In this document: positions 1 through 27,924 of the stretch, piece by piece
Layout: the number at the start of each line of letters is the position of its first letter
Position numbering within the stretch: position 1 is the first letter of the stretch
Virus record (IMG/VR): IMGVR_UViG_3300028361_000018
Origin: a virus
Lineage: Duplodnaviria > Heunggongvirae > Uroviricota > Caudoviricetes
Strand: one strand, 5' to 3'
DNA length: 27,924 nucleotides
Made by a program: the position numbers and the translations under genes
Notes under the pieces: model-generated
The model's database searches: none
Told to the model about the DNA's origin: nothing
What the model saw: the letters and a program-made list of their open reading frames with translations, nothing else

Positions 1-69
1 AGCGTATGGGCTAAGCTTGATTACAGACTGCGCCTAAAACTTAAACTACTGCATGGCGATCATCAATGA
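1..69 (+). CDS. 3' end of a hypothetical protein (partial; ...VWAKLDYRLRLKLKLLHGDHQ*)
   Basis: Frame open from base 1 to TGA 67-69, overlapping the next start as ATGA. Confidence 0.7.
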   Translation, partial: SVWAKLDYRLRLKLKLLHGDHQ

Positions 70-284
70 CGAACACTACTGATCACAGTTTAGAGTACAT
101 TCGTCAGTATTATCAACTACCGGCTTACGTAGGTCAACGTGTTTGCTACCGAAGTAAGTTCACAGGCACTATTACAGGCGGCAGCGGCTCCTATATCAAG
201 ATTACGTTCGACGGCGCCGAACACGAGGATGTTGGAAGATTCCACCCAGACTGGGAAATGGCATATCTTGAAGCGGAAGAGTAA
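66..284 (+). CDS. hypothetical protein, 72 aa
   Basis: ORF track; ATGA-coupled to the upstream ORF. Confidence 0.75.
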   Translation: MTNTTDHSLEYIRQYYQLPAYVGQRVCYRSKFTGTITGGSGSYIKITFDGAEHEDVGRFHPDWEMAYLEAEE

Positions 285-477
285 GAAGCAAAGTGACGGA
301 TGGATCCGTGTGTTAAAAATGCCGCCACCTAGGACTATGGTAATTGTATGGTGTTCTGCTGCTGAAAATAGCGGATTGGCTTACTGGTGTGGCGATCATT
401 GGATGATGCCGGAACCACAGAGTATAGGCTACAACAACATTACCCATTGGCGCTACAAACCTTCTGGACCAAAATAG
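268..477 (+). CDS. DUF551-like small phage protein (start uncertain)
   Basis: GWIRV..MPP ... ITHWRY pattern typical of DUF551-type proteins; stop is followed directly by a promoter; TTG 268 chosen over the track's GTG 139, which lies inside ORF 66..284. Confidence 0.5.
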   Translation: MKRKSKKQSDGWIRVLKMPPPRTMVIVWCSAAENSGLAYWCGDHWMMPEPQSIGYNNITHWRYKPSGPK

Positions 478-480
478 CCG

Positions 481-509
481 TTGACATACCTCCTACACTA
501 CAGTATAGT
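481..509 (+). promoter_or_regulatory. sigma70-type early promoter
   Basis: TTGACA(481-486)-17 bp-TATAGT(504-509). Confidence 0.85.
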
Positions 510-541
510 GCGTACATATTAATTAAAAAGAGACAAGAGAG

Positions 542-775
542 ATGAACCCTTTTAAACGTTTCAAAGAATGGTTGTGGCCTAGTCTCGCTACTGACGACGA
601 GGAAAGATTGTGTGCTTACTTACAAAGTTACGGCTGTCCGGACTGCGCTTGCGATACTTGGAAGGTAGGACCTAGCGCTGGGGTGGCTACCAACATACAA
701 TGCGCTGGATGTCACAGTGAATTTAGCATTTCAACTGTGCTAGGATTTGCTGAACGAATTAGGAGCAGGAAATGA
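542..775 (+). CDS. small Zn-ribbon protein
   Basis: CPDC...CAGC cysteine pairs; follows promoter and purine-rich RBS. Confidence 0.75.
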   Translation: MNPFKRFKEWLWPSLATDDEERLCAYLQSYGCPDCACDTWKVGPSAGVATNIQCAGCHSEFSISTVLGFAERIRSRK

Positions 776-963
776 TATCTCGAACCTGGGAAATACTCAA
801 TGAACCACTAACTACGCTTGAAGTAGACATTAGAGGCCCTGAGGACATAGCCATTGCGCTGTACTCTTCTTACCACGATCAGTACGTAGACGTTGTGTTA
901 ACTGACAAAATGGCGCGAGAATTTATCGCATTTATTGAACAAGCAAAGGTAGCAACGTCATGA
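772..963 (+). CDS. hypothetical protein, 63 aa
   Basis: ATGA overlaps at both ends. Confidence 0.75.
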   Translation: MISRTWEILNEPLTTLEVDIRGPEDIAIALYSSYHDQYVDVVLTDKMAREFIAFIEQAKVATS

Positions 964-1190
964 AGATAAGAATACTACAACGTAACGCAAATGAGTACAA
1001 ATTACAAAGACGGTATATGGGTATTTGGCTTGACGGCCATACCAACGGCGAGTTTGGAAAGGACGGCGGGTATCAGCCATTCATTGGCAATCAATTAACT
1101 GCTGCTAAGGCTTTCAAAAACCAGCTAGAAAACACATGTGTACACATGCCAACTATATGGGGAGTCAAAGAGAGCGAGAATCTTTATTAA
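960..1190 (+). CDS. hypothetical protein, 76 aa
   Basis: ORF track; ATGA overlap. Confidence 0.75.
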   Translation: MKIRILQRNANEYKLQRRYMGIWLDGHTNGEFGKDGGYQPFIGNQLTAAKAFKNQLENTCVHMPTIWGVKESENLY

Positions 1191-1264
1191 ATAAATGTGA
1201 CATAGTATGTGCAAATTGTCATAGAGAAATACACGCAGAAATGAGGAACGATCAGAAAGCATAA
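1157..1264 (+). pseudogene. HNH endonuclease C-terminal remnant (35 codons)
   Basis: Translates MGSQRERESLLNKCDIVCANCHREIHAEMRNDQKA*; KCDIVCANCHREIH matches the C-terminal half of phage HNH/Zn-finger endonucleases; no N-terminal half in frame. Confidence 0.65.
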
Positions 1265-1267
1265 AGT

Positions 1268-1353
1268 ACCTCTGGTTCCTGACCGCAGCCTCCTAAGCTG
1301 TGTCTTAAAGTTAGGTGGATGGTTTTGAGGTTCGATTCCTCCCAGGGGTTCCA
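1268..1353 (+). tRNA. atypical tRNA-like gene, anticodon CCT (Arg), lacking a D-arm
   Basis: Acceptor ACCTCTG/CAGGGGT + T + CCA; arm GCAGC-CTCCTAA-GCTGT; T-arm GAGG-TTCGATT-CCTC; only 10 nt between acceptor and anticodon stems; 24-nt extra region. Confidence 0.7.
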
Positions 1354-1700
1354 AATACCCAGATACACAATTCATTGTGTATAGCATTGGCAACAGTGTT
1401 ATACACAATGCAGAGTAGACAAGTAGAGTAGCATAGCTAACAACTGGTCAGCCGAGAGTCAAGTAGGCAAAGTATGGCCGTGGTACCCGAAACACAAATG
1501 TCTTGACAATGGGTATTCAGGGATCGGATGCAATTATGCCGACCCAGTATACGGTAGTTTACGGTGGAAATCCGCTAAGTGGTTTGCGACCCAGCTGCAT
1601 TTTTAGTAGTTAGCACATTAGTTTAAAACATGACGGCTCGTAGATGTGTAAAGGGTACAAGGTCGCCGTCCTTCCTTGTACGCCGGACGATACCTAACCA
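1354..1700 (+). ncRNA. candidate large structured ncRNA between two tRNA genes
   Basis: No credible ORF; pairings 1354-1361/1510-1517, a 17-bp GCAA-capped hairpin 1373-1410, 1458-1463/1502-1507, 1436-1441/1609-1614, and a pseudoknot 1632-1681. Confidence 0.6.
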
Positions 1701-1713
1701 GCACCTTGTTATA

Positions 1714-1789
1714 GACGCGGTGGCAGAGAGGCTATGCACCGGATTGCAGCAATCCGTGAACGCCGGTTCGAATCCGGTCCGCGTCTCCA
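1714..1789 (+). tRNA. tRNA-Cys-like gene with a 9-nt anticodon loop (TTGCAGCAA)
   Basis: GACGCGG/CCGCGTC acceptor, U73 discriminator, CCA, GCA/TGC D-stem, GCCGG-TTCGAAT-CCGGT T-arm; loop is 2 nt longer than canonical TTGCAAA. Confidence 0.85.
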
Positions 1790-1812
1790 CTTACAAAGAG
1801 ATTAAAAACAGG

Positions 1813-1841
1813 TTGACACATACTGTTTTACCACGTATACT
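1813..1841 (+). promoter_or_regulatory. sigma70-type early promoter
   Basis: TTGACA(1813-1818)-17-TATACT(1836-1841). Confidence 0.85.
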
Positions 1842-1862
1842 ATATTTTTAGTTAAGAAATAA

Positions 1863-1987
1863 TAGGGCCTCTAGATTACAACCGAGATTCTCTAGTTAAC
1901 CTTGCCTTAGGAGTCTAACTCCTTTGAAGCTGCTGGTAAAACCGTTAAATGCTTTCTCAGGCTTCGCAGTTGCACTAAAGGGCCCTA
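1863..1987 (+). ncRNA. candidate structured 5' leader / small RNA
   Basis: Closing stem TAGGGCCT(1863-1870)/GGGCCCTA(1980-1987) enclosing CTAGA/TCTAG, AGGAGT-cta-ACTCCT and GCTGC/GCAGT stems. Confidence 0.45.
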
Positions 1988-2021
1988 CCCTAAGTTAATC
2001 AACCAAAAAAGAGAAATTGTT

Positions 2022-2357
2022 ATGGGATATTCAACACGCTACGAAGTTGAAGCAACAGGCTTCCAAGAAGAAATCGAAGCAGAGTTTTTTCTGTTCAAGT
2101 TAAATCGAGCCGCCAACTATTGTGCGGCTGCCGGAACCACTACTAGTAACCGAGCAAGTTTTGAAACTGATGACATCAAGTGGTACGAATGGCAGACAGA
2201 TCTAAAAGAATTGTCAGTACATTTTCCTCATGTTACGATTGACGTAGAAGGCTTCGGCGAAGAAAACGGAGACATCTGGAAGGCACGAATACGCAACGGA
2301 GAAACTGAGGTTGTCAAATCAGTGCTTACATTTCCGGACTTTGAACAGCTAGTATAA
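2022..2357 (+). CDS. hypothetical phage protein, 111 aa
   Basis: ORF track; WYEWQTDLKELSVHFP...GFGEENGDIW pattern resembles a common phage hypothetical family. Confidence 0.8.
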   Translation: MGYSTRYEVEATGFQEEIEAEFFLFKLNRAANYCAAAGTTTSNRASFETDDIKWYEWQTDLKELSVHFPHVTIDVEGFGEENGDIWKARIRNGETEVVKSVLTFPDFEQLV

Positions 2358-2422
2358 ACTAGTTGTCAACAGACTGCTTTGAACGCATGCTATATAGCAC
2401 TAACGCATAAGGTGAGACACGA

Positions 2423-3478
2423 ATGTATATAGATCGAAATCGAGTAATGGCATGGATAGCTAAAATTGAAGAAATTAAAAGTATACCTAACGCAGACAAT
2501 ATCTGTGCTTATCGAGTCGGCGGATGGTGGGTAGTTGATCAAATAGCAAAATACAACCTAGGTGATCTTGCTGTATATTGTTCAATAGATTCTTGGATTC
2601 CAGAGCAGTTGGCACCGTTTCTTAGCAAAGGTGGCGGAGCTAAAACATACGAAGGTATTGTAGGCAACCGACTGCGCACTGTAAAATTGCGAGGACAAGT
2701 TAGTCAAGGACTGTTGCTTCCAGTAAGTGACTTTATTGACGGCAGCGGCGCAGATTTCGAAGGATTAGATCTAAGCGAGAACCTGGGCATTGTAAAATAC
2801 GATCCACCGATTCCAGCTTGTTTAGCAGGTGAAGTACACGGCATGTTCCCTGCGTTTATGAGCAAAACTGATCAGGAACGTGTTCAGAATCTCATCAGTA
2901 TGCCAGACTGGTTTGTGGGAGAGTGGGAAGTTACTATGAAGTTGGATGGTAGCAGCATGACACTGTTCACTCGCGAAGGCACTGCGGGGGTATGTAGTCG
3001 CAATCTTCACCTCAAGGACAATGAGGCCAATAACGGCAACACTCTTGTAACGTTTGCGCGGGGAATGAACTACAGTGAGGCATTGCCTGCTGTTGCTGAC
3101 AAGGTCGGGTTTGACTTTGCTCTCCAGGGAGAGATCATGGGCCCTGGTATTCAGAACAACAGAGAGAAGTTTACCAAGCCTAGATTCTTTGTGTTTGACG
3201 TCTACAATATTAGTGAGGACAGATACTTAAACGCAGGCGAGCGTAGAGCAGTGCTTGATCTAGTCGCAGATTACACCAACACTGTAGAGCACGTACCTGT
3301 GCTAATTGAAGGTCTTTTGATTACTGAAGATCAAGTTAACGTTGATTGGTTCCTTGCTATGGCAGAACGGCCCAGCATTAATCACAAGTTTGCAGAAGGC
3401 ATTGTATTCAAGAACCTAAAGGACGGCGACAAGAGCTTTAAAGTCATCAGTAACAGGTTTTTGCTGAAAGAGGAATAA
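2423..3478 (+). CDS. RNA ligase, DRB0094/Rnl5-type (N-terminal OB domain + nucleotidyltransferase)
   Basis: N-terminal IPNAD...LRTVKLRGQVSQGL; motifs TMKLDGSS (I), LQGEIMG (III), FFVFDV (IIIa), AEGIVFK (IV), FKVIS (V). Confidence 0.9.
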   Translation: MYIDRNRVMAWIAKIEEIKSIPNADNICAYRVGGWWVVDQIAKYNLGDLAVYCSIDSWIPEQLAPFLSKGGGAKTYEGIVGNRLRTVKLRGQVSQGLLLPVSDFIDGSGADFEGLDLSENLGIVKYDPPIPACLAGEVHGMFPAFMSKTDQERVQNLISMPDWFVGEWEVTMKLDGSSMTLFTREGTAGVCSRNLHLKDNEANNGNTLVTFARGMNYSEALPAVADKVGFDFALQGEIMGPGIQNNREKFTKPRFFVFDVYNISEDRYLNAGERRAVLDLVADYTNTVEHVPVLIEGLLITEDQVNVDWFLAMAERPSINHKFAEGIVFKNLKDGDKSFKVISNRFLLKEE

Positions 3479-3480
3479 AA

Positions 3481-3681
3481 ATGAGCAAAAGCAAGTATCG
3501 AAACGTGCATGTGGACGGCATCCTGTACAAGTACGTGGTCGGCAAGTCTTACGTAAAAATAGTAGGGCCCAACGGAAACGAACTGGTTGAAAGAACAGCA
3601 ATTTCTATAGAGACGTATTACGGAGAGCTGATTACAACACCCGGCATGATAGTTGCTTCTATGCAGTTGGTAAGGCTATAG
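3481..3681 (+). CDS. hypothetical protein, 66 aa (possibly the N-terminal part of a frameshifted gene)
   Basis: ORF track; RBS AGAGGA upstream. Confidence 0.7.
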   Translation: MSKSKYRNVHVDGILYKYVVGKSYVKIVGPNGNELVERTAISIETYYGELITTPGMIVASMQLVRL

Positions 3682-3860
3682 CGGATCAAGCAAAGGCTGG
3701 GGCCGTTGCAGAAATAAAGCGAAAGCAGGCCGAGGCTATCGAAGCGTTAACTGATGCCTCTGAAATTGCGCTGTGGCACAACCGAACGTTCGTCAAAGTA
3801 GACTGTATAGAGGGTGTTGCTCAACGTCTGCACAATGAAGCAGACAGTCAACAGACGTAG
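3591..3860 (+). other. 89-codon open frame with no ATG/GTG/TTG start, filling the gap before the next promoter
   Basis: Open between TGA 3588-3590 and TAG 3858-3860: ...FYAVGKAIADQAKAGAVAEIKRKQAEAIEALTDASEIALWHNRTFVKVDCIEGVAQRLHNEADSQQT*. Confidence 0.45.
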
Positions 3861-3889
3861 ACCTTAATTAAAAGAAAGTTAAAAAGAAG

Positions 3890-3918
3890 TTGACAGCTAG
3901 TAAAGTTTGCGCTATACT
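3890..3918 (+). promoter_or_regulatory. sigma70-type early promoter
   Basis: TTGACA(3890-3895)-17-TATACT(3913-3918). Confidence 0.85.
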
Positions 3919-3965
3919 AGCTGTATATTAAATAAAAGACACATTAAACAGGCTAAGAGGCTAAT

Positions 3966-4538
3966 ATGAAAATTACACTACGAAAAGCACACGCACTGCA
4001 AGCAGCGTTAAACGAAGCTGCAAACAAGCTAGCGTTTACGAAAGAAGTTGCGCTGAACGAATTCGAACATCCGAGCTCGGTTATTGAAGCAGCCATCGAA
4101 AAATTCATCAGAGAAGAGTACCTGCGCAAGGAACTGTTAGACACGCTATATCTCCTACGAAAGAGTGTAGCACTGGCAAACGTTGCTGCTGGAGTAAACG
4201 AGATCTTAGCAGACGTTGCCCGAGCAGAAAAAGATATTAATTTTTATGCAATGTCTGAACAACTTAGTCCGAGACTAGCTAATGAGGTTATCAACGGAAA
4301 AGTTGGCAAGCTCAAGGAGCAACCGTCAGACACAGGTCGTTCACTATATGACCGAAGCGACAGTATTTCAACTAACATCTTTGATAAAGATGCGTTGGAT
4401 CAGATGAAACATGCACTGTCAACTGCAAAGAAAGAAAAGGTTCGTCTGCAGGATATGCTACTAGAAGCCAACATTAAAAACGAAGTTGAGCTAACGAAAG
4501 AACAAGTAGATGTATTACACGCAGCAGATTTGCTGTAA
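3966..4538 (+). CDS. hypothetical helical/coiled-coil protein, 190 aa
   Basis: ORF track; RBS AGAGG; amphipathic helical composition. Confidence 0.85.
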   Translation: MKITLRKAHALQAALNEAANKLAFTKEVALNEFEHPSSVIEAAIEKFIREEYLRKELLDTLYLLRKSVALANVAAGVNEILADVARAEKDINFYAMSEQLSPRLANEVINGKVGKLKEQPSDTGRSLYDRSDSISTNIFDKDALDQMKHALSTAKKEKVRLQDMLLEANIKNEVELTKEQVDVLHAADLL

Positions 4539-4552
4539 AGAATCGACGTCGG

Positions 4553-4850
4553 GCCACCGGACTTAGATAGCCGGCAAGTGATTATCACGATAAACGCAGG
4601 TGGCACAATTTCAGTTTTGGTAGTTATGCTTGCGTAATGTGTAAGTAAACTACCCAGGGGTAAATGAGAGACGAGAATGGATCTTTAGGAGAGATCCTAA
4701 ACTAAATGGAGGCCTCAACAGCCGACTCCAATGACGTGCTCCTAGCTAATATGACGTTGTATGTTGCTGCTAGGAAAAAGTCGTTCGTTGTAGATTGTCC
4801 GTTGTATGTTGCTTTAGCTAACTAAGCATTGCGCTAGTGTGCTAATGTAC
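4553..4850 (+). ncRNA. candidate structured 3' UTR / ncRNA
   Basis: Stems GCCACC/GGTGGC, GTGAT-t-ATCAC, GGTAGTT/AACTACC, GGATCT/AGATCC, TGGAG/CTCCA, CCTAGC/GCTAGG in a ~360-nt ORF-free gap; strand assumed from the upstream gene. Confidence 0.5.
4755..4813. repeat. 14-bp direct repeat CGTTGTATGTTGCT x2 plus a partial third copy
   Basis: 4755-4768 and 4800-4813 identical; CGTTGTA also at 4786-4792. Confidence 0.85.
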
Positions 4851-4895
4851 TTTGTTTCATCCATTACTTACTTGTTTATTCCTGCCTAAATTACT

Positions 4896-4932
4896 AAAAT
4901 GCTCCATTGTTAGTTGACAATGGAGCATTTTT
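4896..4932. terminator. 15-bp inverted repeat, likely intrinsic (bidirectional) terminator overlapping a promoter
   Basis: AAAATGCTCCATTGT-tagttg-ACAATGGAGCATTTT. Confidence 0.75.
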
Positions 4933-4942
4933 CGTTTATAAT
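4914..4942 (+). promoter_or_regulatory. sigma70-type early promoter
   Basis: TTGACA(4914-4919)-17-TATAAT(4937-4942), perfect consensus. Confidence 0.9.
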
Positions 4943-4973
4943 ATGTTAAATTAAATAGAAAAAGGAATTGAGA

Positions 4974-5408
4974 ATGGAACCTACACTGTACATTATCATG
5001 CGTTCAGACTTGCCCGATTGCAACCCTGGCAAGGGAATGGCAGCCGCCGCACACAGTCAGGCAGAGTTCAACGCTCACATAGAGTGGGCTAAAGAAAACA
5101 TAGTCGATTATGACGGCGCCGATTGTGACCGTAGTGTTGCGTTTAAAAACACAATAGCAGATTATGAAGAGTGGTGCGGAGATGGTACCTTTGGAAGGAC
5201 CATTGTATTGTCAGCTGATTTGGCTGTGATTAATGACATAGCAACGTATAATAACGTTTCCGGCAGCACTATAGACCCAACGTATCCGTGGAAAAACTTC
5301 TATGGAGAGCTGCAAGTCACAAGAGAGACTACCTGCGGCTGGTGTTTTGTTTCTGAAGGAATTCAAGAAGATCTAAAGCGGATAGAAAACCTGCCACTAC
5401 ACAAATAG
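4974..5408 (+). CDS. peptidyl-tRNA hydrolase type 2 (Pth2)-like protein
   Basis: LYIIMRSDL...NPGKGMAAAAHS matches the PTH2 N-terminal motif; IDPTYP at the C-terminal catalytic Asp position; ATG 4974 lies 7 nt after AAGGA. Confidence 0.75.
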   Translation: MEPTLYIIMRSDLPDCNPGKGMAAAAHSQAEFNAHIEWAKENIVDYDGADCDRSVAFKNTIADYEEWCGDGTFGRTIVLSADLAVINDIATYNNVSGSTIDPTYPWKNFYGELQVTRETTCGWCFVSEGIQEDLKRIENLPLHK

Positions 5409-5418
5409 GAAGGACGAA

Positions 5419-5889
5419 ATGTTAAAGCCAAACTTATATATGCTGATCGGAGTGCCTGGCTCAGGCAAGAGCACCTTTGTAGACGCGCAAGACCATAACT
5501 TTGTACATATCTCAACCGATTATTATGTTGAGAAGTTTGCTAAGAAAATGGGCAAGACCTATAATGAGGTGTTTAGCCTAACCATTAAACGTGCAGACCG
5601 CTTGATGATGCGAGCAGTCCGTCGAGCTCGAGAAAAAAGGCTGGACATTATTTGGGACCAGACCAACACAACAGCTAAGTCACGAGCCAAGAAGCTTGCT
5701 ATGCTACCAGAATATAACAAGACAGCATTATACTTTGAGACACCACCGGCTGATATCTTAGCAGAGAGATTGGCAAATCGCCCGGGCAAAGAGATTCCAG
5801 TCCGTGTGATGAAAAGTATGATTCAACACTTGAAAAAGCCTACCCTGGACGAAGGTTTTACTAAGATACAAGCGTTTACTACATTTTAA
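5419..5889 (+). CDS. P-loop kinase, polynucleotide-kinase/AAA_33-like
   Basis: GVPGSGKST Walker A, ISTD, IIWDQTN, RLANRPGKEIP lid. Confidence 0.85.
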   Translation: MLKPNLYMLIGVPGSGKSTFVDAQDHNFVHISTDYYVEKFAKKMGKTYNEVFSLTIKRADRLMMRAVRRAREKRLDIIWDQTNTTAKSRAKKLAMLPEYNKTALYFETPPADILAERLANRPGKEIPVRVMKSMIQHLKKPTLDEGFTKIQAFTTF

Positions 5890-5899
5890 CAGGAGCACA

Positions 5900-6322
5900 A
5901 TGAAGGAAAAACATTTAAGAGCGTACATGGAGTGCGCTGAGGCGTTTGCTAAATGTAGTGTAGGTGAACGCCTCAAGGTAGGTTGTGTAATAACCAAGTC
6001 CAATGGCGGTACAATAGGCGAAGGCTACAACGGACTGCCTATACATATGGAAGGTAGCTTAGAAGACGGCACAGGCACTACTAAACCGCAAGTAATACAC
6101 GCTGAGCTAAACGCTCTTAAAAAGATTATGCGCAGTCACGAAAGCAGCGTGGGAACTTGGCTGTTTGTTACTCATGCGCCGTGTGAACTTTGCGCAATAG
6201 ATATTTGTGACGCTGGCATCACGCGGGTGTACTATAAAAATGTTTACCGCAACACACTAGGAGTTGACTATCTAGTAGAAAACGGTGTAACTGTGATACA
6301 TTTACCTCCGGAAAACAGTTGA
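5900..6322 (+). CDS. dCMP deaminase-like (cytidine deaminase fold)
   Basis: GYNG, HAELNAL and THAPCELC Zn motifs. Confidence 0.9.
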   Translation: MKEKHLRAYMECAEAFAKCSVGERLKVGCVITKSNGGTIGEGYNGLPIHMEGSLEDGTGTTKPQVIHAELNALKKIMRSHESSVGTWLFVTHAPCELCAIDICDAGITRVYYKNVYRNTLGVDYLVENGVTVIHLPPENS

Positions 6323-6347
6323 CAGTACAATATTCTGAGCATACAAT
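6319..6347 (+). promoter_or_regulatory. sigma70-type promoter; predicted +1 falls on ATG 6354
   Basis: TTGACA(6319-6324)-17-TACAAT(6342-6347)-6 nt-ATG. Confidence 0.8.
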
Positions 6348-6353
6348 AGTATT

Positions 6354-6932
6354 ATGAAAACTAACAAAACAACAGAGAATACAGCAATGCGTACATTCAT
6401 ATCGTCTGATTTGCACCTGGGGCACCGAAATATTCAAAAGTTTTGTCCTAAGACACGCGGTCACTACACTGACGTAGATAACATGAACGAAGAAATGGTG
6501 CGTGAGTGGAACACTATGATCAACACAGACGACCTTGTGTACATCTTAGGTGATGTTGCGTTTATGCCAGCACCTAAGGCAGTTACATTCTTAAAGCGCA
6601 TGAACGGCCGTAAGATTCTCGTAGAAGGAAATCACGATCAGAAGCAGCTCAAGGACAACAGCTTTCGTGCCTGCTTTGAAGAAATTCACAAGTACCTAGA
6701 CATTCGTTACGCTGATCGAAAGATTGTGATGTTTCACTATCCTATCCATTTTGAATGGGATCAAGCGCATCGAGGATCAATTCACTTTCATGGCCACTTG
6801 CATGGAAGTCCGTCAGGTCTGGAAGGGCACCGAGCACGAGATGTAGGTTACGACGCCACTGGACAAATAGCAATGCTAATGGAAGACGCTATTGCTAGCG
6901 TTGCTAACGGTAAACTACCAGAACACCACTAA
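6354..6932 (+). CDS. calcineurin-like metallophosphoesterase
   Basis: SDLHLGH, LGDV, GNHD, FHYP and FHGHLH motifs. Confidence 0.9.
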
Positions 6933-7546
6933 GAAAGCAGGTGTTTACAATTGGAACCATGCCAGCGGTTATAGTTTACTGTAACCGCTGTTATGCCACA
7001 ATGTTCGCAAGTCCACCGAGGGTAACTTTTACGTGACTCAATGAGTTTTTGTTTAGTTTCTTCACTCCTTTTACTACCTAAATTAGCTTGTCTAGTCTTT
7101 TCTATGCTTTCCGGAGAGTTCTTCCTTCCTGTCCGAGACTTGCTCATTTTAGCACGAGTATCGTCAGATGTTACTTGAAGTGCTCTTTTTGCTCGTATCT
7201 TCGCCTTTGTTTCTTCTGGCATCGGATTATCCTTCCATCGTCGATAAGCTGCTTGGCTCTTCTTTTTTCGATTCCCTAGTGACTGTACTGCTCCAGCGGC
7301 ACCCTCTCCACCGTCTGTCCTATTTCTTAAGATTCCAGTACCTATGTCTTTTCGCCCGTGCCACCTTATCACGCGCCGCTCGATCGCCAGCGCACCTAAG
7401 TCTGTTAAATTTGATTCTATAATGACAATGCGAGACAAGTCCGAAGGTATTTGGACTAGGTGGTTAGCAAGATACCGATTGCCCTTGCCGATGTAATACG
7501 GAGTTCCGTCTTTTCTCAAGTATGCGTACACATAATAAATAGTCAT
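6929..7546 (-). mobile_element. GIY-YIG homing endonuclease with NUMOD3 repeats (antisense insertion)
   Basis: [27 protein letters not shown]; four NUMOD3-like repeats ([33 protein letters not shown]); C-terminal CEHC...WHGSNC; only minus-strand gene in the left 23 kb. Confidence 0.85.
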
Positions 7547-7612
7547 GCTGATAGTTCCTTATTAACTGTTAGAGTCCTTGGATATTTCCGTACCGCGAAG
7601 GACATTTTTCTC

Positions 7613-7641
7613 TTGACACCGATCGTTTCTAGTGCTATACT
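7613..7641 (+). promoter_or_regulatory. sigma70-type early promoter
   Basis: TTGACA(7613-7618)-17-TATACT(7636-7641). Confidence 0.85.
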
Positions 7642-7649
7642 TATTTATA
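7642..7649 (-). promoter_or_regulatory. T4-type late promoter TATAAATA driving the endonuclease
   Basis: + strand TATTTATA = TATAAATA on the - strand, ~95 nt upstream of ATG 7546. Confidence 0.7.
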
Positions 7650-7685
7650 GTACTTGTAACTAATTACGGAGTGAGACGATAAAGA

Positions 7686-7904
7686 TTGGCTAAAGATCTG
7701 CTAGGCAGGGAAATTAAAGTAGGCGATTATGTAATCTTTCATAATCGCCTATATGAAGTTAAACAAACCTGTCAGCGCAGTTCTATATCAATTGAACTAG
7801 TAGAAAAATTAAAAACAACTCGAGCAGTTAGAAAACAAGCAAACCAAACTTGTATTGTATCTAAAGGCGATGTAATGAAATGGTTATTAACCAAAGGTAA
7901 CTAA
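7686..7904 (+). CDS. hypothetical protein, 72 aa (SH3/KOW-like start)
   Basis: TTG start after GGAG; DLLGREIKVGDYVIF pattern. Confidence 0.75.
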   Translation: MAKDLLGREIKVGDYVIFHNRLYEVKQTCQRSSISIELVEKLKTTRAVRKQANQTCIVSKGDVMKWLLTKGN

Positions 7905-7922
7905 AATGGATACACAACAATA

Positions 7923-8255
7923 ATGATAGAACTACACATTCTCATAATACTAGTGATCATGCACTTCATAGCAGACTTTGTCTTTCAAACGGACAAGATT
8001 GCTATAAATAAAAGTCACAACAATTGGATACTAGCCAAGCATGTTGGGCTCTACGCTCTGCCGTTTCTAGTGTTTGGCGTATTCTACGCACTGGTTAACG
8101 CAGTGTTGCACTTTGCCACAGACTACTGCTCTAGCAGAATTGCTAGTCACTTTTGGAGCAACGATCAACGGCACTGGTTCTTTGTGACCATCGGCGCCGA
8201 CCAGGCAATTCATATGATTTGTCTGTTTACTACCTATGTTTGGCTAATCGCCTAA
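7923..8255 (+). CDS. DUF3307-like membrane protein
   Basis: HFIADFVFQT...KS...H...HFATD...DQAIH conserved His/Asp pattern with hydrophobic segments. Confidence 0.8.
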   Translation: MIELHILIILVIMHFIADFVFQTDKIAINKSHNNWILAKHVGLYALPFLVFGVFYALVNAVLHFATDYCSSRIASHFWSNDQRHWFFVTIGADQAIHMICLFTTYVWLIA

Positions 8256-8265
8256 GGAGAAATAT

Positions 8266-8559
8266 ATGTTCGCACACTATCATAAGTCAGGTAATCAGCT
8301 CAGTCAGGCAATGCTTGATGACAATGTAGAAGAACTGCTAAAATTATACAGGGGCGAGAGCCGTATGCTATCCCAGCGCATAGTCAATGATGTACTAGAG
8401 CTATTAGCACACAACGCCCCTGTTAACAATAATCAAGCAAGTAGGGAAGAACTGGCACTAATGTTTGTTCACAGGTTACTGGACTCTTACCCATTGAAAG
8501 CTGCTGTGGACGCAGCGTATACATTAGCTGACGAAATTATTGAGCAACGACATATTTGA
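8266..8559 (+). CDS. hypothetical protein, 97 aa
   Basis: AAGGAG RBS; ORF track. Confidence 0.8.
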   Translation: MFAHYHKSGNQLSQAMLDDNVEELLKLYRGESRMLSQRIVNDVLELLAHNAPVNNNQASREELALMFVHRLLDSYPLKAAVDAAYTLADEIIEQRHI

Positions 8560-8594
8560 TGTGGTAACTATAATTCATTGAAGAGGCAGAGATA

Positions 8595-8933
8595 ATGGGC
8601 AAGGCAAATTGGCGTGCTATTGCTGTTGATCGACCGTTTATACACAACGGACCAATATCCAATCCCGAACAGAGAACAACTCCAGCAATGGCGTATTATC
8701 GCACAGAGGCGCTTGCTCAACTGGACAGCGGAAAAGCGGGTGACGGAGGAGAAGTGAAAATGGCAGACTTTGTTTACACAACTGATGATAATCGCGTTAT
8801 TAAAAACAGACTGGGCTCAGTTGCCGAACTTTACGAACGCGCATTAAAATACGACCAACTAAGGTCTCACCCAGACGCAAGAGTAAGATCGGCGCTGGAT
8901 AAAGTCCTAACACTTGCTGCACTGCTTGATTAA
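8595..8933 (+). CDS. hypothetical protein, 112 aa
   Basis: ORF track; GAGG upstream. Confidence 0.75.
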   Translation: MGKANWRAIAVDRPFIHNGPISNPEQRTTPAMAYYRTEALAQLDSGKAGDGGEVKMADFVYTTDDNRVIKNRLGSVAELYERALKYDQLRSHPDARVRSALDKVLTLAALLD

Positions 8934-8953
8934 GAAAATACTAAGGTCATATT

Positions 8954-9502
8954 ATGAAAATTAAAGATTTACTTAAAGAAGGACTCTCTCCTGTACTATT
9001 TCATGCTACCAGTCTGAAGGGGTTTGACGGAATGATGCGGTCTAATGAGATTAAGCTAAGCCGTGATTCTGCTGCTAGAAATAGATACTACATTTCATTC
9101 TCCAGAAACAAGGCAAACGGATTTATACCTTACCTTCTTTCCTTAGGGAACGAAGCAGAAGAGGAAGCATTTGACCCCAGAAATGATGCATTTGTTGTGG
9201 TTGAATTTTCTGGGGTCAAACTAGGACAGAATTATAGCGGTGCTGCATTCAACACGTTTCATGATCCTGACGAACCCGACGAAACAGATCACACAGCGCC
9301 AGACTTTATGGAAGACAGACTATACAACAATAAACCAATTATTCCAAATGCTAAAAAATATATTGTTGGCCTTTCTTTGATCACAAACGGAATCAAGGTC
9401 AACGATAGAGCTATTGTTCAATTTATTGAAAGATACGGTGAAAAGTTTAAGTATTACGAAAGCACTGAATCTTATACTGCTAATAAACAAAAATCCTCTT
9501 GA
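8954..9502 (+). CDS. hypothetical protein, possible ADP-ribosyltransferase-fold
   Basis: LFHATS ... YISFSRN ... FMEDRL in ART beta1/beta2/beta5 order; MKIKDLLKE leader. Confidence 0.6.
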   Translation: MKIKDLLKEGLSPVLFHATSLKGFDGMMRSNEIKLSRDSAARNRYYISFSRNKANGFIPYLLSLGNEAEEEAFDPRNDAFVVVEFSGVKLGQNYSGAAFNTFHDPDEPDETDHTAPDFMEDRLYNNKPIIPNAKKYIVGLSLITNGIKVNDRAIVQFIERYGEKFKYYESTESYTANKQKSS

Positions 9503-9526
9503 CATAGTGCTAATTTATGCTATAAT
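9499..9526 (+). promoter_or_regulatory. sigma70-type promoter with extended -10
   Basis: TTGACA(9499-9504)-16-TATAAT(9521-9526), preceded by TGC. Confidence 0.8.
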
Positions 9527-9558
9527 TTATTAATACAAATTAGGAAAGAGGATACTAT

Positions 9559-10473
9559 ATGTCGTTTCAGGCACAATTAAAAGAGTACGTCCGAGATAAT
9601 CCAAAGTCGGTCTCGATGAAGCCGTGCGGTGACGGGATTTACATTCTTAAATATAAAAAATCTGTATTTTATAAAGGAACTTGGAATGAGTACCTTGAAG
9701 AGTGTCGCGGCACTATTGTTGACGAGGACTTTAACGTTGTATCTCGGCCATTTACTAAGATTTACAACTACGGAGTTGAAGCAAAATCGCCTATATTAGC
9801 AGACGACACTCCTGTTACTGCATACCGCAAAGTTAACGGATTTATGGTGGCAATGACATGGCACGACGATGATATTTTAGTATCAACTACCGGCAGTACA
9901 TCTAGCCCGTTTGTTGATTACGCAAAGGAAATTATGCTCAAGCACCAAAGCTGGTCAGCGTGGCAAGCCGCTATTAAGATGAACACAGGGTTTACGATGA
10001 TGTTTGAGTGTGTTCACCCAAACGATCCGCACATTGTACCAGAAGACGTAGGCATGTATCTGATCGGATGGCGCGCTAACACTTGGGATAGCCCAGCAAT
10101 AGGTTATGGCGGCGAAATTGCCAAGACTTGGAGAGAGTTTGCGCTTACTTGCTTGAGCTGCGGATACGCAGAATCGTTTGACACCACAGTAGGCGAGCTT
10201 GTGGCACTTAGTAAGACTGTAAAACACGAAGGGTTTGTCGCTTATACACAGGACGGGCAATCTTTTAAAATCAAAAGCCCCTACTACTTGGTTGCAAAAT
10301 ATGTGTCTCGCAACCCAAAAACAGACAAGTTATTGACGCAAAAAGCCAAGCAAATTGTATCCGAAGAGTACTATCCGCTAATCGACCACTTGCGCGGCAA
10401 CATCAATGCGTTTACTGTTCTTAGTGAGCAGGACCGTTTACAATATGTAAGAGAATATCTAGAAGCACAATGA
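9559..10473 (+). CDS. rnlA: RNA ligase, T4 Rnl1-like
   Basis: RPFTKIYN, YRKVNGFM (motif I), MFECVHPNDPHI (III), HEGFV (IV), FKIKSPYY (V). Confidence 0.8.
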   Translation: MSFQAQLKEYVRDNPKSVSMKPCGDGIYILKYKKSVFYKGTWNEYLEECRGTIVDEDFNVVSRPFTKIYNYGVEAKSPILADDTPVTAYRKVNGFMVAMTWHDDDILVSTTGSTSSPFVDYAKEIMLKHQSWSAWQAAIKMNTGFTMMFECVHPNDPHIVPEDVGMYLIGWRANTWDSPAIGYGGEIAKTWREFALTCLSCGYAESFDTTVGELVALSKTVKHEGFVAYTQDGQSFKIKSPYYLVAKYVSRNPKTDKLLTQKAKQIVSEEYYPLIDHLRGNINAFTVLSEQDRLQYVREYLEAQ

Positions 10474-10637
10474 CTGAGGAATATCGTCGCAGTAATAGAG
10501 AAACAGCTAAGCAGCCAAGACAGGCGATTGCTTGGTGTAACCGATGCGACGCGTATTACGGTCCAGTTTTTGGTAAGTGTCCTGTATGTGGGCTTAAAAA
10601 TAAATCCAAGTTTAAAAAAGAAACTAATGCGAGGTAA
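10470..10637 (+). CDS. small Zn-ribbon protein, 55 aa (below ORF-track cutoff)
   Basis: MTEEYRRSNRETAKQPRQAIAWCNRCDAYYGPVFGKCPVCGLKNKSKFKKETNAR; ATGA overlap with the ligase stop. Confidence 0.8.
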   Translation: MTEEYRRSNRETAKQPRQAIAWCNRCDAYYGPVFGKCPVCGLKNKSKFKKETNAR

Positions 10638-10639
10638 GT

Positions 10640-10816
10640 ATGGTCCAGGTTTATGTAGTTATAGCTTCATTGCAGTACAAGTACGACTCGGAGCAATATC
10701 ATGAGATTATAGGAGTAGCTAACTCTGCTGCCGGAGCTCGAAAGCTTGAGAAAGCTGCAAATGCGCGAGAAGAAGTTATTGACGTTGACACTGAACTGGT
10801 TGAGGTAACAGAATGA
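10640..10816 (+). CDS. hypothetical protein, 58 aa (below ORF-track cutoff)
   Basis: MVQVYVVIASLQYKYDSEQYHEIIGVANSAAGARKLEKAANAREEVIDVDTELVEVTE; GAGGT RBS; ATGA overlap downstream. Confidence 0.8.
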   Translation: MVQVYVVIASLQYKYDSEQYHEIIGVANSAAGARKLEKAANAREEVIDVDTELVEVTE

Positions 10817-11037
10817 AAATATTCTTTTTTAAGCAAGGCTCAAGCGGCCGGTCTGTTCCTTATGAATCTGTCAGTGAACCTTTTAATTCAAATAACGGCG
10901 TAAAGTTTATGGCTGTTAATCTTCAAACCGGTAAATTAACTACCGTATCTATAAGTTCAATTGACTGTCATGAAGTATATACTGAACGGATGCACGAAAC
11001 ATTTATGAACATTCTTAACAATATGAAGGACCAGTAG
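10813..11037 (+). CDS. hypothetical protein, 74 aa
   Basis: ORF track; GAGGT RBS. Confidence 0.75.
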   Translation: MKIFFFKQGSSGRSVPYESVSEPFNSNNGVKFMAVNLQTGKLTTVSISSIDCHEVYTERMHETFMNILNNMKDQ

Positions 11038-11038
11038 A

Positions 11039-11455
11039 ATGCAGCATATATACGACGATCCGGAGCATACTAAAGACAGATTGATCATTGAGGCTATTGC
11101 CTTTATGCAGGCAGTGATTGCTGAATACGGTGCTGAGAAAGGAGAACAAATGTGGGACACTATTGTACTTACTCTTGACCCCAGTGTGAAACGCCAGATA
11201 CTAGTGAAGATGATTACCGGCGACTTTGTAGGTAAGGTTGTTATTAGAGGTTATCGAGGCGAGCGGCGACTAGTTCACGCAATCAAGGCAATTCGAACAA
11301 TTACAGGACTAGGTCTTAAAGAAGCAAAAGATTTAGCTGACAGGGCATACGGTACCAACAGCCAAGGTGGTCTCCCTACAGAAATTCAAGTAGATTCACA
11401 TAAGCGTCGAGACGCAATTAAAGAATTAGAGGCAGCAGGATGTATAGTGCTATAA
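11039..11455 (+). CDS. protein with C-terminal ribosomal protein L7/L12 CTD-like domain
   Basis: HAIKAIRTITGLGLKEAKDLAD ... AIKELEAAGC matches the bL12 CTD; N-terminal ~65 aa are not L12-like. Confidence 0.8.
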   Translation: MQHIYDDPEHTKDRLIIEAIAFMQAVIAEYGAEKGEQMWDTIVLTLDPSVKRQILVKMITGDFVGKVVIRGYRGERRLVHAIKAIRTITGLGLKEAKDLADRAYGTNSQGGLPTEIQVDSHKRRDAIKELEAAGCIVL

Positions 11456-12189
11456 AGCAGTCAGCAGAATATATGTTGGTTAAAGAATTTTACGGTGATA
11501 AGATTTCTTGTCGCTCAGAGGTTCCGTTGATCAATCACATTAACGAAGGTATTATTATTCTTGAAGACATGGAGGCAGAATATCACGCAGCTACCGCATT
11601 CTGCCTTCACCCGTTGCTACAAGCAGACGAGGACCTAGTAGCAAACCTTGACAAAGTACTAGCTATCGCTAGTCCTCGCGCAGTTGCTCTAGCCTTAGAA
11701 TATCGCAGCGTGGCTAACGAATATCTTAGCCCCAAAGTAAACTTCGGCCACGAAATACGGTTAAGTCCTATCCAAGCAGTTAACGACATGCTGATTGCTG
11801 ACAAGGTACAAAACCGTAAAGACTTTTATACCTATCATTGGCCCGATCACCCGAGATCAAAAGAGTTAGAACAGTACTTTCGAGAGTGGATGGAAGTACT
11901 AGGCGTAGAAGTTGACGACTACGTTTACTTTTGTGCAGCAATTGACGCAAACAAGCACCACGAAAGTGAGATATCTCAACTGCGCAACAAGGTGAAAGTA
12001 TACGAAGATGTATTACACACAATCCAGATGAACGCTGAAGTAGTAGGTGACCCTGAAAAAGTAGAAAAACTTATCAAGGGGATATGCAACTGGAGTTACA
12101 CACAGCGCTCAGGCAATGGGGAGCTTAGCGAACAAGAGCAAGATGAACGCATTGCTCAATCTCTTAACACACTTAAATTCTTACGCTAA
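11440..12189 (+). CDS. hypothetical two-domain protein; N-terminal part resembles a degenerate HD (Mesh1/SpoT-like) domain
   Basis: PLINHINEG...AFCLHP...MLIADKVQN; separate ~80-aa C-terminal segment. Confidence 0.7.
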   Translation: MYSAIKQSAEYMLVKEFYGDKISCRSEVPLINHINEGIIILEDMEAEYHAATAFCLHPLLQADEDLVANLDKVLAIASPRAVALALEYRSVANEYLSPKVNFGHEIRLSPIQAVNDMLIADKVQNRKDFYTYHWPDHPRSKELEQYFREWMEVLGVEVDDYVYFCAAIDANKHHESEISQLRNKVKVYEDVLHTIQMNAEVVGDPEKVEKLIKGICNWSYTQRSGNGELSEQEQDERIAQSLNTLKFLR

Positions 12190-12198
12190 GGACACAGT

Positions 12199-12504
12199 AT
12201 GACTACGCTAAAGAAACTGCTTAAAAAACGCAAACGTCTCAACAAACTGCTCGAGTATCAAGAGCGCGGAATTATAAATATGTCAGGAAACTACCGCACA
12301 CACGTTGAGGAGGAGTATCATAGAACACAGCTTAAATTAGAGAAAGCAGAACGCAGGATCAGAATAGAGGAATGGCGACATGATTCAGAGGAGCTAGAAG
12401 CATTACACATGAACCTTGATGATGCAAGAGTGCCAAGATACGACGATAAACGCCAAGAAGAATTGAGCGTCTGGGGCAGAGTAGTTCGTTTCAAAAACGG
12501 TTGA
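12199..12504 (+). CDS. hypothetical protein, 101 aa
   Basis: AAGGA RBS; stop TGA lies inside the next -35 box. Confidence 0.8.
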   Translation: MTTLKKLLKKRKRLNKLLEYQERGIINMSGNYRTHVEEEYHRTQLKLEKAERRIRIEEWRHDSEELEALHMNLDDARVPRYDDKRQEELSVWGRVVRFKNG

Positions 12505-12529
12505 CACTTTCTCTATGTGAGCATATACT
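12501..12529 (+). promoter_or_regulatory. sigma70-type early promoter
   Basis: TTGACA(12501-12506)-17-TATACT(12524-12529). Confidence 0.85.
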
Positions 12530-12560
12530 TATAGTACATTAATTACATAGAGAAAGAATT

Positions 12561-13337
12561 ATGCCACGCATCAAAGCCTACAAGGGCAACCGATCAATTA
12601 TTCCGGTTAGTACAGCCAAGCTAAGCACAGCGTTTCTGTGCCCGTGGACTAAAAAAATCTTCGGAACCAAGCGGCAATATGTTGCTCATCTCAAAGCACT
12701 TAGAGGTTCACGTATGCACGCCAGAGCAAAGACCGTACATTACAACAAGATTCGAGAAAACTTCAATAATCAACCTACTTTTGAAAAAGTAATTGAATGG
12801 ATTGAACTGCATCCAGAGTTTTTCTTTGATACTTACGTTATGAGAGATCCGTTTCTGCGCCACGAACATACTGCTAAAACGCTAGCTTACCTGCGAGAAA
12901 ACCTTGAAATAAAAATTGTGGGTCTTAGCCTGCGCTGGAATCCAAACGTCTCAAATACTCACAACTGTCCGCACAACGGCGTTACAAACTGGTGCGATCG
13001 AACAGAAGGTGCGCCGCGGGGGTACCCAGGTTGGTATGGAAGAATTGAATTTACGACTAAAATTATTAATCCAGATACTGGCATAGCCAGTATTCGCCGC
13101 AGCATCGGCGGCCGCTGCTTTGAAGGCACTGGAGTTCATACTGGAACGGGTGGTGGTGGTAACGTTTTCGGGTACGAAGCATTCTTCTTTGACGCCGACT
13201 GGCCAGAGATAGCACACATACACGATAAAGTAGTTGTAATGGACGCACTTAAAGGCAAGGTCTACAATCCAAGTAACAACAACGGCCTACATCATTTCCG
13301 ATATTCAGCTGCTGAAAAAATAGAGACAAAAGTATGA
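12561..13337 (+). CDS. hypothetical phage protein, 258 aa
   Basis: ORF track; Gly/Trp-rich GVTNW...GYPGWYGRI core. Confidence 0.85.
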   Translation: MPRIKAYKGNRSIIPVSTAKLSTAFLCPWTKKIFGTKRQYVAHLKALRGSRMHARAKTVHYNKIRENFNNQPTFEKVIEWIELHPEFFFDTYVMRDPFLRHEHTAKTLAYLRENLEIKIVGLSLRWNPNVSNTHNCPHNGVTNWCDRTEGAPRGYPGWYGRIEFTTKIINPDTGIASIRRSIGGRCFEGTGVHTGTGGGGNVFGYEAFFFDADWPEIAHIHDKVVVMDALKGKVYNPSNNNGLHHFRYSAAEKIETKV

Positions 13338-13717
13338 GCACCGCAAAACTGTATTTTATAGCGGGCGACTACTTCGCCACAGGCGAGGGTATGACCGTGG
13401 CAACAATGATCACGCTGGCTAGACCGCGCACCGGGCGGGACTACACTATCGAACCTGACTTCGACCTAGAAACCATGGTGTATTCGCCAGGTGTGCTTAA
13501 GCATACACAAAAAGAAGTTGCGCTGATTGAGTTTCGAGAGCAATTCAACGGGCTAGTAGGTCTATGTGCTGAAGTACTACCAGAACAAGAGTTTATGGAT
13601 AGATACAGTAACCAACTTCCGCCAGCAGTTACAAACTTTATATATCTTTGGAACGAACAAGGGCCAAATGCTGGTAACTATAAATGGCATGGTGAAATGC
13701 ATGTAAACTACTCATGA
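13334..13717 (+). CDS. hypothetical protein, 127 aa
   Basis: ATGA overlaps. Confidence 0.8.
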   Translation: MSTAKLYFIAGDYFATGEGMTVATMITLARPRTGRDYTIEPDFDLETMVYSPGVLKHTQKEVALIEFREQFNGLVGLCAEVLPEQEFMDRYSNQLPPAVTNFIYLWNEQGPNAGNYKWHGEMHVNYS

Positions 13718-14007
13718 ATACTGTTACAAAGACGTGGTCGTTAGAGTGGCAAGGACAAGATGCTAACGATATAAAATGGCTGAGTATGCATGTTAATAGT
13801 GCAGAAATTATATACTCAAGTTATCAACCGTTTCCGCACATGGATAAGGTGCCGATTGTGTGGGAATCCCACATATTGTGCACTACAGTGCTAGACAACC
13901 AAGAGTTACTGCTTGTTCTTAAGTACAGTGACGCAGTACTAACTAATGTCAGTACAGAGGATATACGCAGCGGTGAATATCCTGTAGTATATACACTTAC
14001 ACAATAA
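13714..14007 (+). CDS. hypothetical protein, 97 aa
   Basis: ATGA overlap. Confidence 0.75.
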   Translation: MNTVTKTWSLEWQGQDANDIKWLSMHVNSAEIIYSSYQPFPHMDKVPIVWESHILCTTVLDNQELLLVLKYSDAVLTNVSTEDIRSGEYPVVYTLTQ

Positions 14008-14016
14008 GGAAATAAA

Positions 14017-15342
14017 ATGAGAACTCAACCACAAGATATCATCGCTCGGCTAGAAGCAGACCCTAGCAAGCTAGCCAAGCAAGCAATTATCCAAGAAGCA
14101 GTAGAAGAGAATCTCACAGAGTTCTTTGACGGGCTGCGAATGGCACTAGATACGCTGTATACATTTGGCGTAAAGAAAGTACCAGTTAAAGAAGAAGCAG
14201 GCGGACAAGGACTTCCGTGGGAGGCGTTTGTTTACTTGGCAGAAAAGTTACACAGCCGTGAACTAACAGGTCACGCAGCTCGTGATGCTATCCTATTGTC
14301 AATGGACACTGCTACACAAGAACAGTGGAATGGATACTACCGTCGTATTTTGATTAAAGATCTGCGCTGCGGAATGAGTGAAAAGACAGTGAACAAGGTA
14401 TGCAAAGCAGCCAAGCGTGAAGACCTTGGCATTCCCATATTTTCTTGTCAATTAGCACACGACTCAGCTAACCACGAAAAAAAGATGAAGGGCAAGAAGC
14501 TGTTGGACGTAAAGTTAGATGGTTGCCGTATGTTAGCAATTGTTAATCCTAATGGCACTGCTGAAACGTTTAGTCGCAACGGCAAAGAATTTACTAACTT
14601 TCCCAAGCTAATTTCGCAGTTTGAAGAATATGCATCTATGCTAGAAGAACCAATGGTGTTTGACGGTGAAGTTATGAGTGGTTCGTTTCAGGATCTAATG
14701 AAGCAGGTCCACCGCAAGGACAACGCACAAACAGATGATGCTAAGTTTTGCGTGTTCGATATGATTCCACTAAAAGACTTCCTACAAGGTAAGTACGAAG
14801 TGCCGCAGTGGCAGCGAGCAGAAGCTCTTGCAAAAACCCTAGACCGAGCTTATAGTAAGGGTATGCTAGAAAACGTAGAGCAAGTAGACCACGAGGAAGT
14901 TGACCTAGATACCGAAGAAGGACAAACTACGTTTGCTAACATCAACAGATCAGCGCTAGAGCTCGGGCTCGAAGGTATTATGGTCAAAGACCCAGACGCT
15001 ATTTACGAATGTAAACGATCACACGCTTGGCTCAAGATGAAACCGTTTATTGAACTTACACTAACTATAGTAGGTGCAGAAGAAGGCACAGGCAAAAACC
15101 TAGGCAAACTGGGTGCATTTGTTTTTGAAGGCGTCGACGACGGAAAACTGATCCGCGTAAACGTGGGCGGCGGGTATTCCGACAAGCAACGCGAAGACTA
15201 CTGGAAATACAAGGACGAAGCAATAGGTCTACTGGGTGAAGTACGAGCAGACGCAGTAACGCAGAATCAAGACGGTAGCTACTCTTTACGCTTTCCAAGA
15301 TTCAAAACATTCCGTGGGCATGTGGCCGGCGAGAAACTGTAA
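14017..15342 (+). CDS. lig: ATP-dependent DNA ligase
   Basis: DVKLDGCR (I), VFDGEV (III), FCVFDMI (IIIa), EGIMVKD (IV), WLKMK (V), SLRFPRF (VI). Confidence 0.95.
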   Translation: MRTQPQDIIARLEADPSKLAKQAIIQEAVEENLTEFFDGLRMALDTLYTFGVKKVPVKEEAGGQGLPWEAFVYLAEKLHSRELTGHAARDAILLSMDTATQEQWNGYYRRILIKDLRCGMSEKTVNKVCKAAKREDLGIPIFSCQLAHDSANHEKKMKGKKLLDVKLDGCRMLAIVNPNGTAETFSRNGKEFTNFPKLISQFEEYASMLEEPMVFDGEVMSGSFQDLMKQVHRKDNAQTDDAKFCVFDMIPLKDFLQGKYEVPQWQRAEALAKTLDRAYSKGMLENVEQVDHEEVDLDTEEGQTTFANINRSALELGLEGIMVKDPDAIYECKRSHAWLKMKPFIELTLTIVGAEEGTGKNLGKLGAFVFEGVDDGKLIRVNVGGGYSDKQREDYWKYKDEAIGLLGEVRADAVTQNQDGSYSLRFPRFKTFRGHVAGEKL

Positions 15343-15352
15343 GGAGATTAAT

Positions 15353-15673
15353 ATGGGTGTTGATGTAAGTGCAAAAGTTATGGTCGGTATACACTTCGAA
15401 TCACACGATGAAGGAATGGAGTTTGTTAAAGAGTACTTTAATCCCGAGGAAGACTTCGACACTGATGACATTAGCGAGATTACTAATGGACTGTCCTGGC
15501 AATTGATCACTGCCTACTCTGACAGTGGAGGAGTAATAGGAATAGAAATCACGGAAGACACCCTAGACGCATTTGGTATTGGAGTTAAAGACTCATGGGA
15601 GTCAGTGTACAAGCGTCTACCGGCAGACGTACATAGCAGAGTAAAGCCACATATTTGGGCGCAATACTGGTAA
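15353..15673 (+). CDS. hypothetical acidic protein, 106 aa
   Basis: ATG 15353 follows AAGGAG, preferred over the track's 15314. Confidence 0.8.
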   Translation: MGVDVSAKVMVGIHFESHDEGMEFVKEYFNPEEDFDTDDISEITNGLSWQLITAYSDSGGVIGIEITEDTLDAFGIGVKDSWESVYKRLPADVHSRVKPHIWAQYW

Positions 15674-15706
15674 AACATCTATATACAGCACAAACAAAGG
15701 AAACTC

Positions 15707-17494
15707 ATGTCAGATAATTTTAAGCTATTAAGCGATAAAGACCACGTAATACAAAGATTTAGTATGTACGGTGGTAGCCAGGTCCTGCAAGAGGAAACTG
15801 CTTTTATAGACGCTGAGTTTCAAATAGTAAAAGTAGTAGGCGGTTTACTCAAAGTGATCAACGAGATCATTGACAACAGTGTGGATGAGCATGTTCGTAC
15901 CAAACATGAGTTTGCAACAAAAATTGATGTAACTGTAGATGCTAACGGCACTGTCTCTGTGTCCGACAATGGACGAGGAATCCCTACAAATAAAGTAGAT
16001 ACGCCAGACGGTCCAGAGTATCAAATGGTAGCAGCGTTTACAAGAGCAAGAGCTGGTTCAAATTTTGACGATGACACTCGAGAAAGCATCGGCATGAACG
16101 GCATAGGTTCTATGATTACGTTTGTAACCGCAGCTAAATTTGAAGCTAGAAGTGCCGACGGTAAGAAAGAAGTAAAGATGATAGGTATTAATGGGCAGGT
16201 AGATCAGATCACAACCAAGCAAACAACTAGGCAGGGCACAACTATAAAATTTACACCCGACTATGCTTTCTTTGGTATGGCCGGCATTGATGCAACTCAC
16301 ATCAAGCTGATTGGGGAACGAGTAAAATCATTAGCACTAGCGTTTGATACTATTAAGTTTAAGTTTAACGGTGAGCTGCAAAAGGTTAAGTACGCTGACT
16401 ACTTTGGTGAGTGCGATACCTTTGCTACAGAACACGCACTGTTCAGCATTGCTAAGTCAGACGGTAGTTTCCAAACACATTCGTTAGTTAACGGACTGAG
16501 CGTAAAGTCAGGCACACACATTGACTACTTTGTAAGCAACGTAATTAGTGAGTTCCGTGAGGTACTCAAGAGGCGTAAGAAGACCGACATTACAGCAGCA
16601 AGGCTCAAGCAGCACCTGCGAGTGCACGCAGTAGTTAACGGGTTTGGACAGCTCAAGTTTGACAGCCAAACTAAAGAACGCGTGACAAATTCGTCAGCTG
16701 AATGCCGAGAAGCAATTGGTGAAGTTGATGCCAAGAAGATTGTTGCTAAGCTGATGAAGAACATTGACCTAATTGACGAGATCACAGCTTATACCAAGAT
16801 GCAGGAGGATCTGCTGGCCAAGAAAGACCTTAACAAGCTGGAAAAGAAGAAAAAGATCATAAGTGACAAGTACGTAGCAGCCATTGGCGGAACACATCGA
16901 ATTTTCGTAGTAGAGGGAAATTCGGCGGCCGGAGGAATCATTAAATGTCTCGGGCGTAAAGGCAACGCATTTTACGCACTCAAAGGCGTGCCATTGAATG
17001 TGTTAGAAGTAAGCCACCAAAAGTTTATGGCCAACAAAGAGCTGAGCGAATTGTACAGTATTATTACAACTTTTCCAGATGCTGAAATCTGTATTGCTAC
17101 TGACGCTGACGCAGATGGATCACGTATACAAGGTCTCTTATCTTTGTTTATGTTCAAGTACTTCCCTGAGTACTTGAACAATGGTAAAATGAAACTATTA
17201 CAAACTCCCATTGCTATTGGCAAAAAAAATAATATCGTAAAAGAATGGGCGTACTCGTTTGCTGATGTGAGTAAGATCAGCAAAAGTCTAGATGTACAGT
17301 ACCAAAAAGGACTAGGCAGTTGGAGTGTGAAAGATCTACAACATATTATTTCTACAGACACACTGTCAGAAATGCTCCCAGTAGTGTCAATTACCGATAC
17401 TGATCTATTTACACAATGGTTCAGTGGTAGTACAATAGACTTTCGCAAGCAACAACTACTACAATCAGCTCCCTTCGACATAATGAGAATATAA
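15707..17494 (+). CDS. type IIA DNA topoisomerase large subunit (ATPase + TOPRIM; T4 gp39+60/GyrB-like)
   Basis: EIIDNSVDE, SDNGRGIP, GMNGIGS (GHKL); VEGNSA, LKGVPLN, DADADG (TOPRIM); YQKGLGSW. Confidence 0.95.
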   Translation: MSDNFKLLSDKDHVIQRFSMYGGSQVLQEETAFIDAEFQIVKVVGGLLKVINEIIDNSVDEHVRTKHEFATKIDVTVDANGTVSVSDNGRGIPTNKVDTPDGPEYQMVAAFTRARAGSNFDDDTRESIGMNGIGSMITFVTAAKFEARSADGKKEVKMIGINGQVDQITTKQTTRQGTTIKFTPDYAFFGMAGIDATHIKLIGERVKSLALAFDTIKFKFNGELQKVKYADYFGECDTFATEHALFSIAKSDGSFQTHSLVNGLSVKSGTHIDYFVSNVISEFREVLKRRKKTDITAARLKQHLRVHAVVNGFGQLKFDSQTKERVTNSSAECREAIGEVDAKKIVAKLMKNIDLIDEITAYTKMQEDLLAKKDLNKLEKKKKIISDKYVAAIGGTHRIFVVEGNSAAGGIIKCLGRKGNAFYALKGVPLNVLEVSHQKFMANKELSELYSIITTFPDAEICIATDADADGSRIQGLLSLFMFKYFPEYLNNGKMKLLQTPIAIGKKNNIVKEWAYSFADVSKISKSLDVQYQKGLGSWSVKDLQHIISTDTLSEMLPVVSITDTDLFTQWFSGSTIDFRKQQLLQSAPFDIMRI

Positions 17495-17495
17495 T

Positions 17496-18833
17496 ATGGC
17501 ATCAACAACTCCTGTAGTCCAGCTAGAAGACTTCTTTAAGAATGATTATATCTCTTTCAGTGTGTACGACAACGTGCGCAAGCTGGCTAGCTACATTGAC
17601 GGCCAAAAGAATAGCGGACGTAAGATCGTATACACTGTGCTGCAACAGAACGTTAACAGCTTCGTTAAGGTGTCTAACCTAGGCCCGAGGGTGCAGGATT
17701 TTTCACAGTATTTGCATGGCAGCCTTGAAGGTACTATTGTTAACATGACTGCTGACTATGTGGGCAACGGTAACAACCTACCCTTGCTGGAAGGTGACGG
17801 TAACTTTGGTAGTGCGTTTATTAACGATGCGGCTGCTACACGTTATATTTTTGCTAGAATGGCGCCGGCACTTAAAAACCTGTTTGTTAAGGAAGACTTT
17901 GTAAACCTAGTAAGCCAAAGCTTTGAAGGAACTAAAATTGAACCGAGGTTCTATGTGCCTACATTACCTGTACTGGCCATAAACGGTAGTGAAGGCGTGA
18001 GCATCGGCTTTGCACAAAAGATATTTCCGCGTAGTCCTAAAGAAGTGCACAAGTGGGTTCGACAACGTGCAGAAGGCAAACGAGCAACTGCTGATCTTAC
18101 TCCCTATTGGAACGGAATGAAGTGCACAGTAGAGCAAGGTGAAACATCTGTGCAGTGGCTGGTTAAAGGCAGCTTTACACGCAAGACAAAGCATCGCTTG
18201 CTGGTTACATCAATTCCTGTGGGCTATACACTCAAACAGTATCAGAGCGTTTTGGACAAGCTAGTTGACGATAAAGTAATTAAGGACTACGATGACCTAT
18301 CAGACAACGACGAGTTTGAATTTGAACTACATGTAGATCGCGCATTTGGTGATAAAGACGACGAGTGGATTTTGAACAAACTCAAGCTGATCAGGAAGAT
18401 GAGCGAGAACTTTACTTGTATTGACGAGAACAACAAGATTGTAATCTTTGATAGTCTCAAACACTTGCTAGACGAATGGTATAACAAGCGCATTGAGTTT
18501 AATCAACTGCGCAAAGAATATATACTTCAAAAGATGCAGGACGATATGGACCATGCCGACGCAAAAGTTTTATTCATAAAAGGTGTTATTGAAGAGAAGA
18601 TTGAGCTACGTAATAATTCAGAAGTCAACATTACCAAGCAAGCCGAATCATACTCCTCGGTACTTGTAGGTAAAGTTGACAAATTCCTAACATTACCTAT
18701 GCGATCACTGACTAAGGAAGAAATTGCTAAACTGAAAAAACAATCGTCTGAACTAAAAGCATCGATTACTGAATATAAGAAACTGTCGCTTGAAGAGATT
18801 CTTGTAAATGACTTGCAAGCAATAAAACTATGA
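17496..18833 (+). CDS. type IIA DNA topoisomerase medium subunit (T4 gp52/GyrA-like)
   Basis: IDGQKNSGRK, YLHG..SL, GNFGS, AATRY catalytic Tyr, EPRFYVPTLP. Confidence 0.95.
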   Translation: MASTTPVVQLEDFFKNDYISFSVYDNVRKLASYIDGQKNSGRKIVYTVLQQNVNSFVKVSNLGPRVQDFSQYLHGSLEGTIVNMTADYVGNGNNLPLLEGDGNFGSAFINDAAATRYIFARMAPALKNLFVKEDFVNLVSQSFEGTKIEPRFYVPTLPVLAINGSEGVSIGFAQKIFPRSPKEVHKWVRQRAEGKRATADLTPYWNGMKCTVEQGETSVQWLVKGSFTRKTKHRLLVTSIPVGYTLKQYQSVLDKLVDDKVIKDYDDLSDNDEFEFELHVDRAFGDKDDEWILNKLKLIRKMSENFTCIDENNKIVIFDSLKHLLDEWYNKRIEFNQLRKEYILQKMQDDMDHADAKVLFIKGVIEEKIELRNNSEVNITKQAESYSSVLVGKVDKFLTLPMRSLTKEEIAKLKKQSSELKASITEYKKLSLEEILVNDLQAIKL

Positions 18834-19192
18834 GAACACGTTATCAGGTTAATGATAAAAATCAAGTAGAGGAAATAGTGCAGGTTGTAATAGCCACAGG
18901 CCATGTTAGTATGGAGATTTTCCTAGACACTGCTATAGATATTATGTTTCGAAACAGCATCGAGCAGTGGAAGGATACATTTGAGTCAGGCAAGTGGTGT
19001 AAAAAACATTGCCTGTCTTTAGAAATTATTAGAACACAGGATCTAGGCAGGCAGCAGTATAGGCTAAGCATAGTGTCAGACATGACAGCTCGCGATCACA
19101 CTTATTTTCTGCTCAAGTGGGGGGAGCAGGCTGTGTCCAGAGAGTTATTTATTGACACCATGCTGAGTAATGCTAAGTTAGAAGCGAAATAA
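18830..19192 (+). CDS. hypothetical protein, 120 aa
   Basis: ATGA overlap; HTYFLLKWG motif. Confidence 0.8.
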   Translation: MRTRYQVNDKNQVEEIVQVVIATGHVSMEIFLDTAIDIMFRNSIEQWKDTFESGKWCKKHCLSLEIIRTQDLGRQQYRLSIVSDMTARDHTYFLLKWGEQAVSRELFIDTMLSNAKLEAK

Positions 19193-19223
19193 ACTAGTCA
19201 TAATACCCGGTAATAGTACAGCA

Positions 19224-19229
19224 TAAATA
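19224..19229 (+). promoter_or_regulatory. late-type promoter core TAAATA, 5 nt before ATG 19235
   Basis: CATAAATA-GTAGT-ATG. Confidence 0.6.
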
Positions 19230-19234
19230 GTAGT

Positions 19235-19585
19235 ATGCTAAATTATAGAGACAAGGTTGTTACTATTACTGAACAACTAAGATTTTGGAAGTGGGTAGCT
19301 AAATTAATAGTTATTACCTTTGCAATCTTAGTAATAGCTCTTGTCCCTCTTGAATTATTACTGTTTAATCAAATAGTTTTTATAGGATTATTATTATTTG
19401 CAGTTACGTCTGTTGTTTGGTGGATATGGGCAGTAATTAACATTAAAATTCTGTTAGAAGCATTGTTACAAGCAGCAAGTGGTATTGACGCAGTTAATAA
19501 TGAATTTGTGATCATAAAATTAGAAATTAATAAAATTAAGTTAGATCACACTGCTATTGAAGACACAATAGCACACAAAGAATAA
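19235..19585 (+). CDS. membrane protein (2 TM helices + coiled coil)
   Basis: Two hydrophobic stretches (about residues 20-45 and 47-70) and a heptad-like C-terminus. Confidence 0.75.
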   Translation: MLNYRDKVVTITEQLRFWKWVAKLIVITFAILVIALVPLELLLFNQIVFIGLLLFAVTSVVWWIWAVINIKILLEALLQAASGIDAVNNEFVIIKLEINKIKLDHTAIEDTIAHKE

Positions 19586-19592
19586 ATTAGAA

Positions 19593-19621
19593 TTGACATC
19601 TTCTTTAATTGAATGTATATT
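19593..19621 (+). promoter_or_regulatory. sigma70-type promoter for the queD-like/fpr pair
   Basis: TTGACA(19593-19598)-17-TATATT(19616-19621). Confidence 0.75.
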
Positions 19622-19690
19622 GCACTAAGTGGCCTACTTCATTCATCCCACTTTAAATACTCTGCATGCAAACACTAACGAGAAATAAAA

Positions 19691-20194
19691 ATGAGTTTTG
19701 AACCAGTTACATATAAATTTGTCAGTACTAAAGAATACGTTGACGAGTTTGCTTGTGCTTATAGACAATGGCGAGCAGATAGTCATTGTAATGTTATTCA
19801 CGGTTACAGTTTTACTATGAAGTTTTACTTTGGAACTAACGAGCTAGATACAAGAAATTGGGTAGCTGACTACGGCGGATTAAAAGAGTTAAAAGGTGTG
19901 TTGCAAGACCAGTTTGACCACACTACCATATGCAGTGAAGACGACCCCCATCTTGACTGGTACAAGGAAGCTGAGCGTCGCGGAATTATGAAGTTAAACA
20001 TTCTGCCCAGATTAGGCTGCGAAGGCCTAGCAGACATGCTCTATAAGTATGTAAATGGCGTTTTTATTCCGGACTACTGGGGGCCAGGTGAAGCAGGCAG
20101 ACTATGGTGCTTTAAGGTATCTGTGCGAGAGACTCAGACTAACGAAGCACATCGTATCGGACACAGAGAATGGAACGAAGACTTGTTTGAGTAG
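19691..20194 (+). CDS. queD: QueD/PTPS-family (6-carboxytetrahydropterin synthase-like) protein
   Basis: SHCNVIHGYS, NWVADYGGLKELK..LQDQFDH, GCEGLA, VSVRET T-fold motifs. Confidence 0.85.
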   Translation: MSFEPVTYKFVSTKEYVDEFACAYRQWRADSHCNVIHGYSFTMKFYFGTNELDTRNWVADYGGLKELKGVLQDQFDHTTICSEDDPHLDWYKEAERRGIMKLNILPRLGCEGLADMLYKYVNGVFIPDYWGPGEAGRLWCFKVSVRETQTNEAHRIGHREWNEDLFE

Positions 20195-20240
20195 ATATGT
20201 TGTTCGCTTAAAGTACAGTAATAATAATTGGAAGTAATAA

Positions 20241-20945
20241 ATGCTATTAACAGTAACTGAAGTAGAGCACTACACTGACACACTTTTCAGAATAAGAACA
20301 CATCGGCCTCAGACGTTTAGATTTTCCGCTGGTGAATTTATAATGATCGGAATTAACGATAGTGTAGAAAGAGCATACTCGATTACCAGCGGACCTTATG
20401 ATAGCGAGTTAGAATTTTACTCGATCAAAGTTCCTAACGGATTGTTGACTAGTAAACTGCAACATATTAAAGTAGGTGATCAACTTAAAGCAAGCGAAAA
20501 GTCTACTGGTTCTCTTACTCTTGCCAATGTAGAATTAGGTGGAGATCTTTGGATGCTAGCAACTGGCACGGGGATTGCACCGTTTATTAGCTTGTTACGC
20601 GATCCGGCTACTTACGATGCGTTTGATCAAATCCACCTAGCGTGGAGTGTGCGTTCTCAACAGGAACTAGTTGCTTACGACGCGTTTCTAAAAGAATCCA
20701 ACGTCCAATACATCCCTATAGTTACACGCGACCCAGTATACACTGGGGAGACGAAACGCATCACACAGCTAATCACAGACGGTGTTATTCTTACAAACAG
20801 CACTCCGCAGCAGAACAAAGTAATGCTGTGCGGAAGTATGCCGTTTAACAAAGATGTTAAGGATCTATTGATTAGTCGAGGATGGCAGGAAGGCACAAGA
20901 AAAGCAGCCAGCACTTTTGTACAAGAAAAGGCGTTCGTTTTATAA
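20241..20945 (+). CDS. fpr: ferredoxin/flavodoxin-NADP+ reductase
   Basis: RAYSI, KVPNGLLTS, ATGTGIAPFISL, MLCGS, FVQEKAF. Confidence 0.9.
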   Translation: MLLTVTEVEHYTDTLFRIRTHRPQTFRFSAGEFIMIGINDSVERAYSITSGPYDSELEFYSIKVPNGLLTSKLQHIKVGDQLKASEKSTGSLTLANVELGGDLWMLATGTGIAPFISLLRDPATYDAFDQIHLAWSVRSQQELVAYDAFLKESNVQYIPIVTRDPVYTGETKRITQLITDGVILTNSTPQQNKVMLCGSMPFNKDVKDLLISRGWQEGTRKAASTFVQEKAFVL

Positions 20946-20950
20946 ACTAG

Positions 20951-20978
20951 TTGACACGCTGGTTAAAGGTGCTATAAT
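20951..20978 (+). promoter_or_regulatory. sigma70-type promoter with extended -10
   Basis: TTGACA(20951-20956)-16-TATAAT(20973-20978), preceded by TGC; argues against the track's start at 20917. Confidence 0.8.
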
Positions 20979-21009
20979 AGTGACACACTCACTTAGACAC
21001 GAGCACACT

Positions 21010-22041
21010 ATGTTTGATCAGAATATACCAAGAATCGGATGGGCATGCAAATTTATGGATGCAGACCAGACTCAACCTAAAAAAGTGCTAGAAGAAATAC
21101 AGCGCCCTCTCAATACCAAAAGTACTACTGTACAGTGGCTTAATAGACAAACACGTGAAGTTGCTGAGCAGCGCTTGTGGGACATTATGGTACACAACAT
21201 TAATTCATACAAGCTATTGATTGGGCATATAGCAACTCTGCCCAAAAACCGTAGAATGATTAGATTAGGCAGTGATTGTTTGCCAGTGTATACTCAGCAG
21301 GATTGGAGCTACTTCTGGAAACAATCCGATGTACGCAACTATTGTGAACAGCACTTTCTCGAAGCAGGAGATATTGCTAGATCAAAAGACGTAAGGCTCA
21401 GCTTCCATCCAGGACAATTTCTGGTACTAGCTAGTGATTCTCCTGATATAGTTGAGCGCAGTATAGAGGAGTTTGAATATCATGCAGATATGGTACGATG
21501 GATGGGCTTCGGACAGCAATTCCAAGATTTTAAAGTCAACATACATATATCGGGTCGAAGAGGCCCGCAAGGCATACGAGAGTCAATCCAACGACTATCT
21601 CCAGAAGCAAGAAACTGCATCACAATCGAAAATGACGAAAACAAATGGGGCATTGAACACAGCCTCGAACTTGTCGACGATTGTGCCCTTGTTTGTGATA
21701 TACACCATCACTTTATTCGTGAAGGGGAGTACATTCAGCCAACCGACGATAGATATCTACGTGTAATTGATAGCTGGAGAGGTGTACGTCCTGCAATACA
21801 TTATTCGTACAGCCGTGCCGAATATGTTGAGCATGTTAATGACAAGTTTCCCGATATGAATATGTTGTTAGCAGATGGTTACAAAAAGCAGAAATTACGG
21901 GCACACAGTGATTGGTACCCGAATCAAGTAGTTAACGAATGGGCATTGCAGTTTCTTAACACCGCAGATATTATGTGTGAGTCGAAAATGAAAGGTTTAG
22001 CATCTAAGAAGCTATACCAAGAGTGGATGGCATCACAGTGA
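21010..22041 (+). CDS. uvsE: UV DNA damage endonuclease
   Basis: RIGWAC, RLSFHPGQF, NIH, TIENDE, CDIHHH, HYS, RAHSD; start MFDQ at 21010 lies downstream of the promoter. Confidence 0.9.
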   Translation: MFDQNIPRIGWACKFMDADQTQPKKVLEEIQRPLNTKSTTVQWLNRQTREVAEQRLWDIMVHNINSYKLLIGHIATLPKNRRMIRLGSDCLPVYTQQDWSYFWKQSDVRNYCEQHFLEAGDIARSKDVRLSFHPGQFLVLASDSPDIVERSIEEFEYHADMVRWMGFGQQFQDFKVNIHISGRRGPQGIRESIQRLSPEARNCITIENDENKWGIEHSLELVDDCALVCDIHHHFIREGEYIQPTDDRYLRVIDSWRGVRPAIHYSYSRAEYVEHVNDKFPDMNMLLADGYKKQKLRAHSDWYPNQVVNEWALQFLNTADIMCESKMKGLASKKLYQEWMASQ

Positions 22042-22436
22042 AAGTAAATTTAACAAATGACAGCTATTCATATAGAGCTTGGTTAAGGAGCGGCACTAGA
22101 TCATATAGAGCTTGGTTAAGGAGCAGCACTAAATCATATAGAGCTTGGTTGAGGAGCGGTACCCACCCAATGTCGCTGAGTAAGATGTACGAACTAACTA
22201 TTTATGAGCCCTGGTGGCGAGAAAGCGTACTAGGAATGATAGCCACTGCCGAGAAATTGCAAGAGACTCGTTGCTTACAGGTTGGACGACATTGTTTCTT
22301 AACAGGCAAAAAATTATTCCTAAAGAAAGCAGTAAGAGTTAGTGCAAAGATGAATATTGGTTACTCGAAGTTTGTAGACAATGAAGTCTGGATAGACCGT
22401 AAGGAATATTTACTACTGCTATTGAAAGGAGGATAA
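22023..22436 (+). CDS. paralogue 1 of a tandem small-protein family, with an N-terminal 11-aa x3 repeat
   Basis: RHCFLTGKKLFLKKAVR...WIDRKEYLLLLLK; start uncertain (GTG 22023/22038 or ATG 22170). Confidence 0.75.
   Translation: MDGITVKVNLTNDSYSYRAWLRSGTRSYRAWLRSSTKSYRAWLRSGTHPMSLSKMYELTIYEPWWRESVLGMIATAEKLQETRCLQVGRHCFLTGKKLFLKKAVRVSAKMNIGYSKFVDNEVWIDRKEYLLLLLKGG
22068..22166 (+). repeat. 33-bp tandem repeat x3 (SYRAWLRS[G/S]T[R/K/H])
   Basis: Units start at 22068, 22101 and 22134; consensus TCATATAGAGCTTGGTTAAGGAGCGGCACTAGA. Confidence 0.95.
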
Positions 22437-22646
22437 ATGGATCTGACTCTGAGAGGTAAGATTATAAAAGCTACACTATGCAGGTCTTGGCTACCCCGGC
22501 ATTGCATAAGTAGCGGTCGTAATCTACATGGCAAATATGCTTATAAGATTACAACCCAGCACTACACAGAAAACGGATATGTACATACTAACACACATTG
22601 GATGGCATCTAGTGCATATCTATTACTGCAATTAATGGCAGTGTAA
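22437..22646 (+). CDS. paralogue 2 of the tandem family
   Basis: WLPRHCISSGRNLHGKYAYK...WMASSAYLLLQL; GGAGG RBS. Confidence 0.8.
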   Translation: MDLTLRGKIIKATLCRSWLPRHCISSGRNLHGKYAYKITTQHYTENGYVHTNTHWMASSAYLLLQLMAV

Positions 22647-22648
22647 CT

Positions 22649-22891
22649 ATGTTTATGAGCTTAATCCCAAAAGACAGACAAATGCGTCGGATTGTAATTA
22701 TTCAATGCCACAGTCCTAAAGAAAAAATCAGTTTGCTGCCACGTAAGTGCTTTGTTACTGGCAAGAGTTTGTTTATGAAGCAAGCTACCCGAGTACAGCG
22801 GGAGATCCGGCGTGGGGACTCTTACACAATCAAACAATTTTTTTGGGTAGATGCAAACGAATTTCTTTTAATCCAAATGGGTAAACAATGA
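22649..22891 (+). CDS. paralogue 3 of the tandem family
   Basis: LLPRKCFVTGKSLFMKQATR...WVDANEFLLIQM. Confidence 0.8.
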   Translation: MFMSLIPKDRQMRRIVIIQCHSPKEKISLLPRKCFVTGKSLFMKQATRVQREIRRGDSYTIKQFFWVDANEFLLIQMGKQ

Positions 22892-23163
22892 GCGTAGAAA
22901 AAATAACCGGAACTAGAAAAGAGAGAATTCGTGTACTAACTAAGCACCGATTAGTAGTGAAAGAAGCTCGGTGCATGTGGTTCTGGCGATGTACAATTTC
23001 CAACAGGGTATTGTTTATGAAGCAGGCCGTTAAGTTAACTCGTGTGATTACCGGCCCGGGATCGCCTGTTCTATTCGATTACTGGGTGTCTCCTAGGGAA
23101 TATACACTGTTGCAACTAAGTGGCAAACTTGAGGAGCCAGATTATGATTTTTGGGGACAGTAG
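22888..23163 (+). CDS. paralogue 4 of the tandem family
   Basis: FWRCTISNRVLFMKQAVK...GPG...WVSPREYTLLQL. Confidence 0.8.
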   Translation: MSVEKITGTRKERIRVLTKHRLVVKEARCMWFWRCTISNRVLFMKQAVKLTRVITGPGSPVLFDYWVSPREYTLLQLSGKLEEPDYDFWGQ

Positions 23164-23410
23164 AGCAGAATACATTGACTCAGTATCAAGAAAGGCGTTT
23201 GCAAATATGGAGATGAGATTAAGTCCCAAGAAAACTTCTGAAGGACGATGCTTTAATTTTAATGCTCGTTGTTTCGTTACTAATAAGAGACTGTTTGGCA
23301 GGAAGTGCGTTAAGGTAGGATGTCTTATTACTACCGCGATACACTATGCCTATTTATCTAACTACTATTTTGAACCAAAACAATATACTATGTGGTGTCT
23401 AAGAGAATAA
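23144..23410 (+). CDS. paralogue 5 of the tandem family
   Basis: NARCFVTNKRLFGRKCVK...FEPKQYTMWCL; ATG 23144 lies 7 nt after GAGGAG. Confidence 0.7.
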   Translation: MIFGDSRAEYIDSVSRKAFANMEMRLSPKKTSEGRCFNFNARCFVTNKRLFGRKCVKVGCLITTAIHYAYLSNYYFEPKQYTMWCLRE

Positions 23411-23413
23411 ATA
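23408..23413 (+). promoter_or_regulatory. late-type promoter core TAAATA, 5 nt before ATG 23419
   Basis: ATAAATA-TGTTC-ATG. Confidence 0.6.
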
Positions 23414-23418
23414 TGTTC

Positions 23419-23718
23419 ATGAACCCATTAAAAAGAATGTATAACAGTGGTACCCAAAACGCTACACCCTCAGATAAGAATCCTAATCGTGTAAGCGGCG
23501 GTCTTAAAGCACAAGGACAAGACAGTTTTACTATGCTAGGTGAAGATGGCTTTGATAAAGAGGTGCCTACCCAACGCTATGTAAAAAGTTTAGAAGATCA
23601 GGTCCGGAAGCTGCGAGAAGAAACTCAGCTTACTAGCAGAAAGCTAGCAAGACAAGATACTAATGTTCAGCGTCTTTCTGCAATAGTAGATCAACTTAAA
23701 AATAATCCCAGAGGTTAA
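23419..23718 (+). CDS. hypothetical protein with C-terminal coiled coil (start 23413 or 23419)
   Basis: SDKNPNRVSGGLKAQG...YVKSLEDQVRKL...; in-frame ATGs at the late promoter. Confidence 0.75.
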   Translation: MNPLKRMYNSGTQNATPSDKNPNRVSGGLKAQGQDSFTMLGEDGFDKEVPTQRYVKSLEDQVRKLREETQLTSRKLARQDTNVQRLSAIVDQLKNNPRG

Positions 23719-23730
23719 CTAGTTTACTCC

Positions 23731-24018
23731 TTATAAACGACCTATTTTCCTAGAGCTGCTAGCAGACATATTCCATACCTGCTTGCGCTCGACTCCCTTC
23801 TTCTGTGCGAATCGTTTAACGTCACAATTGCTGCATACATGAAAATAGTTGTTGTTTAGTCGATTAGGATTCATGCTTCCCCTCGGCCTTGAAAACTCAG
23901 TCCCACAGTTATCACAGCGAAGTTTGACCACTGTAAGGTCGCGGAAGTACTCGTGCTCTATGCCCGACTTTGATTTTCGTTTATACCTTCTTCTTACGTT
24001 TGATTCGCCTAAATACAT
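23731..24018 (-). CDS. basic Zn-finger protein, 95 aa
   Basis: CDNC...CSNC; Lys/Arg-rich; own late-type promoter. Confidence 0.8.
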   Translation of the reverse strand: MYLGESNVRRRYKRKSKSGIEHEYFRDLTVVKLRCDNCGTEFSRPRGSMNPNRLNNNYFHVCSNCDVKRFAQKKGVERKQVWNMSASSSRKIGRL

Positions 24019-24023
24019 AACTA

Positions 24024-24029
24024 TATTTA
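24024..24029 (-). promoter_or_regulatory. late-type promoter core TAAATA, 5 nt before ATG 24018 (minus strand)
   Basis: - strand reads GTAAATA-TAGTT-ATG. Confidence 0.6.
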
Positions 24030-24053
24030 CATTAAGATTATAAAATTAACAAC

Positions 24054-24059
24054 TAAATA
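24054..24059 (+). promoter_or_regulatory. late-type promoter core TAAATA upstream of iscA-like and structural genes
   Basis: CTAAATAC followed by an AAGGA RBS and ATG 24079. Confidence 0.55.
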
Positions 24060-24078
24060 CACTAACAAAAGGATAAAC

Positions 24079-24468
24079 ATGAATATCTGTAGCCTAACTG
24101 AACAAGCAAATAAACAAGTTACGCAAATCTGCCAAGAACATGAGGTTTACGCAGTGAGCCTGAACCTCAAAGGTGGCGGGTGTGCTGGATTTGAATACGA
24201 ATGGAACACAGTGGACACAATAGAAGACGTTGAGCCAGGCTCGTACACGTTAAAAGCCTTAGGTGGCAATCTAGTCATCGGTCCAGCTAGTCTCATGTTT
24301 TTAGCAGGCACCGCAATTGATTACAAAAGGTCTATTGTTGGGTCGAATTTCGAAATAACAAACCCTAACGCAAAATCATCATGCGGTTGCGGAGTCTCAG
24401 TAGAATTTGATATGAATAGTCTATCCACACAAGAAGAAATTGACCAGCTGACTAGTTCAGCAATATAA
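24079..24468 (+). CDS. iscA: A-type Fe-S carrier (IscA/HesB/ErpA family)
   Basis: GGGCAGFEY, GTAIDY, NPNAKSSCGCGVS. Confidence 0.9.
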   Translation: MNICSLTEQANKQVTQICQEHEVYAVSLNLKGGGCAGFEYEWNTVDTIEDVEPGSYTLKALGGNLVIGPASLMFLAGTAIDYKRSIVGSNFEITNPNAKSSCGCGVSVEFDMNSLSTQEEIDQLTSSAI

Positions 24469-24482
24469 CGGAGTATTGAAGA

Positions 24483-27400
24483 ATGGCAAGACAAGGCGTT
24501 GACATTGGTGTAGAAGGCAACGACGGAACAGGCGACAGTATTCGTGAATCGTTTCGCAAGGTAAACGAAAACTTTCAAGAACTGTACGCAGTGTTTGGAA
24601 TTGGTGGCCAGATATCGTTCACTGATCTAAGCGATACACCCGACAGCTATCTCGATAACGAAAATAAGATCCCTGCGGTGCGCCCTGATGGTTCTGGACT
24701 TAGTTTTCTCGAACTTGTGTCAGACGGGTACGACGGCGAAGCTGTTAATACCATTGGATTCGACTTTAGTGTTGACGGCAAGGTTATAGTTAGGCAGCTG
24801 GTCTCAAGAGTTTCAAATGATCCAGAGCCAAGTCTAAGTGGACCACTAAATGCCGCAACACAACCTATTGCAGGCGTTACTGTATCTCAAGCAGCAATTG
24901 ATACATTTAACTCGGTTTATAATACTGACTATACAGTTGGTGATCTGGTTATTAATAAATCCTTTGCAGACAGAAATTACCAGACTAAAACAGTGCCTGG
25001 AGGTGGCGTAAGACTACCTGACGAACCAGACACTATATCACAATATACTCTTACTGCATCTGGGCTAGATCAAGGAAGTTTAGTAATTGTTGATCACGGA
25101 CTTTCAGATGCGTTTAACGGTGCCGGATTTGTGTTTAATTCAACTGAAACAGATCCTAACAACGTTACGTCTGGCGGTGATGTATACATTAGAATTAAGA
25201 ATAAGGATACAATTTCTCTCTATGGATCACAACAAGCTGCACTAGACGGTTCCGGCAGAATATTGTTGGCTGGTGGCACCGGCGTATTTACTATTACAGA
25301 TGCTGCTCTAGATCTTGCCCTCGAAGGAAATTGGCTGGACAACATAGCATTACCACGCAAGTCAATTGTACGAAGACAAGGCGACACTATGGAAGGTATT
25401 TTAAACCTTTCAGACCATCCTGGTGATCTAGCAGGGACCGGCCTTCCAAACGGCCTTGATGATCTTCAAGCAGCTACTAAGTTATATGTGGACAATGCAT
25501 CTGCTGCAAGCACTGTAAACTTGTATGTAACCACAGTAGGTGATGACTCACAAAAAAATACTCCAGATGGCAAACAAGGACGCAGCCCAGCATACGCATA
25601 CAAAACTGTTAACGCCGCAGCAGAAAAAGCAGAAGAAATTATACAAGCAGCGCCATTTGAACCTGGACCATACGTACAAACAGTTACTTATAACTCAGGA
25701 GCTACAGATGGAATAGTAGTTTCGCAAGGTATAACTCCTACAATAGTTAACAGAATAAACGCAAGACAGCTGATTACGCTGAATAAAGAGTTTGTTAGTA
25801 AAGAAGTAACTGCATACATAGACGCAACATATCCTGAATTTGCAGGAAGATATAATACATCTACGTGCGAAAGAGACGTAGAATATATTCTAGATTCAGT
25901 TTCACTTGATGCGCTGCTGGGCAACAATGCCAACTACTTATCTCGTTGGGCTGGAATTAGATACTTTTCAAACGCTAGTGCAAGTGCTGCAATTGGTTCA
26001 CAAAGACTGTATACCCTAGCAGGAATAAACTATGCTAGGAATCTTGTAGTAAATTATATATTAACTAATACTGCGCCACCTGTGCAGTATCAAGACAGAG
26101 TTGATCAAGTAATTGATAATACTATCATACCAGATAGTGCAGCTGACGAAACCATCGATGCTAAGTTTAACGTATTGCTCGACGTGATTAACCAAGGCGT
26201 TTTAAACGCTCCTACAATTGTAGACGGATTAACTAATTACAAAATTAACATCTCTAACGGCAATTATGGATTTATTGACCAAGCCAACCCGTTAAATGCA
26301 GATATAATCCCCGGCAAGGTAATACGAGGTAAGTCCTCAGGCGCAGTTGGTCGCATTGTTGACTATAAAAACGAGTCGGGTGACAGAGCAGTTAGCCTAG
26401 CAGAAACAGATGAAGTTGAAGTGCAACTACTGGAACCTATAGAATTTCAAGACAGTGAAACTTTAGAATTTGGAAACATTGTACGCGAAACACAAGTTTC
26501 AATAAGGGTAGAAACTGGTATCTACGAAGAAGATTATCCAATCAGGGTATCTGCTAACGTGTCTATTAAAGGTGACGAGTTTAGACGAGTAATAATTCGC
26601 CCTAAGAAACGAGTTTCACAATCACGCTGGGCTAACTTATATTTCTATAGAGATGCACAGTTTGACGGCCTGGTACTTGGTCGCAGTATAATTGAATCAG
26701 TTAGTGTCACGAACCCGGATGATTCTAACAGGGCTGGCGGAGTCTGGCGAATCGATAACTCCGATTGGACTTCAAACAATCTAGGTAAAGACGCTGTGTT
26801 TGAAGTAGACGTTAATACATCCGGCACAGTAATTGGCGTTACTATACTAAACCCTGGCGTAGACTTTGTTAAAAACGAATTAATCACAATACCAGACAGT
26901 GCATTAGGCGGTAGTGGGGCTGCTCCGGTTATTCTGTCGGTATCTAGAATCCCAAACGGGGTCGAGTATGTAAATTCACTAACTGGTGAAGTAGACGGTT
27001 ACTTTGGCTATCACTACCTAGAAAAACCAAATCAACAGAAACAAATTGGGGCTGGTTACACAAACGTAGGATCGTGGAACACTTCAGCACTGGCGTTAGT
27101 TGACAACAAAGAATTTATACAGGAACAAGTAGCTGAATACCTAGACGATCAGTTTTCTATCTTTAATAACACCGCTGACAAAGTTGCATACTTTAATGGC
27201 GTTGGTAAAATTGTCGATGCATTGATTAAGGATGTGCGGCTGGGCAGCAACGAGTTCTCACTAGAAGCGCAGGGAGAGTACTATGTTGGGCAATCTCCAA
27301 ACGGAACTGTTGAAGGAATACAGTATATTGCAACTATAGCTAACAAGATAATTAGAGGTCAGGGGCCAGATACCATATACGGCCTAGATAATCAGTATGC

Positions 27401-27924
27401 AATAGACACATTTAACGGCGATACTATTCCAGATATGTGGAGTAGCGGCATTAGATATAGAGCAAGAACTGTTGTATCTAATACAGTATCAGGAACAACT
27501 CGGTTTTACACTACAACTATCGAACATCTTTCCGGAGATGAGTTCAATCAAACTGAAGAAAATAATTTTTGGAGGGAAATTGATGGACCTGAGCTAGTAA
27601 TTAGTAATCTAATCAACACGATTGCATTTGCATTCGAACCTGAGTATAGTCCACCTCTTCGTAACAACGAAATGGACGTGTTCCTCATGGACAATGCCAC
27701 TATCATTCGTAATGTAACAGTGCAAGGTCACGGTGGATTCATGCTAGCACTAGACCCAGAAGGGCAAGTTCTAACTAAATCACCATATATTCAAACCGGT
27801 TCAAGCTTTTCAAAAAGCCTTAATAAACAGTCGTTCCGAGGCGGAATGTTTGTTGACGCGTTCGTAGGTAACACCGCAGTTCAAGTATCTGATAGGGTTG
27901 ACGGATCAGCGTTTAGGCTTAAGA
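24483..27924 (+). CDS. giant virion structural protein (baseplate/tail-associated), partial, >1147 aa
   Basis: Missing from the track because it runs off the window; GGAG RBS; MARQGVDIGVEGNDGTGDSIRESFRKVNENFQELY resembles the T4 gp9/gp10 N-terminal motif; frame spot-checked open at start, ~25.5 kb and end. Confidence 0.85.
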   Translation, partial: MARQGVDIGVEGNDGTGDSIRESFRKVNENFQELYAVFGIGGQISFTDLSDTPDSYLDNENKIPAVRPDGSGLSFLELVSDGYDGEAVNTIGFDFSVDGKVIVRQLVSRVSNDPEPSLSGPLNAATQPIAGVTVSQAAIDTFNSVYNTDYTVGDLVINKSFADRNYQTKTVPGGGVRLPDEPDTISQYTLTASGLDQGSLVIVDHGLSDAFNGAGFVFNSTETDPNNVTSGGDVYIRIKNKDTISLYGSQQAALDGSGRILLAGGTGVFTITDAALDLALEGNWLDNIALPRKSIVRRQGDTMEGILNLSDHPGDLAGTGLPNGLDDLQAATKLYVDNASAASTVNLYVTTVGDDSQKNTPDGKQGRSPAYAYKTVNAAAEKAEEIIQAAPFEPGPYVQTVTYNSGATDGIVVSQGITPTIVNRINARQLITLNKEFVSKEVTAYIDATYPEFAGRYNTSTCERDVEYILDSVSLDALLGNNANYLSRWAGIRYFSNASASAAIGSQRLYTLAGINYARNLVVNYILTNTAPPVQYQDRVDQVIDNTIIPDSAADETIDAKFNVLLDVINQGVLNAPTIVDGLTNYKINISNGNYGFIDQANPLNADIIPGKVIRGKSSGAVGRIVDYKNESGDRAVSLAETDEVEVQLLEPIEFQDSETLEFGNIVRETQVSIRVETGIYEEDYPIRVSANVSIKGDEFRRVIIRPKKRVSQSRWANLYFYRDAQFDGLVLGRSIIESVSVTNPDDSNRAGGVWRIDNSDWTSNNLGKDAVFEVDVNTSGTVIGVTILNPGVDFVKNELITIPDSALGGSGAAPVILSVSRIPNGVEYVNSLTGEVDGYFGYHYLEKPNQQKQIGAGYTNVGSWNTSALALVDNKEFIQEQVAEYLDDQFSIFNNTADKVAYFNGVGKIVDALIKDVRLGSNEFSLEAQGEYYVGQSPNGTVEGIQYIATIANKIIRGQGPDTIYGLDNQYAIDTFNGDTIPDMWSSGIRYRARTVVSNTVSGTTRFYTTTIEHLSGDEFNQTEENNFWREIDGPELVISNLINTIAFAFEPEYSPPLRNNEMDVFLMDNATIIRNVTVQGHGGFMLALDPEGQVLTKSPYIQTGSSFSKSLNKQSFRGGMFVDAFVGNTAVQVSDRVDGSAFRLK

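What the first reader, a model, noticed from the sequence alone, without database searches (positions are those of the whole stretch)
1268..1353. D-armless tRNA-like RNA (anticodon CCU) with a displaced D-loop-like segment
Acceptor stem, CCA, T-arm and a 7-nt CU-CCU-AA loop are tRNA-like. Only 10 nt replace the D-arm, and GAC(1281-83)/GTC(1302-04) can lengthen the anticodon helix. A 24-nt segment 3' of that arm contains AGGTGGAT, resembling D-loop GG residues moved to the variable position. Bacterial ArgRS relies on A20 and an A/G discriminator; this RNA has no D-arm and U73. Inference: a tRNA mimic (decoy for anticodon nucleases, or ligase/uncharged-tRNA-sensor substrate) rather than a decoding tRNA.
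Basis: partly seen in the sequence, partly recalled or inferred. Interest (0 to 1): 0.7.

Follow-up and report, generated by a model that had tools for sequence, protein, structure and literature searches.

The report
Phage arginine tRNA with rewired D-arm
This is an intact gene for a phage arginine tRNA (anticodon CCU) that does not fold as the textbook cloverleaf. It belongs to a large, conserved family that gene finders and GenBank annotation miss.

Summary
Window 1268-1353 (+) has an 8-bp acceptor stem, a 4-bp T stem with a standard T loop, a 6-bp anticodon stem with loop CUCCUAA (CCU), U73 and an encoded CCA. It has no D hairpin. Instead CCUGAC (1278-83) pairs with GUUAGG (1310-15) around the anticodon arm, followed by a D-loop-like UGGAU.

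I collected 52 distinct relatives. RNAalifold finds the same fold unaided. 97-99% of cells pair, and 19-22 of 24 pairs show compensatory changes. ARAGORN and Rfam miss the gene.

Relatives occur, unannotated, in cultured phages: Nitrincola 1M3-16, Aeromonas AhSzw-1, Vibrio Va1, Salicola SCTP-2, E. coli Av-05 and Salmonella Arash. BLAST alone finds about 340 phage records. The genes lie inside tRNA arrays. Three complete genomes with 23-34 ordinary tRNAs have no ordinary tRNA-Arg(UCU/CCU).

The best reading is a decoding tRNA-Arg, here for AGG (about 0.65), not a decoy. A decoy or repair-substrate role is not excluded, because RNA ligases, a kinase and a phosphoesterase lie nearby. There are no expression data.

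This scan found the same family before on other DNA. I found no paper describing it.

The parts
1268..1275 (+). acceptor stem, 5' strand (ACCUCUGG), 8 bp with 1342-1349
   Evidence: All 8 pairs show changes on both sides among relatives. Window versus L027: G1274-C1343 becomes A-U.
1276..1277 (+). 2-nt connector UU (the place of nt 8-9)
   Evidence: Alignments A2 and A4. It is UU in most members with an 8-bp acceptor stem.
1278..1283 (+). helix X, 5' strand (CCUGAC), pairs with 1310-1315; stands in for the D stem
   Evidence: MFE and RNAalifold. 4 of 6 pairs have double changes in A2 and 5 of 6 in A4; 99-100% of cells pair.
1284..1289 (+). anticodon stem, 5' strand (6 bp with 1297-1302)
   Evidence: All 6 pairs show double changes.
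1290..1296 (+). anticodon loop CUCCUAA; anticodon CCU at 1292-1294 (reads AGG)
   Evidence: Sequence. Loop positions 32, 33, 35-38 are invariant in the Arg-type members.
1297..1302 (+). anticodon stem, 3' strand
1303..1309 (+). 7-nt bulge UCUUAAA between the anticodon stem and helix X (the place of the variable loop)
   Evidence: Unpaired in every prediction. It is 6-13 nt long, starts with a conserved C-rich stretch and is A-rich in relatives.
1310..1315 (+). helix X, 3' strand (GUUAGG)
1316..1326 (+). connector UGGAUGGUUUU; UGGAU (1316-1320) resembles the D loop (G18 G19 A20)
   Evidence: GGA is present in 46 of 46 Arg-type members, including 12 found without fixing this motif. Ordinary phage tRNA-Arg genes in session loci have D loops with CUGGAUA or GUGGAUA.
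1327..1341 (+). T arm: 4-bp stem GAGG/CCUC and T loop UUCGAUU (1331-1337)
1342..1349 (+). acceptor stem, 3' strand (CCAGGGGU)
1350..1353 (+). discriminator U1350 and encoded CCA 1351-1353
   Evidence: Sequence. CCA is encoded in 36 of 46 Arg-type members.

Best explanation
Window 1268-1353 encodes a working, structurally rewired tRNA-Arg(CCU). It is transcribed with the phage's tRNA-type genes and trimmed at A1268 and at the encoded CCA. I infer that it folds into an L shape built from a three-way junction, not a cloverleaf. The 8-bp acceptor stem stacks on the 4-bp T stem, giving the usual 12 bp. Helix X (1278-83 with 1310-15) stacks on the 6-bp anticodon stem and takes the place of the D stem. 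The segment after helix X (UGGAU...) takes the place of the D loop: its GG docks on the T loop and its A lies where A20 lies. In effect, one D-stem strand and the D loop lie after the anticodon arm, not before it. ArgRS would then charge it through C35, U36 and the A20-like base, and it would read AGG codons of phage genes. Shown here: the fold, its conservation, the Arg anticodons, and its place in tRNA arrays that lack an ordinary AGR-reading tRNA. Inferred: the 3D shape, processing, charging and decoding.
For: 1) Fold. RNAalifold recovers exactly this structure on a MAFFT alignment. 99.1% of cells pair, 19 of 24 pairs have double changes, 0 of 500 shuffles reach this, and slid controls pair 32-52%. 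With 41 sequences fitted to the model: 97.5% paired and 22 of 24 pairs with double changes.
2) Purifying selection in the nearest relatives. The window and L027 differ at 8 of 86 positions: one compensatory pair, two wobble-compatible changes and four unpaired positions. No change breaks a pair.
3) tRNA-like constraints in 52 distinct members. Anticodons are UCU 41, CCU 5, GUA 5 and UAU 1. The Arg loops are CU-YCU-AA. The discriminator in the Arg type is G 20, A 16, U 10 and never C. All 6 Tyr- or Ile-type members have A73. CCA is encoded in 36 of 46 Arg-type members.
4) GGA is present in 46 of 46 Arg-type connectors despite different contexts: UGGAUGG, CGGACGG, AAGGAGCUGA, UCUGGAUGCUGA. Ordinary phage tRNA-Arg genes show CUGGAUA or GUGGAUA in the D loop.
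5) Genomic place. The genes lie on the same strand inside tRNA arrays. None of 11 arrays with 7 or more tRNAs that carry the rewired gene has an ordinary Arg(UCU) or Arg(CCU). In complete genomes, Aeromonas phage AhSzw-1 has 34 ordinary tRNAs with only Arg-ACG, plus tandem rewired CCU and UCU genes. Vibrio phage Va1 has 23 with only Arg-ACG. Salicola phage SCTP-2 has 24 and no Arg.
6) Demand. The phage uses AGA at 13.6 and AGG at 4.3 per 1000 codons, about 40% of its Arg codons.
7) An 8/4 split of the acceptor and T stems is already known to work in phage tRNAs (PMC5389517).
Against: There are no expression, processing or charging data; no RNA run holds this DNA. U73 in the window's clade is not the A/G73 that bacterial tRNA-Arg usually has (established knowledge of ArgRS identity). 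Whether ArgRS, EF-Tu and the ribosome accept this topology is untested. The absence of ordinary tRNA-Arg(UCU) from arrays is only suggestive, because just 2 of 13 control arrays without the rewired gene have Arg(UCU) and 2 more have Arg(CCU). In Stieleria the Tyr-type member is an extra copy beside an ordinary tRNA-Tyr, so at least some members are not essential decoders. The window's other tRNA-type gene (1714-1789) has an abnormal 9-nt anticodon loop, and RNA-repair genes lie close by. Both fit a defence-related role as well.
Confidence: 0.65

Rival explanations
1. tRNA mimic. The RNA is not used in translation. It soaks up or is sacrificed to a host tRNA-targeting nuclease, serves as a substrate for the phage's RNA ligase/kinase repair set, or fools a sensor of uncharged tRNA.
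For: RNA ligase (2423-3478, PF09414), a PNK-like kinase (5419-5889), a phosphoesterase (6354-6932) and an Rnl1/gp63-like ligase (9559-10473) lie within 9 kb. These genes are syntenic in the window's clade. The clade has U73. The neighbouring tRNA-type gene has an aberrant anticodon loop. A conserved anticodon loop is also what a decoy for an anticodon nuclease would need.
Against: A decoy has no need for a discriminator that avoids C and is A/G in 36 of 46 members, for anticodon pairs that match codons (tandem CCU plus UCU in AhSzw-1), for a 12-bp acceptor/T stack, or for filling the only AGR slot in otherwise near-complete tRNA sets. The repair genes were not found beside other members, though those loci are short.
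Confidence: 0.2
2. Another non-decoding job for a tRNA-shaped RNA, such as a regulatory RNA, a primer or a processing signal within the polycistronic tRNA-type transcript.
For: It directly precedes a conserved, ORF-free 360-nt stretch (1354-1713) that is kept in L142 and L027. tRNA-like stable RNAs of unknown role exist in phage tRNA clusters (established knowledge: T4 rnaC and rnaD).
Against: Most relatives have no such neighbour and stand among ordinary tRNA genes. A processing signal would not need a strictly kept Arg anticodon loop.
Confidence: 0.08
3. A decaying tRNA-Arg pseudogene that lost its D-arm by deletion, or a DNA-level site (HNH homing target, attachment site) that only looks like a tRNA.
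For: An HNH-like remnant ends 4 nt upstream (1196-1264). Standard finders reject the gene.
Against: All 24 pairs are intact in the window. The same fold is kept with compensatory changes in 52 distinct sequences from unrelated phages and in Planctomycetota. L027 has the gene without the HNH remnant.
Confidence: 0.03

Closest known systems
Ordinary bacterial and phage tRNA-Arg(UCU/CCU), cloverleaf, Rfam RF00005
   Same: Acceptor stem with CCA, a T arm with UUCGAUU, a 7-nt anticodon loop CU-YCU-AA, a UGGAU motif like the tRNA-Arg D loop, a place in phage tRNA arrays, and a presumed role in reading AGA/AGG.
   Different: No D hairpin. One strand of the D-stem equivalent and the D-loop-like segment lie 3' of the anticodon arm, so the RNA is a three-way junction. 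The acceptor/T split is 8/4 rather than 7/5, and the anticodon stem has 6 bp. RF00005 and ARAGORN do not report it.
allo-tRNAs and (8/4) phage tRNA-Ser and tRNA-His (Mukai et al. 2017, PMC5389517); tRNA-Sec (RF01852)
   Same: A 12-bp acceptor/T branch split 8/4, a 6-bp anticodon stem, a total length of about 85 nt, and occurrence in phages. tRNA-Sec is the best Rfam match, though below threshold (23.2 bits). allo-tRNA-like genes lie next to the Tyr-type members in Planctomycetota.
   Different: Those RNAs keep a D hairpin (long stem, tetraloop) and a hairpin variable arm. Here neither hairpin exists, and the two regions pair with each other instead. The anticodons are Arg, Tyr and Ile, not Ser, His or Sec.
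Metazoan mitochondrial D-armless tRNAs, for example mt-tRNA-Ser(AGY) (established knowledge; review PMC4394434 listed)
   Same: No D hairpin, a three-way junction, and still a decoding tRNA.
   Different: The mitochondrial RNAs are shrunken (about 60 nt), have weak T loops and work with a co-evolved translation system. This RNA is full length, keeps a canonical T loop and GG motif, replaces the D stem with a long-range helix, and must work with a bacterial host's machinery.
tRNA mimics with altered threading (tmRNA tRNA-like domain, plant-virus tRNA-like structures, bacterial YrlA); established knowledge
   Same: tRNA-like shape reached through a non-tRNA chain path.
   Different: Those lack a normal anticodon arm or a normal acceptor stem and are not adaptors for sense codons. 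This RNA has both, in tRNA arrays.

Membership tests
Canonical tRNA (Rfam RF00005 / ARAGORN cloverleaf) | Score at or above the family threshold, or detection by a standard finder | tested here: not met
   There is no RF00005 match at gathering score on 1268-1353, and ARAGORN in bacterial mode reports nothing there. RF00005 at E<=0.001 also misses the relatives in AhSzw-1, Va1 and SCTP-2.
Canonical tRNA (Rfam RF00005 / ARAGORN cloverleaf) | D-arm hairpin between the acceptor and anticodon stems | tested here: not met
   Only 8 nt (1276-83) lie there, and 6 of them pair with 1310-15.
Canonical tRNA (Rfam RF00005 / ARAGORN cloverleaf) | Acceptor stem with a 3' discriminator and CCA; T arm with a T loop; 7-nt anticodon loop with U33 and a purine at 37 | tested here: met
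   Sequence; covariation in all three helices.
Canonical tRNA (functional definition) | Aminoacylation and decoding on the ribosome | not testable with these tools
   No RNA data; this needs bench work.
tRNA-Sec (RF01852) | Gathering score of 47 bits, UCA anticodon, long D stem | tested here: not met
   23.2 bits, anticodon CCU, and the D-arm region is skipped in the alignment.
allo-tRNA / (8/4) tRNAs (Mukai 2017) | 12-bp acceptor/T branch split 8/4 | tested here: met
   8 bp plus 4 bp. The 8th pair G1275-C1342 covaries (GC 16, UA 1, UG 1). A sister group has 7 bp, an unpaired C and 4 bp.
allo-tRNA / (8/4) tRNAs (Mukai 2017) | tRNA-Sec-like D stem-loop and a hairpin variable arm | tested here: not met
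   Neither hairpin is present; definition from PMC5389517.
   92.9 bits over the full model length, though the window is one of the seeds. Relatives not in the seed score 45-88 bits.
Mitochondrial D-armless tRNA | Organellar origin, reduced size, D-replacement loop | tested here: not met
   Phage contig, 86 nt, canonical T loop. ARAGORN's mitochondrial mode gives a different fold at 1266-1334, which does not include the covariation-supported acceptor 3' strand (1342-1349).

The most novel reading that the evidence does not exclude
The rewired core is an adaptation, not an accident. The RNA would be a fully functional tRNA-Arg that is charged by the host ArgRS. Its changed threading would make it a poor substrate for a host tRNA-targeting defence, such as an anticodon or core nuclease, or tRNA surveillance. 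The phage could then keep AGR decoding while host tRNA is destroyed. In this window it would act together with the adjacent RNA ligase, kinase and phosphoesterase repair genes as one counter-defence island. It would also be the first natural topological isomer of tRNA shown to work on bacterial ribosomes.
Probability: 0.2. Interest if true: 0.9.

Novelty: new variant of a known kind. Interest (0 to 1): 0.78.

Why it matters
The cloverleaf is treated as universal for cytosolic-type tRNAs. These RNAs appear to reach tRNA function with a different chain path, and they occur in hundreds of phages, including phages of E. coli, Salmonella, Vibrio, Acinetobacter and Aeromonas.

If they are charged and decode, several things follow:
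- They show how much the tRNA core can be re-threaded while still serving RNase P, ArgRS, EF-Tu and the ribosome.
- They explain missing AGA/AGG tRNAs in phage tRNA sets.
- They expose a blind spot in tRNAscan-type annotation.
- They offer a natural scaffold for orthogonal tRNAs.
- They make it possible to test whether phages reshape tRNAs to escape tRNA-targeting defences.

Cultured hosts make all of this directly testable.

Tried and rejected
- ARAGORN in relaxed and mitochondrial modes gives other, inconsistent folds: mtRNA(cct) at 1266-1334, and an 'intron' tRNA-Leu. I rejected these against the covariation-supported fold.
- Exact-pattern scans with AAAGTTAGGTGGATGG, CCTGACNGCNGNCTNCTAA and AGGTGGATGGN6GGTTCNANTCC returned mostly chance hits and only L027 and Nitrincola as true relatives.
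- The look-up of sequencing runs listed no RNA holder. I did not run read laying, since only DNA contigs were on offer.
- The complementarity control was weak: 0 of 11 arrays with the rewired gene and 2 of 13 without it carry an ordinary Arg(UCU).
- tblastn for the window's RNA-repair proteins next to other family members found them only in the window's own clade.
- I looked for a sole-copy case in bacteria. Stieleria has an ordinary tRNA-Tyr as well.
- Seven full-text literature searches found no description of this architecture.
- Pfam gave no hit for the HNH-like remnant.
- The single-sequence folding z-score is not significant.
- I could not confirm with BLAST that Felix O1 itself carries a member, as earlier notes of this scan claim.

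Full report
WHAT IS THERE. The window is the minus strand of a 92.6-kb IMG/VR phage record (41% G+C; CheckV estimates 26% complete, so the phage is probably large) from lake or salt-lake metagenomes. ARAGORN and Rfam at gathering score report only the gene at 1714-1789. At a permissive threshold, the best Rfam match on the element is tRNA-Sec at 23.2 bits, well under its 47-bit cut-off.

CCUGAC (1278-83) pairs with GUUAGG (1310-15), so a 6-bp helix, which I call X, encloses the 6-bp anticodon arm. A 7-nt bulge (1303-09) lies on the 3' side. The layout is: 8-bp acceptor stem, UU, X 5' strand, anticodon arm (loop CUCCUAA), bulge, X 3' strand, UGGAUGGUUUU, 4-bp T stem, UUCGAUU, T stem, acceptor stem, U73, CCA.

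IT IS A FAMILY, NOT A WRECK. BLAST against cultured phages hit an unannotated stretch of Nitrincola phage 1M3-16, next to its annotated tRNA-Met. Pattern scans of viral, metagenome and genome collections followed. I then searched with a covariance model built from 18 sequences (R1; searches). Together these gave 52 distinct members.

On a plain MAFFT alignment, RNAalifold predicts exactly the same 24 pairs unaided. 99.1% of cells form standard pairs and 19 of 24 pairs show changes on both sides. No shuffle out of 500 reaches the observed values, and sliding the partners by 1-3 columns drops pairing to 32-52%. With 41 sequences aligned to the model, the figures are 97.5% and 22 of 24 pairs; that alignment leans towards the model.

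Helix X itself covaries: CCUGAC/GUUAGG, CCCGAC/GUUGGG, CCCCGC/GUGGGG, CCCUUC/GAAGGG and CUCUAC/GUAGAG. The nearest relatives (L142, L132, L027) differ from the window only by compensatory, wobble-compatible or unpaired changes.

There are two sub-designs: 8 bp plus 4 bp, as in the window, and 7 bp plus one unpaired C plus 4 bp. Both give a 12-layer acceptor/T stack.

WHAT THE FAMILY LOOKS LIKE.
- Anticodons: UCU 41, CCU 5, GUA 5, UAU 1.
- Arg-type loops are CU-YCU-AA.
- The Arg-type discriminator is G 20, A 16, U 10 and never C. All six Tyr- and Ile-type members have A73.
- CCA is encoded in 36 of 46 Arg-type genes and absent in the rest, as expected of genes that rely on CCA addition.
- The connector after helix X always contains GGA in the Arg type. 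This holds for the 12 members found without fixing that motif (CGGACGG, AAGGAGCUGA, AAGGAGGUAU, UCUGGAUGCUGA).
That is G18 G19 A20, and A20 is the known ArgRS identity base (established knowledge).

The segment 'X 3' strand plus UGGAU' therefore reads like 'D-stem 5' strand plus D loop' placed after the anticodon arm.

WHERE THE GENES SIT. Members lie on the same strand inside phage tRNA arrays. None of 11 arrays with at least 7 tRNAs that carry the rewired gene has an ordinary tRNA-Arg(UCU/CCU). The control is weak, however: 2 of 13 arrays without it have Arg(UCU).

Three complete genomes are more telling.
- Aeromonas phage AhSzw-1 (T5-like) has 34 ordinary tRNAs with only Arg(ACG), plus two tandem rewired genes, CCU and UCU.
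- Vibrio phage Va1 has 23 ordinary tRNAs with only Arg(ACG), plus one rewired UCU gene.
- Salicola phage SCTP-2 has 24 ordinary tRNAs and no Arg, plus one rewired UCU gene. I inspected the Rfam-only extra hits and none is an Arg(YCU).

BLAST with the AhSzw-1 or Av-05 copies finds about 340 phage records. These include about 300 T5-like Vibrio phages, about 30 T4-like Acinetobacter phages, E. coli O157 phage Av-05 and Salmonella phage Arash. In the rows listed the gene is marked 'none' or lies under a 'hypothetical protein'.

Tyr-type members also occur in Planctomycetota genomes, inside accessory tRNA arrays. Stieleria keeps an ordinary tRNA-Tyr elsewhere.

HOW IT MOST LIKELY WORKS. I read the gene as a decoding tRNA-Arg for AGG (confidence about 0.65). 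The phage uses AGA at 13.6 and AGG at 4.3 per 1000 codons, about 40% of its Arg codons. The record holds only three ordinary tRNAs: the gene ARAGORN labels Leu-CAG, plus Cys and Asn.

The following is inferred, not shown. X stacks on the anticodon stem, giving 12 bp where a normal tRNA has anticodon stem, the 26-44 pair and the D stem. The GG of the connector docks on the T loop to form the elbow. The bulge lies where the variable loop lies. The 8+4 stack presents the usual 12 bp to RNase P and EF-Tu. An 8/4 split is already documented for phage tRNAs (PMC5389517).

RIVALS. A decoy or repair-substrate role (about 0.2) is kept alive by the window's context. Close downstream lie an Rnl2-type RNA ligase (2423-3478), a PNK-like kinase (5419-5889), a phosphoesterase (6354-6932), an Rnl1/gp63-like ligase (9559-10473) and a DNA ligase. 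U73 and the abnormal neighbour at 1714-1789 point the same way. That synteny is limited to the window's own clade. The discriminator pattern, the codon-matched anticodon pairs and the array slot are not what a decoy needs. A pseudogene or a DNA-site reading is excluded by the covariation.

KNOWN OR NEW. Seven full-text searches found no description of this architecture. The allo-tRNA paper describes 8/4 and 9/3 tRNAs that keep the D hairpin. The Felix O1 genome paper notes that a tRNA for Arg[AGA] was expected but not found (PMC3185647).

Earlier follow-ups of this same scan had already met the family on other DNA and reached the same structural reading.

I class it as a new variant of a known kind: a tRNA with a new topology. 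The window's copy is one more member, of the rarer CCU type, with U73 and in a phage that also carries an RNA-repair set.

LIMITS. There are no RNA data. The GGUGGAUGG pattern used for most of the collection biases the conservation seen in the connector, though a second pattern and BLAST partly corrected this. tRNAscan-SE could not be run.

Noticed in passing
window 1714-1789 (+): The gene ARAGORN calls tRNA-Leu(CAG) (Rfam tRNA, 47.5 bits) has no long variable arm, has U73 and CCA, and has an abnormal anticodon loop. The loop is either 9 nt (UUGCAGCAA) or a 6-bp stem with a 5-nt loop. L027 keeps the 9-nt loop. The L142 orthologue has a normal 7-nt loop UUGCAAA (GCA, Cys) and a longer variable region. 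The 'Leu' label is doubtful.
   Followed up: partly
window 1354-1713 (+): An ORF-free 360-nt stretch between the two tRNA-type genes is conserved in L142 and, with many substitutions and a roughly 400-nt insertion, in L027. It looks like a structured RNA and is the subject of another finding (e1-5428516).
   Followed up: partly
window 960-1264 (+): The ORF at 960-1190 and the short frame at 1196-1264 (ending CDIVCANCHREIHAEMRNDQKA, an HNH-like CxxC...H motif) look like a split or remnant homing endonuclease that ends 4 nt before the tRNA. It is present in L142 and absent in L027. Positions 1186-1236 are 86-88% identical to Lak megaphages. Pfam gave no hit.
   Followed up: partly
window 2423-3478, 5419-5889, 6354-6932, 9559-10473, 14017-15342 (+): An RNA-repair-type gene set sits next to the tRNA-type genes: an Rnl2-type RNA ligase with an OB fold, an AAA_33/PNK-like kinase, a phosphoesterase, an Rnl1 (T4 gp63)-like ligase and an ATP-dependent DNA ligase. 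A dCMP deaminase lies at 5900-6322.
   Followed up: partly
L002 (Nitrincola phage 1M3-16) about 970-1095: A 12-bp stem (GGAAGGCTCTGG/CCAGAGCCTTCC) encloses two T-arm-like hairpins. It is unannotated and resembles the two-T-arm tRNA-like family of finding e1-4038615.
   Followed up: no
L185:4524-4607 and L190:6128-6212 (Planctomycetota MAGs): allo-tRNA-like genes lie within a few hundred bases of the rewired Tyr-type genes. They have 9/3 and 8/4 acceptor/T stems, a 6-bp D stem with a tetraloop, and a hairpin variable arm.
   Followed up: no
L071:848-936, L051:2202-2293, L157:673-761: The rewired design occurs in phage contigs with other anticodons: GUA (Tyr) and UAU (Ile, reading AUA). L071 and L157 each carry two rewired genes of different anticodon.
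   Followed up: partly
L334 (Aeromonas phage AhSzw-1, 58-72 kb): ARAGORN lists a CUA-anticodon (amber suppressor-type, 'Pyl') tRNA and one with an undetermined anticodon in the 34-gene array. Three further Rfam-only tRNA hits have odd anticodon regions.
   Followed up: no

What the first reader, a model, noticed from the sequence alone, without database searches (positions are those of the whole stretch)
1354..1713. ~350-nt highly structured RNA sandwiched between two aberrant tRNA genes
It starts exactly after the first CCA and has no credible ORF. Nested and crossing helices are visible: AATACCCA/TGGGTATT (1354-61/1510-17), GTCAAG/CTTGAC (1458-63/1502-07), GCTAAC/GTTAGC (1436-41/1609-14, crossing the first), GGGATCGG/CCGACCC, and a GGTGGAAATCC T-loop-like hairpin (~1563-1573). 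Flanking tRNA processing would release it precisely. Large phage ncRNAs beside tRNA genes are known (GOLLD, ROOL), but this is shorter and I cannot assign it. It is the best candidate here for an undescribed RNA, possibly acting with the two tRNA mimics and the nearby RNA-repair enzymes.
Basis: partly seen in the sequence, partly recalled or inferred. Interest (0 to 1): 0.8.

Follow-up and report, generated by a model that had tools for sequence, protein, structure and literature searches.

The report
New folded RNA after phage tRNA-Arg
The gap between the two odd tRNA genes holds a real, conserved, intricately folded non-coding RNA of about 230 bases from T4-like phages of salt lakes; it matches no catalogued RNA family, sits where phage T4 keeps its two still-unexplained stable RNAs, and its job is unknown.

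Summary
The stretch is non-coding and structured, but it is two modules, not one 350-nt RNA.

**Module A (about 1373-1601).** This is a roughly 230-nt RNA closed by a terminal helix. It has a pseudoknotted centre and five peripheral hairpins.
- I found it in ten contigs, about seven lineages, with 62-100% identity.
- All come from lake or salt-lake metagenomes, in T4-like phages.
- 97% of cells pair. 26 of 65 pairs show compensatory changes, against 8±2 in shuffles (0/500).
- 90 of 195 positions are invariant.
- It has no Rfam match, and neither of my models matches the T4 tRNA region.

**Module B (1627-1713).** This is a pseudoknot-like block, 94-97.5% identical in distant lineages. It also occurs without the tRNA.

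Three of the five are supported by covariation and two are not.

**The tRNA sandwich is secondary.** Relatives carry a normal tRNA-Arg(CCU) upstream and often no tRNA downstream.

**Closest analogue.** T4 rnaD/rnaC, the stable RNAs directly 3' of tRNA-Arg. The position is the same; homology is not detectable.

**Function.** Unknown. I favour a stand-alone trans-acting RNA. No expression data exist.

The scan had not noted this RNA on other DNA.

The parts
1267..1353 (+). Context: D-arm-less tRNA-like element with an 8-bp acceptor stem, a T arm, CCA and the anticodon-type loop CUCCUAA. It occupies the place of the canonical tRNA-Arg(CCU) found in relatives.
   Evidence: ARAGORN is silent; Rfam tRNA-Sec scores 23 bits, below its cut-off. 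The acceptor and anticodon stems covary in L002 and L029. L011, L031 and L032 have a canonical tRNA-Arg(CCT) upstream of the same RNA.
1354..1372 (+). Variable spacer, not part of the conserved RNA.
   Evidence: Eight bases are missing in L013, L015 and an SRA variant. The stretch is unrelated in L002, L011 and L014.
1373..1410 (+). H1: a 13- to 17-bp hairpin with a GCAA loop. It is a peripheral, dispensable arm.
   Evidence: Nine covarying pairs. It is shortened in L032, different in L033, and absent in L031 and L036.
1407..1413 (+). P1 5' strand (AAUGCAG). It pairs with 1595-1601 and closes the domain. It overlaps the base of H1.
   Evidence: Five of seven pairs covary, for example CAGGUAG/CUACCUG in L031 and CAA/UUG in L036.
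1418..1449 (+). P2 (GAC 1418-20 / GUC 1447-49) enclosing hairpin H2 (1429-32 / 1436-39, triloop).
   Evidence: H2 covaries in three of four pairs (UAGC, UGGC, CAAC, UUGAC variants). P2 changes from GAC/GUC to GCC/GGC in L036.
1450..1517 (+). Conserved centre: H3 (1458-63/1502-07), a small hairpin (1466-68/1477-79), and a pseudoknot helix GGUACCCG (1482-89) / UGGGUAUU (1510-17). It contains the longest invariant runs.
   Evidence: H3 has two covarying pairs. The pseudoknot helix is paired in 80 of 80 cells, with one compensatory change (U-A to C-G in L033) and three one-sided changes. Invariant runs are CAGCCGAG, GUAGGCAAAG, GCCGUG and ACCCGAAA.
1520..1545 (+). H4: GGG, a bulged A, then a 4-bp stem and a variable loop.
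   Evidence: Four covarying pairs.
1546..1561 (+). Conserved joining strand (AGUA-ACGG-UAGU...).
   Evidence: Largely conserved in the ten-sequence alignment (printed).
1562..1574 (+). H5: a 3-bp stem with the heptaloop UGGAAAU (family consensus U-G-R-R-A-R-U), compatible with T-loop rules.
   Evidence: The stem changes from CGG/CCG to CAG/CUG. The loop pattern is kept in all ten sequences. The T-loop reading is inference from sequence rules only.
1581..1591 (+). H6: a short hairpin with a variable loop.
   Evidence: Two covarying pairs (GGU/ACC, GGGG/CCCC, CGGC/GCCG).
1595..1601 (+). P1 3' strand (CUGCAUU), the end of the conserved RNA.
1602..1626 (+). Linker holding the leftover 5' arm of a hairpin. 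In L033 that hairpin is an intact 14-bp terminator-like stem followed by a U tract. In L002 it flanks an extra roughly 250-nt conserved block.
1627..1713 (+). Separate module: a pseudoknot-like block (GACGGC 1632-37 / GCCGUC 1665-70 crossing GUACAAGG 1655-62 / CCUUGUAC 1674-81), here directly 5' of the tRNA.
   Evidence: 94-97.5% identical in L031, L032, L036 and L037, whose core RNA is only 62-64% identical (L031, L032, L036). In L036 no tRNA follows it. It is too invariant for a covariation test.
1714..1789 (+). Context: a tRNA (47.5 bits) with the 9-nt anticodon loop UUGCAGCAA. Relatives have a normal tRNA-Cys(GCA).

Best explanation
Window 1373-1601 is the gene of a stand-alone structured non-coding RNA of a previously uncatalogued family, carried by T4-like phages of saline lakes.

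Shown:
- The RNA folds into a domain closed by helix P1, with a pseudoknotted, sequence-invariant centre and covarying peripheral hairpins.
- It keeps this fold across about seven lineages while its neighbours change.
- It always lies on the gene strand inside the tRNA and RNA-repair island, downstream of tRNA-Arg(CCU) or its D-arm-less replacement. This is the position of rnaD/rnaC in T4.

Inferred:
- It is transcribed from the upstream promoter (481-509) as part of the tRNA operon.
- It is freed at its 5' side by processing of the preceding tRNA(-like) 3' end, or by a cut after the preceding ORF.
- It is trimmed at its 3' side to P1. In L033 a terminator-like hairpin follows at once.
- It then acts in trans through its fold, as a specific binding surface for a protein or a tRNA of the translation and tRNA-repair functions encoded around it. 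These are two RNA ligases, a Pnk-like kinase, a phosphoesterase, a possible Pth2-like protein (my reading of its sequence; no Pfam family), and YqeY- and L12-like proteins.

The molecular target is not known. 1627-1713 is a different, independently conserved module.
For: - Homologues: L002, L011, L013, L014, L015, L025, L031, L032, L033 and L036.
- Structure: 97.1% of cells pair. 26 pairs show changes on both sides against 8.0±2.0 in shuffles (0/500), and 2-6 in slid controls. The pseudoknot helix is paired in 80 of 80 cells with one compensatory change.
- Conservation: 90 of 195 positions are invariant at 62-100% identity.
- Strand: z = -3.3 on the + strand and +0.14 on the - strand. G-U pairs are present.
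- Not coding.
- Autonomy: the flanks differ between lineages (tRNA, small ORF, extra RNA block, terminator-like hairpin) while the domain is kept.
- Position: it lies after tRNA-Arg in L011, L031, L032 and an SRA variant. T4 has tRNA-Arg, then rnaD, then rnaC.
- Context: the phage is T4-like, and the RNA sits in a tRNA and RNA-repair island.
Against: - There is no evidence of a transcript, of its ends or of its stability.
- L029 carries only H1 and H2 with the centre deleted, so the RNA can be lost.
- The family is narrow. There is no match in the related contigs L034 and L035, in a complete 169-kb relative, in Nitrincola phage or in 185,579 prokaryote genomes.
- The covariation alignments were fitted to the model. 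The sequences are related, which inflates shuffle tests.
- No partner protein co-varies in presence with the RNA.
Confidence: 0.55

Rival explanations
1. A cis-acting element of the polycistronic transcript. On this reading it is a folded spacer that directs or blocks RNase processing, stabilises the upstream tRNA or ORF message as a 3' structure, or regulates the downstream genes.
For: It abuts the stop codon of an upstream ORF in L011, L014, L031, L032 and L036, or the 3' end of a tRNA. A terminator-like hairpin follows in L033. No promoter of its own was found.
Against: The downstream context differs in nearly every lineage: tRNA-Cys cassette, extra RNA block, small ORF, or second conserved element. 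Ninety invariant nucleotides and a pseudoknotted junction are far more than a processing or stability hairpin needs.
Confidence: 0.2
2. A catalytic RNA, for example a self-cleaving or tRNA-processing ribozyme that helps mature the phage tRNA operon.
For: The pattern of an invariant pseudoknotted centre with covarying peripheral helices is typical of ribozymes and riboswitch aptamers. It sits in a tRNA operon, where HDV-like theta ribozymes are known in other phages (my own knowledge, not checked in a paper here).
Against: No match to any ribozyme family in Rfam, even at E up to 10. The topology lacks P4-P6 and P8 of group I introns and the nested double pseudoknot of HDV-like ribozymes (read from the sequence). 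No conserved cleavage-site context at either end.
Confidence: 0.1
3. A very diverged orthologue of T4 rnaD and/or rnaC. This would mean the same ancestral gene at the same locus, not merely an analogue. It is compatible with the best explanation.
For: Same position directly 3' of tRNA-Arg, in the tRNA operon of a T4-like phage. The combined size is similar: 119 + 139 nt in T4.
Against: Local alignment is no better than shuffles: 434, 385 and 459 of 500 shuffles scored as high. Models R1 and R2 find nothing in the T4 tRNA region. rnaC ends in a T arm and an acceptor-like stem, which this RNA lacks.
Confidence: 0.15
4. Functionless debris of the mobile-element traffic in this tRNA island, such as an intron or homing-cassette relic.
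For: The island is full of homing-endonuclease genes and remnants: an HNH fragment at 1136-1264, an HNH gene plus a duplicated tRNA 3' end in L002, and a GIY-YIG gene in L025. L029 holds a truncated copy.
Against: Twenty-six compensatory pairs and 90 invariant positions over about seven lineages show purifying selection on the fold.
Confidence: 0.05

Closest known systems
Phage T4 rnaD (species 2 RNA, 119 nt) and rnaC (species 1 RNA, 139 nt), NC_000866 70908-71171
   Same: Non-coding RNAs inside the tRNA operon of a T4-type phage, lying directly 3' of tRNA-Arg on the same strand. Their function is unknown (my own knowledge; the T4 record itself only calls them small stable RNAs).
   Different: No detectable sequence or model similarity. 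This is one P1-closed pseudoknotted domain of about 230 nt, not two RNAs. It has no tRNA-like T arm or acceptor end, which rnaC has.
ROOL (RF03087) and GOLLD (RF01998), large ornate RNAs of phages and prophages
   Same: Multi-helix phage RNAs of unknown function, often beside tRNA genes (my own knowledge; PMC5737381 and bioRxiv 10.1101/2024.12.08.627333 appeared but were not read).
   Different: No Rfam match. It is much smaller (about 230 nt, against roughly 580 and 800 nt, from my own knowledge). Nothing is known about self-assembly.
Group I introns (RF00028), common in T4-like phages
   Same: Similar size. Two helices cross like P3 and P7: H3 and the GGUACCCG/UGGGUAUU helix.
   Different: No Rfam hit at E up to 10. 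There is no P4-P6 domain and no P8, and 12 nt separate the 5' strand of the crossing helix from the 3' strand of H3. No interrupted host gene or exon context exists: a complete tRNA(-like) lies before it and variable sequence after it.
HDV-like (theta) ribozymes next to phage tRNAs
   Same: Pseudoknotted RNA in a phage tRNA cluster.
   Different: No Rfam hit. The nested double-pseudoknot order P1-P2-P3-P1-P4-P2 is not present, either in the core or in 1627-1713 (read from the sequence).

Membership tests
Any Rfam 15 family (including GOLLD, ROOL, HEARO, tmRNA, RNase P, group I/II introns, self-cleaving ribozymes, Y RNA) | Covariance-model score at or above the family's gathering threshold | tested here: not met
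   Whole window at gathering threshold: only tRNA at 1714-1786. 1200-2020 at E up to 10: nothing within 1450-1713 and only chance-level hairpin hits on H1. Divergent homologue L031 4900-5160: one 10-bit chance hit.
T4 rnaD/rnaC stable RNAs | Location in the tRNA operon of a T4-type phage, directly downstream of tRNA-Arg | tested here: met
   T4 order is tRNA-Arg, rnaD, rnaC. Here tRNA-Arg(CCU) or its replacement precedes the RNA. The phage has T4-type genes.
T4 rnaD/rnaC stable RNAs | Sequence or structure homology to rnaD or rnaC | tested here: not met
   Smith-Waterman scores are below the shuffle mean. R1 with filters off, and R2, find nothing in the T4 region. Both models are shallow, so remote homology is not excluded.
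T4 rnaD/rnaC stable RNAs | rnaC: a tRNA-like 3' module (T arm plus acceptor-like stem) | tested here: not met
   No tRNA-model hit inside 1366-1605. The T4 rnaC sequence shows the T arm.
T4 rnaD/rnaC stable RNAs | Accumulates as a stable processed RNA during infection | not testable with these tools
   No RNA run is listed for this sequence.
Group I intron | P3-P7 pseudoknot with P4-P6 and P8 domains, a G-binding site, and flanking exons that restore a gene | tested here: not met
   No RF00028 hit. The structure has no P4-P6 or P8 equivalents. The flanks are a complete tRNA(-like) and variable sequence.
Two-piece (permuted) tmRNA | Acceptor piece and coding piece with a tag reading frame, detected by ARAGORN | tested here: not met
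   ARAGORN finds none here, although it does find a permuted tmRNA in L003. The upstream tRNA-like element closes its own acceptor stem. No conserved tag frame exists.
T-loop-containing RNA module | G-C closing pair, U at loop position 1, A at position 5, purine at position 4 | tested here: inconclusive
   The H5 loop U-G-R-R-A-R-U with a G-C closing pair fits these rules in all ten sequences. The rules are taken from my own knowledge. Only a 3D structure could show a T-loop.

The most novel reading that the evidence does not exclude
The invariant pseudoknotted centre is an active site or a specific tRNA-binding pocket. On this reading the RNA is a new ribozyme or a tRNA-recognising RNA, perhaps using its T-loop-like hairpin. 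It would take part in maturing, repairing or protecting phage or host tRNAs during infection, and would hint at what RNAs placed after tRNA-Arg, such as T4 rnaC/rnaD, are for.
Probability: 0.12. Interest if true: 0.85.

Novelty: new variant of a known kind. Interest (0 to 1): 0.6.

Why it matters
T4's two stable RNAs after tRNA-Arg have had no known function since the 1970s. This finding shows that a distant branch of T4-like phages keeps a different, larger and much more intricately folded RNA at the same place. The slot after tRNA-Arg therefore seems to be reserved for structured RNAs.

The new family has a well-supported fold, a pseudoknot and 90 invariant positions. That is the signature of RNAs that bind something specific or catalyse a reaction. 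It is a concrete candidate for biochemical work, and a fresh handle on the old rnaC/rnaD question.

Tried and rejected
**Known families**
- Rfam at the gathering threshold and at E up to 10 gave nothing.
- I considered a permuted tmRNA, because L003 has one. ARAGORN finds none here, and the upstream element closes its own acceptor stem.
- Group I, HDV-like and RNase P readings are rejected on topology and on the absence of any hit.

**Protein-coding under a reassigned stop**
- One frame has only TAG stops for 341 nt.
- Relatives differ by 1- and 2-nt indels and show base-pair compensation, so it is not coding.

**Chance pattern matches**
- L005, L006, L008, L021 and L022 are chance matches, not homologues.

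**Places searched with the RNA models without a match**
- The window's own 92.6-kb record, for a paralogue.
- L003's complete 169-kb phage and Nitrincola phage.
- L023, L034 and L035.
- The T4 tRNA region.
- A pattern scan of prokaryote genomes also found none.

**Structural ideas dropped**
- Alternative pairing of the H4 5' strand with the H5 5' strand looked conserved in three lineages. It is broken in L031, so I dropped it.
- An 11-nt GNRA receptor (UAUGG/CUAAG): the second strand is not conserved.
- Pairing of the P1 3' strand with the 9-nt tRNA loop is not conserved in L002.
- Antisense matches within the genome are at chance level only.

**Other checks**
- Similarity to the roughly 650-nt RNA noted earlier in this genome: none by blastn or by the models.
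- Expression: no RNA holder is listed among the public runs. Only DNA contigs of lake and salt-lake metagenomes could be laid.
- A viral-contig scan for the 1627-1713 module found none outside the window's own record.

Full report
**1. What is in the window**

The window is part of a 92.6-kb IMG/VR virus record. The phage is T4-like. The window encodes topoisomerase II subunits, DNA ligase, an Rnl1-type RNA ligase and a gp9/10-type baseplate protein.

Next to the finding lie a PHA02142-type RNA ligase, an AAA_33 (Pnk-like) kinase, a metallophosphoesterase and a dCMP deaminase.

ARAGORN and Rfam recognise only the tRNA at 1714-1789. That tRNA has the 9-nt anticodon loop UUGCAGCAA. The element at 1267-1353 is tRNA-like (acceptor stem, T arm, CCA, loop CUCCUAA) but lacks a D arm. 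It scores 23 bits on the tRNA-Sec model, below the cut-off.

A sigma-70-type promoter lies at 481-509 and another at 1813-1841, with none between them. The region is therefore most simply read as part of one operon transcript. This is inference.

**2. Check of the observation**

There is no credible ORF.

Folding is better than chance on the + strand only:

| Stretch | Strand | z-score |
|---|---|---|
| 1354-1713 | + | -2.74 |
| 1354-1713 | - | +0.14 |
| 1373-1601 (core) | + | -3.34 (0 of 200 shuffles as good) |
| L002 homologue | + | -3.42 |

**3. Homologues**

A neighbour-gene search found L002, whose RNA ligase is 72% identical. One metagenome pattern scan found L011, L013, L014 and L015.

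Walking out through RNA-ligase relatives of 65-68% identity and their contigs gave four more divergent copies. These are L031, L032 and L033 (143-151 bits with model R1) and L036/L037 (157 bits with model R2).

- Identity to the window runs from 100% down to 62%.
- All public runs that hold the sequence are labelled lake-water, salt-lake, hypersaline-lake, aquatic or outdoor metagenomes.
- L029 holds a truncated copy with H1 and H2 only.

No copy was found in:
- the rest of the window's own record,
- a complete 169-kb related phage,
- Nitrincola phage,
- the contigs L034 and L035, whose ligases are 60% and 57% identical,
- the T4 tRNA region,
- one genome each of 185,579 prokaryote species.

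**4. The fold**

On the ten-sequence alignment fitted to the model:

| Measure | Observed | Controls |
|---|---|---|
| Cells forming standard pairs | 97.1% | 27-44% in slid controls |
| Pairs (of 65) changed on both sides | 26 | 8.0±2.0 in shuffles (0/500); 2-6 in slid controls |

The caveats printed with the tool apply. The sequences are related, and the alignment was fitted to the structure.

Supported helices, in window coordinates:

| Helix | Position | Support |
|---|---|---|
| P1 | 1407-13 / 1595-1601 | 5 covarying pairs; L031 has CAGGUAG/CUACCUG |
| P2 | 1418-20 / 1447-49 | GCC/GGC in L036 |
| H2 | 1429-32 / 1436-39 | 3 of 4 pairs covary |
| H3 | 1458-63 / 1502-07 | 2 covarying pairs |
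| H4 | 1520-27 / 1539-45 | 4 covarying pairs |
| H5 | 1562-64 / 1572-74 | CGG/CCG to CAG/CUG |
| H6 | 1581-83 / 1589-91 | 2 covarying pairs |

H1 (1373-1410) covaries. It is shortened or absent in L031, L032 and L036, so it is peripheral.

GGUACCCG (1482-89) pairs with UGGGUAUU (1510-17) in all 80 cells, with one compensatory change and three one-sided changes. This helix crosses H3, which makes a pseudoknot. It competes with an invariant nested alternative (GCC/GGU) that I cannot exclude.

Ninety of the 195 positions inside P1 are invariant. They are concentrated in 1449-1492 and around 1510-1523.

**5.

- GTCAAG/CTTGAC, GGGATCGG/CCGACCC and the GGTGGAAATCC hairpin are confirmed.
- AATACCCA/TGGGTATT is not. 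Its 5' arm is missing from the closest relatives, and TGGGTATT has the better-supported partner described above.
- GCTAAC/GTTAGC is not. GCTA belongs to H2, and GTTAGC lies outside the conserved RNA.

**6. Two modules, and a secondary sandwich**

The conserved RNA ends at about 1601. Bases 1602-1626 keep the 5' arm of a hairpin. In L033 that hairpin is an intact 14-bp stem followed by a U tract right after the RNA. In L002 it flanks an extra conserved block of about 250 nt, which is also present in L031, L032 and L034.

Bases 1627-1713 are a distinct block that can form crossing helices. It is 94-97.5% identical in L031, L032, L036 and L037, although the core RNA of L031, L032 and L036 is only 62-64% identical. 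In L036 no tRNA follows it. It is either a recently spread cassette or under very strong constraint. It shows too little variation for a covariation test.

The flanks of the core differ from lineage to lineage:
- The upstream element is a canonical tRNA-Arg(CCT) in L011, L031 and L032, and in an SRA variant where its CCA is 4 nt from the core.
- The D-arm-less element in L029 sits next to a leftover 3' end of that canonical tRNA. An HNH remnant lies just upstream in the window. The tRNA-like element therefore looks like an insertion.
- In L011, L014, L025 and L036 the core follows a small ORF and has no tRNA directly after it.

The layout "RNA between two aberrant tRNAs" is thus a derived arrangement of this genome and its nearest kin.

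**7. What it most likely is**

The fold is under selection while the flanks are free, so the RNA is an autonomous module. Its constant features are:
- the gene strand,
- the tRNA and RNA-repair island,
- a place downstream of tRNA-Arg(CCU).

In T4 the same slot holds rnaD and rnaC. I could not detect homology to them, so I treat them as the closest analogue, not as family.

I favour a stand-alone, processed, trans-acting RNA whose invariant pseudoknotted centre binds a specific partner (confidence 0.55). Rivals:

| Rival | Confidence | Note |
|---|---|---|
| Cis-acting processing, stability or regulatory element | 0.2 | |
| Ribozyme | 0.1 | |
| Very diverged rnaD/rnaC orthologue | 0.15 | Not exclusive of the best explanation |
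| Functionless debris | 0.05 | |

Nothing here shows expression. No RNA run is listed for this sequence (recorded only under Tried and rejected).

**8. Novelty**

- No Rfam family matches.
- The survey of IMG/VR structured RNAs (PMC10690425) reports candidates of 29-151 nt seen in at least three IMG/VR regions. This RNA is longer, and I found it in only two IMG/VR records, so it would not have qualified.
- Earlier notes of this scan describe rnaC/rnaD orthologues and other new RNAs beside phage tRNAs. A sequence look-up found this RNA in no other window.

It is a new RNA family of a known general kind: structured RNAs of unknown function in phage tRNA operons.

Noticed in passing
window 1627-1713; L031 5593-5680; L032 5639-5727; L036 919-997: An 80- to 87-nt pseudoknot-like block is 94-97.5% identical across lineages whose core RNA is only 62-64% identical. 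It usually lies directly 5' of tRNA-Cys, but in L036 it stands alone before a promoter. It is either a spreading cassette or a very constrained element.
   Followed up: partly
L002 2060-2315; L031 5175-5354; L032 5433-5605; L034 6831-7019: A second conserved non-coding block of about 250 nt lies just 3' of the core RNA in some lineages. It also occurs in L034, which lacks the core, and is absent from the window. It is likely another uncatalogued RNA.
   Followed up: partly
window 1846-2013 (promoter at 1813-1841): A promoter-proximal conserved non-coding element of about 150 nt lies upstream of ORF 2022-2357, or upstream of the RNA ligase in L002 and L033. It is 88-95% identical in relatives, with little covariation (2 compensatory pairs) and no Rfam match.
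   Followed up: partly
window 1267-1353; L002 about 1688-1775; L029 487-572; L004 (Nitrincola phage 1M3-16) 2994-3081: A D-arm-less tRNA-like element with an Arg-type anticodon loop (CCU; UCU in Nitrincola phage). Its acceptor and anticodon stems covary. In L029 it sits beside a leftover 3' end of the canonical tRNA-Arg(CCU), suggesting it replaced that tRNA.
   Followed up: partly
window 1714-1789; L002 2564-2641: The 9-nt anticodon loop UUGCAGCAA of the tRNA-Cys-like gene is shared by the window and the 66%-diverged L002. L013, L015, L031 and L032 have a normal 7-nt Cys(GCA) loop. The 2-nt insertion is therefore not a one-off error.
   Followed up: partly
window 1136-1264; L002 2682-3463; L025 1066-1955: Homing-endonuclease traffic is visible: an HNH C-terminal remnant just upstream of the tRNA-like element, an HNH gene followed by a duplicated tRNA 3' end in L002, and a GIY-YIG gene splitting off an RNA-ligase fragment in L025.
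   Followed up: no
L033 1200-1273: Another odd tRNA (ARAGORN calls it Phe with anticodon AAA) lies directly before the core RNA in L033.
   Followed up: no
L004 (Nitrincola phage) 2366-2993: A non-coding region of about 630 nt lies before the tRNA-like element. It contains a 15-bp closing stem around two T-arm-like hairpins and a GUAGG-UGGAAAU-CCUAC hairpin that resembles H5. It does not match the core RNA models.
   Followed up: partly
L003 10654-11024: ARAGORN predicts a permuted (two-piece) tmRNA gene with tag ANDEKFRIAA in a complete 169-kb related phage.
   Followed up: no
L010 (- strand) 6516-5365 and 1830-1600, which is window upstream -6515..-5365 and about -1830..-1600: Further long ORF-free stretches with T-arm-like motifs lie around tRNA-Asn and after tRNA-Cys in the same phage record. 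They suggest more tRNA-like or structured RNAs.
   Followed up: no

What the first reader, a model, noticed from the sequence alone, without database searches (positions are those of the whole stretch)
1714..1789. tRNA-Cys with a 9-nt, self-complementary anticodon loop
The body is an intact tRNA-Cys (U73, CCA, good stems), but the loop is TT-GCAGC-AA, i.e. 2 extra nt. This also makes CGGATTG-CAG-CAATCCG a 7-bp hairpin with a triloop. Engineered tRNAs with 9-nt loops can read 5-base codons. Alternatives are an anticodon-nuclease-resistant or decoy tRNA, a pseudogene, or an assembly slip at GCA-GCA.
Basis: partly seen in the sequence, partly recalled or inferred. Interest (0 to 1): 0.75.

Follow-up and report, generated by a model that had tools for sequence, protein, structure and literature searches.

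The report
Phage tRNA-Cys with zipped 9-base loop
A small group of uncultured giant phages carries a spare cysteine tRNA gene whose anticodon loop has two extra bases; it is real, but it most likely arose as a DNA copying slip and spread with a selfish DNA-cutting gene that invades such tRNA genes, rather than being a natural five-letter-codon reader.

Summary
The 9-nt loop (UUGCAGCAA, 1744-1752) is real. It recurs in a separate assembly and in five related phage contigs, one with the centre base flipped, and in no bacterial genome. The inserted GC completes a perfect 8-bp DNA palindrome, the mark of a template switch, and the RNA loop is predicted zipped shut. The same locus in sister phages holds a normal tRNA-Cys, a long-variable-arm tRNA-Cys, or nothing; a second, 7-nt-loop tRNA-Cys lies upstream. 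I found no five-base GCUGC target, no codon reassignment and no covarying codon, but only about 26% of the genome is held. In two carriers the gene heads an HNH homing-nuclease cassette whose family sits beside tRNA-Cys/Ala genes in 34 of 50 clusters, and the allele visibly moved between lineages with it. Best reading (0.5): a decoding-poor spare allele spread by homing or gene conversion. Rivals: nuclease decoy or resistant tRNA (0.25), five-base decoder (0.1). The scan earlier noted nuclease-plus-replacement-tRNA cassettes and enlarged-loop phage tRNAs on other DNA.

The parts
1714..1789 (+). tRNA-Cys-derived gene with 9-nt anticodon loop (the finding)
1744..1752 (+). 9-nt loop UUGCAGCAA; inserted GC at 1749-1750; centre A1748 is U in relative L170
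1740..1756 (.). perfect DNA palindrome, 8-bp arms, 1-nt centre (template-switch footprint)
1629..1703 (+). conserved structured leader directly upstream (H-type pseudoknot plus a covarying hairpin); kept even where the tRNA is lost (L160), absent in L048
1268..1353 (+). context: D-armless 8/4 tRNA-Arg(CCU)-like gene; the same position holds a canonical tRNA-Arg(CCU) in L124, L154, L155, L164, L168, L170
2423..3478 (+). context: Rnl2-type RNA ligase, used as the anchor to fetch relatives
4974..5408 (+). context: PTH2-like gene (motif recognised by eye, no Pfam hit); intact, with its own SD and ATG, so it needs no frameshift
5419..5889 (+). context: Pnk-like AAA_33 kinase; with a phosphoesterase at 6354-6932 and an Rnl1-type ligase at 9559-10473 it forms a likely tRNA-repair set

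Best explanation
The gene is a real allele of a spare, dispensable tRNA-Cys locus of a giant-phage clade. Step 1 (inferred, strong): the anticodon arm of tRNA-Cys is a near-palindrome, and a template switch copied GC from the 5' arm into the 3' arm, making it perfect. The centre flip in L170 is the same process acting again. Step 2 (predicted, not shown): the RNA keeps its cloverleaf, U73 and CCA and is probably processed, but G34 is paired inside a 7-bp stem with a triloop, so it decodes poorly or not at all. Step 3 (shown): the phage carries a second tRNA-Cys(GCA) with a 7-nt loop about 3.6 kb upstream, and several relatives lack this locus, so loss of function is affordable. Step 4 (shown for L048/L119, inferred for the window): the allele moves between lineages by gene conversion, riding an HNH homing-nuclease cassette that invades tRNA-Cys/Ala genes. 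Step 5 (inferred, untested): the changed anticodon arm may also make the DNA resistant to that nuclease, which would favour the allele whatever the RNA does.
For: The inserted bases are exactly those a template switch writes, and the only loop polymorphism is the palindrome centre; loop inversions and stem insertions of this kind are documented in PMC8794818. Loop zipped with P >= 0.95, against 0.00 for the G34 pair in 7-nt alleles. Second tRNA-Cys in G000/L149, L154, L155, L170, L171. Locus empty in L160, L161, L168, L153. An HNH gene (phrog_1271, E 1e-9) lies 41 nt behind the 9-nt tRNA in L048 and at the same place in L119, followed by a duplicated 31-nt 3' half. In its family 34 of 50 clusters at 70% identity are adjacent to tRNA-Cys(GCA) or tRNA-Ala(UGC): 35 of 67 adjacent tRNAs against 5% of the others. 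Several split a resident tRNA-Cys into a 5' and a 3' stub with the anticodon region missing. L048 vs L119: 5' flank 54%, tRNA 99%, 3' flank 97% identical, a conversion tract that starts at the tRNA. Window vs L150: 5' flank 99%, but the anticodon arm comes from the 9-nt lineage. The allele is scattered over the ligase tree, and the window's starred sister L150 has a 7-nt loop. No decoding target was found.
Against: No copy of this HNH family lies in the 92.6 kb held of the window's genome, and four of six carriers lack it at the locus. L124 and L170 could be the pre-invasion state, which would mean the loop gives no immunity. Most other HNH-adjacent tRNA-Cys genes keep a normal loop and spacing. 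All 209 stem cells pair, with four compensated pairs, which argues that the RNA shape is still selected, though some of these changes may predate the insertion. Folding energies ignore modifications and ribosome binding.
Confidence: 0.5

Rival explanations
1. The RNA is selected as a counter-defence: either a tRNA-Cys that host anticodon nucleases cannot cut but that still reads some Cys codons, or a zipped, uncleavable decoy that ties up a tRNA-Cys-targeting effector.
For: Every tRNA-Cys of the clade is odd in some way: 9-nt loop, long variable arm, or G-A instead of G-G in the D loop of the upstream copy. The tRNA-Arg(CCU) position alternates between a canonical and a D-armless form. The cloverleaf is fully paired. 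A likely RNA-repair set lies nearby. Precedents: phage anticodon-loop mutations against tRNases (PMC10264068); VapC4 cuts only tRNA-Cys (PMC13096801); enlarged loops can still pair as triplets (PMC5009743).
Against: The host and its nucleases are unknown. The L170 allele loses the 5' GCA with no other change. Long-arm tRNA-Cys is common in phages generally. The locus is dispensable.
Confidence: 0.25
2. It is a natural five-base-codon (+2 frameshift) tRNA that reads GCUGC at a dedicated site elsewhere in the genome.
For: U33 precedes a 5-nt core GCAGC. Five-base decoding by engineered tRNAs is known but inefficient (PMC11122139). The genome is only about 26% held. Unchecked scan notes describe phage tRNAs with enlarged loops and dedicated four-base codons.
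Against: 0 of 45 in-frame GCTGC sites are productive (0.6 expected) and none leads from a mini-ORF. No gene is split specifically in 9-nt carriers over about 20 kb of shared sequence. No GCTGC/GCAGC swap accompanies the flipped L170 loop in 4.1 kb. The PTH2-like gene is intact. Even 8-nt-loop tRNA-Cys gave too little product to characterise in E. coli (PMC9094753).
Confidence: 0.1
3. It is a young, neutral pseudo-tRNA from a mutation hotspot. It drifts and recombines, the HNH link is incidental, and the shape is kept at most as an RNase P processing mark for the upstream RNAs.
For: Hotspot origin, redundancy and dispensability as above. The five non-window alleles differ by only 1-4 nt.
Against: It occurs in at least four flank backgrounds, one of them demonstrably with the HNH cassette. 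No stem-breaking change was seen. The leader persists without the tRNA in L160, so it does not need it for processing.
Confidence: 0.1
4. It is a missense tRNA. With the usual 5-nt 3' stack the anticodon is AGC (UGC in L170), both Ala anticodons, so Cys would be put at GCN codons.
For: The only variable loop base is the wobble base in this register. Precedents: the yeast mitochondrial 8-nt-loop tRNA-Thr (PMC3113583) and missense allo-tRNAs (PMC5389517).
Against: Position 33 would be C. 33 of 36 Cys-majority columns are TGY codons, and GCN aligns with Ala and CTG with Leu. Ala codons are 7% of the phage's own codons. The centre flip has a simple mutational cause.
Confidence: 0.04

Closest known systems
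Phage T4/T6 SegB, free-standing homing endonuclease of tRNA clusters (PMC2330249; PMC13096335)
   Same: A nuclease gene inside a tRNA region that cuts tRNA genes of rival phages and converts the flanking tRNA alleles.
   Different: The nuclease here is HNH-type, favours Cys(GCA)/Ala(UGC) genes (SegB shows no isotype preference), splits the resident gene, and is absent beside the window's own copy. Cleavage was not tested.
Natural tRNAs with enlarged anticodon loops: yeast mitochondrial tRNA-Thr1 (8 nt, PMC3113583), glass-sponge mitochondrial tRNA-Gly (about 9 nt) and unnamed phage tRNAs (review PMC5009743)
   Same: Conserved, otherwise normal cloverleaf with an oversized loop.
   Different: No reassigned codon or matching frameshift site was found here. 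The loop is a perfect palindrome predicted to zip shut.
Engineered or selected frameshift-suppressor tRNAs with 9-nt loops and five-base codons (PMC5009743, PMC11122139)
   Same: Loop of 9 nt with U33 followed by a 5-nt core.
   Different: Natural, phage-borne, and without a detected five-base codon.
Anticodon-nuclease-resistant phage tRNAs (PMC10264068)
   Same: A phage tRNA whose anticodon loop differs from the host-type gene, next to Rnl/Pnk-type repair genes.
   Different: The passages I read describe loop mutations and never mention insertions. Here two bases are inserted and the loop probably closes.
Template-switch mutations in RNA hairpins (PMC8794818)
   Same: Insertion copied from the opposite stem half, and loop inversion.
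   Different: Described for rRNA and miRNA, not for a tRNA anticodon arm.

Membership tests
bacterial tRNA-Cys | U73 discriminator and CCA end | tested here: met
   1786-1789; invariant in 11 alleles; U73 and GCA are the main CysRS identity elements (PMC5389517)
bacterial tRNA-Cys | cloverleaf with paired stems | tested here: met
   100% of 209 cells paired, 4 compensated pairs
bacterial tRNA-Cys | GCA anticodon centred in a 7-nt loop | tested here: not met
   loop is 9 nt; GCA is present twice but predicted paired
bacterial tRNA-Cys | charged by CysRS and decodes UGY | not testable with these tools
   needs an assay; no phage CysRS in the 92.6 kb held
five-base-codon / +2 frameshift tRNA | 9-nt loop with U33 | tested here: met
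five-base-codon / +2 frameshift tRNA | a dedicated in-frame GCUGC that joins two reading frames | tested here: inconclusive
   0 of 45 productive in 92.6 kb, but only about 26% of the genome is held
five-base-codon / +2 frameshift tRNA | codon covaries with the anticodon | tested here: not met
   no swap in 4.1 kb around the flipped L170 allele; the rest of that genome is not held
enlarged-loop tRNA plus start-less PTH2 cassette (earlier AI notes of this scan) | PTH2-like gene lacks its own start and needs a shift | tested here: not met
   own SD and in-frame ATG at 4974 in the window; in-frame ATG and unbroken frame in L048
codon-reassigning enlarged-loop tRNA (yeast mt tRNA-Thr1 type) | another codon stands at conserved Cys positions | tested here: not met
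   33 of 36 Cys-majority columns are TGY; CTG aligns with Leu, GCN with Ala
SegB-like homing cassette in a tRNA gene | nuclease gene adjacent to the tRNA, with a duplicated tRNA stub | tested here: inconclusive
   met in L048 and L119; not met in the window, L117, L124, L170
SegB-like homing cassette in a tRNA gene | co-conversion of the flanking tRNA allele | tested here: met
   L048 vs L119 tract 54% / 99% / 97%
SegB-like homing cassette in a tRNA gene | nuclease cuts rival alleles but not the carried allele | not testable with these tools
   needs a cleavage assay
nuclease-resistant phage tRNA | loop differs from the host-type gene | tested here: met
   37 prophage-type loci have the same arm with a 7-nt loop; 0 bacterial genomes with the 9-nt form
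nuclease-resistant phage tRNA | resists a host tRNase and still decodes | not testable with these tools
   host unknown; needs an assay

The most novel reading that the evidence does not exclude
The tRNA is a natural five-base-codon reader (GCUGC; GCAGC in the L170 lineage) serving a +2 shift in a gene that lies in the roughly 74% of the genome not held. To my knowledge no natural quintuplet decoding has been described.
Probability: 0.1. Interest if true: 0.92.

Novelty: new variant of a known kind. Interest (0 to 1): 0.45.

Why it matters
Natural 9-nt anticodon loops are rare, and I found no description of this one in the searchable papers. If the best reading holds, it shows that DNA-level conflict (homing nucleases plus palindrome slips) can shape phage tRNA anticodon loops. 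That is a caution for reading odd phage tRNAs as code changes or anti-defence tools. The locus also offers a natural allelic series (normal, long arm, two 9-nt loops, deleted) and a matching HNH for direct tests. tRNA finders mislabel these alleles as Leu(CAG) or Gln(CUG). If it did read five bases, it would extend the known limits of natural decoding.

Tried and rejected
Assembly slip: rejected. ARAGORN's Leu(CAG) label: rejected, the body is Cys-type and CTG aligns with Leu, never Cys. Relatives have one intact ORF of about 112 aa with an unrelated C-terminal half, 9-nt carrier L119 continues in frame past this point, and the window's second frame has no homologue beyond the overlap. PTH2 cassette model: rejected; the break in L119's PTH2-like gene lies at a footprint shared with L167 and has no GCTGC. 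Idea that long variable arms are a spacing immunity to the HNH: not supported, 7 of 22 adjacent vs 4 of 8 non-adjacent, p 0.42. Two-base intron removed by a nuclease and repaired by the phage ligases: considered; it needs a precise double cut 3' of A36 with no precedent known to me, and single-base excision at the wobble position would not give GCA; not testable here. Leader-peptide attenuator reading of 1630 onwards: substitutions are mostly synonymous but there is no SD, and the 3' hairpin covaries as RNA; left open. Wider pattern scans for other 9-nt Cys loops gave only chance matches or 7-nt loops read in a shifted register. Two scans of bacterial genomes gave 0 hits, so no host was identified. 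No cultured close relative was found (best topoisomerase match 36-37%). Several classic papers were not held.

Full report
Observation. The window is part of a 92.6-kb virus record, about 26% complete by CheckV. It encodes topoisomerase, DNA ligase and two RNA ligases and has no close cultured relative. Positions 1714-1789 form a complete tRNA (Rfam 47.5 bits) with U73 and CCA. From the D arm to the T loop it closely matches a bacterial-type tRNA-Cys carried by 37 prophage-type loci (I recall this as the Pseudomonas gene, which no tool confirmed). The loop differs by GC inserted after GCA. The arm 1740-1756 is a perfect palindrome with 8-bp arms. ViennaRNA gives the extra pairs a probability of 0.95 or more at 37 C and 0.99 or more at 20 C. 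In 7-nt UUGCAAA alleles the U-A pairs already form in part, so only the G-C pair is new.

It is not an artefact. A separate assembly is identical. Pattern scans and ligase-anchored look-ups found five more carriers: L048, L117, L119, L124 and L170. L170 has the loop UUGCUGCAA, the reverse complement of the window's loop. No bacterial genome among 185,579 matched the 9-nt pattern.

The locus is an allelic series. Behind the same conserved leader, L154 and L164 hold a normal tRNA-Cys. L150/151, L155 and L171 hold one with a long variable arm. L160/161, L168 and L153 hold none. A second tRNA-Cys(GCA) with a 7-nt loop lies further upstream in the window's genome (C1 87970-88043, about 3.6 kb from this gene) and in L154, L155, L170 and L171. 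Across 11 alleles all 209 stem cells pair, and four pairs show changes on both sides. The window's closest relative by ligase (L150, 95%, starred node) has a 7-nt loop, while carriers of the 9-nt loop lie at 66-72%. The allele has therefore moved sideways.

Origin. A template switch in a near-palindrome writes exactly the inserted GC, and an inversion of a perfect palindrome changes only the centre base. Both patterns are documented for RNA hairpin genes (PMC8794818). This step is inference, but it explains both the insertion and the only loop polymorphism.

Decoding tests. Codon use is standard. CTG aligns with Leu, GCN with Ala, and 33 of 36 Cys-majority columns are TGY. No in-frame GCTGC leads into a longer +2 frame (0 of 45, 0.6 expected), and none does so from an SD-led mini-ORF. 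No gene is split only in 9-nt carriers within the shared 20 kb or so. The candidate at 3481-3860 is a truncated gene fused to unrelated DNA. The PTH2-like gene has its own start. In 4.1 kb shared by L170 and L124 the only GCTGC/GCAGC swap is the loop itself. These tests cover about a quarter of the genome.

The nuclease link. In L048 and L119 a 216-249-aa HNH gene follows the 9-nt tRNA and is followed by a second copy of its last 31 nt. Relatives of this protein in 79 other viral loci fall into 52 clusters. Of the 50 with tRNAs nearby, 34 sit next to tRNA-Cys(GCA) or tRNA-Ala(UGC), whose loops share TGCA. That is 35 of 67 adjacent tRNAs against 5% of non-adjacent ones (the clusters are related, so the nominal p of 8e-28 overstates the case). 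Several split a resident tRNA-Cys, with 5' stubs ending in the D arm or anticodon arm and 3' stubs starting at the T arm. This points to a cut in or near the anticodon arm. L048 shares tRNA and cassette with L119 (99% and 97%) but not the 5' flank (54%), which is a homing tract that carried the 9-nt allele. The window has L150's leader and D arm, the 9-nt arm, and has lost the downstream gene, which fits repair from a 9-nt donor. The window's genome fragment has no copy of this HNH. Whether the insertion protects the DNA from cutting is untested, and L124/L170 may be either pre-invasion or post-excision alleles.

Mechanism and odds. Best reading, 0.5: a decoding-poor spare allele born by template switch, tolerated because a second tRNA-Cys exists, and spread by homing or conversion, perhaps because it resists the nuclease. 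Shown: sequence, conservation, redundancy, dispensability, transfer with the cassette in one case. Predicted: zipped loop. Inferred: poor decoding, immunity. Rival 1, 0.25: an RNA selected against host tRNases, as decoy or resistant decoder; the oddness of all Cys and Arg(CCU) tRNAs of the clade and the repair genes favour it. Rival 2, 0.1: five-base decoder with an unseen target. Rival 3, 0.1: neutral pseudo-tRNA. Rival 4, 0.04: Ala-to-Cys missense tRNA.

Comparison and novelty. It works like a SegB-converted tRNA allele (PMC2330249) but is not itself such a cassette in the window. It looks like an engineered five-base tRNA but fails the target tests where they could be run. A review lists only a few natural enlarged loops (PMC5009743), and my searches found no report of this one. 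Earlier AI notes of this scan describe similar nuclease-plus-tRNA cassettes and other enlarged-loop phage tRNAs on other DNA; I used them as leads only. Verdict: new variant of a known kind, interest 0.45.

Noticed in passing
window 1268-1353: D-armless 8/4 tRNA-Arg(CCU)-like gene. It alternates with a canonical tRNA-Arg(CCU) at the same position in relatives and has a homologue with anticodon UCU, also Arg, in cultured Nitrincola phage 1M3-16 (L052 about 3995-4075, unannotated). This suggests a working tRNA of new shape that can be tested in a cultured phage.
   Followed up: partly
window 1629-1703: Near-invariant pseudoknot-plus-hairpin RNA, kept even where the tRNA is lost (L160). It has no Rfam match, and most substitutions are also synonymous in the ATG frame at 1630.
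   Followed up: partly
window 1354-1620: Large structured RNA conserved in L048, L124, L150, L153-L155, L160, L164, L168; longer in L048 and L124; no Rfam match.
   Followed up: no
window 1862-1990: Gene-free element behind an 11/12 sigma-70 promoter (1813-1841), conserved in most relatives; possible small RNA.
   Followed up: no
L187-L266: HNH family with strong preference for tRNA-Cys(GCA) and tRNA-Ala(UGC) genes, often splitting the resident gene and carrying a replacement. Homologues occur in cultured jumbo phages such as Cronobacter phage GAP32 and Serratia phage BF.
   Followed up: partly
L150 3754-3836, L155 5681-5765, L171 3584-3666, and 11 distinct genes in L188-L266: tRNA-Cys(GCA) with a long variable arm is common in large phages.
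   Followed up: partly
G000 C1 87970-88043 (outside the window): The upstream tRNA-Cys has G-A instead of G-G in the D loop and U instead of C at T-loop position 56; relatives have A there.
   Followed up: no
window 3481-3860: Truncated copy of a 112-aa gene that is intact in relatives, joined to unrelated DNA at about 3660.
   Followed up: yes
L119 6130-6150 and L167 4570-4590: The PTH2-like gene is interrupted at the same codon by a shared short footprint, probably another mobile element.
   Followed up: no
L128, L129, L146: Viral tRNA that reads either as CUA (amber) with a C-A mismatch closing the stem or as a 9-nt Arg loop.
   Followed up: no
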